A stretch of DNA of 64,000 bases from an uncultured Holophagales bacterium (lineage in GTDB: Bacteria; Acidobacteriota; Thermoanaerobaculia; Multivoradales; UBA5704). This document shows positions 1 through 64,000 of the stretch, piece after piece. Numbering within the stretch: the first letter of the stretch is position 1; every line of letters begins with the position of its first letter. The notes beneath the pieces are model-generated. The model made no database searches. It saw only the letters and a program-made list of their open reading frames with translations, and had not been told where the DNA came from. The stretch lies in NCBI GenBank assembly GCA_963842525.1, contig CAWJGT010000009.1, forward strand, positions 128,001 through 192,000. Reading direction: 5' to 3'. The position numbers and the translations under genes are program-made.

Positions 1-497
1 TCGCACTGGTCAAAGGCGACATCGATCCGGACGAGCCGGTCCTGGTGCGCGTCCACAGCCAGTGCCTGACCGGCGACGTCTTCGGCTCGGCGCGTTGCGA
101 CTGCGGCGTCCAGCTCGAACAGGCGCTGGCGAAGATCGCCGACGAGGGCAAAGGCGTGCTTCTCTACCTCCTCCAGGAGGGGCGCGGCATCGGCCTGATC
201 AACAAGCTGCGCGCCTACGAGCTGCAGGAGGAAGGGCATGACACCGTCGAGGCCAACGAACGGCTCGGTTTCCGGCCCGACCAGCGAGACTACGGCATCG
301 GCGCCCAGATCCTGCGCGACCTCGGGGTCCGCAAGATGCGCCTCATGACCAACAACCCGAGCAAATACATCGCCCTCGGCGGCTACGGCCTGGAGATCGT
401 CGAGCGCGTCCCGCTGGAGATCGCGCCGACCGACAGCAGCCGCGCCTACCTGCGGGCCAAGCGCGAGAAGCTGGGGCACCTCCTGAAGCTGGTCTAG
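1..497 (+). CDS. ribA: GTP cyclohydrolase II (3' part, probably of bifunctional RibBA); 5'-truncated by the window edge
   Basis: [21 protein letters not shown] zinc motif, [18 protein letters not shown]; frame open from the window start. Confidence 0.95.
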
Positions 498-529
498 CCA
501 CGGCGTGAAGATCCACGGCGTGAAGATCC
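498..529 (+). repeat. 15-bp direct tandem duplication CCACGGCGTGAAGAT x2
   Basis: Exact copies at 498-512 and 513-527, duplicating the GTG start. Confidence 0.9.
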
Positions 530-1782
530 TCCTCGCCACCTCCCGCTACCCTTGGCCGGCACGCCGCGGCGACCAGATGCGGGCCTTGCAGATGCTGGAC
601 TTCCTCGCGGACACCCATGAGGTGACCCTGCTCACCCCGGCCCCGGGCCGCGACCAGCCGCCTCCGCCAGACGATCGACCCTACCGGATCGAGCTCTACC
701 GGACCCGCCGCAAGCGCGCGCTCCTGCCCGGCATGGCCCGGGTGCTGCTCGAGAGCCACCCGCTCCAGAGCGGCCTCTTCTACCAGCCGGACCTGGGCCG
801 GCGCCTCCGCGAGCTGGCGCCGCAGGCCGACCTGGGCATCCTCCAACTCGTCCGCCTGGCCATCCACCTGGAGGACTTCGGCCGCACGCCGATCCTCGTC
901 GACCTGATCGACAGCCTCTCCCTCAACTTCTCGCTGCGCGCCGACGTCGACCGTCTCTGGCTGCGCCCGCTCCTGCGCCTGGAAGCCCACCTGCTGGCTA
1001 CCGGCGAGCGCCGGCTGGCCGAGAGGGCGGCCGGGGTCGTCCTGGTCTGCGAGCGCGACCGCCAAGCGCTGGTCAACCGCCTCCCCTCTTCCCTGGCAGC
1101 GAAAGTCGGAGTCGTCCGCCTGGCCCTGCGCGAGCGCAAAGCCGAGCCGCCCCTCGCCGAGGAGCGCCTGTGGAGCGATGGTGGGACCGGCCCGGTCCTG
1201 GCCATGACCGGCAACCTCGGCTACTTCGTCAATGTAGAAGCCATTGCTTGGTGGCTGCGGGAGGTCTGGCCGGCGGTCCGGCAGGCCCGGCCGGACGTCC
1301 GGGTCGTGGTGGCCGGAGAGCGGCCGGCGCCGGTGATCCGCCGTGCCGTGACCGCAGCCGGTCCAGGAGTGTGGCTCGTCGAGTCGCCGCGCGACATGCG
1401 CTCGGTCCTCGCCCAATCCACCCTGGCGCTGGCGCCAATGCGCTGCGGCTCCGGCGTGCCGATCAAGATCCTCGAAGCGTGGGCGGCCGGCGTGCCGGTG
1501 ATCGCCACCCACTGGGCGGTGGCCGGGACCACCGGCCGGCAGGGGGAGGACTTCCGCGTCGTCGGCACACCCCCCATCGAGTGGGTGACCGCCATCCAGG
1601 AGCTCCTCGACGATCCCGCCGCCCGCCGCCGCTATGCCGAGAACGGCCGCCGCCGCCTCGCCCGCGACTACTCCCGCGAGACCGTCCGCGACCAGCTCCT
1701 CGGCGTGATCGAAGGGCTCGGCCTCGACACCGCTGGAGAGCCCGCGGTCAACGCTTCGGCATCGCTCTCCCAGACCGTCTGA
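520..1782 (+). CDS. GT4-family glycosyltransferase
   Basis: GT-B C-terminal motif APMRCGSGVPIKILEAWAAGVPVIAT; N-terminal SRYPWP..RGD. GTG at 520 preferred over 505 because 505 lies in a duplicated 15-mer. Confidence 0.85.
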   Translation: MKILLATSRYPWPARRGDQMRALQMLDFLADTHEVTLLTPAPGRDQPPPPDDRPYRIELYRTRRKRALLPGMARVLLESHPLQSGLFYQPDLGRRLRELAPQADLGILQLVRLAIHLEDFGRTPILVDLIDSLSLNFSLRADVDRLWLRPLLRLEAHLLATGERRLAERAAGVVLVCERDRQALVNRLPSSLAAKVGVVRLALRERKAEPPLAEERLWSDGGTGPVLAMTGNLGYFVNVEAIAWWLREVWPAVRQARPDVRVVVAGERPAPVIRRAVTAAGPGVWLVESPRDMRSVLAQSTLALAPMRCGSGVPIKILEAWAAGVPVIATHWAVAGTTGRQGEDFRVVGTPPIEWVTAIQELLDDPAARRRYAENGRRRLARDYSRETVRDQLLGVIEGLGLDTAGEPAVNASASLSQTV

Positions 1783-1814
1783 AAGGGTGCGCCTACGACC
1801 GGACTCAGTCTGAA

Positions 1815-2636
1815 CTAACCCAGGCCCGACTCGTATTGAGCCACGAAGATGCCGAAGTCCCCAACGGAATTTCCGAAGACCCCCCGCAGTGATAGAGAGG
1901 TCCGGCTGCGGTCCTGTCCCTCTGCTCCGCTGAACAGAATGGCCTTGTCATAGACGTTGTTCAGCGCGTTGTTGAAAGCCGTCAGGACAGCCCGGCAGGT
2001 TCCGCACGGCGGCTTTGCGCCCCAGACATGGATCGTCTGTGGGACTTGGTTTGTCTGCAGCATATAGGCCAGGACCAGCAGCAGGCGCTGCTCCGCGTGC
2101 AGGTCACCTCCTCCCGCGCCCAGGATCACGAGACTGCCATCCTTGGCCGCCAGCTTGGTGGCACAGCTCTGCTCGCTGACGGCGCTTTTGATGTTCTGGA
2201 CCGCAGGCCCGTATCTGGAAAGCGGTGGCAGAAGGGTTGACAACTGCTCCTCGCTGATCGCCTGCATGGCCGCCGGTCTGTTGGCCGTCATGGCGACGCT
2301 GCCGTCGACGTGCAGTCCCTGCACTTCGGTGGCGAGCTTGACGGTGGCGTAGCCCAGGGCCATCTCCGCGGCCTCCTGAAGATCCATACCCCGCAGGCGC
2401 TGAATGACCCCCGGGCGAGCAGGATGGGGAAGATGGATCGGAAGTCTTGCCTGTACCGTTCCCACACCGGCGCCAGCCTTCGGTGCCGTCTGCGGATTGT
2501 AGATGGGTGGGGGTACCTGCGCGGCGTTCCGCAGAGGCCGCGACGGAGCCGGCAGCTTTGCCTGGAGGCTGCGCGCGGCAGATCCTGGCCAGTGGATCGG
2601 CGGCGGCGGCGGCGTGCCTCTCCTTCCAGCGCTCAT
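1815..2636 (-). CDS. Putative nucleic-acid deaminase toxin with Pro-rich QAK/VIQR N-terminus
   Basis: HAEQRLL...KPPCGTC fits the HxE/PCxxC zinc deaminase signature; N-terminal LQAK, VQAR and VIQR motifs. Confidence 0.75.
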   Translation of the reverse strand: MSAGRRGTPPPPPIHWPGSAARSLQAKLPAPSRPLRNAAQVPPPIYNPQTAPKAGAGVGTVQARLPIHLPHPARPGVIQRLRGMDLQEAAEMALGYATVKLATEVQGLHVDGSVAMTANRPAAMQAISEEQLSTLLPPLSRYGPAVQNIKSAVSEQSCATKLAAKDGSLVILGAGGGDLHAEQRLLLVLAYMLQTNQVPQTIHVWGAKPPCGTCRAVLTAFNNALNNVYDKAILFSGAEGQDRSRTSLSLRGVFGNSVGDFGIFVAQYESGLG

Positions 2637-2773
2637 CGGTTTGATCCCAGACTGCTGAATCTACTACTTTGCCGGCGCGCGTTCAAGGATGCTGGGTCAA
2701 AGTCAAATCCACGGTGGCCGTGAACACGGACCGGGCGCGTGAGCGGGGAGCGGCACACCGGGGCCCCAGACCG

Positions 2774-2984
2774 TTCCTGACGACTCTGTCAGACAGCCAG
2801 GCCCAGATCCCCAACGATCTGGTTCCCGCTCCCTCGTTCATGACCGGCTGCATCGACAGCTCCCAGTGCCTCGACGGGCCAGCTCTGTTGCTACCTTTGT
2901 GGCAACCCACCCGCGGAAGGGAATGACAGTTTCTGCAGGGCCTGCGTGACGCCGGTCAAGGGCGGCTGCCCGCAGGTCTACTAG
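2774..2984 (+). pseudogene. Fragment of an 8-Cys disulfide-rich mini-protein (one frameshift, no signal peptide seen)
   Basis: Joining frames near 2870 gives FLTTLSDSQAQIPNDLVPAPSFMTGCIDSSQC-STGQLCCYLCGNPPAEGNDSFCRACVTPVKGGCPQVY*. Confidence 0.6.
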
Positions 2985-3109
2985 ACCTCTCCGGAAAAGC
3001 GGAGCTGAAGGCCAGCTCTGAAGGCAGGCCGCTGAATGAGGGGCCGGGCGGGACCTTCTCCAGAGGTTCCGCCTGTGCAAGCGGCGGGCGGGTCGGATAA
3101 ACTTTCCCC

Positions 3110-4507
3110 GTGCCCCAAAAGACCGCAGGCCTCACGACTACCCAGTGGCTCATCTGCGTCATCGCTGCAATGGGCTTCGCCTTCGACATCTACGAGCTGC
3201 TCATGCTGCCGCTCATCGTCCGCCCGGCTCTCCAGGAGCTGGTGGGCGCCACGCCGGGCTCGCCCGAGTTCCAGATGTGGGTGGGCCGGCTGTTCTACAT
3301 CCCGGCCTTTGCCGGCGGCATCTTCGGCCTGCTGGGCGGCTACCTCACCGACATCCTGGGCCGGCGGCGGGTGCTCACGTTCAGCATTCTGCTCTACGCC
3401 GGAGCGGCGTTTGCGGCCGGCTTTTCGACCTCGATCGAGATGCTGCTGGTCTGCCGCTGCCTGGTGTTCATCGGCGTCTGCGTCGAGTTCGTGGCCGCCG
3501 TCGCCTGGCTGGCCGAGCTGTTTCCCGAGCCCAAGCGGCGTGAAAAGGTGCTCGGCTATACCCAGGCGTTCTCGTCGCTCGGCGGCCTGATGGTCGCGGT
3601 GGTCAGCGGCCTGGTGGTCAAGTACGCGGCGAGCCTGCCCGCCATCGTCGCGGAGGGCGTCGCCGATCCCCACGCCGCCTGGCGCTATACGCTGATGTCG
3701 GGCGTCATCCCGGCCATTCCGCTGATCCTGATCCGGCCGTTCCTGCCGGAGTCGCCGGCCTGGCAGAAGAAGCGCCAGGAGGGCACGCTCCAGCGGCCGA
3801 GCATCGCCGCGCTGTTCGCCCCCGAGCTGCGCCGCACCACCCTGGTGACCACGCTGATGTTCGCCATGTCCTACGGCGCCGCCTTCGGCGCCATCCAGCA
3901 GATCCCGCAGATGGTGCCGGGGCTCCAGGAAGTGCGGGAGAGGACCGCCGATCTGCCGGCCCCCGAGGCCCGGCGCACCGAGCAGGCGGTCGCCTCGGAC
4001 GTCGTCAAGGTGCAGGAGGTCGGCGGGCTGGCGGGCCGCGTGGCGCTCGCCATGTTGGCGGTCGTGATCGTCGGCCGGCGCCGGCTGATCCGCCTGTTCC
4101 AGATCCCCGGGCTGATCGTGATGCCCCTGACCTTCGCCTGGGCCGCCACCACCAGCCTCGATCTGCTCTACCCGATGATCTTCATCGCCGGGTTCCTGAC
4201 CGTCGCGCAGTTCAGCTTCTGGGGCAACTACCTTCCGCGGGTCTACCCCTTGCACCTGCGCGGCACCGGCGAGAGCTTCGCCGCCAACATCGGCGGCCGC
4301 CTGATCGGCACCTCGTTCGCCTGGCTGACCGCGACCCTTGCCGTCACCTCCGACCGCGCGGCCGCTCCCGCCAAGATGGCGCTGACCGCCGCAGCGGTCG
4401 GGTTCGGCGTCTACCTGGTCGGGTTCATCGCCTCGTTCTGGCTGCCCGAGCCGCCGGTGGAGACGGCGGCCGACGAGGCGGAGGCGGCCAAGATTCCGGC
4501 CTCCTGA
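3110..4507 (+). CDS. MFS transporter
   Basis: Motif A GYLTDILGRRRVL, PES motif, about 12 hydrophobic segments. Confidence 0.92.
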   Translation: MPQKTAGLTTTQWLICVIAAMGFAFDIYELLMLPLIVRPALQELVGATPGSPEFQMWVGRLFYIPAFAGGIFGLLGGYLTDILGRRRVLTFSILLYAGAAFAAGFSTSIEMLLVCRCLVFIGVCVEFVAAVAWLAELFPEPKRREKVLGYTQAFSSLGGLMVAVVSGLVVKYAASLPAIVAEGVADPHAAWRYTLMSGVIPAIPLILIRPFLPESPAWQKKRQEGTLQRPSIAALFAPELRRTTLVTTLMFAMSYGAAFGAIQQIPQMVPGLQEVRERTADLPAPEARRTEQAVASDVVKVQEVGGLAGRVALAMLAVVIVGRRRLIRLFQIPGLIVMPLTFAWAATTSLDLLYPMIFIAGFLTVAQFSFWGNYLPRVYPLHLRGTGESFAANIGGRLIGTSFAWLTATLAVTSDRAAAPAKMALTAAAVGFGVYLVGFIASFWLPEPPVETAADEAEAAKIPAS

Positions 4508-4549
4508 GACTCCGGGCTGATCCGCCCGGAGTCCTGAGTCCCTGACCTA

Positions 4550-4780
4550 TCAGCCTTCGAGCGGCCTGCAGCCGCAGCAGCCGCCCGTCGTTCCAGGCTT
4601 CAGGCAGACAGCCGCGCCGCCGCCGATGGATTGGCACCAGGCCACACACTCCGAGTTGTTGCAACAGGAGACTGATGACGGGCAGGCGGGCCTCACGCAA
4701 GCGGCGGCCTCCGCCGGCCGGTCGACGAGGGCCGCGACCACGAGAGCCAGAGCGAACAGGAACATACCAATCTTCTTCAT
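4550..4780 (-). CDS. Secreted 10-Cys defensin-like (CS-alpha-beta) peptide
   Basis: GGAG RBS before ATG 4780; signal peptide ending in AEA; mature part has CxxxC (CVAWC) and C-terminal CxC (CGC). Confidence 0.75.
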   Translation of the reverse strand: MKKIGMFLFALALVVAALVDRPAEAAACVRPACPSSVSCCNNSECVAWCQSIGGGAAVCLKPGTTGGCCGCRPLEG

Positions 4781-4903
4781 GACACTCCCTTCGAATCCGC
4801 GAGGCGGACGGTTGGTCACTCGGAGCTATAGCGTAGAAGAAATATGCTCGGCCTTCAATTGGAATCCGTCGCTGTTTACCGTCGCTTGCGACAGAATAGG
4901 CCT

Positions 4904-6154
4904 ATGACCTGGAGGCCACTTCTCGAAGGCGACTTGGCCCTACGCTCTCTGCAAGCGGTGGAGGACGTCGCCCGTGCTCTCGAAAGCTACACGCCGCCGG
5001 CGGACAGTCTGCGGTACCCCTCCCTGGCCGGCGGCGCGGCGGGCGAAGCCGTCCTCCATGCCTATCGGGCGCTGCACAATGGCGACGAGCATCAGGCCGA
5101 GCGCGCTGCGACGCTTCTCGACACGGCAGCGCAGGCTCTCGCCACCACCGTCATGCCGCCCGGGCTCTACAGCGGTTTCTCCGGCATCGCCTGGGTCGCC
5201 GAGCATCTCCAGGGGCGCCTCTTCGAGCCGGACCCCGAAGGCGACGACCCGCATCGAGCGATCGACGAAGCGCTTCTGGCTTACCTGAGCACCCTCACTG
5301 AGCAGGACGAGTACGACCTGATCAGCGGTGTCACCGGGCTCGGCGTCTATGCCCGCGAACGGCTGTCCTATCCGTCCGGCGCCGTGCTCTTGGAGCGGGT
5401 GGTCGACCGCCTGGTCACGCAGGCGGAGACCGGCCCCGAGGGCACGACCTGGTTCACCCCGCCGAACCGGCTGCCGGAGTGGCAGCGCGAGATCCATCCC
5501 AAGGGCCTCTACAACCTCGGGGTCGCCCACGGCATCCCGGCGGTCATCGCGCTCCTCGCAATCGCCTGCCGGGGCGGCGTAGCGGCCGACCGAGCGCGGC
5601 CGTTGCTCGACGGGACCGTGCGCTGGCTGCTCACCCACCAGTTGCCGGCCGGAAAAGGCTCCTGCTTCGGCGCCGCTTTCGTAGCGGGCGAAGATTCTGC
5701 CGCTTCCCGTCTGGCCTGGTGCTACGGCGACCCCGGCATCGCCGCCACGCTGCTGGTGGCCGCGCGGGCGGTCGGCGAACCCGCGTGGGAAGACAAGGCG
5801 CTGGAGGTCGCGCGCGCGGCCGCCCGCCGCCCACCGGAGCAGTCTTCCGTCCGCGACCCCGGGGTTTGCCATGGCGCTGCCGGCCTCGCCCATCTCTTCA
5901 ACCGTTTCTGGCAGGCGAGCGGCGAGGAGGTCTTTCGCGACGCGGCACGCTCTTGGATCGAGCGCACACTGGAGCTCCGCGTCCCCGGCGAGGGGATCGC
6001 CGGCTTTCGCGCCTGGCACGCGCTGCCGGGCCCGAACGGCCAATGGGCGGCCGAGCCGGGCTTGCTCGAAGGAGCCACCGGCGTCGCGCTCGTCCTGCTG
6101 GCAGCCGTCTCGACCGTCGAGCCGGAGTGGGACCGGATCCTCCTCGTGTCTTGA
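4904..6154 (+). CDS. lanC: Lanthionine synthetase C-like cyclase
   Basis: GVAHG, WCYGDPG and CHGAAG motifs (zinc ligands intact), GLLEGATG, C-terminal WDRILLVS. Confidence 0.92.
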   Translation: MTWRPLLEGDLALRSLQAVEDVARALESYTPPADSLRYPSLAGGAAGEAVLHAYRALHNGDEHQAERAATLLDTAAQALATTVMPPGLYSGFSGIAWVAEHLQGRLFEPDPEGDDPHRAIDEALLAYLSTLTEQDEYDLISGVTGLGVYARERLSYPSGAVLLERVVDRLVTQAETGPEGTTWFTPPNRLPEWQREIHPKGLYNLGVAHGIPAVIALLAIACRGGVAADRARPLLDGTVRWLLTHQLPAGKGSCFGAAFVAGEDSAASRLAWCYGDPGIAATLLVAARAVGEPAWEDKALEVARAAARRPPEQSSVRDPGVCHGAAGLAHLFNRFWQASGEEVFRDAARSWIERTLELRVPGEGIAGFRAWHALPGPNGQWAAEPGLLEGATGVALVLLAAVSTVEPEWDRILLVS

Positions 6155-6211
6155 CAGCCGGGAAGCTCTCCCCTAGCCTGCTGGCATCACTGAATCCAAA
6201 GGGGAAAACCG

Positions 6212-6403
6212 ATGAAGAAACGCTCCGCCAAGCTCATGCTGTACCGCGAGACCCTGCGCCACCTCGTCACACCGGAGCTCCGGGATGCGGCTGGAGGCCT
6301 CCGCGCCATGGAGGACACCAGCCAGTCCATCCAGAGCGGTGAAACCTACTGCTGGTGCACCAAAACCTGCAACTGCTGCGAGACAGCCACCCAGGCCAAA
6401 TAG
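6212..6403 (+). CDS. lanA: Class I lanthipeptide precursor
   Basis: Leader MKKRSAKLMLYRETLRHL (LxLxxETL type), GG site, core with 5 Cys and 9 Ser/Thr; directly after lanC. Confidence 0.8.
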   Translation: MKKRSAKLMLYRETLRHLVTPELRDAAGGLRAMEDTSQSIQSGETYCWCTKTCNCCETATQAK

Positions 6404-6535
6404 GTCTGATCCCTGGAGGCTGTCGAGGTCGTCGGAAGGCGACAGGCTCCAGGGCACCCTCATCGACCACCCTCATCGGGTGCCACCGAATATTCCGGGC
6501 ACTACGGCAGCGGGGGAATGCTGTCCGGCCAGCCT

Positions 6536-7868
6536 CTACGGCCGCCTGCGCCATTCAAAGCGAAGAGAGGGCTCGCTCCGCGCCTCGCGCAGATAGGCCG
6601 CGACTTCGAGCGTCCGCTCGACCGTGAGCTGATCCTTCCGGGCCGCCTCCTGGAAGAGAGCAAGCGCAGCCAGGGCCTCCCGATGGACGTCCTGAGCCTG
6701 AAAAACAGGCAACATCTCCTCGGCAATCTGGCGCACATCGGCCGTCCGCCCCTGCCGCAGACAGAGGGCCGCCAGATCGAGGGAGACGATGGCGGCGTCG
6801 TATCCGATCCCCAGAGAGATGAAACCGTCGCGGGTCTGTCGATAAGCCCGTTCGGCCGCAGCCAGATCCTGCTGTCCCGCCGCGAGATCGCCGCGAAGCC
6901 AGACGAGGCGGAGCTGAAGCCAGGGCTCCTGCACCTGCCGATAGAGGCCCTCGTCGTCTGCCAGCAGCTCGGCCGCCTCCTCGAACCGCCCCGCCTGGAC
7001 CAACTGGAGGGTGAGGTTGTAGTGCCCGGCGATGTGCAGCCGCAGGTCCGACTCCGCACCCAAGAGATCCAGCGCCGAGCGGGTGGTCTCAATGGCACGA
7101 TCGAAGGAGCCGGAGGAATGATAAGTATCACCCAAGTTGATGAGGACCCGCGCGGCGTCTTCAGGAGCGTGTATCAGATCGAATTGCACGGCGGCGCGCT
7201 TCAGCAGTCTCTCGGCTTCGGGGAAGCGACGCTGATCCTTGCGCAGCGATCCCATAAGATCATCCACCCTGGCGACGACTGCCGGGTCGGTGACGCCGTG
7301 CTCCGCCATGACCTGGCGCGCAAGGGTGAAAAGCCGGCCTGCCTCCTGAGGATCATCCCCCACCCTCCGAGCGTTTCCCATGTGAGCCGTCGCCAGGACA
7401 TAGAGGTCGAAGTACTCAGGCATCCGTGGATTGCGATTCGCAATCTTGCGAGCCAGATCCGCCCACTGGAACGCCTCGGCAGGCCGCTCCGGAATGCAGC
7501 CTCGGCTCTTCTCGAGCAGCAAGCGGACCAGGGCCGGGCTCCGAAAGCGTCCCCGGGCACGCTCGATCCGTCCTATCCGTTCCTCGGGGGAAAGGGTGAG
7601 AAGATCCCGCAGGTCCCGTTCGGCGCGCCGAAGCTCCCGGGAAGCTCCAGGCCATCCATCGCTCGAGGAGCATCGAGAGAATCTGGAAGACTCGGCTCAG
7701 GACAGACGTCCCGGCACGGCGCTCCGCCTCATAAGCTTCGACCTCCGCCCGGCAGTGAGGGCAGAGGCTGAGGAGGTGCTCTGCCCTGATCTCGTCGACG
7801 AAGCTCCTCGGCAGCTTCCCGTCATCGGCCGCTCGCAGGATCTCGCGCGAGAGATGGATATCGTCCAT
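6536..7868 (-). CDS. TPR-repeat protein with N-terminal HxxxxCxxC motif; frameshifted (ORFs 7416..7868 and 6536..7522)
   Basis: EHLLSLCPHC at the N-terminus; TPR-like repeats HMGNARRVGD, DLMGSLRKDQRRF, INLGDTY; frame change near 7600-7660. Confidence 0.75.
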
Positions 7869-7983
7869 GGTCTGTTCCCCGCGGATTCACAGAGTCAGTT
7901 CTGCGCGAGGATAACAAAGAATCGTGCCGGCGGCACGTCGCGACGTGTCGAGAGCGCCGCCGGCACGGAAAGAGGAGCCCGCA

Positions 7984-8223
7984 CTAGCCGTTCGGGTCGA
8001 TGCCGTGGCCGCGATCGGGATCCGAGGACTGCAGACCGTCAGGGTCGATTTCGTGATCCAAGAGCACGAAGGCGGTCCGGACCAGATGCCAGATCTGCTC
8101 GAGGACGGACGGGAAGGCCGCTTGAGGTCGGGGCAGGCGCTCGCCCGCCGCGAGGGCGAGCGGAGGGGCCGCGACCGCCAGGAGAAGGATGAGAGCGAGG
8201 GCGCGGACCAGAGGATGTCGCAT
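7984..8223 (-). CDS. Small secreted peptide with two xxIDPxG repeats at the C-terminus
   Basis: AAGGAG RBS before ATG 8223; signal peptide; LDHEIDPDG and RGHGIDPNG*. Confidence 0.75.
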   Translation of the reverse strand: MRHPLVRALALILLLAVAAPPLALAAGERLPRPQAAFPSVLEQIWHLVRTAFVLLDHEIDPDGLQSSDPDRGHGIDPNG

Positions 8224-8525
8224 GAGCAGCTCCTTTTCCGGGCACGGCAACCCCGGGGGTTCCGTTCAAGGGGACCTCGGGCCGGCCCTACAAGGAAGAG
8301 TGCGGGGAATGCCGCCTCGCCAGCCCGCCCCGGATCTGGTGGACGCCGAGGGGGTGCCTATCACAGCGTAGAAGGCATCCCGGGATAAAGTCGCCCGGCA
8401 GGGCGGAAGGAACAGCGGCACATAGAGATAGGCCCCCTTTTCTCAAAAAGCCTCGGGCGTTTTATCCGTCGATCTTGGACGTCCAAGCAGCCCACGGGGT
8501 GCCTTATTCTCCTTCTCTGGTCGCG

Positions 8526-8554
8526 TTGACTCACCCGACGCAGGGGAGTATGCT
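8526..8554 (+). promoter_or_regulatory. sigma70-type promoter facing cassette array 1 (Pc-like)
   Basis: TTGACT, 17-bp spacer, TATGCT. Confidence 0.65.
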
Positions 8555-8606
8555 CTTCTAAGTTGAGGAGCGACAGGATGTTAGCGCCAGGATAGCGAAG
8601 AGGGTT

Positions 8607-8663
8607 GAGGCGCTTATACGTGGCGTAGAAGCCCTATGCCGTCGCTCCTCGTAGCTGTTGGGC
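8607..8663 (+). other. attI-like head site of cassette array 1
   Basis: Ends in core GTTGGGC (8657-8663); clearly similar to 36066-36124. Confidence 0.55.
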
Positions 8664-8694
8664 GGTGAAACTTCACAAGATGCCTGGAAGCGCC

Positions 8695-10038
8695 ATGGAT
8701 ATTCTTAAGCTTCTCACAGAAGCTGTTCTGCAGATATTAGTCGGCTATCTTGAGTTTGCCGTGGATTTGTTTAGCCTTCAAGGATTAAGCCCGTACATCC
8801 TCTCTGATAAGGTCAACCCTCGCCTGCTCTCATATTTTATAGTCGGATCGACTATCGCTTATTTCCTTACTAAGGGAAAATCGCTCCCGGGCCTGTCTTC
8901 TTATACAACTAACTCTGAGGAGCGCAGGGCGAGAGATTTGGAAAAATTTGGATTCACAGTCTTCTGGATCTTTCTCTACGCGGCCTCCTCTCACGGCGTT
9001 CTACTCTTGACTAGCAGTCTTTGGCCAGCCGCGAAGATTGGGACCGCGCGCGATACTCTAAATGCCTGGCTGGCGTCGGCTGCAATCATGCTTCCCCTGG
9101 GTGTCATCTCGCTTAGGTTGAGTAGCGCCTCCTCATTATTCATAGCTCAGGGCAAGAAAGAAACGTACAGTGCCTCTGATTGGTTGAATGACAGACCTTG
9201 GATTCCACGCCATGAGCAGACAGCAGGAAATTTGGTAGCTGGAATGGCTTTGCTCGCGCTTTCGCTTTGTATCGACATTGTTATTTTTGTTTACTATGGC
9301 CTGACATTGGCGCGTATGCATCGACTGGAGCCTGTAGTTGGGCTTCTGCCGGGACTGCTGTATTTTTCTGTGGTGGCAGTTGTAGTTGTCATCTTTTGGC
9401 TGAGGGCCGGGTTCGAGAAACGGCGCACGGCAAAAATTATCAGGGCGAGACGGCGCCGCTTTCAAAATCCATATATGCTCACTGGCTCAGGACAAGTAAA
9501 CTCTGCTCAAGAGGTTGGTGCCTCGGAGGTAGACGGAAAGCCAATCAGCGCTTGGATAGAAATCGCAAATGGAGGACACTGCGACCCTCCTGTCTATAGG
9601 AGACGCAATTGGTGGCATCTGCGGAAGGTCTGCATTAAGGAGGCAGCATGGGAGTACGACCTTGCTGCACAGCTCAATGCTATAGAAGCACTTGGCAAAT
9701 CTGAGAGCGAGGAGGCATTGGATTTTCTGTCCACGCTCCTGATATCTGAATCATCGGAGTCGATGGATGCCGACACTATTACAGAAGCGGTGCGTTTTCC
9801 AAGCGCTCGAGGGCCTTTGTATGAGCACCTTTGCTATACCCACTCGGAAAACGAGATGGACTACGATCCTTGGACTGATGAGCAACATCGAGAGCAGCGA
9901 AGTAGAATTCAAGGACATCAAGTTATAAGAGAGGCAGAACTAAAGCTGTACATGCACAGAAAGAACCGCGCAAAGCTTGCGCGGACACGCCCAACCAACG
10001 CCTCCAGCGGACAGTCGGCTTTGCCGTCTGCACGCTAA
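8695..10038 (+). CDS. Gene cassette 1: low-GC membrane protein of unknown function
   Basis: Several TM segments plus a soluble C-terminus; bounded by GTTGGGC and GCCCAAC. Confidence 0.7.
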   Translation: MDILKLLTEAVLQILVGYLEFAVDLFSLQGLSPYILSDKVNPRLLSYFIVGSTIAYFLTKGKSLPGLSSYTTNSEERRARDLEKFGFTVFWIFLYAASSHGVLLLTSSLWPAAKIGTARDTLNAWLASAAIMLPLGVISLRLSSASSLFIAQGKKETYSASDWLNDRPWIPRHEQTAGNLVAGMALLALSLCIDIVIFVYYGLTLARMHRLEPVVGLLPGLLYFSVVAVVVVIFWLRAGFEKRRTAKIIRARRRRFQNPYMLTGSGQVNSAQEVGASEVDGKPISAWIEIANGGHCDPPVYRRRNWWHLRKVCIKEAAWEYDLAAQLNAIEALGKSESEEALDFLSTLLISESSESMDADTITEAVRFPSARGPLYEHLCYTHSENEMDYDPWTDEQHREQRSRIQGHQVIREAELKLYMHRKNRAKLARTRPTNASSGQSALPSAR

Positions 10039-10056
10039 GGCGCCACAGCGTTGGCC
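9989..10056 (+). mobile_element. Integron attC site
   Basis: R'' GCCCAAC ... CTCCAGCGGAC ... CGCTAAG ... R' GTTGGCC; R'' is the exact complement of the upstream core GTTGGGC. Confidence 0.8.
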
Positions 10057-10075
10057 GGTAGATGGGAGTGAATGT

Positions 10076-10981
10076 ATGAGATTGTACAAATACCTCTCTC
10101 CAAGGCGCTGCGATGTTCTTAGCGACCTACATGTCCGCTTCACCCAGGCCATAGAATTCAATGATCCGTTCGACGTCACGCCCGTCATGAAGCAGGTTGT
10201 TCCACTAAGCCCCGTAGCGAAAGATTTAGGGCGGCTTAGTCCGGGAGTTTTAGGGCATCTTGCCGACTTCCTGGGGCATGACGCTATTCCACCGTTGAAA
10301 CCCCGTGTTATCGATATGCCACCGGAACTCTCGCTGACGTTCCAACTAACGTTCGCGGAACAATTTGGTATTCTTAGTCTTAGCGAAGTGCCCACTAGCT
10401 TGCTTATGTGGTCACACTATGCTGATCGGCATCAGGGTTTCGTCGTTGAGTTCGACGCGACCAATGCCTTCTTCGCTAGGCCGACTGCTCGCGCCGGAGT
10501 CGGCCGACTGTTGAAGGTAGAATATGCCCGCGAACGACCTGCGGTTATATTCGATCCCGAAGCGCATGCAGCGGACCCGGAAGCTACCCGAAGCCTGCTC
10601 ATTCGACAGGTCCTACTTACAAAGAGTTCTGAATGGGAATATGAACGAGAGTGGCGAATGGTACTTCCACTCACTGATTCGAAGCTCTACCCGCACAGAG
10701 TCGTGAGCCGGTGTCATCTCTTCCCGCTGCAGCCTGAAGCCATTACTGCAGTTATTATTGGCGCCCGAGCAACAGAAGAAACAAAGGCGGCCATAAAACA
10801 AGCACTCACTTCGAGTGCTATACTTAGACACGTACAAATCAGCCAAGCTCGTATTGATGATAGTCGCTTCGGATTATGCTTCGATGTGGTCACTAGAAAA
10901 GGCAGCGCGGTTGAGCAATCGCCATATACGCGAGCAGGAAACCTTGGTTCGGCCAACCAAGCGGCTCCAGCGGACGGCTGA
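10076..10981 (+). CDS. Gene cassette 2: DUF2971-domain protein
   Basis: LYKY, FNDPFD, LLMWSHYADRHQGFVVEF and TKSSEWEYEREWR motifs. Confidence 0.85.
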   Translation: MRLYKYLSPRRCDVLSDLHVRFTQAIEFNDPFDVTPVMKQVVPLSPVAKDLGRLSPGVLGHLADFLGHDAIPPLKPRVIDMPPELSLTFQLTFAEQFGILSLSEVPTSLLMWSHYADRHQGFVVEFDATNAFFARPTARAGVGRLLKVEYARERPAVIFDPEAHAADPEATRSLLIRQVLLTKSSEWEYEREWRMVLPLTDSKLYPHRVVSRCHLFPLQPEAITAVIIGARATEETKAAIKQALTSSAILRHVQISQARIDDSRFGLCFDVVTRKGSAVEQSPYTRAGNLGSANQAAPADG

Positions 10982-11012
10982 CGCCGCGCGCTGAGCCGCC
11001 ACAGCGTTGGGC
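10951..11012 (+). mobile_element. Integron attC site
   Basis: R'' GGCCAAC, GCTCCAGCG/CGCTGAGC L boxes, R' GTTGGGC; R'' complements the cassette start GTTGGCC. Confidence 0.85.
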
Positions 11013-11354
11013 GTAAAGCACGGAAGTGTCCACATGACACAAGCAGAGATTTCCGGCATCTCACCCTTTGCAGCGGACAGCGCACGGGCGTTCGTCGGCC
11101 GGCAAGGATGCCGGCGCTCCCAGCAATCACGAGTAGGCGGCGCCGACGCGACATGGGCGGGGGTCTACGCGGCGCAGAGGGCACCGGCGCTGTCCGGCTT
11201 TTGGGCGTAGCGGCGGTGATGAAGGGCATGCGTCACACGGAGTCTCTGGCAGTCCGCTGAATTCGCGAGAAAAGCGCGGCTGAAAAACGCCGTGCTCCCT
11301 TTGGGTCCGACGGACCGCCGGACAACGCGGCAGGCGGCTGAAGCTCGCGGCAGG

Positions 11355-11765
11355 TCGATCGGAATTTTCCAGCGCGCCCACGGAAGCGCCGCGCGCTCTT
11401 GGAACCCTCCAACGAGCCGTCGAAAACCGCGGCATGCACTCATGGAATCTCCTCTGCCCGCCGGAAGTCTCCGGCCCGCCGCCGGAGAACCAGGCAGGCC
11501 GTCGAAGGTGCCGGCAGCCCGTTGAAAATTCTCCAGCGCGCCAGCGGAAAACGCCGCTGGCGGCTGGAATTTTCGCCTGGGCCCCAGAATTCTCCAAAGG
11601 CTCCCGGAGTTTTCCGAAGCCCCATTGGAATTCTCCAACGCTGCAGCGGAAAAACTACCGTGGCCCGTTGGAATTCTCCAACGCGCCGCCGGAAAACGCT
11701 GTGCGCCGTTGGAATTTCTGGGAGACGTTGGGTTTTTACCGCGAGCCGTTGGAAAACTCCTCAGC
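11355..11765. repeat. Degenerate ~21-bp-period repeat; best units CGTTGGAATTCTCCAACG (near-palindromic)
   Basis: GGAA...CC units recur at about 21-bp spacing (e.g. 11564, 11585, 11606, 11625, 11646, 11668, 11689, 11709). Confidence 0.7.
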
Positions 11766-11947
11766 TCATCGGAGTGTCCGGAGGACGGCTGAAAAGCTCT
11801 GCGAGCGCACGCGCCTTCGTGTTTCGGCGCAACCGCCCCCGATCCTAGTGGATGCGGACGTCCTCACTCGCGGCGAAGCTCGTCTGTTTCATGCCAGGAC
11901 AGCCGTGGTGTAAGCTCCGCTGAGCTTCGGCGATCCTGAGGCGAACG

Positions 11948-12460
11948 ATGCCTGTCTCGGCGACCAACTCCCAGACCGTCTACGATGCCCTCAAGGCGTG
12001 CGGGATCCGCTTGCTCTCCGTGCTTCCGGAGACCTGGTTGGTGCATCTGGTGAGCCTCGCGGAGGAGGACCCGGAGATGGTCCTGGTTCGCCTGGCAAAG
12101 GAGGAGGAGGGGGTGGGGGTGTCGGCGGGCGCACATCTCGCCGGCATGAAGTCGGCGATGTTGATGCAGAACCATGGCCTCCTGGCGAGCATCAACGGCA
12201 TCGTCTCCCTGGCCCAGCTGTACCGCATCCCCTTGGTGATGGTGGTGAGCCACCGCGGTGGGTTCGGGGAGGAGCACCCGTGGCAGACGGAAGGCGGAGG
12301 CGTCACCGAGCACGTCTTGGACGCTCTCCGCGTTCCCTACCTGGCCCTGGACGCGCCGGAGCATGTGGCCGCGCGCGTCCGTCAGGCCGTCGTGCTCGCC
12401 GAGGCCAGCCTGCGGCCGGTCGCCCTGCTGCTGTGCCGCGGCCTGATGTGGGAGGACTGA
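11948..12460 (+). CDS. comD: Sulfopyruvate decarboxylase alpha-like subunit (TPP PYR domain)
   Basis: KEEEGVGVSAGA, LMQNHG, PLVMVVSHRG. Confidence 0.75.
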   Translation: MPVSATNSQTVYDALKACGIRLLSVLPETWLVHLVSLAEEDPEMVLVRLAKEEEGVGVSAGAHLAGMKSAMLMQNHGLLASINGIVSLAQLYRIPLVMVVSHRGGFGEEHPWQTEGGGVTEHVLDALRVPYLALDAPEHVAARVRQAVVLAEASLRPVALLLCRGLMWED

Positions 12461-13067
12461 TGCTCCGCGTCGACGCCCTCTCCGCCATCTATCCCGAGCT
12501 GACGCGGTGCATCGTGGTCACCAATATGGGGGCCGCGCCGGCCGAGCTGTTCTCCCTCGGACACCAGCCCGGCTTCTTCTATCTCTGGCATTCCATGGGC
12601 CTGGCCTCGTCGGTCGGCCTGGGAATCGCTTTGAGCCGTCCCGAGCTGCAGGTGGTGGTCATCGACGGCGACGGCTCGCTGCTCATGAACCTCGGGAGCC
12701 TGACCACGATGGCCCGGTACCGGCCGGCCAATCTCATCCACATCGTGTTCGACAACGAGGTCCTCCTCTCGGTGGGACGGAGCTTCACCACCGCAACCGC
12801 CACGGGATCGGACCTGGCCGCCATCGCCGCGGCCTCGGGCGTTCCCCGCACCGGCACCTGCCGTACAGAAGAGGAGCTCCAGAGCGCCCTGAGGGAAGCT
12901 CTTGTGGCCCGGGAGCTTTCCTGCCTGGTCGCCAAGGTCGAGCCGCAAGGGCCGGCGAGCTACTTCATCGATCTGCACTTCCTGGAGAACCGTTTTCAGT
13001 TCCAACGTCACCTGCGCAGCCTGGTATCTTCAGCCAGCCCAGCCGGCCCAGCCGAAGGAGACCGCCG

Positions 13068-13071
<4 letters not shown>
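12460..13071 (+). CDS. comE: Sulfopyruvate decarboxylase beta-like subunit (TPP-binding)
   Basis: SMGLA, DGDGSLLMNLG...DN TPP motif; TGATG coupling to comD. Confidence 0.75.
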
Positions 13072-13868
<797 letters not shown>

Positions 13869-13912
13869 ACGGCGGGATAGGTTCGGAATATTTTCCTGTG
13901 GGCCGCCGGGTC

Positions 13913-14887
13913 TCAGCTCGTCTCGTCGATGACCTCGGCGACCGAAGCGGCCACAGCGGCCTTCTCCAGCCAGCGCTCCAGCCGCTCGGCGTCCTTCTGA
14001 GCCAGGATGTGCTCGCGGACGGCATCCGGCACCGCAATGCCGCGAGCCCGCAGCACGGCCAGCAGTCCCTTGGTGAGCCCCTCTTCGCGCCCCTTGGTGA
14101 GTCCCTCTTCGCGTCCCTCTGTGAATCCCTCTTCATGCCCCTCTTCCCTCCCCTGCCGTTCGGCCAGGCTGAGGGCACCGCGGGCATCCTGCTCGGCGAT
14201 CTTCGCACGGTCGTACAGGTCGAGCTCTCCCGCACTGAAACCCGCCATGCGCGCCACCTCGAGCGCCTCCCGGTACGGCGGCACCGATAAGGCCAGCGGC
14301 ACCACCTCCAGGTTCTCCGCTTCCCGGAAAAAGTAGGCCCAGCGGTCGATCGTCCCTTGCGGATCGTTGCCCGATGCGTATTTAGGCAGCTCGAGAAACA
14401 CGTACTGCACCTGAGAAAGACCCAGGGCGCCGCCATGCTGCTCCTGCATCCGCCAACGGCTCAGCATCGGCACCGGCGCCCCACCCCGCACCGCCGGCCC
14501 GGGCCAGAGCAGGAAATCACAGATCGTCACCCCCACTACGTCATCGAGGCCAGGGTAGTCCTCCCCGGTGCGCAGTTGGGTCACATATGCCTTGGACGTG
14601 TTGTAGACCACCCGCTTCTCGAATCCCTCCACGTTGAGCACCTGCATCTCGACCACGTAGTGCCGCCCGCGCTCGTCGAAGCATTTGACGTCCACCAACG
14701 ACAGCTTCAGCTCCTCCACTGGCACGTGCTGCTCGGCGGAGAGGTACTTGAGCTCGACGATCCGATGGTCGCCAGAGAGCTCCAGCAGGGCGTTGAGCAA
14801 CTCGATGAGGAGCGGCTTGTGGACTTCACTGCCAAAGATGCGTTTGAAGACGAAGTCGGTCTTGGGATCCGCGAATACGGGCCGCAT
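13913..14887 (-). CDS. Rpn-family PD-(D/E)XK nuclease / putative transposase
   Basis: DPKTDFVFKRIFG, VDVKC...VEMQ, FLELPK, C-terminal (REEGLTKG)n. Confidence 0.9.
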   Translation of the reverse strand: MRPVFADPKTDFVFKRIFGSEVHKPLLIELLNALLELSGDHRIVELKYLSAEQHVPVEELKLSLVDVKCFDERGRHYVVEMQVLNVEGFEKRVVYNTSKAYVTQLRTGEDYPGLDDVVGVTICDFLLWPGPAVRGGAPVPMLSRWRMQEQHGGALGLSQVQYVFLELPKYASGNDPQGTIDRWAYFFREAENLEVVPLALSVPPYREALEVARMAGFSAGELDLYDRAKIAEQDARGALSLAERQGREEGHEEGFTEGREEGLTKGREEGLTKGLLAVLRARGIAVPDAVREHILAQKDAERLERWLEKAAVAASVAEVIDETS

Positions 14888-15640
14888 CGAGAGATCCTAC
14901 CGCAAGCCGGAGAGGAAAGGCAGGTCCATGCCGGATAGGTTCCCCCAGACTCCAGGCATGCCCCGCACCTGCCTCCTCGGGTATATTGCCCGAAGAATGA
15001 GACCCCTCGTTCTCGTCGTCATCGTTGCCGCTGCTGCCTGCGCCACCACCCCGCAAGCCGTGCGGCCTCCGTCCGCGCCGCCGCGGCTGGCGTGCGTGAT
15101 GCCCGACGGCGATCGCGCCTGGATCGACCGAGCCCTCGAGGCGTGGCGCTTCACGGCGCGCGAGATCACTGGCATCGGCAGCGTGCCCGCGCGGGGCAGC
15201 CAATGGTCGCAGACGGAAGGATTCGCGGTGGTGATGGCCATCGATCGCCTCGCCGGGGCCGGTTGGAAGCGCCACGCCTTCGGCGATGGGGCGAAGACCG
15301 TGCTCGAGATGCTCGACCACGTGCTCGACGCGACGGGCAGCGGCGCAGCCGTCCCGCGCCGGCCCCCGACCCTGGACGTTTGGGCAGTGACTGCCCCGAA
15401 TCCCTGGCCCGGCCCAAAGCCCGCGCTCCCGGGCAGAAAAAGAGTCTTGACAGCCGCAACCGGGGAGCGGTAGTGTGGCGGCAGTTCGCTGGTCCCGTAT
15501 CCCGAAAGGAGGTCCAGAGCCCGGAAAGCCCCCATCCTACCCTCAACAGTGTGTCCGAACTGTCGTTTTCAAACAAGCGGCCCGGAGCAAGGGTTGGCCC
15601 CCTTACCCCAGGCCTACCAACGCAATAGGAGACAAGTCCT

Positions 15641-16132
15641 ATGCGTGGCACCGACGATGGTAGCACCCGGCATCCCTGGAACGCTGCCTTTCACCCCCGC
15701 TTCCTCCAGCTCTTCGGCGAACGCGACGAGCCGCCCACCGCAGGCGAGGCCGACGTGGCCGGACCCTGGCACGTCGAGCCCGTCGGGCCCGCCGGCAACC
15801 ACTTCGGCCTGTTCCGGGCCGGCGAGAGCGCTGCGGCCGGCCACCGGCCCACGGCGGTTTTCATCTCCCCGTTCTACGCCCTGCTCGCCGCCGCCGTCCT
15901 GCCCGGCATCGGCCGGGACCTGGCTTTCCGCCTGAAGACCGAGCCCGACCAGGAAGGCTACGCCGTCCAGAGCCGGGGTGACTGGGGAGAGCCCATCGGC
16001 TGGCTCGAGCTGTTCGACGAGCGACTGAGCGAAGCTCTCCATCTCCCTGACCTTCCTGCTGGAAGCGGCCGGCGCCGTGGCGCTCGACCGCTCCGGCACC
16101 CTGTTGTACGAGCGGGTTGCCGGGCCGCCTGA
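15641..16132 (+). CDS. Hypothetical protein
   Basis: Typical high-GC codon usage and AGGAG upstream; no recognisable family. Confidence 0.45.
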   Translation: MRGTDDGSTRHPWNAAFHPRFLQLFGERDEPPTAGEADVAGPWHVEPVGPAGNHFGLFRAGESAAAGHRPTAVFISPFYALLAAAVLPGIGRDLAFRLKTEPDQEGYAVQSRGDWGEPIGWLELFDERLSEALHLPDLPAGSGRRRGARPLRHPVVRAGCRAA

Positions 16133-16224
16133 GGCGGCGTAGCCCTGTGACCGGGGAGGCGCTTCGCCGCCTCTCCGGTCATGTATGGCCGATGCGAGAC
16201 CTCCTTTAAGCGTAATGATCCCGG

Positions 16225-16379
16225 CGTGCACCGCAGCACTGCAGATGGAGGAGGGCCGAGCAACAATTCGGATTCGTCCCGGAGCTGAGTCGTACGTTGG
16301 AACTACCAGTCATGGGGTCGTCAGCCAGCCTTACGGAGGGTATTCGGGCAGTGTTGTTTTATCAAGTGAAAGCAAGTGA
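16225..16379 (+). pseudogene. LCCL-domain C-terminal remnant
   Basis: CTAA...TIRIRPGAESYVGTTSHGVVSQPYGGYSGS resembles the LCCL consensus. Confidence 0.5.
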
Positions 16380-16407
16380 AAGCACCAGGAGAGGTGCCAG
16401 CCACTTA

Positions 16408-17262
16408 TCAAACCTGCACCTCGGTGCTGCAGTAAAGGTCGCGTCGCCGTTCCAGGTCTGCCTTGACGGCGCGTTTGAGCTCCTTGCTGCCAGGCGGTTG
16501 CCTCAAGGACCGGCAGTAGGCCTCGATGTCGACCGGCTCGACGCGGACGCGGATCGTCTTGAACGGCCGCGGCAGGAACTGGCCGGGGATCTGGACGTGG
16601 TGCAGGCCGCCGCTGTAGGCAAGGAGCATGCGGCCGTTGCCCACGACTTGCAGGATGTCGGCGATGCCGCCGCGAACGGTCATGGGCCGGCCCTCGAGGT
16701 CCAGGCCCGTGGCACGCTTCATCCGGCCTTCCGGGGCGAGCAGGGCCATGCTGTCGGGGCCGATGCTGGAAAGGAACTGCTGCCAGGTGTGATCGCGCTC
16801 GCGGCTGACCGTGACGACGCTGCCGGCAAGGAATCCGAAGAACCTCCCCACAAGCGGGCGCCGCATGGTTTTCGCGGCCGACGGCAGCACGCCGTGCCTC
16901 GCCAGGCGGCGGAGGAAGCGGTTCGGCGGGACGGCGACGAAGAGCCAGTCGTAGAGGCTGGTGTGATTGAGCAGAGCGACGACGCGGACGCCACTCCAGG
17001 GATCGTCCACCGGCTCGCCGACCCAGTGGACCTCGATGCGGAAGAAGGCCCGGCTCAGCGCCTTGGCGCAAACCAGCACGAGGTAGCTCAGGTGCTGCCG
17101 CCACGCCGCCGCCGAGGGCTCCCCACCCGCGCCGGCTCGCGCCGGCTCCGGGCGCCGCGGCGGTGGGCCAGCAACACCGTCCGAGACGTTACTTCGTTCA
17201 CTGTGCATAAATCTATCTAATCGATGGGCCGGCGCAGTGCAGACTTGAGATTCTCGCGTCAT
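16408..17262 (-). CDS. Lysophospholipid acyltransferase (PlsC-like); start uncertain
   Basis: NHTSLYD (HxxxxD) and APEGR motifs. Confidence 0.85.
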   Translation of the reverse strand: MTRESQVCTAPAHRLDRFMHSERSNVSDGVAGPPPRRPEPARAGAGGEPSAAAWRQHLSYLVLVCAKALSRAFFRIEVHWVGEPVDDPWSGVRVVALLNHTSLYDWLFVAVPPNRFLRRLARHGVLPSAAKTMRRPLVGRFFGFLAGSVVTVSRERDHTWQQFLSSIGPDSMALLAPEGRMKRATGLDLEGRPMTVRGGIADILQVVGNGRMLLAYSGGLHHVQIPGQFLPRPFKTIRVRVEPVDIEAYCRSLRQPPGSKELKRAVKADLERRRDLYCSTEVQV

Positions 17263-17441
17263 AGGTTGATTGTTGTCAAGGCGCGAGGGCGGCTCGGGAG
17301 CCGGGCGGCCGTCCTTGCTTGCAAAGCCATAGAGAATCCTTTAGGCTGAATAACGCTCAAGATGGTGAACATTGCCGCCAGACGAGTGCCCAGGTGCTCT
17401 ATCTGAACGGTATCCCTGTCAGCGAGACGGGAGTCGTGGTC

Positions 17442-18515
17442 ATGGGCGATGACGCCGCGATCGGTGAGTTGCCGGAGGACTTGAGGCCGCACGCGGCCAG
17501 GATGAGCTTCGAGTCCACGGTATCGCGCCGGCTGGTACACCGGGATTTCATCGACCACGTCCTATTGACGGACATCCTGCGCCTGGAGGAGGGGCGGTTC
17601 CTCTGCGGTGCGCGCATACCCCAGTCGCACGGCTACTTCAATGAGGGCGGGGGGCCTCACGTCTACAGCAGCATCCTGCTCAGCGCCGAGATGGGGCGCC
17701 AGGCCGGCATTGCGATCTCTCATCAGTTCCTGGGCGTTTCTACCTCCCTCTGCTATATCCTGCGCCATCTGTCGTGCACGCTGGAGAGGCCGGGCCTGAG
17801 CCTGGTGACGAGTCCGCAGATGGCCAATGTCGTGATGGAGATCCGCTTGCGCGACTGCTCCTACCGGCGCACGGGAGAGCTGATGGGCCTGGTCATGGAG
17901 TGCGTCAGCTACCGGGCCGGCGAGCGGATGCAGCACGCCGCCGGCGAGTGGATCTTCGTACCGAGGAAGATCTACGAGAAGCTCCGGAGACAGGCGCCGG
18001 AGGGCCGCGTGAGGAGCAGCTTGCCGCAGCGTCCGGAGCGCATCGAGCCCAGCGTGGTGGGACGCAGCCGGCTCGAAAACATCGTGATCTCCTCCCTCCG
18101 CGAGAGCGCGGAGGGGCTCGTCGAAGCCGATCTCATCGTCGATCCCGGCCATCCCTACTTTTTCGAGCACACGCTCGACCACGTCTCCGGCATGCTGCTG
18201 CTCGAGGGCTGCAACCAGACCGGGACAGCGCTGGCGGGGAGCCGTTGCGGCTGGGCGCCCCGGGAGATCGTCTGTAAGGAGTTCGGAGCCCGGTTCCACC
18301 AGTTCGCCGAGCTCGAGACCCCCGTCAAGCTCGAGGCCCGGTTGAAGACGGCCGGCCGCGCTCCTGGCGCGAGCAACGCTCTCGCGCTGAGCATCGAGGC
18401 GAAGCAGGAAGGATGCCTGCTGGCGGAGCTCTCGCTGGAGATGGCGACCGCGGCCGCCTTCGAGCCGGCTGCCGGCGTCGAGGAGGTCCGAGTGGCGGCT
18501 GGCGGCCGCAGGTGA
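17442..18515 (+). CDS. AfsA/ScbA-like double-hotdog gamma-butyrolactone biosynthesis protein
   Basis: VSRRLVHR...VLLTD, PQSHGYF, EMGRQ, HPYFFEHTLDHVSGMLLLEGCNQ. Confidence 0.85.
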   Translation: MGDDAAIGELPEDLRPHAARMSFESTVSRRLVHRDFIDHVLLTDILRLEEGRFLCGARIPQSHGYFNEGGGPHVYSSILLSAEMGRQAGIAISHQFLGVSTSLCYILRHLSCTLERPGLSLVTSPQMANVVMEIRLRDCSYRRTGELMGLVMECVSYRAGERMQHAAGEWIFVPRKIYEKLRRQAPEGRVRSSLPQRPERIEPSVVGRSRLENIVISSLRESAEGLVEADLIVDPGHPYFFEHTLDHVSGMLLLEGCNQTGTALAGSRCGWAPREIVCKEFGARFHQFAELETPVKLEARLKTAGRAPGASNALALSIEAKQEGCLLAELSLEMATAAAFEPAAGVEEVRVAAGGRR

Positions 18516-19906
18516 GCGTCCAGGGCCCGAACGGCGGGCCGGCCCCTGGCAAGGTCGTCGCGGTCGTCGGCGGTGGCATCTCAGGCATCGCCGTTTCCTA
18601 TTTGCTCCGCTGCCGCGGCATCGCCTCGGAAATCCTGGAGCAGTCCGATGGTCTCGGAGGACGGATCGGGTCCTGCAGGCTGGGCGAGCGCCTGCTTGAT
18701 TTCGGAGGCAAGAACATCGGGCGCCGCTACCACCGGTTCCGCGAGTTCACCACCGCCTGCGGAGACAATCCCTACGAGTACTTCGGAATCAACTCGTCGC
18801 AGGTGCGCGACGGCAGGATCGTGACTTTCGACAGCGGGCGCCGATGGGCGAGCCTGCTCGACCTTGCGCGTCGCTGCCGCCGGCGCGACCTTTTCCGCTT
18901 CGGCCGGATGTGCCTCGCCGTCAAACGGGACGAGCAGAACGGCTATCTCGGGTCGTCCTACTTCGGCGCGCTCGCCGAGCGCTTGGACGATCCGCCGGCA
19001 GGGAGCTACTTCGGCGACGAGCTCTGCCGCCGGCTCGTCCGCCCGATGAGCGTCCGCATGAACGGCGCCGAGCCCGACGAGATCTACCTCGGCAACTTCG
19101 GGAGCAATCTGCGCATGGTGCTCGACAGCTACGACCAGCTCACCTTGGGTATGCAGCGGGTTCTCGAGCAGTTCGAGCAGACGGCTACGATCCACCTGGG
19201 TACGCGGGTCGAGTCTCTGGCCATAGGGGCCGGCCGGGTGGCGGGATTGCGCGTCACGGGCCAGACGGGTATTGCCGAGGAGCGCTTCTACGACGGTATC
19301 GTGCTCGCGACGCCCGCGGTGGCGAGCGCCAGGATCGCGGCTTCCGCCGCCTGCCGCCTGGCCGAGCTGCTGGGCCGCGTTCACTACTTCCCGGTGGCGC
19401 TCATTCTGGCCGAATACGCGCGGGACATCTTCACGCCGCAGGTACGCGCCCTGGTGTTCGACGAGGGAGAGCCACTCAGCAATGCCGGCAGCTACGGGAT
19501 CCACGACCTCAACATCGTCCGCTATACCTTCAGCGGCCGGACGGCGCGGTCGTATCTCCGCGGCGAGGTGGACATGGAGTCTCTTCTCCGCTTGGGCGAA
19601 GAAAGGCTCAACCGGCATATTCCCGTCGACGCCCGGGAACGCCTGTGCTTCGTCGGCCGCCATTTCGAGCTGGGCCTTTGCGCCTATACACGGCATTACG
19701 GGCGGTTTGCCGGCGAGCTGCAAGCGGAGCTTCGCGCTCTCCCCGGGCTCTATCTCTCAGGCGACTACCTCTGCGGTGCCTCGATCGAGGCGTGCTTCCG
19801 AGCCGCCGAGAAGTGCGCTGCGGCCGTAGCCGCCGACCTTGCCGGGCCTTGTTCCACCAAGACCGCGCTGCACCGGACAGCTGGCCTAGCGCCCATCCGC
19901 CGGTGA
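18512..19906 (+). CDS. FAD-dependent oxidoreductase (protoporphyrinogen/amine oxidase superfamily)
   Basis: VVGGGISG, GGR, GDY..GASIEAC; GTGA overlap with the afsA-like gene. Confidence 0.85.
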   Translation: MSVQGPNGGPAPGKVVAVVGGGISGIAVSYLLRCRGIASEILEQSDGLGGRIGSCRLGERLLDFGGKNIGRRYHRFREFTTACGDNPYEYFGINSSQVRDGRIVTFDSGRRWASLLDLARRCRRRDLFRFGRMCLAVKRDEQNGYLGSSYFGALAERLDDPPAGSYFGDELCRRLVRPMSVRMNGAEPDEIYLGNFGSNLRMVLDSYDQLTLGMQRVLEQFEQTATIHLGTRVESLAIGAGRVAGLRVTGQTGIAEERFYDGIVLATPAVASARIAASAACRLAELLGRVHYFPVALILAEYARDIFTPQVRALVFDEGEPLSNAGSYGIHDLNIVRYTFSGRTARSYLRGEVDMESLLRLGEERLNRHIPVDARERLCFVGRHFELGLCAYTRHYGRFAGELQAELRALPGLYLSGDYLCGASIEACFRAAEKCAAAVAADLAGPCSTKTALHRTAGLAPIRR

Positions 19907-19931
19907 GCTCACGAGCCTCAGGAGAATAGCA

Positions 19932-20405
19932 ATGCGAAACGCGATTTTGGCGATGATCCTGGCAACGACTCTCGTGACCGGAGAGCTCCATGCAGCGACT
20001 CCACCGGCGGATGTCGGACCGGGCCGCGTCGCCTGGTTCGACATCACCACGACCAGCCTGCCGCAGTCCAAGGATTTCTACGGAAAGCTCTTCGATTGGC
20101 AATTTACCCCGGTCCAGGGCACTGGCCAGGCGACGGAGATCGTCGCGGGTGGCACGCCGATCGGGACACTACGCGTTGCAGAGGGCCAAATCACCGCGTT
20201 CAACGGAGTGGTCTATGTCCAGGTGACCGACATCCAGGCCAGTTGCAAGAAAGCGAAGGAACTGGGGGGGACAATCCCACCTGGGTTCCCCTTCAACCTG
20301 CCGGACGGCATCGGAGCCATCGCCGTGGTCGTCGATCCAGCCGGCCACCCGATTGGCCTCTACTCAAGGACCCCGCTCGCGCCGGCGCCGGCCCCTGTCA
20401 AATGA
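19932..20405 (+). CDS. Secreted VOC/glyoxalase-family protein
   Basis: Signal peptide; VAWFDI, FYGKLFDW, DPAGHPIGL. Confidence 0.85.
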   Translation: MRNAILAMILATTLVTGELHAATPPADVGPGRVAWFDITTTSLPQSKDFYGKLFDWQFTPVQGTGQATEIVAGGTPIGTLRVAEGQITAFNGVVYVQVTDIQASCKKAKELGGTIPPGFPFNLPDGIGAIAVVVDPAGHPIGLYSRTPLAPAPAPVK

Positions 20406-20617
20406 GGATTCCAGCCAGCCGCTACGTAGGTCAACAGAGATAAGTGCCGCACCAGAGAGGTGCCAGCCACTTATTTTGGGATCATACCCGTTCGTGCGCC
20501 CTTGCGCGCCGAAAGATTCCGACGCAGTGTGCGTACTAATACTAATGTACAACACCGCCACGCGGGACGTTCGTGGAGCCGACCGCGCGCATTCGGGGGT
20601 GTGCTCGAGGTGGCCCG

Positions 20618-21559
20618 ATGAAGCTCTGGGAGATCTTCCGTTTCGAAATGACCCTCCAGGCGCGACGCATCTCGACCTGGTTCTATTTCGTGGTCCTGTT
20701 GGGGTTCACGTACATGATGGGGACGGAAGAATACGTCTCCAATGCGCGCAACGGCGGCTACTTCTTGAATGCGCCGTTCGTCATCGCGAGCGTCGCCACC
20801 ATCGGCAGCATGATAGGACTGTTGATAACCGCGTCGCTGGCCGGCGATGCGGGAGCGCGGGACGTACAGACGCGGATGCATCCGCTCCTCTACACCACTC
20901 CAGTCGGCAAGGCCAACTATCTGAGGGGCCGATTTCTCGCGGCGTTCATCCTCAACCTGCTGATCCTGGTTGCCGTGCCTGTCGGCCTCGTGCTCGCCGC
21001 GCTGGTCCCGCGCGCGGAAGCCGATCTCATCGGGCCGTTCCGGCGGGCTCTCGATTTCCCGTTCGCGGTGGTGGCGCACGAGGTTGCGCACCAGTGGTGG
21101 GGCCACCAGGTCACACCCGCACTTGTCGAGGGCGCCCCGGTGCTCACCGAGAGCCTGGCGTGGTACTCCGCGATGATGGTCATGGAGAAGACCTACGGCC
21201 ACGAGCACCTGCGCCGGCTCCTGAAGGGAGCGGGTGACGGCACAGCAGGCTGCAACAGGAAGCTGGCAGGTGACTCTCGACGTGCAGGCGCGCAAGGTGG
21301 TGGTCGACAGCGTGGGCGTCGAGACCGAGGTCCCCATGGACGACCTCGTCGAGGTTGGCGTCTTCGCCGCCGCGGAGGACGGAGGGTTCGGCGAGCCGCT
21401 GTACCTGCGCCTGCACCGCGTCCGCTCCGCGAGCAGCGCATCACCGTGACGGTGCCGAGGAAGCCTGCCCGGGCCGGGATCGACCCGCGCAGCCTATTGA
21501 TCGACGTGGAGGCCACGGACAACCTCAGGGAGATAACTGCCGGCGCAGGAAATGCCTGA
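20618..21559 (+). pseudogene. Internally deleted ABC-permease / M1 aminopeptidase fusion
   Basis: Permease N-terminus joined directly to AHEVAHQWWG...ESLA (HEXXH..E) and C-terminal AGIDP; frameshifts. Confidence 0.8.
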
Positions 21560-21617
21560 ATGTCAACAGTCAATGCAGGCCACTGGCACTTTACCGGGGA
21601 TCTTGTAGACTGCTTTG

Positions 21618-22784
21618 ACCGTGAAGATCGTCCACACAAGCGACTGGCATGTTGGCCGCCGATGGAAGGGGATCCAGCGCCTCGACGAGCTGGAGGCTGT
21701 GCTCGAACATCTCGCGGCCTTCATCGAAGAACACTCCATCGACCTCGTCGTCCACACCGGGGACGTCTTCGAGAGCCGAAACCCGCCTGCCGAGGCGGAG
21801 CAGCTCGTGAACCGGTTCCTGGTCCGCGTGGGGCGGACCGGAGCGCACATGCTCGCCATCGCCGGCAACCACGACGATCCGCTCCGGCTGGATGCTCGTT
21901 CGTTGCTCACAGAGTTTGTCAACGTACAGATCCTCGGCCGCCCACGCCCCGCTTCCCGGGGAGGGACCCGGACCATCGAGACCCGTTGTGGAGAGACGGC
22001 AGTTGTCGCGGCGCTTCCGTTCGCATCCCCTGGAGCCTGGGTGTCGGCGCTCGACCTCGCCGGCGAGGAGGCGAGCGCCCGGAGCAAATATGCCCGAATG
22101 TTCGAGCTTGCTGTCCAGGATCTCTGCGGCGCCTTTCGGCAGGACGCCGTCAACCTCCTCATGGCGCATACGCACATCGAGGGGGCCATCTTCGGCGAGT
22201 CGGAGCGTCGCGTTCACATCGGAGAGGACGGGGCCGCCTCGCCAAAGGCTCTGCCGTCCACGGCGAGCTACATCGCTCTCGGGCACATCCACAAGCCACA
22301 GAAGATCGATGGGCCGGTGCCCACCTACTATGCCGGATCGCTTCTCCAGATGGACTTCGGGGAGGCCGGGGAGGAAAAAACCTTTATCGTCGTCACGGCG
22401 TCGCCCGGCAAGACCGTCGATCCTGAAAACATCGAGCACGTTCCCTACGAAGGGGGATTGCCGCTCGTCGACCTTCGTGCCACGCTCGCGGAGCTCGAAG
22501 AGACCGCGGACAAGCATCGCACGGGTTGGTTGCGCGTGACGGTCCCTTTGACGGAGAGGGATCCCGATCTCAATCGAAAGGTCCGCGAGCTGCTCCCCAA
22601 TGCGCTCGTCGTGCGCGCCGAGCTCCCCGAGCCCGAGGAGCAGCCGGACATCCGGCTGGAGACCGGGGTCTCGCCGGTGGGACACTACGGCGCCTACCAT
22701 CGCCGCGCGCACGAGCAGGAAGCGGAGCTGGTCGTCCTGGAGACCTTTCAGGATCTCTATGACCAGGCATCCGTCGAGGACTGA
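21618..22784 (+). CDS. sbcD: Exonuclease SbcCD subunit D
   Basis: HTSDWHVG, GDVF, GNHD, ALGHIHKPQ, YAGS. Confidence 0.95.
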   Translation, partial: TVKIVHTSDWHVGRRWKGIQRLDELEAVLEHLAAFIEEHSIDLVVHTGDVFESRNPPAEAEQLVNRFLVRVGRTGAHMLAIAGNHDDPLRLDARSLLTEFVNVQILGRPRPASRGGTRTIETRCGETAVVAALPFASPGAWVSALDLAGEEASARSKYARMFELAVQDLCGAFRQDAVNLLMAHTHIEGAIFGESERRVHIGEDGAASPKALPSTASYIALGHIHKPQKIDGPVPTYYAGSLLQMDFGEAGEEKTFIVVTASPGKTVDPENIEHVPYEGGLPLVDLRATLAELEETADKHRTGWLRVTVPLTERDPDLNRKVRELLPNALVVRAELPEPEEQPDIRLETGVSPVGHYGAYHRRAHEQEAELVVLETFQDLYDQASVED

Positions 22785-22787
22785 GCG

Positions 22788-25700
22788 TTGCGTCCCGTCC
22801 ATCTCACCATCGAGGGCCTCGCGTGCTTCAGGGAGAAGCAGGAGATCGACTTCCGTACGCTCGAGCTCTTTGCCATCTCGGGGCCGACGGGAGCCGGCAA
22901 ATCGACTCTGTTGGACGCCGATCATCTTTGCGCTCTATGGAGAAATCCCCCGCGTCAACACCTACAATCGGACCGAGATGATCTCGGCGGCCCGGAACCG
23001 CGCCAGCGTGGTGCTGGATTTCGAAGTCGGGCCGAGCCGCTACCGCATTGCACGGACTCTCCGGCGCAATGGTGCTCAAGCGGTTCGATTGGAGGAGCAC
23101 GTCGGAAACGGCTCCTTCAAGAATCTGGCGGACCAGGTTCGCACCGCGAACGATCAGGTGGCTCAGATCCTGGGGCTTGGTGCACCCGCGTTCATGCAAG
23201 CCGTGGTTCTGCCGCAAGGCGAGTTCGCCAGGTTCCTCAAAGCGCAGCCGAGAGAACGGCGCAGCATGCTCCGCACGCTTCTTCGACTCGACGTCTACGA
23301 GCGGATGCGTGAACGGGCCCAGCGTTTGGCGGCTTTGAAGAAAAGCACTGTCGATTCGCTGCAGAAGCTCCTTGCGGACGAGTACGCCGGCGTCGATGAG
23401 GCCGCTGTCGCCGGGTTGGAGACGGAGCACGCCCGGGTCGTCGAGTCGCTCGAAGCCTGGCGAAAGAATCGGGACGACATCCAGGCCGGGCTCGCCCGGC
23501 TGCGCGGCCAGCACGCGAAAACCCTGGAGCTTCGGCAGGTCGAAGAAAAGCGAGCGGCTTTGCAGAAGCAGGCCGAGCAAGTGAGCCGTGAGAAAGCGAG
23601 GATCGAAGCGGCGGCTCGTGCGGTGCCCCTGTTGCCTTTGCTCCATGAAGCGGCCCGAGCCTCCGTCTCCGCGCAGACGGCGACAAAGGCGGCGGACGAA
23701 GCCAAGGCCCGCCATGACTCCGCAAAGGAGGATTGGACGAAGAAGGCCGCCGCGTTGAAGTCCGCGGAGAAAGCCGCCAAGGCGATCAAGGCGATTCGTG
23801 AGCAGGTGGCTCGCCTCCACCAGGTGCTCGGACGCCTTCCTGAACGAGAGCAGCTCAACGCGGCCATCGAGCGGCAGATGCAGGGCTTGAGGGCTCTGGA
23901 AGGTGAGCTGTCCTCGCTCGCTGCGACGGTCGAATCGGCGAAGGCCGAGCAAGCGCAACAACAGACAGTTGTCGATGCCGCCCGGCAAGCCGCGGAGGCC
24001 TCCGGCTATGACCCGGAGCTGGACGAGCTGCTGCAGAGCGTCCGCGACCGCGCCGTCGAGCTTGGCGCTGCTCGCAGGAGCGCGGCGGAGCGCAGGCTCG
24101 AGCTCGCTCGGAAGCGCAAAGAGGTGGAAGAGCAGGCCGGGGAGATCGAGCTGCTGAAGGAGAAGGCCGAGTCTGCCAGGAGGTCCGCGGAGGAAGCGCA
24201 GCGCGGTTTCGAAGCGGCAGAGGAGGCGCTGCATCGCGCGAACCGTCTGAACGAGGCCAATCACCTCCGCGAGGGATTGGTTCCCGGCCAACCATGCCCG
24301 GTGTGCGAGCAGCTCGTGGACGCACCACCTCCCGCCGATCTGGATCCCGAGCTCGAGGCGGCCAAAGCCGCGCTCAAAGGCGCCCGGGAGAAGCGAAAAG
24401 AAGCCGACGTGCTCGCCCGTCTGAACGAGGCTGCGCTCACGGGCGAACAGGCGAAGCTCCATGCCGCGCGGCAAAGCCTCACCGAGTTGGAGTCGCGTTG
24501 CGCCGAGCTGCAAGCCACCGTGGCCGCTGGCGAGGAGGAGATCTGTCGAACGCTCGGCGACCGCGCTCCAGAAGGTACTTCCGTGGTCGAGGCATGGATC
24601 GAAATACAGATCACATCGCTCGCCAGGAGCCGCAAAGCGCACGAAGCGGCGAAGGCACTCTTCGCGAAGGCTGAACAGACCCTCGAAAGAGCCAAAGCCC
24701 AAGAGGCCGCCGCGCGGGAACGGCTCGGTGAGAGGGAGGTGTCGCGAAAGCGGCTGGAGGGGGAGCGCAGCGCGAGCCTGCAACGGCTCACGACATTGCA
24801 GGCCGAGATCCATGCAGTCACGGAGTCGGAGGACCCGGCTGCCGAGGCCGCATCCTTGGAGGAGCAGATCCGGCAGCTTGAAGCCAACCACAAGGCGGCC
24901 GCCGAGGAAGAGGCAACCTCCAAAAACCAACTGATGGCCGCCAAGGAGGTGAAACGGCTCACAGCCGAAGCTGCCGAAGCAGCTCGTCAGGAAGCCAGCC
25001 AGAGAGCCGAGAGCCGGGATGCGGAGATTGCTCGCGCCGGCTTTGAAGACGAGGCCGCCGTCCGTGAGGCCCGTCTCGACGATGCCACCGCCGCCCGGCT
25101 CAAGGATCAGGTCCAGAAGTACGTGCAGGACAGCCACGCCGCCGAAGAGCGTGCCGCCATGCTCAGCGTCGAGCTGGGGGATGAGCGGGTGTCCGATGAA
25201 CAGTTGGCGGCCGTCGAGGAGCTCGCAGCGCACGTCACCACCGAAGTGGAGACAGCGCTCGGCAAGGAAAAGAAGCTCGAAGAGCAGATCGGCCGCATGA
25301 AGCAGCGGCTCGCACGCTTGAAAGAGCTCCGCGAAAAGCTGGATGTCGAGGAGGCGTCTCTGCGCGTGTACGACCTCCTGGCAGGCGACCTGCGAAGCGA
25401 CAAGTTCCAGGCGTACGTCCTTCAGGAGGTGTTCACCGAGCTCGTGCAGGGCGCCTCGGCCCGGCTGCTGATGTTGACCGCGGAGCGTTACTCCCTGCAG
25501 TTCAACGACGACGAAATCAGGGTCGTCGATCACGACAACGCTGACGAGACGCGGATCAGCGACACGCTCAGCGGAGGAGAAACCTTCCTGACCTCGCTGG
25601 CGCTCGCCTTGGAGCTCAGCGACCAGGTTCAGCGTGCCGTCGGCGCGGTGAATCTCGACAGCCTGTTCATCGACGAGGGTTTCGGCACCCTCGACCCCGA

Positions 25701-25872
25701 CACCCTCGCGCTTGTCTCCGAGACCCTCCAGACGCTGCGGGTTGGTGGCCGGATGGTCGGCATCATCACCCATATCCCGGAGCTGCGAGACGAATTCGCC
25801 CAGCAGGTGATCGTGACCAAGCACCAGGGCTTCTCAACCGTCGAGGTCCGCGGGGTGGCGGAGACGGCGTGA
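22788..25872 (+). CDS. sbcC: Exonuclease SbcCD subunit C (frameshift near 22918)
   Basis: Walker A GPTGAGKS in one frame; coiled coil, CPVC hook, LSGGE and FIDEGFG in another. Confidence 0.93.
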
Positions 25873-25887
25873 TTCACTCCCGGGGAT

Positions 25888-26466
25888 GTGAGTGACATCG
25901 TTTCACCCGCCGTGAACCGGCTGGAATTGGGCGAGCATACAGGTACGCACGTCGATGCCATCAACCATATGGCACGTCAGTACCGGGGACAGTCGATCGA
26001 TACGATGCCCCTCATGATGTTCTATACAGAGGGCATCTGTTTGGATCTGTCTCATAAACGCCCACTGGATTTGATTGAGCCCGCCGACTTGGAGCGCGCC
26101 CTCTCCGAGGCGGGCCTTGAAATCAAGCAGGGTGATACGGTCCTGCTGTATGCGGATCATTATCGACGCGCATTTGGGACAGACGCTTGGAACAAGGGGC
26201 CAGGGGTCAGCATCGACGCAGCGCGCTGGCTGGGTCGGCAGAAGATCGCGGCTTTTGGCGTGGAAACGATGTCACCGGGAGTGGCCGGCGTTTCCAACAA
26301 GGAAGTTCATCGTATTTGTGGCGAGTTGGGCTTTACGCATTACGAGAACATGATCAATGTGTATCAGCTCATCGGCCGGGGGCGTTTTCGCTTCATCGGT
26401 CTGCCGCTCAAGATACGTGGTGGAACCGGCTCACCCGTGCGAGCGGTTGCTGTCTTCGAGGGCTGA
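25888..26466 (+). CDS. Cyclase-family protein, probably 5'-truncated, lower GC
   Basis: GEHTGTHVDA, GGTGSPVRAVA. Confidence 0.75.
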   Translation: MSDIVSPAVNRLELGEHTGTHVDAINHMARQYRGQSIDTMPLMMFYTEGICLDLSHKRPLDLIEPADLERALSEAGLEIKQGDTVLLYADHYRRAFGTDAWNKGPGVSIDAARWLGRQKIAAFGVETMSPGVAGVSNKEVHRICGELGFTHYENMINVYQLIGRGRFRFIGLPLKIRGGTGSPVRAVAVFEG

Positions 26467-26544
26467 GAGGGAGTTGGACAAGGCCGGGGACCTCTGGGCC
26501 GCCCCCGGCGTAGTAGGTTGCGGAGGGATGACGGCGGAATCGAC

Positions 26545-27369
26545 TCAGCGCTTCCGGATCATCCAATCCATCAATGCCGAGGCAAATTCTTCCGGCTCCT
26601 CGAAGAATGGCTGGTGCCCGCTCCGCTCGAAGAGCCGGAAGGTGGCGTCGGGAAGCCTGTCCGCGATGCCCTCCCAGAGGACGTAGGGGACCACGTAGTC
26701 ATGGCGTCCATGGGCGAGAAAGATCGGCACGCTCGACGAGATCGATCCGGCGGTGACGTCCCATCGCGCCGTGAGCGCGCCCATGAGGTGCGCGATCAGC
26801 TCCAGTTCGGTGCTCGCCTCCGCGAACAGGGGAGCGGCGTCGATGCGCGCATCGAAGAAACGCAGCGGCGTCTGCGCAAACATGACCTGGCCCATGGGGG
26901 CGTCCGCCGGCAGCCTGGCCAGGTTGTCGCGAAGGACCTGCTTGCGCTCCTCCAACGCGTCCTCCTCGAAAAACGACGTGGCTCGCGCCGAAACCCGGCC
27001 CATGTCGGCGAACGGCGGTGTTCCCACCGTGATCACGTGCGAGACGCTGGCAGGACAGCGCCTGCCGTACTCGATCGCGAGGATGCCGAGGATCGAGTGC
27101 CCCAGGACGGCGATCCGCTCGACCCCAAGATCGACGCGGACAGCCTCCAGGTCGCTTGCGAGCACGTCGAAGGTGAGGTCGGTGGGCTCCCCCGTCGATC
27201 GTCCGCTTCCCCGCAGGTCGACGAAGACGAGCTGGAGGCGGTCGCTCAGTTGGGACGGCATCTGGACCTCGTACGGCTTCGTGCCGATGCAGCTCAAGAC
27301 GAGGCAAGCAGGCCCGTTGCCCCGCGTCGTGTAGAACAGCTCGGCACCAGGGACGGAAACAGTCGTCAT
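26545..27369 (-). CDS. Alpha/beta hydrolase
   Basis: DLRGSGRS, GHSILG, GRHD, SGHQPFFEEP; AGGAGG RBS. Confidence 0.9.
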   Translation of the reverse strand: MTTVSVPGAELFYTTRGNGPACLVLSCIGTKPYEVQMPSQLSDRLQLVFVDLRGSGRSTGEPTDLTFDVLASDLEAVRVDLGVERIAVLGHSILGILAIEYGRRCPASVSHVITVGTPPFADMGRVSARATSFFEEDALEERKQVLRDNLARLPADAPMGQVMFAQTPLRFFDARIDAAPLFAEASTELELIAHLMGALTARWDVTAGSISSSVPIFLAHGRHDYVVPYVLWEGIADRLPDATFRLFERSGHQPFFEEPEEFASALMDWMIRKR

Positions 27370-27400
27370 CGTTCCTCCTTTCAGCCTCCTGGCAGGCATT

Positions 27401-27430
27401 GAAAAGCGAAAAGGGACGCCGAAGCGTCCC
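27401..27430 (-). terminator. Intrinsic-terminator-like hairpin just upstream of the hydrolase
   Basis: Minus strand GGGACGC-TTCG-GCGTCCC followed by TTTTCGCTTTT. Confidence 0.55.
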
Positions 27431-28400
27431 CACAGAAATTGCTGTCTAGAGTCGGCTGCGCTGGCTAGAAACCGGCGAGCCCTGGGCGCCCATCTGCCTC
27501 AAGCGCTGACCAGACCGCTCCGCGCGCAGTCGCTGAAACGGCTGCCGTGCACTTGCTGCGCACCTTGCGGATCGGAGAGATCGACATTGGCAAGATAGCA
27601 CATCCAGCCTCTCGGGGGAAGGGCGCCACTTATCTTATCGCAGCGGCACCACCGGAATCATCCACGGGAAGACATAGGCCTGAAGGAAGACGAGGACGCA
27701 GCGCGGGTGCATGTGCCGGCCTGGGGGCAGCCCACGACGTGGTCTCCCATGGCTACGGCAACGAGTCCGGAGAGGCGCTCGACACCTTGCGCCGGCTCGA
27801 CCGCGAGCTCGGCCGCCACCCGAGCGATCTCGAGGCGTTCTACCCCGGCTTCCAGGAGCGGTTGAACCGGGCCCTGTCCAAGGAGCTTTGCCTGGCGCGG
27901 GCCTCGACCGGGTCTTCCCGGCGGTGGTCCGGCGCCCTCTACGGCGAGGAGATCAAGGACGTCCGCCGGGAAGCGGGAGGAGGCCTCCGCACCCTACGAT
28001 CTCGCGCCCATCCTGGCCGAGGTGCTGACTTCGCGGCTCAACCTTGGACTGCTGGGAAGCGCCGAAAAGCGTCTGGCCGAGTTGCACTTCACGTGCGGCA
28101 CGCGAATCCTCAGCGACGAACGGCGGCAAAAGATGCAGGACGCCCTCAACCGTTCCCGCCTCTGCTCTCCCATCACTGGACTGGAGTTCAGCACCTTTCC
28201 CTGGAGTCCGTGCTCGAGGGAAAGATACGCAATCCAGGCCATTGGTACGCCGCTGTGACGGCGCCTACCTCACCAACTCGATCCTCCCTGGTCTGGTTCT
28301 GCACGCCAGCGGGAATGCCGCCTCGTTTGGTCTGGTGTGGTGGTTCCAGGCAACCCTTGGGCCGCGCCAGTGGCATCAGGTTTCTCTGACGGAAGCCCTC

Positions 28401-28838
28401 TCAGACCGGCTCTTCCTCGGCAACTGCCTGGAAGTCGTTCTCCTCATGAGTATTTTCGGCTTGGGCCTTCCGCAGGCTGGCGAAGCGTTTGCGCGCCTCA
28501 TGGCGTGTACTGCGGTCGAAGCGAGAGGTCTGCGCCAAGGGGAGAAGTGAATTCGATTCGTCGCCGTCTGCGGTGCTATCGTTGGAAGTAGTCTCTCGCT
28601 CATCCAGAATCTTCCAGACCTCCTCGTCAGACGCCGAGCCCAGTCTTTCGCGTAACCGGACGAACGCGGCTTGCTGTTCCTCGCCAGTCTTGTCCGCGGG
28701 GACGACCGCATAGGCCGGTCTCGACCGCTCTGCGAGGAGAAAGACGACGAATTGGTTCAGCGGCACGCCTTCCCGGCGCGCCTGGAGGTTCAGACGGTGG
28801 TGCAACGTGTCCGGAAGACGTAGGGAAAGACGGGCCAT
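28401..28838 (-). CDS. HicB-like RHH antitoxin
   Basis: LSLRLPDTLH..L...ARREGVPLNQF; downstream of a PIN gene. Confidence 0.75.
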   Translation of the reverse strand: MARLSLRLPDTLHHRLNLQARREGVPLNQFVVFLLAERSRPAYAVVPADKTGEEQQAAFVRLRERLGSASDEEVWKILDERETTSNDSTADGDESNSLLPLAQTSRFDRSTRHEARKRFASLRKAQAENTHEENDFQAVAEEEPV

Positions 28839-28859
28839 CTCTCTATCTCCTGTACTTGC

Positions 28860-29275
28860 TCACGATCCTCGAGTTTCGGCGTGCAATAGCGTTAGGAAGT
28901 CGACAGGGGACAGGACCGGCAGATGAAGCTCGACACGTGCCAACTCGAAGTCTCGCAGGTTGGCGGTCACAACGATCGCACGCGCATTCATGGCGCAGTC
29001 AATGACGTGCTCATCGCCCGGATCCGGTGAGCTGGGTCTCCAGGAATAGTAGGCGGTCACCAGCTCTGCCCGATAGAGGAGCGCATCGAGAACGAATCGG
29101 GTCCGCGCCCAACGCTCAGGGGCGAGCTTTCTCGCCAACACGTCCTCATACTCGTACGCCAACGCCTGGGAGACGCAGGCTTGGAAAAGCTCTGCCACCC
29201 AAGCGCTGACGATGACGCCCGCCGGCCCGTCACGATGGGTCAAGCCTTCGAAGACCACGTTGGTGTCGACCAGGG
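28860..29275 (-). CDS. PIN-domain toxin (start lost or uncertain)
   Basis: VDTNV, EYEDVL, PDPGDEHVIDCA, VTANLRDF. Confidence 0.8.
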
Positions 29276-29440
29276 ACGCCTCGGCAAGCCCCTCAACCCC
29301 CTCGGCTCGGCGAGGGGCCCCCTCCTCCTCTTCCGCCTCCCTGTCGGACTTCGGGAAGCTGATCGCCTCGGGCGAACAACCATGGAACGCTCCGAGCCCA
29401 CCTGCGGGCCCGTGCCGCACGGAGGGTCGGCGGCTCCCGC

Positions 29441-31819
29441 TCAGCCCGCTCCGGGCCGCCCGAGCCGGGCGAGATCGGACTGCCAGGACCGGCGCTCGCG
29501 GGCCTCCCGCTCGAACAGCTCTTCCGTCTTGCTCAGGATCAGGGTGTATGGCCGCCCCGAGCGCCGTGTTTCGTGGCGCACGGGGAGCTCGGAGGCATCG
29601 ATCCGTTGATGAATGTGTCCCCGGCCCTGTTGGGCGAGCGGCCATTCGAGCTGCTGGCGGACAGGATCGGCGAGGAAGGCGCCCAGCCTGCTGCAGAGCT
29701 CGCAACGGCAGCCGTCCGGAAGGGCGATCGACCAGTCTCCCGCGCTCCGCGCCGGCCGGGCCAGCCGGGCCTCCAGCCGCCCGATGCAATGTCGCGTCAG
29801 GGCCGCAAGCGCAGGCGCGGCCGATCTCCCGGGCTGCGCTTTCTCCTTCGCGGCCGTCCGCACCACCTGCACGAGGCAGGGGAGCAGCGGCTCGTTCTCG
29901 GCGGTGCACAGGGCTGCGACGACCTCGTCCCGGAAGTCGTCCGCCGCCACCACTCCGGCGCTCCCGAGAAGGCCGTGGAGCGGCGCGGAGAGCGCCGCCA
30001 CCGCCTTGTCCCGCAGGCTCGGCTGCGCATGGCGCCGCGCCGCGCCGATCACCACCTGCAGCTCTGCCCACCGGTCTCGCAGCAGCAGCCGCGCGACGGC
30101 CGATCCCACGGCTTCGTCGGCGGCGCGCAGGGCTTTGCAGAGGCGCGGCAGCGCGGTGAGCCAAGAGAGCCGCTCCCGTTCGTCGAGCCGCGGGCCGCGA
30201 TGGCGGTCGCCCGACCAGGCGGAGAGCATCTGCCCCCACCAGCTCTCGCCGTAGCGCCTGGTCAGGGCGACCAGCGGCGGCGCCTCCTCAGGGGTGAGCG
30301 CCTCGACCCGGAAGGGCTGGAGCATTGACGCCGCCAGCTCCGGCGTAGCGAGGCCGTCCGCCACCCGGAGGGCGCTGCCGAGGAGGCCGCGGCCGTCCTC
30401 GCGGTATGCGACGCCCTTCCAGAACGGCAGCAGCGACGCCGCGAGCTCCCTGGCCTCGGGCGCCCCACCGGCCAGGATCCGCTGCTCGAGCGCCCGGAGC
30501 GCCCAGGCGGGCGAGGCTTCGGCCCGCACGGCGAACGCGCGCTCGCGCGGCCACAGCACGAGGGCCGCCCGCCGGTACCAGCGGTCCATGGTGTTGCCGT
30601 AGTTGCCCATGTACCCCTCGTACTCGGAGGCATAGGGCGCGAGGTCCGACGACGGGGTCGAACAGCACACCTCGTCGTCGGACACCTGCGAGACGATCGG
30701 CAGGGCCTCCTCCCCTGCCGGGTCGACCCAGCGGGCCAGCGTGATCTCGCCGTCGATGAAGTCGCCGAGCTCGTAGGCGTCTGGATCGTCCGTCGCGGCG
30801 TCGTTCTCCGACCACTCATCGTCCTCGTCGCGCTCCCAGTGGCGGTTCCGGCCGCGCCAGGGCTCGTCCCAGCCCGGCTCCATGCAGTCCCATGTCTCAT
30901 GGATCTCGGCGAGCGCGAGCACCAGCTCGCAGCCGCAGCGCTCCGCCGCCGCCCGGAGCGCCGCCGCCCGGGCGCCGTCGTTCCCCTTGAGGCGCTGCCA
31001 GGCAAGGCCGTGCGCGGTGTACTCGTGATCGAGGAGGTAGACCAGACGGTTCGGCGGCTGCGCCTGGCCCTCGTCCCGATACCTCCGGGAGGGGCGTGGT
31101 GTCGCGAAATGATCGCGCAGGCACCGGACGAGGGCGTCGACCGTCGCGGGCTCGGCGGCAGCCGCTGCGATCGCGGTCTTGCCCCCCTCGAGGATCAGGT
31201 TGTAGGTCAAGGCGAGCCGGTAGCCCTCCTTGACCGGTCGGACCTCGTGCCGGCAGTCGGCATAGAAGGCGACGAAGGAGAGCTGCCGGCGGGAGCCACG
31301 GTCGACGACCTTCTCGCCCTGGTGCTCGACGACCAGCTCGCCGCCCTTGAACGAGGCCGGCAACGTCACGACCAGGGTGCCGACCATGGCGTCGGCCTTC
31401 TCCGAATCCTGGTGCGGCAGGAAGAACTGGCCCGGGCCATAGACCAGGAAGGAGTGGAGCTCGGCCTCGAGCCGGCAGCCGTCGGCCAGCCCGAGATCGG
31501 CGCGCAACTCTTCGAGCACCGGCAGGAGCGTCCGGTTCCACCGCCGGCGGTCGATCTTCACCCGGCTCCTGGGAATCTCCCAGGTGTCCCGGACTCGCCG
31601 GTCGAGAAGCGTCTTCTCCCCCCGTCCATAGCGAGCGGGCCGGGCGAGCCGGCAGAGCCTCTCCGCCTGAGCCCGCGAGACGGGAAGGAGGAGCCTTCCG
31701 AGCCCCTGCACCTCCAACTGCAGGTCCTCGGCCGTCGCCGTCCGCCGGGCGGTGAAGCACCCGGGCGAGCCGACCGCGCCGAGGATCTCGCCAATCCGCT
31801 CGAGGTTGTCGACCGTCAC
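29441..31819 (-). CDS. 2OG-Fe(II) oxygenase-domain protein
   Basis: FLPHQDSEK (HxD), GGELVV, ADCRHEVRPVKEGYRLALTYNL. Confidence 0.88.
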   Translation of the reverse strand: MTVDNLERIGEILGAVGSPGCFTARRTATAEDLQLEVQGLGRLLLPVSRAQAERLCRLARPARYGRGEKTLLDRRVRDTWEIPRSRVKIDRRRWNRTLLPVLEELRADLGLADGCRLEAELHSFLVYGPGQFFLPHQDSEKADAMVGTLVVTLPASFKGGELVVEHQGEKVVDRGSRRQLSFVAFYADCRHEVRPVKEGYRLALTYNLILEGGKTAIAAAAAEPATVDALVRCLRDHFATPRPSRRYRDEGQAQPPNRLVYLLDHEYTAHGLAWQRLKGNDGARAAALRAAAERCGCELVLALAEIHETWDCMEPGWDEPWRGRNRHWERDEDDEWSENDAATDDPDAYELGDFIDGEITLARWVDPAGEEALPIVSQVSDDEVCCSTPSSDLAPYASEYEGYMGNYGNTMDRWYRRAALVLWPRERAFAVRAEASPAWALRALEQRILAGGAPEARELAASLLPFWKGVAYREDGRGLLGSALRVADGLATPELAASMLQPFRVEALTPEEAPPLVALTRRYGESWWGQMLSAWSGDRHRGPRLDERERLSWLTALPRLCKALRAADEAVGSAVARLLLRDRWAELQVVIGAARRHAQPSLRDKAVAALSAPLHGLLGSAGVVAADDFRDEVVAALCTAENEPLLPCLVQVVRTAAKEKAQPGRSAAPALAALTRHCIGRLEARLARPARSAGDWSIALPDGCRCELCSRLGAFLADPVRQQLEWPLAQQGRGHIHQRIDASELPVRHETRRSGRPYTLILSKTEELFEREARERRSWQSDLARLGRPGAG

Positions 31820-31995
31820 AGCACCTCTCCAGGAAACTCGCCGCCCATTGTCGACTCCATGTTAGATGTCCTGGGGCTCGCTGGAAACGTCTCTCGGTCT
31901 TCCCAGCAGGAGACAAATGCCCGGCATCCGAATCATACACCAACCGCCGCCTGCTGGAGGAGAGGGAAAGCGGAGCCCGCCGAAGACGCTTCCGA

Positions 31996-32205
31996 AGGCG
32001 TGCTGCACGCACGCGCTGGCAAGAGATAAGGGCCGAGCTGGCCCGGGATCCGCGTCCCTTCCGCCAACTCTCTCCAGAGGAGCGGCGCGATCGGCTGCAC
32101 CGGCTGCAAGGAATCGGCCGGGGTCTCCTTTCCTCGAGCGAAGAATTCGCACGCCGCAAGGCCAAAGAGATCGAGAGCGAGGAGCGGAAGTTTGCCCGCT
32201 GACGC
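31996..32205 (+). repeat. Near-identical copy of 35260-35469 (3' half of an antitoxin gene)
   Basis: Direct sequence match from AGGCGTGCTGCACGCACGC to TTTGCCCGCTGACGC. Confidence 0.9.
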
Positions 32206-32234
32206 CGCGGCTGGCACCAATCCGGGCCGATCTC

Positions 32235-32655
32235 GCGGCTTCCACCTGTCCATGATGGACAGTCGGTCCCGGTCTTTCGCTGTCCACCGGACCAGGACGG
32301 ACTGTCCGCCTTGATCTGGCGCCTTCCACCGGTCCGCGGTGGACGGTTACTGCCGGTTCTGGCGCCGCCACCAGACCAGGTCGGACAGTTCACGCTGAGA
32401 GAGGGACAGTGCACGTCCCGGCAGGGACTGTCCGACCTGCACCGGGATCTGTCCGACCTGCTCCAGGAACAGTCCGACCTGCGGCAAAGACCGTCCGACC
32501 TGCGTCAGGAACCGTCCGACCTGCGGACGAGACTGTCCGACCCGCACGGCCAACTGTCCGACCTGCGGGAGAGACCGTCCGTGCCGCAGCCCCAACTGTC
32601 CATGGACCACGGCGGCGAGCGACAGGATCAGGGCGGACTGTCCGTCTTGAAGGTC
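32235..32655. repeat. 21-bp-period repeat, core (C/T)GTCCGACCTGC
   Basis: About 8 clean units at 32428-32600 (heptad xSDLxxx) plus degenerate units upstream. Confidence 0.8.
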
Positions 32656-32709
32656 AGGATGGGGGCCGGTCCTTGTCCGCGGCGGCGGTCGGAGGATAGG
32701 CTCTCGGAA

Positions 32710-32880
32710 CGAGGCAGCCAAGCTTCCCGAGAAGAACCAAGATGCGCTCGGTTCCTTGCTGCCCGACGAGATTGAGGTGGAGCGGCGACGGGAAGATCAG
32801 ATCTCTGGAATGCCGTGGCCAGAGATCCGAGAGCGCTATCCACACCAGTGGCTGGTGCTCGAAGCCGCGGAGGCGCACTC
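32710..32880 (+). repeat. ~170-bp segment present three times (also ~35698-35868 and ~35904-36069)
   Basis: GAGGCAGCCAAGCTTCCCGAGAAGAACCAAGATGC...GAGCGCTATCCACACCAGTGGCTG in all copies. Confidence 0.9.
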
Positions 32881-33070
32881 CTCGGGAGGGCAGCGGATTC
32901 TCGAGAGCCTCACCGTCCTTGAAACATGCCCGGACGGGCTCTCCGCCATGAGGAGATACGGAGAGATCCATGGTCAAGACCCTCATCGGGAGCTATACGT
33001 CCTGCACACAGATAGGGAGACCGTGGAGATCGAAGAAGTCCACTGGGCTGAAATCCGGGCGGCCTCTTGA
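32809..33070 (+). CDS. Small protein (DUF5678-like) paired with an aspartyl protease
   Basis: MPWPEIRERYPHQWLVLE...ELYVLHT; overlaps the next start. Confidence 0.6.
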
Positions 33071-33445
33071 AAATCCGGTTGGAGGATGGGCTTCCATTCG
33101 TCACGGTCAAGCTTGGCCGGGGCGCAGAGGAGCTGGTGCTGGAGCGGGTTCTCCTCGATACCGGCTCTGCCGCCACGGTGTTCGCAGTTGATGAAATCGC
33201 CACTCTGGGAATCGTCCCCGAGCCAGCAGATCGAGTCCGTCGCGTCGTCGGAATCGGCGGTATCGAGCTTGTCCTCTCCAAGCGCATCGAGAGCTTGGCG
33301 CTTGGAGACATCCAGGTGCGAGACTTCCCGATTCAGATTGGAGCAATGAAGTAAGGCTTTCCCCTTCAGGGGGTTGTTCGGCACCGACTTCTTGTCCAAG
33401 CCCGGGTTGTCCTGGATCTCGGCCTCTTCGAGGTTTACCCGAGTT
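33067..33445 (+). pseudogene. Retropepsin-like aspartic protease with premature stop at 33352
   Basis: LLDTGSA, GIGG; GTDFL motif continues after the stop. Confidence 0.75.
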
Positions 33446-33587
33446 CCTCCGGCCGCAGCCCCATGTGAGCGGTTGGCCTTTAGCGCGGCCGCACGACCCG
33501 AAGCTGTTCGGCTGGCACCTCCGCTGGGGTAGGATTGGAGTGCAAGTGGCAAACGGATAGCACGGCGTCGACGAGAGCCCGGCGGTG

Positions 33588-33720
33588 CGGGCGATCATGC
33601 CGCCGAACGGTCGGCACCGAGCCGGACTTCGCGGCTCGCGTAGACCAGCGCGAGGCCCATCAGGGCGAGCAAGCTCGCGGCGGCAGGCGGATGAAGAATC
33701 CCGGCAGCCAGCCGCCGAAG
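33588..33720. repeat. Chimeric copy of exuT pieces (39822-39920 plus 40461-40494)
   Basis: Direct sequence match. Confidence 0.85.
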
Positions 33721-33819
33721 AGTGGGGGAACCGTCAATCCATGTCGAACGTCATCCGAAAGGATGACACAGATGCCGGCTCGCCGCAATCCGATCGACAG
33801 ATCGTGGTATTATCCAGGC

Positions 33820-34440
33820 ATGCTGGCCGAACGTCGCTCTGTCGCTGACCCCCTCGATCGAATCGGCTCTGGAAGCACGCCGATGGTCGAAGGAGTCTCC
33901 CGACGGTTGTTCACGAGCGCCGAGTACCACGCGATGACCGAGGCCGGCATCCTCTCGGAGGACGAGCGGGTGGAGCTCATCGCGGGGGAGATCGTGAGGA
34001 TGGCGCCGATCGGGAGCCGGCATGCGGGATGTGTCAAACGGCTGAACAGAAGGCTCTCGCGCCTGGGGGATCGAGCTCTGGTGTCCGTCCAGGATCCGGT
34101 GGCCCTCGGTCTGTCCGACGAGCCCGAGCCCGATCTGGCGATCCTCCGTCCTCGCGCAGACGACTATTCGCAGTCCCATCCTGCTCCAGCCGACATCCAC
34201 CTCGTCATCGAGGTGGCGGACTTCAGTCTCGCGTACGATCGCGATGTCAAGATTCCTCTATATGCCCAGGCAGGAATCCCGGAGGCGTGGCTCGTCAACC
34301 TTCCCCAGCATGTCATCGAGATCTATCGGGATCCCGCCGCCAACGGCTATCGTGAAGCCCGGGTCCTCCACCCCGGCGACCGCCTGTCCCCACAAGCTTT
34401 TCCGGATTTCGAGCTGACGGTCGAGATGATTCTGGGTTGA
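33820..34440 (+). CDS. Uma2-family endonuclease
   Basis: RVELIAGEI, EPEPDLA, LVIEVA, K..LYA.AGIPEAWLV. Confidence 0.92.
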   Translation: MLAERRSVADPLDRIGSGSTPMVEGVSRRLFTSAEYHAMTEAGILSEDERVELIAGEIVRMAPIGSRHAGCVKRLNRRLSRLGDRALVSVQDPVALGLSDEPEPDLAILRPRADDYSQSHPAPADIHLVIEVADFSLAYDRDVKIPLYAQAGIPEAWLVNLPQHVIEIYRDPAANGYREARVLHPGDRLSPQAFPDFELTVEMILG

Positions 34441-34446
34441 GGAAAG

Positions 34447-34523
34447 CCCCATCCGGCCGCCGGGAAGTCCAAGATCGTCCACCTTCCCGTCGCCGGTATC
34501 GTCGCGGGCCCCTTCGGCATCTT
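34447..34523 (+). repeat. Dispersed ~75-100-bp element, copy 1 of 4 (also 57648-57727, 58913-58983, 59781-59880)
   Basis: CCCATC..CCGCCGGG.GAGTCCAAGATCGTCC.CTTCCC core shared by all copies. Confidence 0.85.
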
Positions 34524-34603
34524 CTGGGGGGACGCCTGTTGGGGGGCTCTTGGGGGGCTCGCATGGGAGAGCGTCCGACCGGTTGATCTTGTAGAGTTCG
34601 CCT

Positions 34604-34990
34604 ATGACCGAGGAGCCGAGGAAGAAGCCGGCGAAGGCGAAGCCGGTCCCGACCGCTTCTGAGCCTGCCGCTCCCGAAGACAAGCACTGGGAGCTGTCCA
34701 AGGCCCAGATCCGTGAGATCGAGCGCCGCGTCCGCGACATCGACGACCCCCGGCGCTTCGTGCTCGCGAGCGAGTTCCTGCCGAGTTTCGTCCTCTACTA
34801 CGACGTGAGCAACAACGTCTACGTGATGAACCACCTCTCCGCCGCGACCGTCTTCAAGAAGAGGAAGGCCGCGGTGGCGATTAAGACCCTGCTCGGCAAA
34901 GGGGTGCGAATCGTCGAGTGCCTGAAGCTGAAGAGCGGCAAGCTGAAGCGCGTGACGCCTGTTCGAGGGCGAAAGAAGAAGCCGGCCTAG
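34604..34990 (+). CDS. Hypothetical Lys-rich protein
   Basis: Strong GC3 coding bias; no family recognised. Confidence 0.65.
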   Translation: MTEEPRKKPAKAKPVPTASEPAAPEDKHWELSKAQIREIERRVRDIDDPRRFVLASEFLPSFVLYYDVSNNVYVMNHLSAATVFKKRKAAVAIKTLLGKGVRIVECLKLKSGKLKRVTPVRGRKKKPA

Positions 34991-35109
34991 TTGGCGAATG
35001 GGTGCGCTGGCGGGGCGGCCCTGCCCCACAGGCTGCGGTGGTAGACTAGGCGCAGATTCGCCGGCCATGGACTTTCCGTCGGCGACCGGTCGATCAGGAG
35101 AAACCCGCG

Positions 35110-35466
35110 ATGGCGACACACCAGATCGAAGTGGTGATTCCGGAGGACCGGCGCCTCGTCGTCGAAGTTCCCGAGACGGTCCATGCGGGGCCCGCGACGC
35201 TGATCTTCGTTACGCCCTTCGAAGGCCCGGCGGAAGCCGAAGAGCTGCCGGAAAGCGCGAGGCGTGCTGCACGCACGCGCTGGCAAGAGATAAGGGCCGA
35301 GTTGGCCCGGGATCCGCGTCCCTTCCGCCAACTCTCTCCAGAGGAGCGGCGCGATCGGCTGCACCGGCTGCAAGGAATCGGCCGGGGTCTCCTTTCCTCG
35401 AGCGAAGAATTCGCACGCCGCAAGGCCGAAGAGATCGAGATCGAGGAGAGGAAGTTTGCCCGCTGA
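35110..35466 (+). CDS. Putative antitoxin upstream of vapC
   Basis: AGGAG RBS; C-terminal LSSSEEFARRKAEEIEIEE; overlaps the PIN gene. Confidence 0.65.
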   Translation: MATHQIEVVIPEDRRLVVEVPETVHAGPATLIFVTPFEGPAEAEELPESARRAARTRWQEIRAELARDPRPFRQLSPEERRDRLHRLQGIGRGLLSSSEEFARRKAEEIEIEERKFAR

Positions 35467-35690
35467 CGCTGTCTACGTCTTCGATGCCTGCGCTATGATT
35501 GCGCTTCTGCAAGCGGAAGCAGGAGCGGGCGTGGTGACCGACCTCCTGCAAGAGGAAAACCGATGCCTCGTGCATGCGATCAACGTCTGCGAGGTCTACT
35601 ATGACCTGTACCGCCGTGACGGCGAAGAGATCGCGAACGGCGTCAAGGAGGTCCTCGAGGGCTATGGTTTCGAGGTGGTTGAGGAAAAGG
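35456..35690 (+). pseudogene. vapC: VapC PIN toxin, truncated by the tandem 170-bp repeats
   Basis: YVFDACAMIALL..E.G, AINVCEVYY; C-terminal half absent. Confidence 0.75.
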
Positions 35691-36065
35691 CCTTTGACGA
35701 GGCAGCCAAGCTTCCCGAGAAGAACCAAGATGCGCTCGGTTCCTTGTTGCTCGACGAGATTGAAGTGGAGCGGCGACGGGAAGATCAGATCTCTGGAATG
35801 CCGTGGTCAGAGATCCGAGAGCGCTATCCACACCAGTGGCTGTTGCTCGAAGCCACGGAGGCGCACTCGACGACGTGCCGAAGCTTCTCCAGGAGGCCTT
35901 TGATGAGGCAGCCAAGCTTCCCGAGAAGAACCAAGATGCTCTCGGTTCCTTGTTGCTCGACGAGATTGAAGTGGAGCGACGACGGGAAGATCGAGAGCTC
36001 TGGAATGCCGTGGCCAGAGATCCGAGAGCGCTATCCACACCAGTGGCTGTTGCTCGAAGCCACGG

Positions 36066-36124
36066 AGGCCTCTTATGCGGCGCGTAGGAGCCCTAAAAGG
36101 CTGTTGCTCCTCGTAGCTGTAGCC
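36066..36124 (+). other. attI-like head site of cassette array 2
   Basis: Aligns to 8607-8663 (CTTAT.CG..GCGTAG.AGCCCTA...GCTCCTCGTAGCTGT); core G-TAGCC is one T short of GTTAGCC. Confidence 0.55.
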
Positions 36125-36154
36125 GGAAGGATTTTAGCTCTGGAGGACGCGAGC

Positions 36155-37141
36155 ATGCGTCTATGTACGGTATCTCTCATACTGGCGGCGTCGTTTCTAG
36201 GATCTGCGGCCAGTGCACAATCTCCGAAGGAAAAGGCGGAGAACCTCGGTACATGCCTTTCTGGTCAATATCCGAGTCTGTGTCGGCACGAATGGCTCTC
36301 TCCCGAGGACTTGCGTCGGACGAAAGAGGCAGAGCGGCTGCAGAACCTCGAGACCTGTCTGAGTGGCCTCTATCCGAGCCTCTGCAAGCGCGACCTCCTC
36401 TCTGCCGAGGAGCGCGTGCGAGCCGACGCTGCAGAGCGTCGTGAGAACCTGAAGACCTGTCTGGCAGGCACGTATGCGAGTCTTTGTAAGCACGCTCTAC
36501 TCTCGCCAGAAGAGCGGCTGAAAGTCGCGGAAGCTGAGCGGCTAGCGAACCTCAACACCTGCCTCGCTGGGCAGTATCAATCTCTCTGTGACCATTCGAA
36601 GCTTTCTTCAGAAGAGTTGAGTCGTGTGCGCCAAGCTGAGCGGAATGCTGTTACCTCCGAGAAGCGGCAGCCAAGCAGTCAACGTCAACCCTCTCGCGCG
36701 GAGCGAGCCTGCGAGTACGGCCACTGGATCGAAACCGTTTCGGATGATGGCGAAGTCATCGTACTCGAAAACGGAAGTGTTTGGGAAGTTGATTCCATCG
36801 ACACTGTGACGTCTTCGCTTTGGCTGCCAGTTTCTTCCATTCTTATTTGTGATGGTCGGCTGATCAACACTGACGACAACGAAGTGGTTTCTGCCGAGCA
36901 GATTTCGGGTGACTCCTCGTTGGGTGGAACTGGGTCGAGACGCCGCTATGAAGTTCAGGCATCCTCCGATGACGAAACCTTCATCATTAACGGTGAGGTC
37001 TTCAAAGCTAAGACGTACTGCTTTGGCATCTCGAAAGGGGACGAAGTGGTCTTCATCGAGGGAAATGCAAATGGCGCTTGCGCCTCAGCAGCATTCGTCG
37101 TCCTTCGCAGCTCTAGAGAGTGTGCTGTGTGGTGCGAATAA
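36155..37141 (+). CDS. Cassette-borne secreted protein with four 34-aa Cys repeats and two small beta-domains
   Basis: GGAGG RBS, signal peptide, (NLxTCLxGxYxSLCxxxxLSxEExxRxxxAER)x4. Confidence 0.8.
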   Translation: MRLCTVSLILAASFLGSAASAQSPKEKAENLGTCLSGQYPSLCRHEWLSPEDLRRTKEAERLQNLETCLSGLYPSLCKRDLLSAEERVRADAAERRENLKTCLAGTYASLCKHALLSPEERLKVAEAERLANLNTCLAGQYQSLCDHSKLSSEELSRVRQAERNAVTSEKRQPSSQRQPSRAERACEYGHWIETVSDDGEVIVLENGSVWEVDSIDTVTSSLWLPVSSILICDGRLINTDDNEVVSAEQISGDSSLGGTGSRRRYEVQASSDDETFIINGEVFKAKTYCFGISKGDEVVFIEGNANGACASAAFVVLRSSRECAVWCE

Positions 37142-37174
37142 CCTCGCTGACAGGGTCGTGGCGGCCTTACGGGC

Positions 37175-37235
37175 GGCTAACATGGTCGGATGAGCGGACA
37201 TCTGAAGCCGCCGCTCACCTCCAGCAGCATTACGC
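37175..37235 (+). mobile_element. Degenerate attC site
   Basis: R'' GGCTAAC, TGAGCGG/CCGCTCA inner arms, R' ATTACGC (G>A). Confidence 0.65.
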
Positions 37236-37257
37236 GTCCTTGGTATAGGTTGGAACA

Positions 37258-38064
37258 ATGGTAAACCGCGAGATTCCCAGCGACGATCTCATACGACTTA
37301 CAGATTCGCACTTTGCGGCCCTCCTTGCAGGCTCTATGCCCGAGGTATGGTTCACGGGTAGCGCAGCTCCCCAACATCCTTGGGGTACAATGACCTTCAT
37401 AAGGTATGGCGAACGTGTCCTCGGAATCACCTGTAACCATGTCGTTCAACATGCCGAGAATACTGAGTTCCCCGCGTTCATGCTGGCACTTGGGCGACAC
37501 ACGCCACTCACAGGTCCCTTGGTGGCGCGTTCAAACAACGACGATCCTGACTACCCTTTTGACATTGCGGTGTTCGAATTAGATGCGGACCAGCTGGAGC
37601 GAGCCGGCAAAACTCCCTTGCTACTGGACGATATATCGACCCCACTCCAAGAAGGAGAAATCGCGCTGGCTGTGGGCTTTCTGGGGTATGCTAGGTTGAA
37701 AGTTGATGAGCAGTACATGACTCACAAAACTTGCTATATTTCCGCGACATGCCACTCTTCCTCATCTCGTAAATTTATACTTTATGAACAACACCCGAAT
37801 CAGCCGCATGACTTCAGCGTCGGGGGGATGAGCGGTGGGCCAATCTTCCGGATCACCTCCTCGGAGAGCTTTTCTCTTGCCGGCATCATCTTTGAAGGCA
37901 AGGCCCGAGCTGACGCAGAGCATGGCTGTAGCATCGAGGATCTCTGGATATGGGGTTTTCCACTCAACGACAATCTGCTTCGGGATATTCTAGAGCACCG
38001 TGGCGTACCGTGTAACACGCCGACGCACCGGACACCTGGGCTCGCGCCCAGGCGCAGGAGATAA
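37258..38064 (+). CDS. Cassette-borne trypsin-like serine protease
   Basis: ITCNHV, DIAVF and GGMSGGPIF catalytic triad motifs; low GC. Confidence 0.75.
   Translation: MVNREIPSDDLIRLTDSHFAALLAGSMPEVWFTGSAAPQHPWGTMTFIRYGERVLGITCNHVVQHAENTEFPAFMLALGRHTPLTGPLVARSNNDDPDYPFDIAVFELDADQLERAGKTPLLLDDISTPLQEGEIALAVGFLGYARLKVDEQYMTHKTCYISATCHSSSSRKFILYEQHPNQPHDFSVGGMSGGPIFRITSSESFSLAGIIFEGKARADAEHGCSIEDLWIWGFPLNDNLLRDILEHRGVPCNTPTHRTPGLAPRRRR
38010..38055 (+). mobile_element. Truncated attC (left half only)
   Basis: GTGTAAC ACGCCGACGCACCGGAC + CCTGGGC/GCCCAGG hairpin, cut off at GATAAGTGCC. Confidence 0.5.
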
Positions 38065-38206
38065 GTGCCGGCGGCGCCGGCGATAAGTGCCAGCCAAGTC
38101 AAACTTCCTGCAGCGGCAATCGCAAAGTGGCAACTGGATCGAAGAGGCTCCCGACGAGTTCCTGTGCTCCCTGTTAGGGGACATCGCGCCAGAGATTTCC
38201 GCTATC

Positions 38207-38977
38207 ATGGCATTCGTCAAGGCGTACTTCGATGAGAGCGACAGGAGCAACGCTGGCGGATGCGACATCTTCGCCGTAGCTGGAGTGGTATTCACTCGCA
38301 AAGCGGTAGATAGGTTTATCTACAAGTGGCGAAAGATGCTTGGTCCCGTCAACTGCTTTCATATGGCGGATCTGGCGGCCCGGCAGGGAGAGTTTAAGGG
38401 CTTGAGTGAGGTTGAGGCGGGGACTCTACTGAAGGAAGCGGTAGCGATTTTGAACCGCTACCGCCTTGCGGTAGTCGCCTGCTCATGCAGAGTGTCAGAC
38501 TTTGAGGCGCTCAAGCGTGTTCGGTTCCGAGGATTCGACTCACCCTACGCGATCTGTGCAGAATCCTGCATGATCCAGCTCGGCAGTTGGCTCAACTCCC
38601 AAAAGAACTCACCAGAGGTGGCCTACTTCTTCGAGGCGGGCCATCGGCATGCTTCGGATGCACAGTGGCTTCTAGCTCGCATAAGCGAGCACGAAGTCAT
38701 CGAGAGAGCCTACCGTTATCGGAGCTATAAGTTCCTGAAGAAGGAAGACGCCGTTCCTTTACAGACGGCCGACCTTGTGGCCTGGGAATATGCAAAGTTC
38801 CAGGACGAGACAGCGCATCGTTCTGAGAGGAAAGCTCGCGCCTCGTATGTGGCCCTTGAGGGGGCCGACAAAGATAGTTTCCTCGTGCGCCATAGGGACA
38901 AGGCCGCTCTCCAGGAGCTGATGGACGTGATCCAGCTAGCCGCAGAAATACCGGAACCGGGTAGCTCTACGCCGTGA
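38207..38977 (+). CDS. DUF3800-domain protein
   Basis: AYFDES, FHMAD, FFEAG, PLQTADLVAW. Confidence 0.8.
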   Translation: MAFVKAYFDESDRSNAGGCDIFAVAGVVFTRKAVDRFIYKWRKMLGPVNCFHMADLAARQGEFKGLSEVEAGTLLKEAVAILNRYRLAVVACSCRVSDFEALKRVRFRGFDSPYAICAESCMIQLGSWLNSQKNSPEVAYFFEAGHRHASDAQWLLARISEHEVIERAYRYRSYKFLKKEDAVPLQTADLVAWEYAKFQDETAHRSERKARASYVALEGADKDSFLVRHRDKAALQELMDVIQLAAEIPEPGSSTP

Positions 38978-39323
38978 GCAGGTCTCGCATCGACCACGGT
39001 TTCCGAACAAGCGGATTCCTCCCGTAGGGAGGACGGTATAGCAGGTTACCGGGGATGGGGGCGGCCCCTGGGCGGCCACACTGAATAAGGACACGACCGC
39101 CCCACGGGGGCCATTGGGTTCCCTATCTGGCACCGAGCCGAACTTCGCAGCGCACGGCGATTCGTCGTCGCGTCCCCAGATTGGGGTAGCCGGCTCGTGG
39201 TGGAGGCGAAGGAAGGAGGTCGCTGCCCCTCTCCAGAGTCGCTGGTGTCCTATATGGCCACGCTTCCGTACTTCCTCCGTACGTGCTATCCTTTAGGCTG
39301 GTAAACGCTGAATGAGGTGCATC

Positions 39324-39617
39324 ATGCCCACTGCAACGAGCCAACATGACGAACGAATCGACCTGCGGGTCTCCGCAGACGTCAAAAGCCTCCTTTCCCG
39401 GGCTGCATCCTACAGCGGGATGTCGCTCTCAAGCTTTCTCGTGTCGACCGCGGCTGACCGCGCCAAGGAAGTCGTGGCCGAGCACGAAACCCTGACGTTG
39501 ACCCCCCGCGACTGGGAGGCCTTCCTGGCAGCCCTCGACGATACCGACCGGCCTCGGCCTCGCCTCGAGGCGGCCGCGCGCCAATATCTGAGTCAACGCG
39601 AGCGCGATGCCGGTTGA
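39324..39617 (+). CDS. DUF1778 (TacA-type) antitoxin; cognate GNAT toxin reduced to a few codons
   Basis: ERIDLRV..K.LL.RAA...GMSLSSF, L...DW.AFL.ALD. Confidence 0.88.
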   Translation: MPTATSQHDERIDLRVSADVKSLLSRAASYSGMSLSSFLVSTAADRAKEVVAEHETLTLTPRDWEAFLAALDDTDRPRPRLEAAARQYLSQRERDAG

Positions 39618-39828
39618 CTGGCGTGTCGAACCGCCGGAGATACCGGATCATCCCTTGACCCTGTGGTTGTTCCTGCCGGCACTCCGCAAGCTGTTCGAAT
39701 CAGCCTCGTCGAGCCTCTCCACAGGCCCGAATTCCCGATAGGTAGCGTACGCTGCTTCGAACGACTGCCTCACCGGCGTGCTCAGGTGCTACTCACCAGC
39801 CAGTTTGCACACCAAGAGAGGCGGGCGA

Positions 39829-41358
39829 TCACGCCGCCGAACGGGCGGCACCGAGCCGAACTTCGCGGCTCGCGTAGACCAGCGCAAGGCCCATCAGGGC
39901 GAGCAAGCTCGCGGCGGCAGCGCCACCGGCGGCAGCGGCGACGGAGCTTTTCGTCACCGACAGGATGTAGCTCCAGTTCGCGAAAACGAGCGCGGCGAGC
40001 GCGGCGCCCACGGCCATGAGCCCCAGCCCCATCGCGAGAAGCGCGGGGCTTTGCGCTGTCCGGAGGCCCTTGTCGAGGTCGATCTGCGTGATGTTCTTTC
40101 CCACCAGAGCGCGAATCGCGATCCAGGCGAGGGGATGCATGACACCGGCGAAGATGAAGAGCGGCTTGAAGCTCCCGAGCCACTGCAACATTCCGCCCGC
40201 GACGAGCAGCATGAGCATGCCGCCGATGCCGCCGCACATGCCGCCGAACCCGACGACCGAGCCGACGGCTCGATTCGGAAAAGCGTCGGACGCCACCGTG
40301 AACATGTTGGCGGACCACGCCTGATGACACGAGGTGGCGATGCTGATGAAGGCCACGGCCGTCCACAGATCGTCCGCCATCACGCCGAACGCCGAGATCG
40401 GGAGCCCGGCCGCGAAGAGCACCATCGTGGCGAGGCGGGCGCGCGTCGCGGACCAACCGCGGCGGATGAAGAATGCCGGCAGCCAGCCGCCGAAGATGCT
40501 GCCGAGATCGGCGGCGAGGTAGATGACGAGCAGCGCCCCGGCGGCCGAGGCGAGCGTCACGCCGCGCTCGCGCTGCAGGTACGACGGCAGCCACGTGAGG
40601 TAGAACCACCACACCGGATCGGTGAGCATCTTGCCGATGCAAAACGCCCACGCCTCGCGGTAGCGGAGCAGCGACTGCCAGGGAACGTAGAGCGCCTTCG
40701 CGGGCGGCTCCTGATCGCTGCGGATGAGCTGCGCCTCTTCGGCCGACAGGCGCGGATGCTCCTCGGGCGACCGGTACCCCTTCATCCACGCCGCGAGCCA
40801 GACGAAGCCGAGCAGGCCGATCGCGATGAACGTCGCCTGCCAGCCCCACGACACGGCGAGCCACATCATCGCGCCCTGCAACATGGCGCCAAAGTTCGTG
40901 CCGGTGTTGAAGATGCCCGTGGCGAGCGAGCGCTGCCGCTTCGGGAACCATTCGGCGACGGCCTTGACGCAAGCGGGGAAGTTGGTCGCCTCGCCCAGGC
41001 CCAGGAGGAACCGCGCGAGCGCGAAGCCGAGGACGGTCGTCGCAAAGGAATGAGCCATCGCCGCGAGGCTCCACACGAGCACGCCGATCGCGAGGCCGTT
41101 GCGCACGCCGACGCGGTCGAGGAGGCGTCCCGCGAACGGAAACATGGCGGCATACGAAAGCTGAAACGCGAAGTTGATCCACCCGAACTCCGCGTCGTCC
41201 CAGCCGATGGCGTCCTTGAGCAACGGCGCCATCGCGCCGAGCGAAACGCGGTCGACGTAGTTGATGAACGTGACGAAGAAGAGAAGCGCGCAGATGTACC
41301 AGCGGAGGCCACGGATCTTCGAAACGGCCTTGGTGGCGACGGCGACGGTCTCAGTCAT
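39829..41358 (-). CDS. exuT: Hexuronate MFS transporter
   Basis: LRWYIC.LLF..T.INYVDR, EWFPKRQR.LATGIFN.G, TDPVWWFYL.WLP. Confidence 0.85.
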   Translation of the reverse strand: MTETVAVATKAVSKIRGLRWYICALLFFVTFINYVDRVSLGAMAPLLKDAIGWDDAEFGWINFAFQLSYAAMFPFAGRLLDRVGVRNGLAIGVLVWSLAAMAHSFATTVLGFALARFLLGLGEATNFPACVKAVAEWFPKRQRSLATGIFNTGTNFGAMLQGAMMWLAVSWGWQATFIAIGLLGFVWLAAWMKGYRSPEEHPRLSAEEAQLIRSDQEPPAKALYVPWQSLLRYREAWAFCIGKMLTDPVWWFYLTWLPSYLQRERGVTLASAAGALLVIYLAADLGSIFGGWLPAFFIRRGWSATRARLATMVLFAAGLPISAFGVMADDLWTAVAFISIATSCHQAWSANMFTVASDAFPNRAVGSVVGFGGMCGGIGGMLMLLVAGGMLQWLGSFKPLFIFAGVMHPLAWIAIRALVGKNITQIDLDKGLRTAQSPALLAMGLGLMAVGAALAALVFANWSYILSVTKSSVAAAAGGAAAASLLALMGLALVYASREVRLGAARSAA

Positions 41359-41387
41359 GGCGTCCGAGCTCCTTGAGGCTGCGCTCC

Positions 41388-42165
41388 CTACTGGTTCACT
41401 CCGCTGGCGAGGAAGCCGCCGTCGACGACGAGCACCTCGCCATTGACGAAGCTGGCGGCTTCCGAAGCGAGGAACACGGCAGCTCCGGCGAGCTCTTCGA
41501 CGCGGCCGAAGCGTCCGAGGGGGGTGCGGAGCTTGAACTCATGGCCACGTTCGGTGCCATCGAGCAGGTCCTGGTTGAGCGGCGTGCGGAAGACTCCCGG
41601 CGCGATGGCGTTGACCAGCACGCCTCTGGGTCCCCACTCGACGGCGAGCGCCTTGGTCAGCGCCGCCACGCCAGCCTTGCTCGCGGCGTACGCGGCGACC
41701 TCGTAGAGGCCGACGAACGATGCCAGCGAGGCGATGTTGACGATACGGCCGTAGCCGCGCTCGAGCATGTGGGCGCCGAAGACCTGGCAGGCGCGAAGCG
41801 TGCCGGTCAGGTTGGTGTCGAGGATGCCCTGCCACTCGGCGTCGTCGACTTCGAGCGTCGGGCGGCGGCGGCGTCCGTCCGGCGCAGTTGATCAGGATGT
41901 CGATCTTGCCAAAGGCCTCGATCGCGGCCTCGCGGAGCGCTTCCAGGGAGCCGCGGTCGGTGACGTCGCTGGCGAGCCGCAAGGTCCTCTTGCCGTGGCG
42001 TTCGATCGCGAGGGCCGTGGCGTCGACCTCCGCCTGCCGTCGCGAGCTGGCGGCGACATCGGCTCCTGCTTCCACCAGACCGTCGACCAGGGCACGTCCG
42101 ATGCCGGAGGTGCCGCCGAGGACGATCGCGATGCGTCCCGTGAGGTCGAATCCTGCGAACGCCAT
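41388..42165 (-). CDS. SDR oxidoreductase (gluconate 5-dehydrogenase/KduD-like), frameshift near 41870
   Basis: GGTSGIG, NCAG, YAASK, NAIAPG. Confidence 0.85.
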
Positions 42166-44603
42166 CAATTCCCCCGGGACCGCTTCGAGAGCTCCGCTAT
42201 CTGTAGGCCCGCCATGATCGCAGGGCCAATACCTTTGGGGTCGTTGTCCACCACGCGCTCGCTCATGTAGTAGCGGTAGCTGCCATCCCGCCCGTAGCCC
42301 AGGCCGCCCACCTCGACGACGTTGGTCAGGTGGAACGAGCCATCGGCATGGTCGGAGACGAACTCGTCGACCAGACCCGCATAGGCGTTCCGCGCGGCTG
42401 GCTCGAACGATCCGGGTAGATAGCCCTTGTTGATTCCCTTGGCCAGGAAGTAGGTGAACATCGCCGAAGCCGACGCCTCCCGGTAGTTCCCGGGTTCGGC
42501 GGGCATGTCCAGGATCTGGAACCAGACGCCGGTCGCGTCCTGGTGCCGGACCAGGCTCTCTGCCAGCTCCGGAATGATGGCGAGCAACGGCGCACGCAGC
42601 TCGGTCTTCTCGGGCGGGATCACGTCGAGGAGGTCGACGAGCGCCATGGCGTACCAACCGAGCCCTCGCCCCCAGAAGAAGCGCGACCGGCCGGTCTCGG
42701 GGTCCGCCCAGCTCTGTTTCTTTGCCTCGTCCCAGGCGTGGTAGTAGAGGCCCGAGCGCGCGTCGCGCAGATGGGACCGCGCGATCGTGAGCTCCCGCAC
42801 CGCCTCCTCGACCTTGTGGTCGTCGCCCTCCGCGACTCCGAAGCCGGCGAGGAACGGCATTCCCATGTAGACCCCGTCCAGCCACAGCTGATGGGGATAG
42901 CGCTGCTTGTGCCAGAACGCCCCTTCCGACGTGCGGGGATGCGTCGCGAGCTGCGCTGCCAGCGCACCGATGGCAGCCCGATACCTGGGGTCGGGATGCC
43001 GGGCCTGCAAGCGTTGCAGCATCTTGCCCGAGTTGATGTGGTCGATGTTGAACTCCCCGGCGTCGTAGCCGAGGATCGCGCCGTCCGCGGTCAGGTAGCT
43101 GTCGATCGTGCGCCGGGCGAAGGCGGCGAAGCGGGAGTCGCCGACGGCCGCCGAAAGGTCGTCCATCGCCTGCATCAGGAGCCCGGTGGTGTAGTTCCAA
43201 CTGCTGGGCCGCAACGTCAACGCGTCCCAGCCGCCGTACGAGAGGCTGTCGCCGCGGCGCGCCATCTCCGACTCGGCCAGGCGGGTGGAGACCTGGATGG
43301 GGCTCAGCTCGCGGGCGCTGCGCGACGCCTCCGTCTTGAGGCGGATCCGCGGAGACAGCGTGCGCCGCTCGACCTCGGCCTCGAGGAATGCCTTCAGCTC
43401 CTCGCGGGTCTGGACGCCGCCCTTCTGGCCGGACCACAGGGCGCCGAAGGCATAGGAGACCTCCTTGCCTCGCGGCCGCAGCACCAGGACCTGGCTGGCC
43501 TCGTCTTTGGTCTGCTCGACGAGGTCCATCTTGCGGAAGAGGAGCACCATCCCGAGATGGCCGCCTTCGACCCCCTCGAACAATGTCTGGCGCCCGAAGG
43601 TCGCCATGTAGCTCCAGGCCTCCCCGGTGACGTCGAGGTCGCCCGTCATCACCTCAGCCTCCGGGTGCGTGACCAGGCCGACGGCGAGGTTGTCGAGCCT
43701 GCCGGAGGTCACCGAGGTCTCCAGGGCCACGTCCACCATGGGGCTCCCGGCCTGCATCGACAGGGTGGCGAGGAGGTCGACGGTCGTCGCGCCAGTCTTC
43801 CAGCCCTTGTAGCCGATCTCGAAAGAGGAGTGGATCGGGCCGTCGGACCTGATCGTGGTGGAGCGCTCCGCGACGTCGGAGACCAGCACGGCCTTGGCGC
43901 CGTCCCAGTAGCCGTAGCCGCCCATTCCCAGGCTCTGGCCCACCTTCAGGATGTCCGCGCCCCAGTCGGCCATCTGGTGGTAGCTTTCGTAGCCGTCGAG
44001 CCCCACGCCCGGCAGCACCATCGCGGACGTCTTCTTGCCGAAGATGTCGAATCCGTTGCGCCAGTCGAGGTAGACCCGGTAGCCGACGAGGTCGCTCTCG
44101 ATCCCCGGCCCCTCGTAGCGGAGGTATTCGTTGTGATCGCTGGCCTGGGGCGGCATGGTGACCTGGCGGACGTTCCGGAACGTGCCGCCCTTGTAGACCT
44201 TCTCCTGCCAGGCGCCGCCCTCCTTGATCGACACCTCGGCGTAGGCCCGCGCCGGAGCGGCGCTCCCGGCCGGGCGCCGGTCGACGGCGTAGCTGTGGGT
44301 CGCTGCGGCGCCGAGATCGGCCAGGAAGGCGAGCCCGTCGGGGCTGCCGTCGCCGTCGTCGTCTAGGAGCTGCGTGGGCCTCGCGGCGTTCCCCTCCCAC
44401 ACCTGAAGCGGTCCGCCGGTGACGCCGAGCTGGTCGAACGAGAGGCGGACGAGCGTGTCGGGTCGGGCGAATGCGGAGGGATTGGAGACCTCGATCCGGG
44501 CGACGGCTGGCGATGCGGGAACCGTCGCCGCTTCGGGAGCCGATGCGAGGAGAAGCAGAGGCAGGGAAAGAACGATGGGCGCTCTCATGAAATGGACCCT
44601 CAT
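42165..44603 (-). CDS. DUF4861 + GH105/GH88 unsaturated rhamnogalacturonyl hydrolase
   Basis: EGPGIESD..GYRVY; FWHK..YP.QLWLDG.YM, FWGRG.GW. Confidence 0.88.
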   Translation of the reverse strand: MRVHFMRAPIVLSLPLLLLASAPEAATVPASPAVARIEVSNPSAFARPDTLVRLSFDQLGVTGGPLQVWEGNAARPTQLLDDDGDGSPDGLAFLADLGAAATHSYAVDRRPAGSAAPARAYAEVSIKEGGAWQEKVYKGGTFRNVRQVTMPPQASDHNEYLRYEGPGIESDLVGYRVYLDWRNGFDIFGKKTSAMVLPGVGLDGYESYHQMADWGADILKVGQSLGMGGYGYWDGAKAVLVSDVAERSTTIRSDGPIHSSFEIGYKGWKTGATTVDLLATLSMQAGSPMVDVALETSVTSGRLDNLAVGLVTHPEAEVMTGDLDVTGEAWSYMATFGRQTLFEGVEGGHLGMVLLFRKMDLVEQTKDEASQVLVLRPRGKEVSYAFGALWSGQKGGVQTREELKAFLEAEVERRTLSPRIRLKTEASRSARELSPIQVSTRLAESEMARRGDSLSYGGWDALTLRPSSWNYTTGLLMQAMDDLSAAVGDSRFAAFARRTIDSYLTADGAILGYDAGEFNIDHINSGKMLQRLQARHPDPRYRAAIGALAAQLATHPRTSEGAFWHKQRYPHQLWLDGVYMGMPFLAGFGVAEGDDHKVEEAVRELTIARSHLRDARSGLYYHAWDEAKKQSWADPETGRSRFFWGRGLGWYAMALVDLLDVIPPEKTELRAPLLAIIPELAESLVRHQDATGVWFQILDMPAEPGNYREASASAMFTYFLAKGINKGYLPGSFEPAARNAYAGLVDEFVSDHADGSFHLTNVVEVGGLGYGRDGSYRYYMSERVVDNDPKGIGPAIMAGLQIAELSKRSRGN

Positions 44604-45364
44604 CACCGCGCCAGCCAACCGCCGTCGACGGCGATGGTGTAGCCGTGCATGTACTGCGATGCGGCCGAAGCGAGAAAGACGGCCGCGCCTTGAAGGTCGT
44701 CCGGGGATCCCCATCGTCCGGCGGGGATCCTCTCCAGGATCGCCTTGCTGCGTACCGGATCCTCGCGGAGGGGTTTGGTGTTGTCGGTCTCCATGTACCC
44801 CGGGGCGATCGCGTTGACGTTGATGCCGTGCGGTGCGAGCTCGTTGGCGAGAAGGCGGGTGAGCCCCAGGACCGCGCTCTTCGAGGCCGTGTACGAGGGC
44901 ACCAGGATGCCGCCCTGGAAGCTGAGCAATGAGGCAACATTGACGATCTTGCCGCCGCGTCCCTGCCCGATCATCACCTTGGCGACGGCCTGGCTGAGGA
45001 GGAAGACGCTCCGGATGTTGACGTCCATCACGTCGTCCCAGTCCTTCTCGGTGAACTCGACGAGCGGCGCCCGGCGGATGATGCCGGCGTTGTTGACCAG
45101 GATGTCGATTCCGCCGAGCCTCTCGACCGTCTCGGCGACGATCCTGGCGACGGAGCCGCTGTCGGCGAGATCTGCTTGCACTGTCACGCAGCGGCGGCCG
45201 AGCGCCTCGATCCGCTCCTGTGTCTCCGATCCGTCGGAGCGGTGAACGAGAGCTACGTCGGCGCCGGCCTCGGCGAGCCCCACCGCAATGCTCTGGCCGA
45301 GGCCGCGAGAGGTGCCCGTGACGATCGCGGTCCTGCCGTCGAGCTTGAACTGGTCCAGGATCAC
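44603..45364 (-). CDS. kduD: 2-dehydro-3-deoxy-D-gluconate 5-dehydrogenase
   Basis: ASLLSFQGGILVPSYTASK, AVDGGWLAR. Confidence 0.93.
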   Translation of the reverse strand: MILDQFKLDGRTAIVTGTSRGLGQSIAVGLAEAGADVALVHRSDGSETQERIEALGRRCVTVQADLADSGSVARIVAETVERLGGIDILVNNAGIIRRAPLVEFTEKDWDDVMDVNIRSVFLLSQAVAKVMIGQGRGGKIVNVASLLSFQGGILVPSYTASKSAVLGLTRLLANELAPHGINVNAIAPGYMETDNTKPLREDPVRSKAILERIPAGRWGSPDDLQGAAVFLASAASQYMHGYTIAVDGGWLAR

Positions 45365-45371
45365 GGCTTCC

Positions 45372-46211
45372 TCACCTTAGCTGGTCGATGGTCAGATGGT
45401 CCATGTCGTCGAAGGCCTGGTTCTCGCCGCCCATGCCCCAGCAGAAGCTGTAGGCCGCCGTGCCCGTACCGCAGTGGATCGACCAGCTCGGGGAGATCAC
45501 CGCCTGGCCGTCGGCGACCACCAGGTGCCGGGTCGCCTCCGGGCGGCCCATGAAGTGGAACACGCGAGCGTCTGCGGGCACGTCGAAGTAGAGGTAGACC
45601 TCCATGCGGCGCTCGTGGGTGTGGGGCGGCATGGTGTTCCACACGCAGCCCGACTCCAGCACAGTGAATCCCATGACGAGCTGGCAGCTCCGCGCGCCGC
45701 CCGGATGGATGAGCTTGTAGAGGGTTCGCTGATTGGCGCTCTCCCTGCTGCCCAGTCGCACGGCTTCGGCCTCGGACTGCCGGATGCGGACCGTGGGATG
45801 GGCGGCGTGGGCGGGAAAGCTGAGCAGGTAGTATCTCGCCGGCGTGGCCGGCGTCCGGGCCGAGTCGCTGGCGAAGGTGATGGCCTTGCTGCCCCGGCCG
45901 ACGTAGAGGCCGTCACGCCCGGCCAGGGGGTGCTCCACGCCGTCGACGGTGACGGTTCCGGGGCCGCCGATGTTGAGAACCCCGAGCTCCCGGCGCTCGC
46001 AGAACGTCTCGGCGCGCAGCTCCGGTGCCGACGCCAGGGAGAGGGGCTTCGTCGCCGGGACGGCGGAGCCCACGATGGCGCGATCCAGGTCGCTGTAGAC
46101 CATGGAGATGCGGTCCGCGGGGAAGAGCGTGTCGATCAGGAAGGTCTGCCGGACCTCCTCGGTGCTCATGCGCTCGAAGCGCACGGGGTCGGCCGTGTAG
46201 CGGACCTTCAT
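45372..46211 (-). CDS. kduI: 5-dehydro-4-deoxy-D-glucuronate isomerase
   Basis: WNTMPPHTHERRME.Y.YF, SPSWSIH, MGGENQAFDDMD. Confidence 0.96.
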   Translation of the reverse strand: MKVRYTADPVRFERMSTEEVRQTFLIDTLFPADRISMVYSDLDRAIVGSAVPATKPLSLASAPELRAETFCERRELGVLNIGGPGTVTVDGVEHPLAGRDGLYVGRGSKAITFASDSARTPATPARYYLLSFPAHAAHPTVRIRQSEAEAVRLGSRESANQRTLYKLIHPGGARSCQLVMGFTVLESGCVWNTMPPHTHERRMEVYLYFDVPADARVFHFMGRPEATRHLVVADGQAVISPSWSIHCGTGTAAYSFCWGMGGENQAFDDMDHLTIDQLR

Positions 46212-47623
46212 GGAGGTGTCCCCACGCTCACGGGACGGCCCGCCACCGTCACGCCGTCGAACCGGAGGTCCTGGACGTTTTCGAGGATCAAGGTCTCCTT
46301 CGCAGAAGCGACGGCGACGTTGCGCAGGACTACGCCCCGAAGAGGTGCCTGGGGGGGCGCGTGGGCTTCGAACAGCGTGCCCACGTTCTCCACCTGGAAG
46401 TCCTCGAAGACGATATCGCGGTAGGTCGAAGGGAAGTTGCCGCCCAGCTCGCCGGGGTAGTTGAGCTGGAACCAGAACAGACGCTCGAAGGAACCGACCT
46501 TGAAGCGCCGGACCCCCACGTGCTCGACGGTGCCGCCGCGGTCCAGATTCGCCTTGAAGCGGATGGCCGACGACCCCGAGCGCAGCACGTTGTCGGTGAA
46601 GAACACGTAGCGGATGTCCCCGGACATCTCGCTGCCCAACGCGATGCCATCCTCACCCCCCATGTCATTGCGGCGCACCACCACGTACTCGCTGGGCTTG
46701 CCGACGGTGCGGCCGTCGAGATCGCGGCCGGACTTGATCACCACCGCGTCGTCCCCGGTGCGGAAGATCGAGTCCTCGACCAGCACGCAGCGGCTCGAAT
46801 CCACGTCGACCCCGTCGTTGTTCGGGAAGTGGCTCTCCACCGTGATCCCGCGCACCGTGACGTGCTCGCTGTAGACGAGGTGGTTGACCCAGAAGGGCGA
46901 GTTCACGGCGGTGAAGCCCTCCAGGAGGACGCGGCGAGCGCGCAGGAGCTGCACGAGCGGCGGTCGCAGGTGCGTGCCGGCCCCGAACACGCGCTCCTCG
47001 AGCGGCACGCCGGTGAAGCCCATGCGGCGGAGGCGCTGCATGTCGGGCTCCGCCAGGGGGTGCCAAGCGTGAAACCCGCTGCGGGCGTTGCCGTCGATGG
47101 TCCCGGGGCCCGTGATGGCCACGTCCTCCACGTCCCGGGCATAGACGAGCGGCGAGTAGCCGAGCACCCGCGTACCCTCCCAGCGGGTCTCGACCACCGG
47201 CAGGTAGTGCTCCGGTTCGGGTGCGAACAGCAGGTGCGCTCCCGGCTCGAGGTGGAGCTCGATGCGACTCTGCAACTGGATCGGGCCGCGGCTCCGCCAG
47301 ACGCCCGGGGACAGCACCACGCGCCCGCCGCCTTCGGCCGTCGCCTTGGCGATCGCCGCGAGGATGGCAGGGCGTGCATCGGCGGCAGTCTTATTGTCGA
47401 AACAATCGCCGGCGGCACCGAAGTCGGCCGCCCGGTAGATCCGTGCCGGGATGCGTGGCGCCTCGATGCGGGAGACGATGGTCTCGACCATCGTCCAGTC
47501 CACCCGTCCGGGCGCCGGATCATCCTGGGCTGAGAGGGGGGCTGAGAGGGGCCAGAACCCCGCCAGCAGCAGGAGCAAAGTCCCGCTGGCGCCCACCCGG
47601 CAGATGGTGTGGCCTCTTGGCAT
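46208..47623 (-). CDS. GH28 polygalacturonase
   Basis: NNDG, GDD, IKSGRD, GSE, RFK. Confidence 0.92.
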   Translation of the reverse strand: MPRGHTICRVGASGTLLLLLAGFWPLSAPLSAQDDPAPGRVDWTMVETIVSRIEAPRIPARIYRAADFGAAGDCFDNKTAADARPAILAAIAKATAEGGGRVVLSPGVWRSRGPIQLQSRIELHLEPGAHLLFAPEPEHYLPVVETRWEGTRVLGYSPLVYARDVEDVAITGPGTIDGNARSGFHAWHPLAEPDMQRLRRMGFTGVPLEERVFGAGTHLRPPLVQLLRARRVLLEGFTAVNSPFWVNHLVYSEHVTVRGITVESHFPNNDGVDVDSSRCVLVEDSIFRTGDDAVVIKSGRDLDGRTVGKPSEYVVVRRNDMGGEDGIALGSEMSGDIRYVFFTDNVLRSGSSAIRFKANLDRGGTVEHVGVRRFKVGSFERLFWFQLNYPGELGGNFPSTYRDIVFEDFQVENVGTLFEAHAPPQAPLRGVVLRNVAVASAKETLILENVQDLRFDGVTVAGRPVSVGTPP

Positions 47624-47654
47624 GAGGGTATTGTAGCCCAACTCCGGCGAGTTT

Positions 47655-47868
47655 TGCCACCGGTGGCAGCGAAAGTCCATCATCGAAGGCTCCTCCGCCC
47701 GGCCGCTCGCGAGGCACGGCGGACTGTGGGGGATGCAGGTAAGTTATTGTTGTTGTGGTACTTATTGGTCTGGCATGCGCGGGTGGGGCGGCACAGTGTT
47801 GCCAGCGACGGCATATCCCTCTTGCTTCGCCGATCCAACCTGGTCCATACTGAGTGCCAGCGCAGGCA
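47655..47868. promoter_or_regulatory. Three LacI-type operators in the divergent promoter region
   Basis: TGCCACCGGTGGCA (47655, perfect palindrome), TGCCAGCGACGGCA (47800), TGCCAGCGCAGGCA (47855). Confidence 0.7.
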
Positions 47869-47967
47869 ATTCTCCGAGATCAGGCTCCCTGAGGTTTGGA
47901 AGAACCGGCGGATTCAGCCGCTACCACCTAGTCACTGGGAAGGCATTTCAGCGAAAGGAGGAAAAGT

Positions 47968-50784
47968 ATGCTCAGTCCGTCGACCGATCGCTCACGCTGG
48001 TCAAGAGGCGCGCTCCTGGTCGCCCTCCTCATGGTCCTCGGCGGGTTTCAGCCCGCTCTGGCGCAGGACGCCGGCCAGGAGAATGCGCCGCAGGAGCCGC
48101 AGGAGAAGAAAGAGCCCGGGGCAGCCGAAGGCGAAGAGGCAGCCGAAGGCGAAGAGAGCGCCGCGGAAGAACCGGCCGTGTTCGGGGAGACCATCGATGT
48201 CGTCACGGGCTATCGCCACGCCCTGGAGGAGTCGGTGGTTCTGAAGCGAGACGCGGTCAACGTCCGCGACAGCATCGTGACCGAGGACATCGGCAAGATG
48301 CCGGACCTCAACCTGGCGGAAGCGATCCAGCGTGTGCCAGGGGTGGCGATCGTCCGTGAGGGTGGCGAAGGACGCAATATCGACATTCGGGGCCTGGGCG
48401 CGGCCTTCACCCAGGTCACGCTCAACGGCATGGAGGTGCCGGCCTCGACCGGTGGCCTCGACAGCTCCGGCGGGATCAACCGCGGGCGTGCCTTCGACTT
48501 CAACGTCTTCCCCGCCGAGATCTTCTCGCGCATCGACATCAACAAGTCGTTGGTGGCTTCGGTCGAAGAGGGCGGGGTGGGAGGCGCGGTCCAGATGTAC
48601 ACCGCGGGCGGGCTGGACAATCCCACTTCGCGGGCGTCGGTTCTGTTCCAGACTGGCTACAACGACCTGTCGGGGGAATCGGATCCGCGGTTCACGGCAA
48701 CCTACACCGCGGCGAACAAGGCGAAGACCCTGGGCCTCATGATCTCCGCGGCGGGGATGGAGCGCCACTCCTGGCAGGATGGTTTTGGCACCGTCCGCTG
48801 GCAGAGGCCGGACGCGAGCTTCAGGGGGAACGAGACGACGCTGAGCAACCAGCAGCTCCAATCGGCGTGGTACCCGCGCCTGCCCCGCCAGGACAGCTTC
48901 CGGCACGACCAGGAGCGCCAGGGCCTGGCGAGCTCGCTGCAGTTCCGCCCGAACGACAAGCTGGACCTCGGCTTGAATCTGGTGCACTCGAAGTTCGAGG
49001 CAACGACGACCAGCTACAACTCCTTTGGTCAGTTCCGTCGTCTCGGCATCTGGGGCTTCAACAGCATCACCCCGACCAACGTCACCCTGGAACCGAGCGG
49101 GAACGGACAGGTTGCCGTTGCCGGTACCTTCAGGGGCGTGTCGCTGCGGACGGAGAGCCGCGAGACCGAAGACCAGACCACCTTCGATCAGTTGACGGCA
49201 AACTTCGAGTACGACATCAACGACAGCCTGACCCTCACCGGCATGGTGGGCCGTGCCACGTCCGAGTACGAGGACCTCCTCTTCCGTGTCAACATCGAGA
49301 CCACGGATCCCAACATCGGTTTCTCGTACGACTTCACGGGGAATCCCGACGTGGCTGCGATCAACTACAACATCGACGTCACCAACCCGGCCAACTTCAT
49401 AGTTCAGAGCGACGGGCTGCTGCAAAAGAACCTCGTCGACCGCACGAACGACACCGCGCGGGTCGATCTCGACTGGTTTTTCCGCACCGGGCATAGTTTC
49501 CGCTTCGGCGCGATCTACAACGACCGCGAGGTGGACAGCCAGATCTTCCAGCAGACCGCGACTCCTCCGAATGTGTCCCTCTCCTCCATCAGCAAGGTCT
49601 TCCAGTTCGAAGACGTCGGTGGTTACGGCAGCGGAACCGAGCTGCGCTTCCTGGTACTGGACTTCGCTCGTGCCAAGGACGCCTTCAACTTCGGATCGAG
49701 CTTCCAGCCTTTCCGCGGCCCGGGTCGGGCCACGTGGGTCGTCACGGAGGAAACGGCGGGCGCCTACGGGGAATACAACTGGGTGACCGAGCTGAACGAG
49801 CACGCCTTCCGCTTCAACCTGGGCGCTCGCTACGTGGACACCAAGACCACCGGCCTGGGTTGGCTGTCGAGCACGCTCAGCAATACCGAGACGAACGACT
49901 ACGGCGACCTCCTGCCGTCGCTGAGCGTCGCTTTCGACGCCACGCCGGAGCTCGTGCTGCGCGCCGGTGTGAGCCGCACGATGACCCGGCCCTCCCTCGC
50001 GGTCCTGGCGCCCGTCAAGACCTATGGGAACACGAACCTGACGGTGACCGGCGGAAACTCCCAGTTGGAGCCCCTGCTGTCGGACAACTTCGACCTCGGT
50101 GCGGAGTGGTACTTCACCGAAAAGGCCGTGCTGGGAGTGGCTCTCTTCTACAAGGACATCGACAGCTTCATCTCCGCTCCGACGACCCAGGAGCCCCTCC
50201 GTCCGGAGGACCGGGCCGCCGTGGCCGCCGTGTTCCCGACGCAGCCGCAACTGCTCGATCCGAGCCTGATCTGGACCTACAGCACCTTCGCCAACTCCGA
50301 GGGTACGAAGCTGGAGGGTTTCGAGATCGCGTATCAGCAGAGCTTCTCGGCACTGCCCGGCTTCTGGGGCAATTTCGGCGTCAACGGCAACTACTCCTAC
50401 GTGGACGCCGAGACCACGGTGGTCCGCAGTGGCCGGGAGGTTACTGTGCCGCTGGCAGGGATGTCCAACCACTCCTGGAACGCCACCCTCTTCTACGAGA
50501 CGCCGCGGTGGGGCTCGCGCGTGTCGGTGAACAACCGGGACGACTACGTCACCAACAACCTCGGCGCCAACGGCAACATCTCCGAGGCCACGACCGGCCC
50601 GATCCGTTGGGACATGAGCGCCTTCGTGCACGTCTTCAAGCACTTCTCGCTGACCCTGGAAGGTATCAATCTCACCGACGAGGAAGAGCGGCTGTACACG
50701 ACCGGCGACGGGACGATGGACCTGGTCCGCGAGATCAACTTCTCGGGCCGCCAGTACTTCCTGGGGGTGCGCTGGAACCTCTAA
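47968..50784 (+). CDS. TonB-dependent receptor
   Basis: DIGKMPD.NLAEAIQRVPGV plug, GEG...IRGL, beta-barrel C-terminus GVRWNL. Confidence 0.95.
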   Translation: MLSPSTDRSRWSRGALLVALLMVLGGFQPALAQDAGQENAPQEPQEKKEPGAAEGEEAAEGEESAAEEPAVFGETIDVVTGYRHALEESVVLKRDAVNVRDSIVTEDIGKMPDLNLAEAIQRVPGVAIVREGGEGRNIDIRGLGAAFTQVTLNGMEVPASTGGLDSSGGINRGRAFDFNVFPAEIFSRIDINKSLVASVEEGGVGGAVQMYTAGGLDNPTSRASVLFQTGYNDLSGESDPRFTATYTAANKAKTLGLMISAAGMERHSWQDGFGTVRWQRPDASFRGNETTLSNQQLQSAWYPRLPRQDSFRHDQERQGLASSLQFRPNDKLDLGLNLVHSKFEATTTSYNSFGQFRRLGIWGFNSITPTNVTLEPSGNGQVAVAGTFRGVSLRTESRETEDQTTFDQLTANFEYDINDSLTLTGMVGRATSEYEDLLFRVNIETTDPNIGFSYDFTGNPDVAAINYNIDVTNPANFIVQSDGLLQKNLVDRTNDTARVDLDWFFRTGHSFRFGAIYNDREVDSQIFQQTATPPNVSLSSISKVFQFEDVGGYGSGTELRFLVLDFARAKDAFNFGSSFQPFRGPGRATWVVTEETAGAYGEYNWVTELNEHAFRFNLGARYVDTKTTGLGWLSSTLSNTETNDYGDLLPSLSVAFDATPELVLRAGVSRTMTRPSLAVLAPVKTYGNTNLTVTGGNSQLEPLLSDNFDLGAEWYFTEKAVLGVALFYKDIDSFISAPTTQEPLRPEDRAAVAAVFPTQPQLLDPSLIWTYSTFANSEGTKLEGFEIAYQQSFSALPGFWGNFGVNGNYSYVDAETTVVRSGREVTVPLAGMSNHSWNATLFYETPRWGSRVSVNNRDDYVTNNLGANGNISEATTGPIRWDMSAFVHVFKHFSLTLEGINLTDEEERLYTTGDGTMDLVREINFSGRQYFLGVRWNL

Positions 50785-50785
50785 G

Positions 50786-51865
50786 ATGGACGCAATGAGC
50801 GGCGAGAACAAGCAGCCATCGACGATCAGCGACATCGCCCAACTGTCGGGCGTCTCGAACCGCACCGTCTCCCGGGTGATCAACCGGTCGTCGAAGGTGG
50901 GCGAGGCGACCCGCGAGAAGGTCCAGCGGGTCATCGATGAGATGAGCTACCGGCCGAATGCGCAGGCTCGCGGCCTCGCCGGCGGGCGCTCCTATCTGCT
51001 CGGTCTGATCTACGACAATCCGGACGCTTTCTTCATCGACGAGGCACAGCGCGGTGTGTTGAACGTGTGCCGCGAGCTCGGGTACGAGCTCGTCATCCAT
51101 CCCTGCGGCGAGACCGACACGCTGTCCAGCGAGGTGGTCGGCTCCGTCAAGCGATCGAAGCTGGACGGCGTGATCGTGCTGCCTCCGCTCTCCGAGGACC
51201 ACAACCTGTTCGGCGCGCTCGCCCAGGAGAAGGTCCCCTATGTGCGGTTGGCTTCCGTCGCGCTCGACACCTCGGATCGTATCGTGGTCTCCAACGAGCG
51301 GTCCGCGGTGGCCGAGATGGCCGAATACCTGGTCGAGCTCGGGCACCGGAGGATCGGTTACATCACCGGGCCGGCAGGCAGAAGATCGACGCGCGAGCGG
51401 CTCGAGGGCTTCACCGACGCGCTGGAGAGGCTCGGCTGCGCGCTTCGCGAGGAGATGATCGCCCAGGGGGCGTACTCGTTCGAATCGGGGATCGAGGGCG
51501 CCCGGGCGCTGCTGGCGAATCCCGAGCCGCCGACGGCCATCTTCGCCAGCAACGACGACATGGCGGCGGGAGTGATCCAGACCGCGACGGAGATGGGCCT
51601 CTCCGTGCCACGGGACTTGTCGGTGGCGGGATTCGACGACAGTGCGCTGGCAACGAGGATCAGGCCGGCGCTCACCACGATCCGGCGGCCGGTGCGAGCG
51701 ATGGCGCGACTGGCGGCCAACAAGCTCATCGCATCCATCGAAGGTCGACCCAACGACGCCCGGATGGGTGTCTTCCTGGATCCGGACCTGATCATCCGCG
51801 CTTCGACCCGATCGATTGGCCCGGCGGCTCGAGTGATGGAGGGAGGCGAGCTTGTCCAGCCTTGA
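50786..51865 (+). CDS. LacI-family transcriptional regulator
   Basis: TISDIAQLSGVS.RTVSRVIN, YRPN..ARGL, SVAGFDD. Confidence 0.95.
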   Translation: MDAMSGENKQPSTISDIAQLSGVSNRTVSRVINRSSKVGEATREKVQRVIDEMSYRPNAQARGLAGGRSYLLGLIYDNPDAFFIDEAQRGVLNVCRELGYELVIHPCGETDTLSSEVVGSVKRSKLDGVIVLPPLSEDHNLFGALAQEKVPYVRLASVALDTSDRIVVSNERSAVAEMAEYLVELGHRRIGYITGPAGRRSTRERLEGFTDALERLGCALREEMIAQGAYSFESGIEGARALLANPEPPTAIFASNDDMAAGVIQTATEMGLSVPRDLSVAGFDDSALATRIRPALTTIRRPVRAMARLAANKLIASIEGRPNDARMGVFLDPDLIIRASTRSIGPAARVMEGGELVQP

Positions 51866-52955
51866 TCTCAGGCCGAAAGAGGCCTGTACGTTCGAACATC
51901 CTGTCCCTGGGAGAGGTCATGTTGCGCCTCGATCCGGGCGAGGGCAGGATTCGCACCACCCGTACGTTCCGGGTGTGGGAAGGCGGCGGCGAGTACAACG
52001 TGGCCCGTGGTCTGCGGCGTTGCTTCGGTCAGCGTGCGGCGGTGGTCACAGCCGTCGTGCGCAACGAGGTGGGCCTCCTGCTCGAGGACCTGATGCTTCA
52101 GGGAGGGGTGGATACGTCCCTGATCCGGTGGGTGCCGTCCGACGGCATTGGGCGCTCCGTGCGCAACGGGTTGAACTTTACCGAGCGGGGCTTCGGGATT
52201 CGCGGCGCCGTCGGCTGCTCCGACCGGGGTCACAGTGCCGCCTCCCAGTTGCGCGTGGGCGACGTCGACTGGGAGCACGTCTTCGGAAAGCTCGGTGTCC
52301 GCTGGTTCCACACCGGAGGCATCTTCGCGGCGCTCTCGGGGACCACCGGCGACGTGGTCACCGAGGCGGCGCGGATCGCCAAGAAGCACGGCACCGTGGT
52401 CTCCTACGACCTCAACTATCGAGCATCCCTCTGGGGTGCCTACGGCGGCCTCGATCGATGCCGCGAGGTGAATCGCGCCATCGCTCCGTCGCTCGACGTG
52501 ATCCTCGGCAACGAGGAGGACTTCACGGCGTGCCTGGGGCTCGAGGTGGAGGGAGTGGACGCGAGCCTGCTCGACCTGGAGGTGAGCGGATTCGAGAGCA
52601 TGATCAAGACCGCGGTGGCAACCTACCCGAACCTCAAGGCCGTGGCGGCGACGCTCTGCGCGGCGTCAAGAGCGCCACGATCAACGACTGGGGCGCCATC
52701 TGCTGGTGTGACGGCGAGCTCCACACCGCCACCCGGCGGCCGGATCTGGAGATCCTCGACCGCGTGGGCGGCGGTGACAGCTTCGCCTCCGGCTTCATCT
52801 ACGGCCTCATGGAGCTCGGCGACCCGGCTCTCGCGGTGGAATACGGTGCCGCCCACGGCGCCCTGGCGATGACCACGCCGGGAGATACCACCATGGCAAC
52901 GCTGAGCGAGGTGCAGAAGCTCGTCCGGGGTGGTGGTGCCAGGGTGGACCGGTGA
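51852..52955 (+). CDS. kdgK: 2-keto-3-deoxygluconate kinase (frameshifts near 51895 and 52660)
   Basis: SLGEVMLRLDP, GGGEYNVA, YDLNYR, DRVGGGDSF. Confidence 0.9.
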   Translation: MSSLDLRPKEACTFEHPVPGRGHVAPRSGRGQDSHHPYVPGVGRRRRVQRGPWSAALLRSACGGGHSRRAQRGGPPARGPDASGRGGYVPDPVGAVRRHWALRAQRVELYRAGLRDSRRRRLLRPGSQCRLPVARGRRRLGARLRKARCPLVPHRRHLRGALGDHRRRGHRGGADRQEARHRGLLRPQLSSIPLGCLRRPRSMPRGESRHRSVARRDPRQRGGLHGVPGARGGGSGREPARPGGERIREHDQDRGGNLPEPQGRGGDALRGVKSATINDWGAICWCDGELHTATRRPDLEILDRVGGGDSFASGFIYGLMELGDPALAVEYGAAHGALAMTTPGDTTMATLSEVQKLVRGGGARVDR

Positions 52956-52960
52956 TCCCG

Positions 52961-53615
52961 ATGAGCGAGTCGACCGAGAGGCTGACGCGGCGGCCGGTGA
53001 TCCCGGTGATCGTGATCGACGACGAGAACGACGCCGAGCCGCTGGCCGAGGCGCTGCTCGCGGGCGGGCTCGATCTGATCGAGGTGACCTTGCGGACCGC
53101 CGCCGCCGCGGCAGCGCTGGGACGCATCATCCGCAGGTTCCCGGAGATGCTCGTGGGGGCCGGCACCGTGGTCACGCGCGAGCAGGCACAGCGGTGCCTG
53201 GACCTCGGCGTCTCGTTCGCCGTGGCCCCGGGCTTCAACCCGGAGAACGTTGCGCCTCTTCGAGCAGCACGGCGTGCCGTTCATGCCTGGAGTGCTCACG
53301 CCTTCCGAGATCGAGTCGGCCTACGGCCACGGCTGTACCCTGCTGAAGTTCTTCCCGGCCGAAGCGGCCGGTGGGCCGAAGATGCTGCGGGCCCTCGCCG
53401 GACCGTACGAGTCCCTCGGCATACGCTTCTGTCCCACGGGAGGCGTTTCCGTGGACAACATGAAGGAGTACCTCTCCCTGCCCCAGGTGTTTGCCGTGGG
53501 CGGTTCCTGGCTGGCCAGCAAGCGCCAGATCGCCGAGAAGCAGTGGTCGGTCATCACCCAGCAGACCAGGGACACCTTGTCTCGGGCGAGGGAGGTGTCT
53601 CCATGCGCCGGCTGA
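52961..53615 (+). CDS. eda: KDPG aldolase (frameshift near 53255)
   Basis: IEVTLRT, GAGTV, LKFFPA, FCPTGGV, VGGSW. Confidence 0.9.
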
Positions 53616-55090
53616 TCCACGAGAGGTTCCTCCTGCAGAGCGAGGAAGCCGCCCGCCTCTACTTCGACTACGCAGCCGGGCAGCCGATCATCGACTACCA
53701 CACCCATCTGCCGCCGGCCGAGGTCGCCGCCGACCGCCGCTGGGAGAACATCAGCCAGGTATGGCTCAACGGCGACCACTACAAGTGGCGCCAGATGCGC
53801 GCGAATGGCATCGGCGAGCGCTTCTGCACCGGCGACGCGACCGATCGGGAGAAGTTCAACGCCTTCGCGAGCATCCTGCCGTACCTCCTGCGCAACCCCC
53901 TCTACCACTGGTGCCACCTGGAGCTCGCCCGGTACTTCCAGATCGATGATCTGCTGCTCAGCACCAGGACCGCCGACGAGGTGTGGGAGCGCAGCTCGGC
54001 GGTCTTCCGCAACGGGCTCTCCACTCGGTCCCTGATCGAGAGGAGCAAGGTGCTGGCCCTCTGCACCTCCGACGACCCGATCGATTCGTTGGAGCACCAC
54101 AAGGCGGTCGCCGACGACGAGACCTTCGCCGCTCGAATGCTCCCCACCTGGCGCCCCGACCGGGTCCTGGCACTCGCCGATCCCGGGTCCTGGAACGGCT
54201 ATGTGGATGCGCTGGCCGCCATCGCAGATGTGGAGATCGCGAGCTTCGACGACCTCGTCGCAGCGCTCACCGTGCGCCGCGATGCCTTTCACGCGGCGGG
54301 CTGCCGGCTTTCCGACCACGGGCTCGCCGCCGGTCTCTTCTCGCCGGCCTCGGCGCAGGAGGTCCGAACCAGCTTCGACCGACTCCGGTCCGGGGCGGCT
54401 CTCCCGGTCTCCGAACGTGACCAATTGACGACGGCGCTCCTCTTGGAGCTGGGCCGACTGTACAGCGAGAAGAAGTGGACCATGCAGTTGCACATCGGTG
54501 CCCTGCGGAACACCAACAGCGCGATGCTCGCCGCCCTCGGTCCCGACTCCGGGTACGACTCGATGGGTGACCGGCCATACGCCGAGCCGCTGGTTCAGTT
54601 CCTGAACGCGCTCCACTCCGCGGGTAACCTGCCGAAAACCATCCTGTACAACGTCAATCCGCGGGACACCGAGATGCTGGCCTCCATGCTCGGCTGCTTC
54701 GAGGATGGCTCGGTGCCGGGCAAGATGCAGCTCGGTCCGGCCTGGTGGTTCCTCGACCAGAAAGACGGTATCGAGCGCCAGCTCGAAGCCATCTCCCAGA
54801 TCGGCTCGCTGCGCCGGTTCGTGGGCATGGTCGCCGACAGCCGCTCGTTCCTGTCGTTCACCCGTCACGAGTACTTCCGCCGCATCCTCTGCAACCTGCT
54901 CGGTGCCGAGATGGCGACCGGACTCCTGCCGCGGGACTTCGATCTGGTCGGAGCTCTGGTCGAGGACGTCTGTTTCCGCAACGCGGAGAGCTTCTTCGGC
55001 TTCGAGCTTCCCGGACCGCGAGAGAGAAGCCGCAGGCGCGCCAGCGCCGGCTCTGCACGCGGCGACGCCGGGCTGCGACGTGAGCAATAA
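53603..55090 (+). CDS. uxaC: Glucuronate isomerase
   Basis: IIDYHTHL, GDHYKWR.MR, WWFLDQ, DSRSFLSF.RHEYFRR. Confidence 0.96.
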   Translation: MRRLIHERFLLQSEEAARLYFDYAAGQPIIDYHTHLPPAEVAADRRWENISQVWLNGDHYKWRQMRANGIGERFCTGDATDREKFNAFASILPYLLRNPLYHWCHLELARYFQIDDLLLSTRTADEVWERSSAVFRNGLSTRSLIERSKVLALCTSDDPIDSLEHHKAVADDETFAARMLPTWRPDRVLALADPGSWNGYVDALAAIADVEIASFDDLVAALTVRRDAFHAAGCRLSDHGLAAGLFSPASAQEVRTSFDRLRSGAALPVSERDQLTTALLLELGRLYSEKKWTMQLHIGALRNTNSAMLAALGPDSGYDSMGDRPYAEPLVQFLNALHSAGNLPKTILYNVNPRDTEMLASMLGCFEDGSVPGKMQLGPAWWFLDQKDGIERQLEAISQIGSLRRFVGMVADSRSFLSFTRHEYFRRILCNLLGAEMATGLLPRDFDLVGALVEDVCFRNAESFFGFELPGPRERSRRRASAGSARGDAGLRREQ

Positions 55091-55307
55091 GGCTCGGATC
55101 AGGACTACCCGGGGACGCGAGACGCGGTTCGCCGCGGGCAAGGTGATCGCACTCCTGCCGAGTTGCCTCCGGTGCGTTGCCCCGGGGGGTCGAATGCGGC
55201 GCAGAACGCGGCGAGATTCCGGTGGACGCATGAGCCCGTTCGGCACGCGACTTGCATTGGATCTTATCCAGGATGATCAAGTCCGATAATCTGATTGGAG
55301 GCTATCC

Positions 55308-55827
55308 ATGATTCAGAAGATCTCTGTTCGGCCGGCTGTTCTCGTTGTCTTGGTGTTGTTGCTCGCCTGGATGGCGGCGAGCTGCAGTTCGAACACGGAG
55401 CTATGACAAGCCAGCCGCAACAACGGCGTCGGCCAGTTCGCAGCTCGCCGAGACCGGCCCGCAGGGGCTCACCGTCGATGGCTTGGTGGAGTATGGACGC
55501 TCATTTCCGCGCGGCCATACTTCGCAAGGACGAGGCCAACTGGCGATTGAGGATCGCAACTTTGCCTGGCGCAGCGACAAGAAGAAGCGCAGCTTCAGTA
55601 TCCAGGTCGACGTGATCAAGAACGCGACTCTCCGGTGCGCCTCCCGCCCGGGAGGCAACATCTGTCTCGAGCTGCGGATCGAAACCGTCACGGGTCTCGA
55701 CTACGCCTTCCGGGATGCCAACTGGGCTGCCGGGCACAATGAGCAGATCACCCAGGTCTACAACTATCTGAAGGTCAACTTCCCCCGGATCACCTTCGAC
55801 GAAAAATCGGTCCAGAAGATCGATTAA
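55308..55827 (+). CDS. Putative lipoprotein (frameshift near 55395)
   Basis: GGAGG RBS; signal with lipobox-like AASC, continuing into ORF 55345..55827. Confidence 0.6.
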
Positions 55828-56411
55828 GCCGCAGAACCGGCACGGCGGCCGGAGGGATCGCCGAGATAGCCGGAGGCGGCGCCTCACCAGGCTTCACGGT
55901 CATCCGCGCAGTACCGGCCTTGCTCATGTGTGGGCGATCTGTGGGCGATCAGGAAATTCCTGAATCGTCCGGAAAATTCGGTCATCACTGACGAGAACAG
56001 CATCATGTTCTAGCGCCGAGCTGAAAACCCTTGCGAAAGTCGCGAACGTATTGTTCGGAGCACGGTTCACCTCGCGAACCTGGCGGCGCACCTCGCCGCT
56101 AGCCGGCGAAGCATCCACCTGTGAGCGTGAGTGAAGTTACCACATCTGCTGCGCCGAAGACGCTCCGGTGTTCTCAGACCTGGCGCGGCGCTCGGGAGCC
56201 GCCCCCTGGACCCGCGCCAGCCACGCCCCCATCCCTTCCCCCGGGCGGGCCGAGGTCTCCAGCACCTCGATGCCGGGACGGACGAAGGCTTTTGGCGTCG
56301 CCAGGGTTGAGGACGGTCCGCTACCAGGACAACACGAAAGTCATCTACGAGTTCCCGCCGCGGCCGGCGCGCCGAAACCGCGGGGGTTGAGGACGTTCGG
56401 GGGGAATGACC

Positions 56412-56624
56412 CTACGCAGCGACGTCAACGTAGATCGACCGAGTGCTCGGCTCTGGAATTGGCTCGCCGTGGAGGCGCATCCCCTCCAGATGAAACTCGA
56501 CCGCTTCCCGCATGTTCTGCTCGACCTCCTCGATCGTATCGCCAGTGGCAACACAGCCTGGAAGGTCTGGCGAGTAGGCTCCGTAGTTGTTCTCCGCTCG
56601 CTCGATAATCACCAGGTAACGCAT
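56412..56624 (-). CDS. hicB: HicB antitoxin
   Basis: YSPDLPGCVATGDT.EE....EA..FH. Confidence 0.92.
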   Translation of the reverse strand: MRYLVIIERAENNYGAYSPDLPGCVATGDTIEEVEQNMREAVEFHLEGMRLHGEPIPEPSTRSIYVDVAA

Positions 56625-56634
56625 AGCCGTCCTC

Positions 56635-56820
56635 CTACCTCAGCCCAGCCTGTTTGAGGATGCTGTTCAGCGTGCCTGGCGGCAGATCGTCCGCCGGCTT
56701 GCCCGGTACGGTCACACCACCTGGTTTGGTCGGATGCCTAAACTGGCGGTGGCTGCCGCGGGTGCGATCGAGATACCAACCATCTTGCTCGAGCATCCTC
56801 AGTACGTCTCGAACTTTCAT
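56635..56820 (-). CDS. hicA: HicA toxin
   Basis: GW...RTRGSHRQF.HP, GTLNSILKQAG. Confidence 0.95.
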   Translation of the reverse strand: MKVRDVLRMLEQDGWYLDRTRGSHRQFRHPTKPGGVTVPGKPADDLPPGTLNSILKQAGLR

Positions 56821-56910
56821 CTCGCCCCCCTGCCCTGGCCCAGTCTGTACTCTACCATCTCCTGGAACAAGAGGCGGAGGAATCGTCTTTCACCAACTAT
56901 GAAGAACACC

Positions 56911-57324
56911 TCAACCGCTTCGCCGGTGCCCCGGTCGGCGGTCCTGGGGAAGGTCGCCGACGAGATCGAGGCACAGCCGGGACAGCCCGGTCGCCGGAGT
57001 CGCTACCCGTTGGCCTTTGCGCGAGAAGCGACCGAGCGCGACCGAGCTTCCACGCATCGCCGACTCTCCCAGCTCTTCACGGACGACCTGCCGAACGGCC
57101 TCGAGCATCGACCATCGATGCAGATACGCGGTCAGCGCGTCGTTGATCAAGGTCTGGTAGTTGCCTCCTCCAGCCTCATCGGCAAGCTCGCGGAATGCTT
57201 CGATCACTGCATTGTCCAGGCGGATGGAGATCTTGGTCTTGCCTGGCTCGGCCTTCACCACGGGGCCTTGTTTCGCCTGCGAGAAATCGATGTCCCGATA
57301 GGGCTCAGCGGCGACTTTTCTCAT
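56911..57324 (-). CDS. brnA: BrnA antitoxin
   Basis: KTKISIRLD..VI..F, NYQTLINDAL. Confidence 0.85.
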   Translation of the reverse strand: MRKVAAEPYRDIDFSQAKQGPVVKAEPGKTKISIRLDNAVIEAFRELADEAGGGNYQTLINDALTAYLHRWSMLEAVRQVVREELGESAMRGSSVALGRFSRKGQRVATPATGLSRLCLDLVGDLPQDRRPGHRRSG

Positions 57325-57583
57325 ACCTCAACTCCTGCCGGCGGTTGGCCCTCCAGGCCGAGATGACCCGAAGAATGTCCGGCTCGCGATACGTGTAGAC
57401 CACGACCAGGAGGTTTCCCGTGTCGCTGAGGCCGAGAGTCACGAAGCGCTGCTCCCCCGAGGCGAGCGGGTCTTCTCGCGTAAGAGCGAAGTCATCGGAG
57501 AAAACGGTCGATGCCTCGGCAAAGCTGACTCCGTGCGTCTCGAGATTGGCTGCCGCCTTGGCAGGGTCCCACGCGAATCGCAC
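57305..57583 (-). CDS. brnT: BrnT toxin
   Basis: F.WD..KA..N...HGVSF.EA..VF, RVISA..A. Confidence 0.9.
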   Translation of the reverse strand: MRFAWDPAKAAANLETHGVSFAEASTVFSDDFALTREDPLASGEQRFVTLGLSDTGNLLVVVYTYREPDILRVISAWRANRRQELRYEKSRR

Positions 57584-57729
57584 ACAGCTAGTGTATTGAC
57601 AATTGTCCTCCAGGTCCAACTGCAGAAGCTGGGAGGCAAGCAAACTTGGACCAGCCACCTTCCACATCCCCATCTACCCGCCGGGGGAGTCCAAGATCGT
57701 CCCCTTTCCCGTCGCCGGCATCGTCCCGA

Positions 57730-58213
57730 GGGAACCTGCCGAGGACCATCCTCTACAACGTCAATCCGCGGGACACCGAGATGCTGGCCTCCATGCTCGG
57801 CTGCTTCGAGGACGGCTCGGTGCCGGGCAAGATGCAACTCGGTGCGGCCTGGTGGTTCCTCGACCAGAAGGACGGAATCGAGCGCCAGCTCGAAGCCATC
57901 TCCCAGATCGGCTCGCTGCGCAGATTCGTGGGCATGGTCGCGGACAGCCGCTCGTTCCTGTCGTTCAGCCGTCACGAGTGCTTCCGCCGCATCCTCTGCA
58001 ACGTGCTCGGTGCCGACATGGCGGCAGGCCTCCTGCCGCGGGACTTCGATCTGGTCGGTGCACTCGTCGAGGACGTCTGTTTCCGCAACGCGGAGAGCTT
58101 CTTCGGCTTCGAGCTGCCGGACCGCGACAGAGAAGCCGCAAGCGCGTCAGCGCCGGTCCTGCGCGCGTCGGCGCTGGGCTGAGGCGTCAAGCGAATAAGG
58201 CTCAGGATCAGGA
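57730..58213 (+). pseudogene. uxaC: Diverged duplicate of the uxaC 3' end and downstream flank (54625-55105)
   Basis: Near-identical sequence with scattered substitutions; no 5' part. Confidence 0.9.
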
Positions 58214-58327
58214 CCTTCCCCTGGGGAATGGCGGTGCGACGCGCCATCGTATCAGGAGGTGCCCGACGACCGGGGCAAACACCCGGGGGCCGGACCGAGG
58301 GCAGCGCACCATGTTATCATCCCCATC

Positions 58328-58571
58328 ATGGCACAGCCGCTCCCTTCCCCGCCTCCTGGATTCGATGACCTTTCGGTCGAGGACAAAATCGAGTACGTCG
58401 AGCTCCCTCTGGGATCGGATCTCTGCCCGTCCGGAAGAAGTTCCTGTGCCTGAATGGCATCGCCGCATTCTCAGAGAGCGCCTGGCTCGCGACGAAGAGC
58501 ACCCCGACGAAGCCCTTCCCTGGGAGGACGTCAGGAAGGAGGTCCTCCAGACGCTGCACGACAGGCGATGA
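58328..58571 (+). CDS. Addiction-module antitoxin (frameshift near 58405)
   Basis: LSVEDKI..V..LWD.I, VPEWH..IL.ERL, WEDV. Confidence 0.8.
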
Positions 58572-58870
58572 AGCGGCGTCTCGTCGTCCGTCCAGAGGCA
58601 CGCCTCGATATCCGGGAAGCCGCGATCTGGTATGACGACCAGAGCCCCGGCTGGGGAGACCGGTTCCTGGAAGATCTGGATGCCCTCTTCGAGCGCATCC
58701 TCGAAGCTCCCCTGCAGTTTCCCGAAATCGACCCGCCCGTGCGTTGCGCGCTCCCTCGACGATTTCCCTACAAGGTTTACTTCCGCCTTGACTCTACAAC
58801 CGCCAGGGTCCTGGCCGTGATGCACCAGAGCCGCCACCCTGACGCCTGGCGGAACCGGAAGGATTCCTGA
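58568..58870 (+). CDS. RelE/ParE toxin
   Basis: PEA..DI.EA..WY, RRFPY..YF, AVMH.SR.P..W. Confidence 0.9.
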   Translation: MKRRLVVRPEARLDIREAAIWYDDQSPGWGDRFLEDLDALFERILEAPLQFPEIDPPVRCALPRRFPYKVYFRLDSTTARVLAVMHQSRHPDAWRNRKDS

Positions 58871-59078
58871 CCCCCACCGACGAGAAGAGCGAAAGAACCC
58901 GCCGCCTCCCACCTGGACCAAGGCCACCTTCCACGTCCCCATCTACCCGCCGGGGGAGTCCAAGTCGTCCCCTTCCCGGTCGCGCCCTTAGTACCTCTGC
59001 GCGCCGCGTCGGCTGCCAAGTCCTGGCCGAAGAGCTGGCGCCTCTGGAGGTCGCGCTGTCGTCCGACCATGCCGCTCG

Positions 59079-59333
59079 TCAGGATAGAACCTCTCTCCTC
59101 ATCTCTTCGAGGGTCAAGCTCTTGCCCATCTCAATCTCCGCCCGCGCTTTTTCGATGAGCTCTTGCAACACGCCGCTGGTACTCAAGGCCCAGGACTCAG
59201 GATCAACATCCTTCAGCGACACGAGGGCAGCAACAGGCTTGCCGGCTGCTGTAAGCACCAGGATCTCATCGCCCAATTCGTCGGCATATGACGACAACGG
59301 GCGGGAGGCTGTCGCAAGCTCGATCTTTTTCAT
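59079..59333 (-). CDS. Phd-like antitoxin
   Basis: LT..GKPVAALV; coupled to the upstream RelE. Confidence 0.65.
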   Translation of the reverse strand: MKKIELATASRPLSSYADELGDEILVLTAAGKPVAALVSLKDVDPESWALSTSGVLQELIEKARAEIEMGKSLTLEEMRREVLS

Positions 59334-59610
59334 AACTGCACCTCCTCGCCGTCGATCCACACGCTGTTCCCCTTCTTCTGCCCGACAACCAAGACGCGGA
59401 CTTCCTTCTCTTGTGTCTCTACATCATAGAATACTCTCAGATCACCAACGCGCAGCTCCCACGGTGCGAGAGGGTTGGGCCGCAGGAGCTTGCGGTTCCT
59501 CGTTTCGACCGTAGGCTCATGCGACAACTGCTGCTCGATCGTGTCGAGAAGCAGTGCACGCTGGCTGAAGACGGCTCTGCAACAGCCCGAATCGACGACA
59601 CCGCGCGATG
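59330..59610 (-). pseudogene. RelE-family toxin, 5' part damaged
   Basis: RNRKLLRPNPLAPWELRVGDLRVFYDV. Confidence 0.75.
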
Positions 59611-60079
59611 AGCGGAGTCTGAAATTTCAGTTCACGAGGCTTATGAGCCGCTTTGTCGTAACTTCATGACACAGTAGTACTAGTCGTCTCTCGCCATGGC
59701 CCCCGAGCTCAAGTGTAGGCGACCGCCGCCAGACGGTCAATCATGGCGCACGGAGCGCACGGAGCGGCGGGCCTTCTCGCCTGGACCAAGGCCTCCTTCC
59801 ACGTCCCCATCCGGCCACCGGGCGAGTCCAAGATCGTCCCCTTCCCCGCCGCCGGCATCGTCGGGTCCCTTCAGCATCTTCCGAGAGGACACCAAAGGAC
59901 CGAACCGTGGGCTGACGCAGCCCTCCACCCCGCATCCCAACCCCGCTCACCTGGAAGCGCGGTCCACGTCCGTTCGGCCTCTGTGCTGGAGAGTTCACCG
60001 TTCCGGACGACTTCGACGCGCCGCTGCCGGAAGATTCTGCGGAGTTTCGAGGAGTGAGGAGAGACCCAACTTCCTAAGT

Positions 60080-61141
60080 TTATTCAGGTGGCTCGGTCTC
60101 ACGCCTGCCTGCGACCAACGCTAACGCACGGCTGTGTGCTTTCTGGTCTCCTCGGATTGCATCGCCGAGCACTTTTCGCCGCTGGTCATCATATAAATAA
60201 ACGCGGACAGTGTTGGTTTTATAACCCGAGAGCTCCGCCACTTCCTCAATGGAAAGACCACGCTCAGGGTCACCAAGCATCTCGTCTTCGAGTCGGTGGA
60301 TGGTGAGAACATCCCGACTGGAGAAATCTCTCAATTCAGCCTCATCCTCCACCGCTTCCCAATCGTCGCGAACAGGCGCCTCCCGGGTGACCTCCGGGTC
60401 CAAAACCAGCAACCCAGGGAGTTCTACCTTCTTCACACCAATCTGGTAGCGCTTGCAGATGTCGACTAGCTTTTCTCCGTCAATCAGATAAACCACCCGC
60501 TGGTTTTGTCCTGGTCTCGCCTCATTTTGGGCGTCGGCACTGAATCGGCCGGTTGTCACAATGATCGCTGTATCTTCCTCGCCCTTCACGCCCCGCATCA
60601 TGCGGACCTCGTCGACTGGAACAGTTCGAGCGGTCCATCTTTTTGCGGATACGATGGCTCGGGCGCCCACGACACCTCGCTGGTATACCACGCGCGCATC
60701 TGCACCACCATCGCGAGTAGCTTGCGTGATCTGAACGTCCTGGAATCCCAGCGCATCGAGAACGCGAGTGAGGAATGTGGACTCGAACGTGCGCCAGTCC
60801 ATCCGCTGCAGCCACGCTCGAATCTCCTCGCCGACAGCCTCGTTCTGCTGATGAACACGGGCTTCGATGTCGCCTGCATTCGATCCCCGAGCGAATTCGC
60901 TCCCCTCGCGAAGCCGAACCCATCCGCGCTCTTCGCCGTCGCGGGACGTTATGAACCGAGTGCGTTCGCCGAGCTCTTCGAGGCGCTGATTCTCCGATTG
61001 AATCGCCAGGTACAGGGACTGGTAGGGAAGGTCGGGGTACTTCTCTTCGCGCCGAATTTCTTCGAGAAGTGCCTGGAGGCGCGCTCTCCCGCCAAGAGCC
61101 TGGAGCCGCCTCTCGATTCGATCTACTCGCCTCTCCGCCAT
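60080..61141 (-). CDS. Mrr-like (type IV) restriction endonuclease
   Basis: FE..L..LGF, TRDGGAD...SAKRW, IIVTTG.FS, LIDGEKL; lower GC. Confidence 0.85.
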   Translation of the reverse strand: MAERRVDRIERRLQALGGRARLQALLEEIRREEKYPDLPYQSLYLAIQSENQRLEELGERTRFITSRDGEERGWVRLREGSEFARGSNAGDIEARVHQQNEAVGEEIRAWLQRMDWRTFESTFLTRVLDALGFQDVQITQATRDGGADARVVYQRGVVGARAIVSAKRWTARTVPVDEVRMMRGVKGEEDTAIIVTTGRFSADAQNEARPGQNQRVVYLIDGEKLVDICKRYQIGVKKVELPGLLVLDPEVTREAPVRDDWEAVEDEAELRDFSSRDVLTIHRLEDEMLGDPERGLSIEEVAELSGYKTNTVRVYLYDDQRRKVLGDAIRGDQKAHSRALALVAGRRETEPPE

Positions 61142-61469
61142 CGGGTTCTCAATCCTATTCCAGTCGGGCCCCTGCCCTCTGCGGCTAACGACACGGAAGA
61201 CCTCCAAGGTCCAGAATAGGCCTAACTTACGCCCCCTGACGGGTTGATGTCAACGACGACCGCTCCCCACTCCTCCTCCCGCCCCCCGAACCACCAAAAA
61301 AGATAGGCGGCTAGCCCAGGCGTCTCCAGGCCCCTGTCGGGTCGCCGGCTGGCGCTCCGCCCGCGCCTGTCCCCTGCCCTCTCGACCCACCCCTGTGGCC
61401 CCGCCCCCGCCCTCCCCGTGAGGCCCCTGTGCGGCCCCAGGTCGTGCGACCGTGCCAAGGCCCAGCCGG

Positions 61470-61610
61470 CGGCTCCGCTTCGAGATTCTGGGGTGGGCGA
61501 GGGGATGCTGCAGGATCAGGGTGATCGCCTTTTGGACCTCGGCAGCGAATTCGGCGCCGAGGCCGGGCCGGCAACCTTCGTAGTAGTCGACCGCCGCCTC
61601 CAACTCCGCC
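61470..61610 (-). pseudogene. ParE toxin remnant
   Basis: AVDYYE..RPGLG.EF..EV..AI..I..HP. Confidence 0.65.
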
Positions 61611-61659
61611 CTGGCTGGCGCCAGGAACGGACATAGGTGCCACCCATTAGAAGGCTCTT

Positions 61660-62080
61660 GTCAACGACCCACACGTCTCCCACCCGGGAGTGTTCGTTTC
61701 AAGAACGGCTCGTTCCGGCAAGATGTGCTCCCGTGTCGGGTTTGCGCGCCCGTAGTCTCGCTGTGCTTCAGGTGCGGAGATCCGCACCAGCCACCCATCG
61801 GGATCAAGGCGGGTCGGAGCCGGTGACGGCTCCGACCCGCCCCTGGCACGGTTTGCGTGCCCCCAGAAAATCTTCGGTTCCAGGTTCGTGTCCAAGGGTT
61901 CAGGACAACCAATAAGGCTACCTCCGCCCCCCCGAAAGGTTCAGAGGTGCCAGCACATTCGGGCTCACGACCTGGGCGCATCTCCAACAAAAGAGCCAAA
62001 AACGGTGGAAGACAGGGGCCAATCAGCCGTAGAGGGTTCTTTCGCCCAGCACCTAATTGCAGGCTCCCTGTCTTCCACCT
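61660..62080 (-). ncRNA. Predicted bridge/seek RNA region
   Basis: Perfect 14-bp stem (62004-62017/62066-62079) enclosing two segments that match the element's flanks; further hairpins at 61771-61788 and 61808-61841. Confidence 0.75.
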
Positions 62081-62083
62081 GAA

Positions 62084-63100
62084 TCAACCAAAAGCTTGCG
62101 CCGACCTGAACGGCACCTGGTCGCGCAGGATGTAGTACGCGGCACGAGTCAGCTTGTTCGAGATCGTCCGCAGGGCCACCAACTCGTTGGTCCTGGCCCG
62201 CTTGCGCTCGTAGAGACGCTTGGCGAGGGGCTCGAACCGAATGGCGAAATGTGAGGCCTCCATGAACGCCCAGGACAGGTACGGGTTGCCATTGCGTACG
62301 TTGCCGGAGCCCTTGACCTTGCCGTTGCTGAGGTGCTGACTGGGTACACAGCGGCAGTAGGAGGAGAAGTGGCCCGCCTCGGCAAAGCGAGCGATGGAGC
62401 CGGTCTCGTACATGATCGTCAGGGCAAGGGTCAGACCGATGCCGGGAATGCTCTCGAGCAGCTCGAACTCGGGCCTCAGTCTGGCCTGTTTGAGAACAGT
62501 TTTCTCGATGCCAGAGATTTGGTCTTTCAGCGTGCGGGCGATCGCCAGGCTGCTCGTGATCGTCAAGGCAATATGTGGGTCTGTGAATTGCTCCTCGACC
62601 TGCTCGGCAGTCATGCGCTTGAGCTCGCTGAGAGGAACTTGAGCTCCGGTGTAGCGCGAGAAGACGTTTTTGACGCTCAGCAAGCTGGCGGTGCGCTGTC
62701 GCACCAGAAAGGCCCGGCGGCGCAGTAGATCCCGCACCGCGCGCTCCTTTTTCGGATAGATGTGGCCGGTGGGCAAAATGTTGAGGTGGAGTAGACGCGC
62801 CAGCCATCGCGCGTCATGGCGATCATCGACGTACTTCAACCCCTCGTACTGGCGAACTGCGGAGGTGTTGACCAAGCGAACCTCGTAGCCGGCCTCCATG
62901 AGGCCATCCACCAACCAGTACCAGTTGAAGGTGGACTCCACGGCGATCGCCTGGATCTGCTCCCGGAAGGGCTCCAGGGCTTCCAGGGCCGCCTCCAGAC
63001 GGTTGGGCAACCGACGGCTGAGGACAGCTTGTAGTTGTTCGTTCATCACCACGAGATAGCTGTTGGTTGAATGCAAGTCGATTCCGCAGTACAGTCCCAT
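62084..63100 (-). CDS. IS110-family transposase/recombinase
   Basis: GIDLH, VESTFNWYW, DD.HDA (DEDD RuvC); SIPGIG, S.G serine domain. Confidence 0.95.
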   Translation of the reverse strand: MGLYCGIDLHSTNSYLVVMNEQLQAVLSRRLPNRLEAALEALEPFREQIQAIAVESTFNWYWLVDGLMEAGYEVRLVNTSAVRQYEGLKYVDDRHDARWLARLLHLNILPTGHIYPKKERAVRDLLRRRAFLVRQRTASLLSVKNVFSRYTGAQVPLSELKRMTAEQVEEQFTDPHIALTITSSLAIARTLKDQISGIEKTVLKQARLRPEFELLESIPGIGLTLALTIMYETGSIARFAEAGHFSSYCRCVPSQHLSNGKVKGSGNVRNGNPYLSWAFMEASHFAIRFEPLAKRLYERKRARTNELVALRTISNKLTRAAYYILRDQVPFRSAQAFG

Positions 63101-63219
63101 ACGCTCCTCCTTTCAGGGATTGGTCTCCCGACGAGCCTATCGCGGCTCGTCAGAAGGGAGGAGCCTTCTAGAGGATCATCAGCCGAACAGTGTCTGGCGC
63201 CTCGGGCGGAGCAGCTCAG

Positions 63220-63653
63220 CACGAGATCGAGGTGGAGGACTGCGTGGTGGCAGCGCTAAGCTTCTCCAGTGGCGCTCGCGGCACGATCGTCGCCACCACC
63301 GCGGCCTCGCCGGGATTCCCGCACCGCGTCGAGGTCTATGGCAGCCGGGGCGGGGCGCAGATCGAGGGGGACGCGCTGGTCCGCTGGGAGGGCGATGCGC
63401 GCCCGGGATCCGCCCCCAGGCACCTGCGGCGGCACCTGCCGCGGTGGCCGCGGGATCGGGGGCCAGTCCCACTGGCATCGGCACCCTCGGGCACATCCTC
63501 ATCGTGCAGGATTTCGTCGCCACGATCCGCGAGGGTCGCGACCCGCTGGTGGACGGAGTCGAGGGTCGCCGATCCCTGGCGCTGGTCCTCGCCATCTACG
63601 AGGCCGCCGGCCTCGGCGGCGAGAATCGAGGGGTTACCCCAGAAACTTTCTGA
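63220..63653 (+). pseudogene. Gfo/Idh/MocA oxidoreductase C-terminal remnant
   Basis: EVED, R.EVYGS.G, H...VQDFV..IR.GR.P.V...EG.RSL..V.AIY; frameshifts. Confidence 0.7.
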
Positions 63654-64000
63654 GGTACCTCGGAACCCTTCTGAGGTGCTGGAAAAAAGTTTTGGGGTAC
63701 CTCAGAAGTTTTCCGAAGTACCCCAGAAACTTTTCGAGGTACCTCGGAACCGTTCTGAGGTACTGGAAAAAAGTTTTGGGGTACCTCAGAAGTTTTCCGA
63801 GGTACCTCAGAAACTTTTCGAGGTACCCCGGCACCGTTCTGAGGTACTGGAAAAAAGTTTTGGGGTACTTCAGAAGTTTTCCGAGGTACCTCAGAAACTT
63901 TTTGAGGTATCTCGGCACCGTTCTGAGGTACTGGAAAAAAGTTTTGAGGTACCTCAGAAGTTTTCCGAGGTACCTCAGAAACTTTTTGAGGTACTTCGGA
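63630..64000. repeat. 21-bp tandem repeat with 84-bp higher-order period; runs off the window edge
   Basis: Cycle GAGGTACCTCGGAACCGTTCT / GAGGTACTGGAAAAAAGTTTT / GGGGTACCTCAGAAGTTTTCC / GAGGTACCTCAGAAACTTTTC. Confidence 0.92.

Follow-up and report, generated by a model that had tools for sequence, protein, structure and literature searches.

The window analysed here, a stretch of 64,000 nucleotides from the genome of an uncultured Holophagales bacterium, holds two copies of a repeated sequence directly in front of integron-type cassettes: a full-length copy (A), and a truncated copy (B) that lies in an island between direct repeats. Their features, by position in the window, are:

8343-8666, plus strand: module copy A, full length (nhmmer E 9e-85, profile positions 4-327; alignment with flanks)
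8526-8554, plus strand: predicted sigma-70-type promoter TTGACT-17-TATGCT, directed at the cassettes and ~100 nt ahead of the crossover (promoter scan)
8657-8659, plus strand: crossover G/TT of copy A, at which the copies diverge
8658-10050, plus strand: cassette A1, with a membrane-like ORF of 457 aa (8665-10038) and attC at 9989-10056
10051-11006, plus strand: cassette A2, with a DUF2971 ORF (10076-10981; PADLOC candidate PDC-S31) and attC at 10951-11012
33587-33686, no strand assigned: left copy of the 100-nt direct repeat D2 (right copy 39821-39920; 96% identity)
35456-36069, plus strand: PIN-domain gene (Pfam PIN, 9.1e-07), fused to the truncated head B
36068-36120, plus strand: head copy B, limited to the final ~53 nt of the module (nhmmer E 4.2e-08, profile positions 268-319)
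36120-37229, plus strand: cassette B1, with ORF 36155-37141 and attC at 37175-37236
37230-38095, plus strand: cassette B2, with ORF 37258-38064 (Trypsin_2, Pfam PF13365, 1.3e-08)
38087-38977, plus strand: probable cassette B3, encoding a DUF3800 protein (Pfam PF12686, 7e-05)

At copy A the junction reads ...GCTG/TTGGGC, the slash marking the crossover after the G at 8657, and TTGGGC (8658-8663) complements the R'' box GCCCAAC at 9989-9995; the cassette rule thus holds at this copy. The attC site of cassette A1 (E 8.9e-11) forms a hairpin of -32.3 kcal/mol, and its ORF has no match in Pfam, NCBIfam or PADLOC. Cassette A2 starts with TTGGCC, which pairs with the R'' box GGCCAAC at 10951-10957; its attC site was found with an E value of 5.6e-18 and its ORF matches Pfam PF11185 (1.8e-10) and PDC-S31 (4.3e-40). 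With two attC matches and no intI within 10 kb, array A is a CALIN by the criterion of at least two attC sites and no integron-integrase nearby.

Copy B lacks the promoter, is truncated at its 5' side, and has the junction ...GCTG/TAGCC (G at 36119), that is, G/T with one T missing. As the preliminary description had read, G(T)TAGCC pairs with GGCTAAC at 37175-37181, 1056 nt after the crossover. The ORF of cassette B1 encodes a secreted protein with four 102-nt Cys-containing repeats (repeat family D1) and has no Pfam match. The R'' box of B2, GTGTAAC at 38010-38016, shows one mismatch against the expected box, and the remainder of its attC is degenerate, with a tandem duplication of 22 nt (repeat D15). 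A candidate short attC was read by eye just 3' of B3. A 206-bp stretch is duplicated in tandem within the PIN-domain gene upstream, at 35688-35862 and 35894-36069 (97% identity; direct repeats D3 and D4). The two copies of D2, of which the right one is the 3' end of an MFS gene at 39829-41358 on the minus strand (MFS_1, 8.2e-54), flank a 6.2-kb island containing head B; the module locus of the relative G019 has several copies of D2 as well. Copy B is a 5'-truncated, point-damaged fossil and a partly decayed member of its family. Both heads are followed by low-GC DNA, in agreement with the earlier account (51-58% GC against ~66% for the genome).

The cassette ends at 9989-10056, 10951-11012 and 37175-37236 show the marks of attC sites, namely an R'' box ending in AAC, a stem whose pairing leaves one base extrahelical, and GTT as R', the exception among the three being the site at 37175-37236 of B1, whose R' is ATT (A for G at the next junction) and which gave a partial match in the attC search (C9:165193-165239). 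Genome-wide, at least 52 attC-type sites in 35 clusters, called with a profile made from the genome's own sites and not with IntegronFinder's model, display clear compensatory changes in their alignment. The head behaves differently: RNAalifold gives no conserved hairpin and -4.6 kcal/mol for ten copies, compared with -21.2 kcal/mol for 30 attC sites of this genome, and no covariation was detected among the ten copies on either strand (alifold). The early statement that the head is not an attC-type palindrome is thereby confirmed, and its assignment as an attI-type junction, not an attC site, is supported.

The two heads delineated initially, 8607-8663 and 36066-36124, do align with each other and split at the crossover. 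A 15-mer at their 3' end is exact at 8644-8658 and 36106-36120 and, with up to two mismatches, has three matches in the window against 0.18 expected from shuffles; a fixed-spacing head pattern missed copy A, as a 3-nt indel separates the copies, and matched copy B alone. The 55-bp sequence they have in common is indeed repeated but not a unit of its own; it forms the last sixth of a conserved module of ~320 nt, in which a predicted sigma-70-type promoter is followed ~100 nt further on by the terminal G/TT. A search with an nhmmer profile built from 11 copies (E<0.01) revealed 12 full and 9 partial copies in the genome, 70-94% alike and all inside long contigs, and 16 of these reach the crossover region. 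Their upstream flanks differ between groups of copies, and those shared within a group are 10-26% diverged. The -35 hexamer is conserved in all 11 aligned copies and the -10 region is slightly variable; in copy A the scan predicted one such promoter where shuffles gave 0.1. A core-like box (CTTAT..CG, GTTAG.., GTTGAGG) is repeated directly several times in the module, upstream of the crossover, and the truncated heads B and C34 start at, or a few bases from, one of these boxes. At C19:391742 and C9:68314, fragments of the module with the promoter alone precede ordinary genes, and a short attI fragment occurs within an array at C9:1905508. A coding role was rejected, since inspection by eye showed no conserved ORF on either strand and the small minus-strand ORFs resemble high-GC noise; a retron, riboswitch or sRNA in the leader was likewise dropped for lack of conserved structure. 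Scanning the window for tRNA genes and Rfam families returned no matches.

Throughout this genome the module copies part right after G/TT. Of 13 junctions, eight carry six nucleotides immediately after G/TT that complement exactly an R'' box at most 1.5 kb downstream, compared with 12 of 152 (7.9%) mismatched pairs; the eight comprise seven heads and one end of an IS element, the latter at an attC match. An attC-type hairpin is present at the R'' site in six of the seven head junctions examined, that of C34 being loosely attC-like. The proposal that heads precede cassettes stands for 10 of the 16 copies, which are followed by a cassette or by a cassette-like IS91 element and then cassettes, but not for the remaining six, where no convincing cassette was recognised (C1a, C10, C12, C9:1905508 and two joined to element remnants). 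Eight of the ten array-heading modules have the promoter, which copies B and C34 have lost. None of the 16 copies adjoins intI, in keeping with the original suggestion of multiple integrase-less attI-like sites in this genome.

Neither the TIGR02249 profile nor tblastn with a relative's IntI detected intI or a fragment of it beside any of the 12 full modules, the tblastn fragments all lying away from modules. The sole canonical intI, at C9:1070914-1073905, is dead through an IS21 insertion and an internal deletion, its frame passing from the conserved tryptophan-rich motif directly into the C-terminal end. No match in this genome reaches the TIGR02249 cut-off of 265, so that no complete integron is counted; an intact intI could have escaped assembly, because the assembly consists of 34 contigs and is 96% complete.

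A second recombinase is present in a 2.55-kb element that combines a 284-aa IntI-like tyrosine recombinase (Phage_integrase) with a following IS91 transposase (NF033538, 463.7 bits). This recombinase, 39.7% identical to a relative's IntI and free of stops in all three element copies, passes the XerA/integron-integrase-like model NF040815 (232.7 bits, cut-off 220). Against TIGR02249 this protein gives the best matches in the genome, with 238.9 bits, below the cut-off, and aligns in two stretches that leave profile positions 178-235 unmatched; it is therefore not an integron integrase in the sense of a ~35-residue extra domain near patch III together with a score above the cut-off. The element is cassette-like, starting with TTGAAC and having at its 3' end a near-complementary box and, after this, a 20-bp hairpin. 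Three complete copies, one truncated copy and one remnant all occur at heads and none elsewhere in the genome, and the three complete ones are 99.92-99.96% identical, on modules that are 71-90% alike. Two of these three heads share an intI-less upstream flank (74-76% identity) with a third, element-free copy; such near-identity at diverged heads without intI suggests that the element was inserted after integrase was already absent there. A search for related loci with the recombinase gave a single locus. The junctions of the element are G/TT at both ends, here as well as in a Holophagales MAG, where the element sits within a cassette and not at a head, and C/TT in the relative G003, where an IS91-type element is inserted at a core-like box.

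Canonical IntI scores above the cut-off in 13 of 41 genomes. In two of the relatives, G010 and G020, the order is intI, ~450 nt, crossover and cassettes, on a single strand throughout, with a predicted TTGAC-17-TA...T promoter ~110 nt before the crossover; the short motif after this promoter is shared with the module described here. Further copies of the intI-adjacent region were counted for these two genomes: four matches in G010 and 19 in G020, of which three are 91-92% identical and nearly full length. The extra copies in G020 diverge after G/TT, and its junctions obey the cassette rule in four of six testable cases, against 2 of 42 mismatched pairs. The expectation that one attI-like copy would abut intI is borne out in this relative, where a single copy adjoins the one intact, live intI and the 19 others do not. 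Several of these others retain intI 3'-end stubs of 9-125 aa, which suggests that whole platforms gave rise to them by duplication or decay and means that "distributed" and "decayed" are not alternatives. The initial reading, a "distributed integron rather than decayed CALINs", is partly supported; the dead intI, the decayed copy B and the stubs in G020 count against it. At the nucleotide level a module search in 40 relatives produced one weak match (G019) and none in the five of the same genus. When the module profile was compared with six intI-adjacent regions, two beat all 200 shuffles with scores below 5 bits, one was beaten by three shuffles and three gave no match; as this similarity is weak, homology rests on layout and short motifs.

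Judged from sequence comparison, the heads are probably integrase-less integron platforms, each consisting of an attI-type site and a Pc-equivalent promoter and each with its own array, whose cassettes would have been loaded in trans. In such a platform the head would be the recombination end of the ~320-nt module with the crossover at the terminal G/TT, and the predicted outward promoter, equivalent to Pc, would be followed by the attI-type site after ~100 nt. In the integrons of this bacterial family, intI is read in the direction of attI and the cassettes; this genome carries about a dozen platforms that lack the integrase gene, each at the start of a short array of one to four cassettes. 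These cassettes would have been inserted at the heads by a recombinase encoded elsewhere, and the module promoter would express the first of them. Since the canonical IntI is now a pseudogene, the system may be frozen, or it may be served by the intact IS91-linked IntI-like recombinase. That loading took place in trans we infer from a single argument: three heads, only 71-90% alike among themselves, carry the 99.9%-identical element.

That the heads are nothing but fossils, left over from several complete integrons or from duplications of one, with all cassettes loaded in cis, is rather unlikely. The dead canonical intI, the damaged crossover, ATT junction and degenerate attC of array B and the stubs kept in G020 would all suit such a history, and integrase loss in one of several integrons is among the sources of CALINs listed in the relevant passage of PMC4889954; it is difficult to reconcile with the lack of any intI fragment near the 12 full modules and with intI-less flanks that have diverged by 10-26% within groups while the element inserted at three heads differs by at most 0.1%, which places this insertion later than the loss of any integrase. 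A more far-reaching form of the platform reading, in which many attI-plus-promoter platforms scattered over the chromosome make up, in this acidobacterial-type lineage, a dispersed integron fed by one trans-acting recombinase and, where IntI has died, the IS91-borne IntI-like enzyme works without the IntI-specific domain and itself lands on heads as a cassette, is quite unlikely. It is decidedly less probable that the heads are attachment sites of the IS91-type element's own tyrosine recombinase, with the junctions made by that enzyme and not by IntI. The confinement of the element to heads, its intact recombinase with its identity to IntI, and related elements in G003 and the Holophagales MAG that join TT-containing core-like sites within integron DNA speak for this enzyme. 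Against it, classical attC sites, which no enzyme other than IntI is known to recombine, close the ordinary cassettes behind heads; the recombinase lacks the IntI-specific insertion, the MAG element is not at a head, and canonical IntI is present in relatives whose heads obey the cassette rule.

It is very improbable that the module takes no part in recombination and serves purely as a mobile promoter or as a conserved 5' leader, GTT being the mere end of a duplicated unit. The promoter-only fragments before ordinary genes would accord with this, but the cassette rule at 8 of 13 junctions far exceeds its rate in the controls, divergence falls exactly at G/TT both here and in G020, and the leader has neither conserved RNA structure nor an Rfam match. 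Scarcely conceivable, finally, is a head formed by the right half of a long attC or by one end of a different mobile element: although in copy A a 10-bp stem (pair I11) formed by 8565-8574 and 8641-8650 closes the leader, it is absent from the other subgroups and without compensatory changes, no AAC-containing R'' box precedes it, and the upstream flanks are dissimilar between the copy groups.

If the integrase-less platforms are active, an integron need not be a single locus, one integrase could feed many expressed entry points, and more cassettes would be first in line for expression. A recognisable attI-plus-promoter module stands at the start of many integrase-less arrays in one genome, with the same spread in a relative that has a live integrase, and it supplies a defined sequence on which attI function can be tested in the little-studied integrons with intI pointing towards the cassettes. 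AttI sites outside classes 1-3 are beyond recognition by current tools.

IS91-family elements with an upstream tyrosine-recombinase gene are known from ISfinder and TnPedia descriptions, and the 2.55-kb element, with its Phage_integrase protein preceding the transposase, resembles these; it differs in its cassette-like ends, in G/TT at both junctions and in the location of all copies at heads in this genome. The attI1 site is said to carry accessory integrase-binding repeats, DR1 and DR2 (Collis et al. and Gravel et al., both of 1998), of which the several direct core-like boxes upstream of the crossover are reminiscent; the module has no sequence similarity to attI1, and a binding role of its boxes is putative. 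Insertions at attG (bioRxiv 10.1101/2022.09.11.507474) and delta-attI-type cassettes (PMC12901181) are likewise integrase-made junctions outside a single canonical attI, but, as presented in the portions of these works drawn on here, they are single events at unrelated sites or concern mobile class 1 integrons, and include no conserved multi-copy promoter platform. Close in layout is the attI with Pc of the Treponema denticola type, where intI points towards attI (passages of PMC3607928): a GTT junction, first bases that complement R'', a promoter, here a predicted one, reading into the array and a non-hairpin site are common to both, and G010 and G020 have the same arrangement downstream of a canonical intI. 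Those passages assign one attI to each integron, whereas here no integrase gene stands beside the site and about a dozen copies are found per genome.

CALINs, defined in the cited part of Cury et al. (2016, PMC4889954) as attC clusters without an integron-integrase, are described there as being as common as complete integrons, half of them in genomes without IntI and 95% not near an intI pseudogene, and their origin, expression and cassette uptake are called open or unknown. IntegronFinder's attI detection, according to the same source, is an exact match to classes 1-3 only, so heads of the present kind would go unseen. A literature search for solo, orphan or multiple attI sites found no multi-copy integrase-less attI modules described in the passages and listings it covered. 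Arrays A and B are attC clusters without intI within 10 kb and in this respect resemble CALINs, the definition of which, as worded in that part, includes neither attI nor promoter; here, by contrast, ten arrays begin with a conserved attI-type site, eight of them with a predicted promoter. The integrase-less platforms of attI and Pc would be a new form of the integron and CALIN theme.

The heads preceding the two cassette arrays were found at the positions previously described (copy A, 8607-8663; copy B, 36066-36124) and can be aligned, the 15-mer at their 3' ends being identical (8644-8658 and 36106-36120). With up to two mismatches allowed, this 15-mer has three matches in the window, against 0.18 in shuffles. 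As also described, the copies diverge from the crossover on, and the DNA 3' of both is low in GC (51-58% vs. ~66% for the genome). A head profile search of the whole source genome (G000, an uncultured Holophagales bacterium; 9.95 Mb, 34 contigs) returned ~15 copies, and alignment of the copies with their flanks revealed conservation extending much further upstream than 55 bp. A second profile, built from 11 long copies, detected, at E<0.01, 12 copies of this longer module in G000 that are full-length (covering 280 or more of the 329 profile positions) and 9 that are partial. The features concerned are listed here, a slash marking the crossover.

8343-8666, module of copy A, complete
8526-8554, predicted promoter TTGACT-17-TATGCT in this module, directed to the crossover ~100 nt away
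8657-8659, crossover of copy A, G/TT
36068-36120, module of copy B, last ~53 nt only
36119-36120, crossover of copy B, G/T, one T absent

The predicted promoter is the sole promoter-like site in 8200-8800, where 0.1 would be expected, and its -35 hexamer is present in 11 of 11 aligned module copies. The upstream flanks sort into groups of unrelated content, one with an anti-sigma/TPR gene and a gene for a small secreted protein, another with ~800 nt rich in the motif TGCGACA. The latter region, conserved at 74-76% identity ~1.1 kb upstream of the three group-2 modules (loci L009, L011 and L012), has no clear ORF and dense TGCGACA/TGTCGCA motifs; it may be a protein-binding-site array or a decayed Cys-rich gene. 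At the start of contig C1 (376-1399), two tandem modules lie 696 nt apart in units 96% identical, each holding, in reverse orientation, a small gene for a secreted protein with homology to window 7984-8223. Two module fragments with the promoter only (C19:391742-391832 and C9:68314-68406, C9 being the contig of the window) stand directly 5' of ordinary genes, one glyoxalase-like, which appear to have co-opted the promoter.

At copy A, the TTGGGC following the G is complementary to GCCCAAC (9989-9995), which opens a hairpin site whose last bases are G/TTGGCC (10050-10056). TTGGCC is in turn complementary to GGCCAAC (10951-10957), which belongs to the following site, whose last bases are G/TTGGGC. 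Complementarity of this kind defines integron cassettes: the first 6 nt after the G are complementary to the cassette's own attC R'' box. Of the 13 junctions considered, ten at heads and three where an IS91-type element ends, 8 have the expected 7-mer within 1.5 kb downstream, compared with 12 of 152 mismatched junction/7-mer pairs. Seven of the eight are head junctions, and attC-type hairpin folds were seen at six of these seven on inspection, C34 folding only loosely; the eighth is an element end, located at an attC match, and the other two element ends have the expected 7-mer with one mismatch. No convincing attC site was found at C1a, C10 and C12 among the junctions examined. Judged from sequence, the terminal GTT of the head is a real cassette junction.

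Content following the 16 heads extending to the crossover region (copies outside the window named by contig)
Cassette with matching attC: A, B, C1b, C6, C25:236, C3:1117, C34 (n=7)
Element, then cassettes: C3:356, C9:1899, C25:539 (n=3)
Element remnants: C3:132, C3:183 (n=2)
Small reverse-oriented gene, then tandem next module: C1a (n=1)
No assigned following content: C10, C12, C9:1905508 (n=3)

Among the proteins encoded in cassettes near heads are some with a TIR domain, one with DUF2971 that matches the candidate defence family PDC-S31, one with DUF3800, a trypsin-like protease and two without a family match. Iterated nhmmer seeded with the two array-A sites yielded 52 attC-type sites in 35 clusters in G000, their alignment showing plain compensatory stem changes and often an extrahelical base; 25 other clusters found by profile (24 if the intI-adjacent array is not counted), mostly of one or two sites, lack a module. 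The head itself is not an attC, as the preliminary description held: for 10 copies, the consensus fold of the terminal 106 nt reaches -4.6 kcal/mol, against -21.2 kcal/mol for 30 attC sites of G000, no covariation was detected in it on either strand, and the 10-bp stem of copy A is limited to one module subgroup. Elsewhere, a degenerate array of 41-62-nt units with short GTTGGA..TCCAAC palindromes occupies 11300-11800, just 3' of array A; a partial attC-like match lies far from both heads at 19865-19911 (C9:147865-147911), and a two-site, minus-strand attC cluster at C9:102248-103282, 25 kb upstream of the window.

No match in G000 reached the integron-integrase cut-off. Its single canonical intI (locus L013, C9:1070914-1073905) carries an IS21 insertion, and the frame of the gene passes directly from the conserved tryptophan-rich motif to the C-terminal end, so that the catalytic region is deleted; this only canonical intI is a pseudogene. 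Downstream of it, on its own strand, come four attC sites. The pseudogene with its IstA/IstB insertion spans L013 4693-7940 (C9:1070693-1073940), other IS21 copies in G000 being ~95% identical to this one, and a repeat region upstream of it (L013 3689-4401) resembles, by eye only, the 11300-11800 array. The modules are integrase-less, as had been proposed: tblastn with a relative's IntI found no fragment beside any module of G000.

In three copies the head G/TT is directly followed by a 2.55-kb IS91-type element (L012 6068-8620, i.e., C9:1900013-1902570; C3:356667-359213; C25:537196-539747), encoding a 284-aa tyrosine recombinase and an IS91-family transposase. It starts with TTGAAC; the 3' end bears a near-complementary box plus a 20-bp hairpin, and G/TT stands at both junctions. 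Beyond the long hairpin, G/TT leads into a cassette start that differs among the three copies. Of two more heads, one holds a truncated copy and the other a 78-nt remnant; away from heads, no copies were found in G000. The recombinase is intact but lacks the region of the IntI-specific insertion; its identity to a relative's IntI is 39.7%, and its score with the integron-integrase model 238.9 bits. Homologous recombination cannot explain the element at three heads: the full copies are 99.92-99.96% identical, their host modules only 71-90% alike. Two element-bearing heads share an intI-less upstream flank with a third copy lacking the element (74-76% identity), and given this divergence of modules and flanks, the insertion is far younger than the integrase-less state of these heads and probably took place in trans. 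Related elements lie just 3' of intI in the related genome G003 and, in a Holophagales MAG, within a cassette; each is joined at TT-containing core-like sites.

Copy B, proposed as a landing pad, is a fossil, both truncated and mutated. It is fused to a PIN-domain gene with a 206-bp tandem duplication (35688-35862/35894-36069, 97% identity) whose end coincides with the start of the head. The 6.2-kb island holding copy B has an MFS transporter gene's 3' end repeated on both sides (33587-33686, 39129-39156, 39821-39920); the repeat also occurs four times at the module locus L048 of G019, a relative of a different genus (5421-5469, 7381-7420, 8107-8512, 9512-9622), which suggests successive insertions, the gene end being regenerated each time. 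A toxin-antitoxin segment (35041-35533; second, partial copy at 31996-32207) is 95.7% identical to L048 6099-6592, far above the background similarity of the two genomes, and was likely exchanged horizontally and recently. The G019 module homologue (E 8.5e-27) adjoins a fragment of the same MFS-gene end, on a contig different from that of the G019 intI.

Canonical IntI above cut-off is present in 13 of 41 related genomes, two of them of the same genus. In G010 and G020, intI, crossover and cassettes share one strand, with ~450 nt between the stop codon of intI and the crossover. A promoter of the form TTGAC-17-TA...T stands ~110 nt upstream of this crossover and is followed by a short CTAAGTTG-type motif also present in the G000 module, and the first cassette obeys the complementarity rule. 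The module profile against intI-adjacent regions beat all 200 shuffles in two of six cases, at <5 bits, and with similarity this weak the link rests on layout and motifs rather than alignment. The strongest comparative result is G020, where the 481 nt after its one intact intI have 19 further genome matches, three nearly full length and 91-92% identical. These copies diverge after G/TT, and the complementarity rule holds at 4 of 6 testable junctions vs. 2 of 42 mismatched pairs. In several, a stretch from the 3' end of intI is retained that corresponds to 9-125 residues, which points to origin by duplication or decay of platforms once including intI.

The module is best read, on sequence grounds, as a copy of an integron platform (promoter and attI) without integrase, multiplied in the genome, and as having served as an insertion point. 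The proposal of integrase-less attI-like sites was right in kind and needs three corrections: the unit is ~320 nt and not the ~55-bp head, copy B is a truncated and mutated fossil, and "distributed" and "decayed" are not exclusive, since the canonical integrase of G000 is dead and the G020 copies carry integrase stubs. In the portions of the literature searched, no description of multi-copy, integrase-less attI and promoter modules was found; according to Cury et al. 2016, a search for attI relies solely on exact matches to classes 1-3, and CALIN expression is unknown. The Treponema study (PMC3607928) describes one attI per integron, and its arrangement of intI, crossover and cassettes on one strand is the same as that of G010 and G020.

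Follow-up and report, generated by a model that had tools for sequence, protein, structure and literature searches.

The question raised by this locus is whether the insertion sequence near one end of the analysed stretch of DNA (64,000 nucleotides in total, referred to here as the window) is an intact mobile element whose own guide RNA can be read against the site in which it resides. We consider it very probable that the minus-strand region from 61641 to 63181 is an intact element of the IS1111 group of the IS110 family, having a recombinase, a guide RNA encoded 3' of the recombinase gene, a readable target, donor motifs and a circle-junction promoter. The sequence supports the reading of the original prediction, in which a complete IS1111-type element has a post-gene guide RNA matching a defined target, one half-site per strand. 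This reading is borne out by what is observed in the window and in related elements, namely the anatomy, the protein family with its conserved catalytic residues, the subterminal repeats, the target that is common to the copies, the covariation between guides and flanks, and a conserved hairpin in which paired bases covary.

The transposase gene (62084 to 63100, minus strand) has an intact frame of 338 amino acids followed by a stop codon. The two domains that are typical of the IS110 family, being an N-terminal RuvC-like DEDD domain and a C-terminal Transposase_20 domain, are both found, with Pfam matches to PF01548 (E 1.5e-14) and PF02371 (Transposase_20, E 5.4e-18). The protein also matches the NCBIfam model NF033542, "IS110 family RNA-guided transposase", with 190.7 bits against a cutoff of 140, and the NCBI pipeline would already name it correctly as such. 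In the alignment with the structures of ISCro4 (9t56) and IS621 (8wt6), which belong to the same fold family (E about 2e-11 for both), the residues E55, D93, D96 and S258 are in register with the catalytic positions, and D8 is assigned solely from the GIDLH motif at the start of the Pfam match. The protein is a DEDD/serine recombinase with all of its catalytic residues (D, E, D, D and the C-terminal serine), which are also present in the copies c1, c3 and c4.

The anatomy around the gene is that of the IS1111 group as described by Siddiquee et al. (PMC11187229) and Durrant et al. (PMC11208160) in their passages on these elements. The element is 1539 bp long when one copy of the core dinucleotide is counted, and this core is TG in the orientation of the element and CA on the plus strand. 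The non-coding DNA is much longer downstream of the transposase gene (443 nt from the stop codon to the right end) than upstream of it (79 nt to the corrected left end). The subterminal inverted repeats, which are 7 to 17 bp long in this group, form here a perfect 10-bp pair between the left-end arm at 63161 to 63170 (GAGCCTTCTA on the plus strand) and the right-end arm at 61648 to 61657 (TAGAAGGCTC on the plus strand), and both arms covary in the relatives. Searching for these repeats by exact 9-mers is too noisy in the distant relatives, and the boundaries have therefore been set by copy-to-copy comparison.

The high-side boundary requires some care. The left end reads CGGC-TGA-TGA-TCC, having TG twice, so that a single copy cannot identify the crossover. 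The original prediction placed the high-side core at 63177 to 63178, proposed the empty site TAGGTGC-CA-TCAGCCG and extended the element from 61641 to 63185; its low end stands, and the other elements of this description are replaced, as follows. In three uninterrupted paralogues, in this genome, of the sequence in which two copies reside, the plus strand reads ..GTGC-CA-GCCGAA, without TCA, from which it follows that TCA (63177 to 63179) belongs to the element and that the high-side core is at 63180 to 63181. The same is seen in the metagenome-assembled genome (MAG) of a relative, which holds several copies of a sister element (with an 82% identical protein) flanked by AATAGCC and GCGCTTC: the gap in the five uninterrupted sites of this sister element is 2 nt in each case (TG in four, CG in one), and the 5-nt gap that the earlier core demands is seen in none of the five when gaps of 0 to 9 are allowed. 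Moreover, the first TG is invariant across the related families, and the second TG, chosen earlier, is TA in most of them. The corrected empty site is TAGGTGC-CA-GCCG on the plus strand, or CGGC-TG-GCACCTA in the orientation of the element, and this 13-mer has three perfect and 33 one-mismatch matches in the genome, whereas the earlier 16-mer has none at up to one mismatch.

The element including both copies of the core extends from 61641 to 63181, where its ends are defined by the comparison of copies and, at the high side, by the uninterrupted sites. The core TG of the right-end junction (61641 to 61642) is defined by comparison of the copies and the relatives. The left target half CGGC (63182 to 63185) and the right target half GCACCTA (61634 to 61640) lie in the flanks, outside the element. 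An occupied site has the element and one TG more than an uninterrupted one, which corresponds to site-specific insertion at a shared short core without target-site duplication, as is typical of the IS110 family. A core shifted by two bases into the right flank (GC) was also considered and has been rejected, as there is no GC at a fixed place of the left junction. An insertion site that is read from one copy can thus be a few bases off if the core sequence recurs at the element's end, as in TGA-TGA, and this ambiguity matters for anyone who designs targets from sequence alone.

The genome (9.95 Mb, 34 contigs) was searched for other copies, as the alignment of their flanks bears directly on whether the target is shared. 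Four full copies are found, at 100, 100, 97 and 95% identity, together with several fragments. In the orientation of the element, all four full copies have a left flank that ends in CGGC, and that of one left-end fragment ends in AGGC. At the six right-end junctions that adjoin genomic DNA, the flank is GCACCTA (three), GCACCTG (two) or GCACTCA (one), agreeing with the right half at seven of seven, six of seven and five of seven positions, respectively. Further out than about 10 to 15 bases the flanks share no similarity, save at two copies, both of them located in paralogous repeats. The finding of identical loops in unrelated targets, by which the original prediction was to be judged, does not occur among the copies of this genome, which all lie in the same target. 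Many of the 13-mer sites share a wider context, ..TGTT-CGGCTGGCACCT.., indicating that the target belongs to a short repeat dispersed through this genome. Such dispersed-repeat targets are usual for elements of the IS110/IS1111 type. The similarity of TGGCAC in the target to a sigma-54 -24 box was also considered and dropped, the -12 GC being off the consensus spacing in the sites compared (judged by eye).

These copies also bear on the question of whether the element is a dead relic, which has kept its RNA-guided anatomy and lost its mobility. No excision product is seen, the transposase gene is frameshifted in one sister copy (C9:853817), so that not all copies are functional, and the genome also contains several fragments and a rearranged copy, all of which would fit such a relic. 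Against it, the window copy retains its frame and every catalytic residue; two further copies, whose DNA is 97 and 95% identical, retain the frame as well (the 338-residue frame with all five catalytic residues is kept in three copies), and a copy at another locus is identical save for a single inserted base, which points to recent movement. Loss of mobility is, on balance, quite unlikely. Guided insertion into the near-target that the element itself contains fails to account for the rearranged copy (C9:241650-243506).

The part of the non-coding region that follows the stop codon directly folds into the hairpin that was foreseen (62004 to 62079, minus strand). The perfect 14-bp stem (62004 to 62017 paired with 62066 to 62079) begins 4 nt past the stop codon, and it is followed by three more base pairs, by an internal loop and by a small inner GGG/CCC hairpin that separates the two putative guides of the loop. 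Folding of the tail of the element recovers the stem, the two-guide loop and the inner hairpin, with a folding z of -5.74 relative to shuffled sequences. The 5' guide, UAGGUGC, reads from 62055 to 62049, beginning 31 nt past the stop codon, and it is complementary to the flank GCACCTA at seven of seven positions. The 3' guide, CGGCUGAU, reads from 62029 to 62022, with its CGGCUG beginning 57 nt past the stop codon. The two segments are at the predicted places; the proposal that all of the 3' segment matches the half-site holds for CGGC, which fits the left target half, and for UG, which fits the core, and it does not hold for the last two bases, AU, which fit the first two bases of the element's own left end. 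Read as CGGC-UG-AU, a guide that resembles the left target guide of bridge RNAs, the agreement is eight of eight. The order of the guides, in which the top-strand match precedes the bottom-strand match in the 5' to 3' direction, is that reported for all IS1111 members tested in Siddiquee et al. (PMC11187229, passages on guide order); by automatic search it is found in 37 of 43 related loci, some of the six failures being due to miscalled stop codons.

The simplest alternative is that this hairpin is a mere transcription terminator of the transposase gene and that both flank matches are coincidental. A U-rich stretch, GUUUUUGGCUCUUUUG, comes after the stem, and the ends of insertion sequences often bear terminators; this U-run is, however, not conserved in the relatives, and the hairpin is absent from the output of a terminator scan. 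Coincidence is also a poor account of the matches: for 300,000 random genomic pseudo-sites, both half-matches are found anywhere in the 446-nt tail in 137 cases, and inside the loop in the right order in only one. The most direct evidence comes from the relatives, where the loop segments vary together with the flanks, and this covariation refutes the terminator as the sole explanation. The coincidence reading is scarcely credible, and the hairpin is better understood as the target-binding core of a seekRNA.

The relatives have been collected by a scan of one genome per species, which finds 557 loci, and the best 80 of these 557 have been kept. Thirteen loci, with 70 to 83% identical proteins, align over the whole element; they are from MAGs of Acidobacteriota, Thermoanaerobaculia and Holophagales. 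The hairpin scaffold is conserved in these close loci, and both loop segments differ in step with the flanks: the guides GAAGCGC/AGCC are found with the flanks GCGCTTC/AGCC, CAAGTGC with GCACTTG, AAGGTGT with ACACCTT and AAGGAGC with GCTCCTT. Scored on seven bases per side as first defined, 118 of 126 positions agree in nine lineages, which is reached by two of 362,880 permutations. For the 5' guide alone the agreement is 60 of 63 (120 of 362,880 permutations), and for the 3' guide alone it is 58 of 63 (four of 362,880 permutations), where three of the seven compared positions add no signal because the left-side TG and the A that follows it are near-invariant. In the extended set, which includes proteins that are about 50% identical and in which the ends are defined by copy comparisons and conserved end motifs, there are 43 loci, of which 38 have a frame of 330 to 350 residues, with 28 distinct guide regions among them. 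These 28 regions give 357 agreements at 392 positions, compared with a mean of 255.5 for shuffled pairs (sd 7.0, highest value 284), and the observed value is not reached in any of 5,000 shuffles. The sequences support the view that this covariation between guides and flanks is natural reprogramming, and the family of relatives, with at least nine guide pairs on one scaffold, would be a natural reprogramming series from soil Acidobacteriota and their relatives, which could help people who mine recombinases.

The hairpin structure itself is conserved as well. A covariance model based on six closely related hairpins places the hairpin directly after the stop codon in the window copy, as well as at 26 of 67 loci from relatives (E <= 0.01), and it also gives two spurious matches on the opposite strand. 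In the resulting alignment, which was fitted to that same model and has both spurious matches among its rows, 94% of the cells are paired, compared with 64% after shuffling, and 17 of the 19 pairs have changed on both sides; no shuffle or slid register approaches these counts. Rfam gives no match at E <= 1 between 61300 and 63500, so that there is no curated model that confirms the RNA. A second candidate for a target match, UGGCACCU (61952 to 61945), is static while the flanks of the relatives change, and it is therefore taken to be scaffold.

Conservation extends to the remaining 360 nt of the downstream non-coding region, whose hairpins show compensatory changes, and this region holds a second set of segments, both single-stranded, that correspond to the element's own ends. 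The candidate left-donor guide, AUGGG-UG-GC (61790 to 61798, minus strand), corresponds at nine of nine positions to the sequence across the right-end junction, made up of the final five nucleotides of the element, the core and the two adjoining bases of the right target half. The motif is found in 42 of 43 loci, with nine of nine matches in 33 of them and seven or eight of nine in the other nine. The candidate right-donor guide, GAAGAUUUUC (61866 to 61875, minus strand), is partly complementary to the G of the core and the first nine nucleotides of the left end, having seven Watson-Crick pairs and one G-U pair in ten positions, with two mismatches. Over 26 loci with 18 distinct pairs, the cognate right-donor pairs score 127 as compared with a shuffled mean of 115.8, which two of 20,000 shuffles reach; the anchor of this test is absent in three of 29 loci, and one row with a misplaced boundary has been retained with a score of 0. 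It is the weakest of the four proposed guides, and the evidence for the donor side appears weaker in general than that for the target side. A further segment, UGAUCC (61806 to 61801), has been considered as a match to the left end; it does not change when the ends change, which marks it as scaffold.

It is possible to explain these donor motifs differently. The hairpin RNA may suffice, with the protein reading the ends via the subterminal repeats and the donor motifs being scaffold that is shared by descent. This is in agreement with the experiments in which the 82-nt seekRNA of ISEc11 alone supported transposition of a target-flanked mini-element, as described in a passage of PMC11187229, and with the high conservation of both the ends and the downstream motifs, which leaves little variation to test. 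The tree-aware donor test is also underpowered: in a tree of 37 recombinases, five changes of the RNA base and seven of the flank base are counted, and one or two independent pairs on supported branches are too few for a sign test. What variation there is argues for reading by the RNA. The right-end variants ATGAGTG (loci L051 and L064) and ATGGCTG (locus L037) are mirrored by the same changes in the internal left-donor motif, the base after the core in this motif (G, A, C or T) matches the flank in 38 of 42 loci, and the cognate left-end pairs outscore the shuffled pairs. We regard a system that depends on the hairpin RNA alone as rather improbable, though less so than loss of mobility.

Both left guides continue for two bases beyond the core. 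These bases are AU, the start of the left end of the element, in the target-side guide, and GC, the start of the right target half, in the donor-side guide. Among the six loci in which the second base of the left end is not T, the last base of the target-side 3' guide tracks it in five. In the handshake guides of IS621, as described in passages of PMC11208158 and PMC13626964, two guide-adjacent bases match the non-cognate partner that is joined after strand exchange. It is tentatively suggested, as a proposal that is still somewhat doubtful, that the two extra bases of both bottom-strand guides read the partner DNA across the core in the same manner, mirroring IS621, in which the extra bases follow the right, top-strand guides and not the left, bottom-strand guides as here; the likeness comes from sequence comparison only. 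If this is correct, elements of the IS1111 type would, after all, use RNA to recognise their own ends; in addition, either the strands would be exchanged in the opposite order, or the extra bases would recognise both integrated junctions for excision. The text passages considered here on handshake guides, IS1111 elements and bridge RNAs discuss no handshake bases in an IS1111 element.

The outward -35 hexamer TTGACA that was predicted in the right end is present (61664 to 61659, minus strand), and it would form part of a promoter when the ends are joined in a circle. At the corrected core the predicted circle junction is ...CTAATGGG-TG-ATGATCC..., as compared with ...GGG-TG-ATCC... at the earlier core. 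The 17-nt spacing that was put forward is retained, whereas the -10 element proposed with it, GATCCT, is replaced by GATGAT, which consists of the core G and ATGAT (63175 to 63179) of the left end. This predicted junction promoter is conserved in 30 of 30 loci: the -35 hexamer is TTGACA in 29 and TTGACT in one, the spacer is 17 nt in 21, 18 nt in seven and 16 nt in two, and the -10 hexamer is GATGAT or GATAAT in 20. A consensus scan of the linear element yields no internal sigma-70-like promoter.

These features suggest the following mechanism. On excision to a circle, the TTGACA of the right end would be joined to the GATGAT of the left end at the 17-nt spacing, and the resulting promoter would drive the recombinase gene and then, by read-through, the guide RNA, the 443-nt 3' non-coding region being predicted to encode a structured RNA of the seekRNA or bridge RNA type. 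The hairpin directly after the stop codon would hold the two target guides, which would direct the element to 5'-CGGC-TG-GCACCTA-3' without target duplication. In the multi-branched region about 130 to 200 nt beyond the hairpin, GAAGAUUUUC and AUGGG-UG may read the element's own left and right ends. From the conserved anatomy, we infer that the RNA is produced, that it binds the protein, that circles form and that insertion follows, and the window element would then presumably be both programmable and active. In the fragmentary contigs of four DNA runs of one sample, neither the circle nor the empty site is found, and there are no joints; with no circle junction or excision product seen, the activity is something we infer. 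In the same contigs, two loose ends enter other flanks after ..TAGGTGC and ..GCCG, which is too thin to count.

The RNA-guided mechanism was published in 2024 and is already used in the NCBI naming of proteins, and the window element fits the published descriptions throughout, with nothing departing from them. It adds another natural, intact seekRNA/bridge-RNA element, being a well-supported but ordinary example, to which the mirrored two-base extensions are a possible exception. As compared with IS621 and ISCro4, described in passages of PMC11208160 and PMC11208158, it shares the two guides per DNA partner on opposite strands, overlapping at a 2-nt core, the separate donor-reading part and the REP-like dispersed target. 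It differs in that its RNA is 3' of the gene (5' in IS621 and ISCro4), the order of the guides is reversed, the core is TG (CT in IS621 and ISCro4), there are long subterminal repeats, the donor motifs lie in a multi-branched region and not in a simple internal loop, and the right guide is the longer of the two (7 nt), the left one being short (4 nt and the core).

The closest resemblance is to ISEc11, ISPa11, ISKpn4 and ISPst6, for which passages of PMC11187229 describe DEDD transposases of 330 to 350 residues, subterminal inverted repeats, a long non-coding region 3' of the gene, no target duplication, a hairpin RNA of about 80 nt right after the stop codon with the same order of matches, a promoter that is assembled at the circle junction, and natural retargeting between relatives. 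The window element is known from its sequence alone, comes from a genome of about 10 Mb, has its nearest relatives in MAGs of Acidobacteriota, and differs from these four elements in its target, CGGC-TG-GCACCTA, in its longer 3' region (443 nt) and in its C-terminal motif. This motif is given as GL-P----S(t)G for IS1111 transposases in the passage of Siddiquee et al. (PMC11187229) concerned, and it reads C-V-P-SQHL-S-N-G (P-x4-S-N-G) in the window protein, where the proline, the spacing and the serine are retained and N replaces G. The related locus L070 has the same S-N-G at this position.

The 13-mer target of the element (CGGC-TG-GCACCTA in the element's orientation) is contained in a short dispersed repeat of the element's own genome (..GAATGTT-CGGCTGGCACCTA-TTCGGGCA.., and variants thereof), as exemplified by the positions C9:241439, C9:243640, C1:564205 and C1:564271 on two of its contigs. 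In this genome an occupied target is flanked on both sides, within about 200 bp, by two near-perfect unoccupied copies. A repeat cluster is also seen in the genome of a relative, where the target of the sister element is present four times inside 1 kb (G001:C26:225137-226112, loci L096-L099). In the window, a tandem array of 21-nt palindromic units (63635-64000; 84-nt super-period, 4.4 copies, 93% matches) continues beyond the window's end, and several other element copies and empty target sites also have short tandem repeats beside them.

Outside the window, at C9:241650-243506, a full copy runs directly into a repeat of the terminal ~317 bp of the element's right end. Together the two occupy a proper target as one unit, flanked by CGGC at one end and by GCACCTA at the other. 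At the joint inside this pair, ..ATGGGTG is followed by TGCTGGCACC.., an arrangement that does not fit guided insertion. In a Methylococcales relative (L057:3045-3110), the right end carries a tandem duplication of its final 33 bp, a stretch that contains both TTGACA and the end motif. The sister copy at C9:853817-855358 of the own genome has a listed DNA identity of 100%, yet it has one additional base, and its transposase frame is shifted past about residue 159, generating a 378-aa frame; this difference may be genuine or an artefact of the assembly. The fragments C3:1636205-1637215 and C9:824534-824758 end at most 5 bases apart at one internal position of the element, and the DNA adjoining them is found again at three more places with 96-99% identity. 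These two fragments look like one copy that has been split by another mobile element.

In the window, the left end of the element is adjoined by a partial GFO/IDH/MocA oxidoreductase frame (63190-63660, +), which covers, from residue 5, positions 71-123 of the 124 positions of the GFO/IDH/MocA profile. Only the C-terminal part is present, and therefore the gene is cut 5' at or near the element insertion. About 430 bp away from the element lies a 375-aa frame (60083-61207, -) in which a restriction endonuclease domain of the Mrr type is recognised (PF04471, E 8e-22).

Follow-up and report, generated by a model that had tools for sequence, protein, structure and literature searches.

An IS1111-type insertion sequence with a predicted three-part bridge RNA whose second loop appears to track the target of the first

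The 64,000-nt stretch of DNA analyzed here (the window) carries an intact insertion sequence (IS) that, judged by its gene, ends and flanks, belongs to the IS1111 type within the IS110 family, and the 443-nt noncoding 3' end of this element probably encodes a three-part bridge (seek) RNA. Loop 1 of this RNA is the target loop, both strands of which match opposite target strands and co-vary with the target, and loop 3 is a donor guide with a handshake, covering the right end of the IS, the core TG and 2 nt of the right flank. Both strands of the intervening loop 2 appear to follow the target read by loop 1 rather than the ends of the IS. Sequence comparison leads us to favor a role for loop 2 as the flank- or junction-reading module of the three-part RNA, by a mechanism that we infer below. 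The element itself is delimited by the following features.

61641..63179, minus strand: whole IS, 1539 bp with one core TG counted; four full copies in the genome have identical ends and flanks
63179, minus strand: left end (LE), first bases ATGATCCTC, from the ends common to the four full copies
61641, minus strand: right end (RE), last bases CTAATGGG-TG, from the ends common to the four full copies
63187-63180 and 61640-61634: target halves TTCGGC-TG and GCACCTA, from the flanks of the four full copies
62084..63100, minus strand: intact transposase (bridge recombinase) gene, 338 aa, from the open reading frame listing and Pfam
63161..63170, minus strand: left subterminal inverted repeat TAGAAGGCTC, reverse complement of 61657-61648
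61648..61657, minus strand: right subterminal inverted repeat GAGCCTTCTA, pairing with the left repeat at 63170-63161
61666-61661, minus strand: TTGACA just upstream of the right repeat, a candidate -35 element of a circle-junction promoter

The 338-aa transposase combines the two domains typical of the IS1111 group, DEDD_Tnp_IS110 (PF01548; E 1.5e-14 in Pfam) and Transposase_20 (PF02371; E 5.4e-18), and falls within the size range of that group (~330-350 aa). The 10-bp subterminal inverted repeats, which are located 9 nt from the left IS end and 5 nt plus TG from the right one and co-vary with each other in relatives, lie within the 7-17 bp of the group, and the element likewise has the long noncoding region 3' of the transposase gene, with 443 nt between the stop codon (62084) and the RE end (61641) vs. 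79 nt upstream (63179-63101). Insertion is orientation specific and into a single sequence, with only the core dinucleotide repeated, as in other IS1111-group elements: all four full copies in this genome are in TTCGGC-TG-[IS]-TG-GCAC(C/T)(T/C)A, with the position of the core TG set via relatives whose LE starts AAGATC or AGGATC and the right flank of one copy (G000:C9:241642-243514, hereafter copy D) taken after its tandem 3' repeat. Empty look-alike target sites at one mismatch number 9, vs. 0-3 for shuffled patterns. The 461-nt 3' region has a folding z-score of -5.38, and none of 100 shuffles folds as well; both this fold and the covariation of its stems exceed chance. A search of positions 61000-63400 against Rfam (evalue mode) returned no matching family.

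All the words quoted in a preliminary description of this DNA for loop 1, loop 2 and donor-like sequences are indeed on the minus strand, 3' of the transposase gene. Those of loop 1 are arranged as follows.

62004..62079, minus strand: loop 1, target-binding stem-loop; both strands co-vary with the flanks
62079-62066 / 62018-62004, minus strand: stem of loop 1
62055-62049, minus strand: right-target guide TAGGTGC, followed by TGG at 62048-62046
62029-62022, minus strand: left-target guide CGGCTGAT, consisting of CGGC, the core TG and AT, followed by TGG at 62021-62019

The AT closing the left-target guide corresponds to the first two bases of LE. In relatives, the two strands match the flanks at a mean of 4.43/5 and 3.86/5 positions, compared with 3.08 and 1.72 after shuffling, a level reached in none of 10000 shuffles. 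The common target of the four full copies and the covariation of both strands with the flanks thus identify loop 1 as the target loop.

Loop 2 is built on the same plan.

61880..61976, minus strand: loop 2, from outer-stem covariation and the scaffold in common with loop 1
61976-61966 / 61890-61880, minus strand: outer stem, CCCAGGTCGTG / CACGAACCTGG
61956-61953, minus strand: R-type word GTGC, ending the 5' strand AGCC-CGAAT-GTGC and followed by TGG
61950-61916, minus strand: inner hairpin
61916-61908 and 61907-61906, minus strand: 3' strand CTTATTGGT and a core-like TG
61959-61953, 61952-61950, 61919-61912 and 61911-61909, minus strand: AATGTGC, TGG, AGCCTTAT and TGG, the words assigned to loop 2 in the preliminary description

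Both loops follow the order outer stem-GAGCC-N-R word-TGG-inner hairpin-CC-N-L word-TG, with TGG after the R word in 57/60 elements for loop 2 and 54/60 for loop 1, and TG after the L word in 60/60 and 59/60, respectively. In a MAFFT/RNAalifold alignment of 39 relatives, individual base pairs of the loop 2 outer stem show compensatory double changes in as many as 21 sequences, and within loop 2, this scaffold is better conserved than the "guide" positions. Thus, loop 2 is a second guide-bearing module on the target-loop scaffold, as had been proposed; it is not an additional loop acquired by this element, given that it could be aligned in all 56 distinct relatives examined. It is likely, on these comparative grounds, to be a structural paralogue of loop 1 situated within the same donor-side multi-loop domain as loop 3.

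In the window copy, the 5' strand of loop 2 has GCAC (right-flank positions 1-4) in common with the target, and the 3' strand, UUGGU-UG, equals the left flank TCGGC-TG save at two positions where U replaces C, changes that would give U·G wobbles. Of the two mismatches claimed earlier for loop 2, the one with the donor junction therefore holds and the one with the present target does not. Across the relatives, the 5' strand matches the right flank with frequencies of 0.79, 0.95, 0.83 and 0.84 at positions 1-4 and at background thereafter (positions 5-8 include the "AAT" of the proposed guide), and the match of the 3' strand to left-flank positions -1 to -5 is 0.46-0.77, above background. For instance, GCAC flanks go with GTGC in the R word, ACCC with GGGT, and TC with ..GA, and the right flank GCGTGC of L102 is paired with the R word GCACGC; in L135, the R word does not match the flank. 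The R word scores a mean of 3.85/5 vs. 3.04 when shuffled (0/10000 shuffles reaching the observed value) and vs. 3.66 when shuffled within flank classes (22/10000), and the L word, in the 36 of 60 elements with a readable left flank, scores 3.0/5 vs. 1.58 (0/10000) and vs. 2.44 (3/10000), respectively; the strength of these tests is inflated by the relatedness of the elements, and the choice of registers (offset 0 or 1), like that of the regular expression for locating LE, was the analyst's. The L words of the two loops are identical in L016 (TCGAC-TG), L046 (GTAC-TG), L027 (GCGCG-TG) and L129 (ATTG-TG), and that of loop 2 is closer to the flank than that of loop 1 in 5/36 elements. Covariation among relatives, which had been put forward as a check on a second target, therefore speaks against it, linking loop 2 to the target flanks and not to the IS ends.

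Phylogenetically independent switches lend modest support to this tracking. When switches of the first flank dinucleotide were counted as independent pairs on a transposase tree, loop 2 followed them in only ~2.3-2.8 pairs, stayed unchanged in 1.7-5.2 pairs and opposed them in none; these tests were not significant (sign test, p 0.25-0.5). In genome G058, moreover, one lineage (L039 type) has a reprogrammed loop 1 and has kept its old loop 2, which fits the flanks at only 3/5 and 3/5 positions, and is nevertheless present in at least five distinct full copies (L039, L052-L054 and L117) and a sixth without the RE tip (L055). Thus, a full loop 2 match is unnecessary for transposition. These observations, together with the conservation of the loop 2 scaffold above its "guide" positions and the movement of ISEc11 with an 82-nt RNA comprising the target loop alone (PMC11187229, in excerpt), fit an explanation to which we assign a low but appreciable probability, namely that loop 2 is a protein-binding scaffold only: having arisen by duplication of the target loop, it would now dock a second recombinase dimer without pairing with DNA, and its likeness to the target would reflect common descent or, on occasion, gene conversion from loop 1. 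Descent alone, however, hardly accounts for deep, repeated and concordant switches, as in L046, L106, L129 and L130 (to TC), L102 (to GCGTGC) and L100 (to GCC), and there was no gene conversion where it could be assessed (L039 vs. L016). Furthermore, the restriction of the match to the 4 core-proximal nt and the invariant TG of the L strand (60/60) form the pattern expected of a pairing register.

The reading under which loop 2 is an independent second target loop, forming with loop 1 a tandem guide array directed at AATGTGC-CA-TAAGGCT, is largely refuted, and we regard it as very improbable. It draws on the target-loop scaffold of loop 2 and on the free variation of 5'-strand positions 5-8 and of the outer 3' strand, which match nothing identified. 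Against it, a numpy Hamming scan of the 9.9-Mb genome found no match to the predicted site at up to two mismatches in either register, and the 13 and 9 matches at three mismatches in the two registers lie inside the shuffled range (5-40). None of the four full copies and no end fragment is located there; the end fragments, too, sit in the loop 1 target. The inner positions of loop 2 follow the present target, and the loop is universal in the clade rather than an addition. The assumed 3' register is not conserved either: the TGG taken as trailing the 3' word occurs in 2/60 distinct elements, the core TG that is conserved comes 5 nt later on the 3' side, and the GAACC taken as scaffold sits in a variable hairpin loop, with TAGCC, the 3' half of the inner stem, being the homologue of loop 1 GAACC(C). 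The loop 2 guides thus specify no separate site, and the genome has no copies of the kind that a tandem array would produce.

The donor-like words reported further downstream belong to loop 3, which lies in a larger conserved domain.

61743..61980, minus strand: donor-side multi-loop domain, holding loop 2, two hairpins, loop 3 and a hairpin at 61788-61771
61980-61977 / 61746-61743, minus strand: long-range closing helix, UGCG / CGCA
61787..61807, minus strand: loop 3, predicted single-stranded donor guide, from motif conservation and RE covariation
61806-61801 and 61798-61792, minus strand: donor-like words TGATCC and ATGGGTG

The four closing pairs of this domain are each supported by 2-7 sequences with double compensatory changes (RNAalifold, 39 sequences). 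Loop 3 reads, in order, TTGATCC, C, GATGGG (RE end), TG (core), GC (the first 2 nt of the right flank) and TGG, and its motif is found in 108/112 transposase-bearing entries. Wherever loop 3 carries a variant RE-end word, RE shows the same change (13/13 elements), and in 52/60 elements the 2-nt handshake is identical to the two right-flank bases next to the core; loop 3 is, therefore, the RE-side donor guide with its handshake. The donor side is not fully explained, in that the RNA showed no guide with complementarity to the top strand of LE: TTGATCC has the same sense as the A-TGATCC of LE and correlates with LE only loosely, and the 3' region contains no GGATCAT-like LE complement other than GGATC in the hairpin after loop 3.

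These features also bear on the reading of loop 2 as an ordinary donor-binding loop pairing with LE and RE, as in IS621, which we consider highly unlikely, in agreement with the preliminary description. Loop 2 does occupy the place of the donor loop, as a second internal loop with a target-loop scaffold (compare IS621; PMC11208160, in excerpt), and in the window copy, ATTGGT-TG resembles the RE end AATGGG-TG at 4/6 positions. However, the guide that co-varies with RE is in loop 3, loop 2 contains no complement of LE or RE, and the IS ends are near-invariant (ATGATCCTC / CTAATGGGTG) among elements whose loop 2 words differ (GAAT, TCAG, TAAG and CGAC on one strand; TTGGT, TCGAC, CTCCC and ACGGC on the other), with no covariation between loop 2 words and changes in LE or RE among 60 elements.

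In copy D, the last 316 bp are present twice in tandem, with RE-TG fused at the TG within the AA-TG-TGCTGG of loop 2. Guided insertion into loop 2 does not explain this junction, because the pseudo-site CCCGAA-TG-TGCTGGC fits no L or R word. The genome also contains solo RE fragments with differing start points, none of them at loop 2; one fragment (C9:824534-824758) was considered as a match to the copy D junction and has one end 10 nt beyond the junction TG, the opposite end having been created by a different IS. A transposase-less derivative in G208 (L045) retains LE, loop 2, loop 3 and RE. The tandem copy, L045, the solo fragments and the precedent of ISPpu9/MITEPpu9 (PMC12288879, in excerpt) are what could suggest that the region acts as DNA, serving as an internal pseudo-end or as a site of recombination by which the 3' part moves as a module, a scarcely credible reading given that the junction is the only one of its kind, that the fragments start at varied places and C9:824534-824758 ends away from the junction, and that stem covariation points to selection on RNA structure.

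The 5' strand of loop 2 can pair with the first four right-flank bases, and the 3' strand resembles the last few left-flank bases followed by the core TG; in the mechanism that we favor, loop 2 would thus re-read the core-proximal bases of loop 1's own target, with no second target. Loops 2 and 3 together could then give the donor-side recombinase dimer a grip on both junctions of the element with the target halves, RE-TG-right flank and left flank-TG-LE. Under one option, loop 2 would serve an integrated copy during its excision or the direct transfer of its junctions; under another, it would be an enlarged "handshake" stabilizing the state after strand exchange during insertion. More tentatively, the IS1111-type clade to which the window element belongs, which extends from Acidobacteriota to Pseudoalteromonas with transposases at least 48% identical, might use a three-site bridge RNA in which the second loop reads the target halves flanking the integrated copy.

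The published systems described in the excerpts cited here provide several points of comparison. The window element shares with IS621 (IS110 group; Durrant 2024, PMC11208160; Hiraizumi 2024, PMC11208158; Hiraizumi 2026, PMC13626964) a DEDD recombinase with a structured RNA from a noncoding end, an internal loop whose strands pair with opposite target strands on either side of the core dinucleotide, and a donor-side guide that includes the core and two "handshake" bases reading the other DNA partner; the donor loops of IS621 read two target bases through such "handshake guides" (PMC11208158). In contrast to IS621, the RNA of the window element lies 3' of the gene with the order of the loop strands reversed, the core is TG instead of CT, the RE guide is in a single-stranded multi-loop segment and not in a second internal loop, loop 2 as that second internal loop follows the flanks of the target (4 nt and as many as ~5 nt more) and not the donor, and an LE top-strand complementary guide was not found. 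Donor-binding bases in a multi-loop are described for many IS1111 bridge RNAs (PMC11208160).

With ISEc11, ISPa11 and ISKpn4, from which seekRNAs are described (Siddiquee 2024, PMC11187229, in excerpt), the window element has in common subterminal inverted repeats, a long 3' noncoding region and a stem-loop of ~80 nt (here 62079-62004, 76 nt) in which the top-strand match comes before, on the 5' side, the bottom-strand one. It differs from these elements in the conserved ~240-nt domain past the target loop, with two more guide-like elements; the ISEc11 transposase is only ~26% identical to that of the window element, and its 3' end (L139) is much shorter, with no evident analogue of loop 2 or loop 3 upon inspection. 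ISPpu9/MITEPpu9 (Pares-Guillen 2025, PMC12288879, in excerpt) resembles the window element in having partial, tandem and solo 3'-module copies beside full ones; ISPpu9, however, belongs to the IS110 group and its module has its own end-like boxes, whereas for the window element, one tandem junction was found, with no repeated end boxes around the module. In the "direct transfer" of CazIS110-1, the substrates of the recombinase-RNA complex are the junctions LT-RD and LD-RT of the integrated element, and LD-RT transfer requires the donor-side part of the RNA (Sun 2025, bioRxiv 10.1101/2025.10.25.684509). A donor-side domain reading RE and the right flank in the window element would fit this behavior; the CazIS110-1 RNA, however, is an ordinary two-loop one, and we infer the link to loop 2 by analogy only.

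Engineering of bridge recombinases into programmable genome-editing tools is under way, and nearly all mechanistic work has been on the two-loop IS621/ISCro4 type. For IS1111 elements, donor recognition, the need for the right flanks (donors move only with the correct target on either side) and what the longer form of the seekRNA does are open questions (PMC11187229, in excerpt). A conserved flank-re-reading loop beside a separate RE guide with a handshake is a hypothesis that can be tested by mutation. If it is true, reprogramming such systems would need changes at three RNA sites rather than one or two, the donor-side dimer would recognize integrated junctions in addition to the circle junction, the RNA itself would license excision or the direct transfer of junctions, and the unexplained "long seekRNA" part of IS1111 elements would acquire a function. 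If, instead, loop 2 is only a docking scaffold, the result would still be of value, in that a single sequence is too little to interpret guide-like loops in these RNAs as extra targets.

Four DNA metagenome runs from one sample yielded contigs that were short and fragmented throughout, and neither a circle junction nor an empty site was among them. Across a circle junction of the window element, the motifs would be ordered as TTGACA in RE, 17 nt, and GATGAT over the core and LE. TTGAC is found at the same distance from the RE end in most relatives, and the gammaproteobacterial relatives have GATAAT at the position of GATGAT.

The loop 2 region lies on the minus strand, 3' of the gene for a 338-aa recombinase, within an insertion sequence (IS) that has noncoding ends of 79 nt (5') and 443 nt (3'). 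Because the gene domains, the subterminal inverted repeats, and the long 3' end match the hallmarks given in the available text of PMC11187229 and PMC11208160, and all tested features agree, the sequence assigns the element to the IS1111 group of the IS110 family. No Rfam family matching the IS region was found. The principal parts are listed below (LE and RE, left and right ends).

Features of the element in window coordinates
63179 to 61641, minus strand: IS ends, from LE (ATGATCCTC...) to RE (...CTAATGGG-TG)
10 bp each: subterminal inverted repeats of the IS, TAGAAGGCTC and GAGCCTTCTA
63100-62084, minus strand: intact transposase gene, 338 aa, with the IS110-family recombinase domains PF01548 and PF02371
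62079-62004, minus strand: loop 1, assigned as target loop from covariation with the flanks
61976-61880, minus strand: loop 2, with covariation in the outer stem and a scaffold like that of loop 1
61980-61977 with 61746-61743, minus strand: long-range helix
61807-61787, minus strand: loop 3, TTGATCC-C-GATGGG-TG-GC-TGG, containing the words earlier called donor-like

At the ends of the element, TTGACA in the RE (61661-61666) is followed, after 17 nt, by GATGAT across the core G and the LE (63174-63180), which looks like a candidate promoter that would be assembled only once the ends join in a circle; gammaproteobacterial relatives have GATAAT in place of GATGAT, and most relatives retain TTGAC.

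The genome carrying the window (G000; 9.9 Mb, 34 contigs), for which named relatives suggest a host of the Acidobacteriota/Thermoanaerobaculia type, contains four full IS copies (100, 99.7, 97.2, and 94.8% identical) as well as one 5' part, one middle fragment, and three 3' fragments. Each of the four full copies has TTCGGC-TG as its left flank and GCAC(C/T)(T/C)A as its right flank and, given that relatives with LEs starting AAGATC or AGGATC show the first TG to be the core dinucleotide, the target reads TTCGGC-TG-GCACCTA. This genome holds no exact empty target site, and its nine one-mismatch look-alikes, compared with 0 to 3 for shuffled patterns, indicate that the target is one member of a small family of repeats. 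Many solo 3'-end (RE) fragments of this IS family (L008, L009, L025, L030, L035, L036, and L043) have a TG-GCACCT target half not only directly downstream but also on the upstream side, at a distance of a few to tens of bases, a pattern that suggests decay within target-repeat clusters. The stretches G000:C3:1636199-1637215 and G000:C9:824534-824758 are complementary halves of one IS copy, with the same break in the transposase gene; each is directly adjoined by an inverted-repeat end (ACAATTAGAACTGCGGGG) belonging to another mobile element. A second IS has thus split this copy, the halves of which now lie apart.

DNA relatives of the 3' region were present in 16 of 92 family genomes and 21 of 300 order genomes (G000 included), and a protein-based scan of genome contigs yielded 549 relatives among 595 candidate stretches. 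The best 80 of the 549, with transposases 48 to 83% identical and hosts ranging from Acidobacteriota to Gammaproteobacteria, including Pseudoalteromonas, were retained; with duplicates removed, 60 distinct elements were tabulated, and the left flank was readable in 36 of these. The word registers and the LE-finding pattern were our own choices. The 5' word of loop 1 repeats the right flank in reverse complement and co-varies with it (GAAGCGC with GCGCTTC in L039; CAAGTGC with GCACTTG in L024), and its 3' word consists of the left flank, TG, and AT, the first two LE bases, and co-varies with the left flanks (GAGGG-, GCGCG-, and GAGGC-TG in L026 to L028). Mean matches to the flanks were 4.43/5 and 3.86/5, against 3.08 and 1.72 after shuffling, with none of 10,000 shuffles reaching the observed values. 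Judged by this covariation, loop 1 is the target loop; its match to the top strand lies 5' of its match to the bottom strand, the order given for IS1111 seekRNAs in the available text of PMC11187229.

The words quoted in the preliminary description for loop 1, loop 2, and the donor-like stretch are all found at the positions given there, and the 461-nt 3' region folds far better than shuffled sequences (z = −5.38). The loop 2 outer stem has strong support from compensatory changes, with both sides altered in up to 21 of 39 sequences at one pair (39 of 56 distinct sequences were used), and the long-range helix closes a single multi-loop domain that contains loop 2, two hairpins, and loop 3, which fits a remark in the available text of PMC11208160 that many IS1111 bridge RNAs hold donor-binding bases in a multi-loop. 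Loops 1 and 2 share a common plan: outer stem, GAGCC, several free bases, a right-flank-type (R) word, TGG, inner hairpin, CC, again several free bases, a left-flank-type (L) word, and TG. The inner stem has the TGG after the R word as its 5' half and, in loop 1, GAACC as its 3' half, for which the loop 2 homologue is TAGCC; GAACC of loop 2, previously regarded as common scaffold, sits in a variable hairpin loop. The TGG after the loop 2 3' word, likewise counted as scaffold, occurs in just 2 of the 60 elements; what is conserved (60 of 60) is the TG five bases beyond it.

The proposal that loop 2 guides insertion into a second target, AATGTGC-CA-TAAGGCT (AGCCTTA-TG-GCACATT in gene orientation), is not supported, as this site has no match in the genome with up to two mismatches and 13 with three (shuffled, 5 to 40), its register-corrected form, TATTGGT-TG-GCACATT, has none and 9, respectively (shuffled, 2 to 21), and no IS copy or fragment is located at the predicted site. 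Loop 2 does not track the IS ends either, as elements with identical ends differ in their loop 2 words. Among the outcomes named beforehand as contrary to the second-target proposal, namely, covariation with the ends or invariance without insertions at the predicted site, only the lack of insertions was observed: the sequence comparisons indicate that loop 2 is neither the donor loop nor invariant, but follows the same target as loop 1.

The loop 2 5' word ends in four bases complementary to positions 1 to 4 of the right flank. Where the flank is GCAC..., the loop reads ...GTGC-TGG; it reads ...GGGT-TGG in the large ACCC... group and ...GA-CTGG in four separate lineages with TC... flanks (L046, L106, L129, and L130), and L102 (GCGTGC) and L100 (GCC...) have GCACGC-TGG and GGC-TGG, respectively. 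Matches at these positions (0.79, 0.95, 0.83, and 0.84) compare with a background of 0.45, 0.85, 0.44, and 0.81, and equal the background from position 5 on; in L135, the R-word match is absent. The 3' word matches left-flank positions −1 to −5 at 0.77, 0.49, 0.71, 0.46, and 0.54 (background, 0.25 to 0.36), is identical to the loop 1 L word in L016 (TCGAC-TG), L046 (GTAC-TG), L027 (GCGCG-TG), and L129 (ATTG-TG), and, in 5 of the 36 elements, is a closer fit to the left flank than the loop 1 word. In shuffle tests, in which the relatives are not independent of one another, the R word scored 3.85 against 3.04 (0 of 10,000 shuffles) and, stratified by flank class, 3.85 against 3.66 (22 of 10,000); the L word scored 3.0 against 1.58 (0 of 10,000) and 3.0 against 2.44 (3 of 10,000), respectively. 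In the window copy, the R word has GCAC in common with the right flank, and the L word, UUGGU-UG, departs from TCGGC-TG at two positions only, where U replaces C and would form a U·G wobble with the bottom strand.

The main rival explanation holds that loop 2 is a docking scaffold only, with an inherited likeness to the target. Two sets of results weigh against flank reading by loop 2. In a FastTree phylogeny of 58 transposases, loop 2 follows switches of the first flank dinucleotide in about 2.3 to 2.8 independent pairs, is unchanged in 1.7 to 5.2, and never opposes them (sign test, p 0.25 to 0.5); loop 1 follows them in 3 to 6 pairs. The L039-type lineage in genome G058 has loop 1 reprogrammed to TAGCC-TG-GCGCTTC and retains the old loop 2, which fits at 3/5 and 3/5; since this lineage comprises at least five distinct full copies (L039, L052 to L054, and L117; L055 is a sixth, without the RE tip), a full loop 2 match is not needed.

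Of 112 transposase-bearing entries, 108 have the loop 3 motif, 270 to 450 nt past the stop codon. The word preceding its TG is that of the RE end, and variants at −1 to −3 (ATGAG, ATGTG, ATGGC, and ATGGA) are accompanied by the same RE change in 13 of 13 elements; in L046/L104 (ACGGG) and some Pseudoalteromonas-type elements, the difference lies farther from the core and the RE still reads ATGGG. The two bases after the TG equal the first two right-flank bases in 52 of 60 elements (pairs observed: GC, AC, TC, CC, and GA), with eight exceptions. By these correspondences, loop 3 is a donor guide, comprising a left-donor guide, the core, and a handshake dinucleotide in the sense of the available text of PMC11208158.

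We infer that loop 2 is most likely a flank- or junction-reading module that enlarges the handshake. The donor-side domain would combine, in loop 3, a guide for the RE that also makes a handshake with the right flank and, in loop 2, two words, one of R type for positions 1 to 4 of the right flank and one of L type for the left flank and TG. Jointly, these would fit the junctions of an integrated copy (RE-TG-right flank and left flank-TG-LE) better than the circle junction. This reading is made plausible by results in the available text of three sources: IS1111 donors move only with correct target flanking, the role of the long RNA form being open (PMC11187229); in IS621, binding of excision substrates spans the two loops, and the reaction is tuned in both directions by handshake bases (PMC13626964); and, in a preprint, direct LD-RT junction transfer depends on donor-side RNA (10.1101/2025.10.25.684509). 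Loops 1 and 3 appear to resemble bridge/seek RNA in their working. ISEc11, the nearest tested IS1111 element, has a transposase only ~26% identical and a much shorter 3' end, in which loop 2 or loop 3 is not evident. The running text of the literature searched gave no account of IS1111-type RNAs with a second loop that tracks the target; such a loop may be new, although it may have been depicted before.

One full copy (G000:C9:241642-243514; L004/L044) carries, in tandem behind it, a repeat of its final 316 bp and has normal target halves on both sides of the whole. At its junction, ...CTAATGGG-TG-TGCTGGCACC..., the RE is joined at the TG within the loop 2 5' strand, AA-TG-TGCTGG, a pseudo-site that none of the guide words match. 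This single event may reflect off-target recombination or modular movement like that of ISPpu9, for which the available text of PMC12288879 provides a precedent. L045 (G208:C182, ~1250-1700, minus orientation) and L051 represent a transposase-less, MITE-like derivative with an LE-like start, ATGATCTTC, that keeps loop 2, loop 3, and the RE without loop 1 and would have to move in trans.

Around the element, the right flank is closely followed by an ORF of 375 aa (60080-61207, minus strand) that contains a restriction-endonuclease domain, Mrr_cat (PF04471, E 8.4e-22). The C-terminal portion of an oxidoreductase of the GFO/IDH/MocA type (PF22725, E 7.4e-9) extends from the left flank (63190-63630, plus strand), where the gene may be truncated, and is followed by an array of ~62-bp tandem units (…GGTACCTCAGAAACTTTTCGAGGTACCTCGGAACCGTTCTGAGGTACTGGAAAAAAGTTTTGG…; 63630-64000) that reaches the window end. 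Small overlapping ORFs on the minus strand at 59079-59527 and 61250-61603 are, by eye, presumably toxin-antitoxin-like (Phd/YefM and RelE/ParE types).
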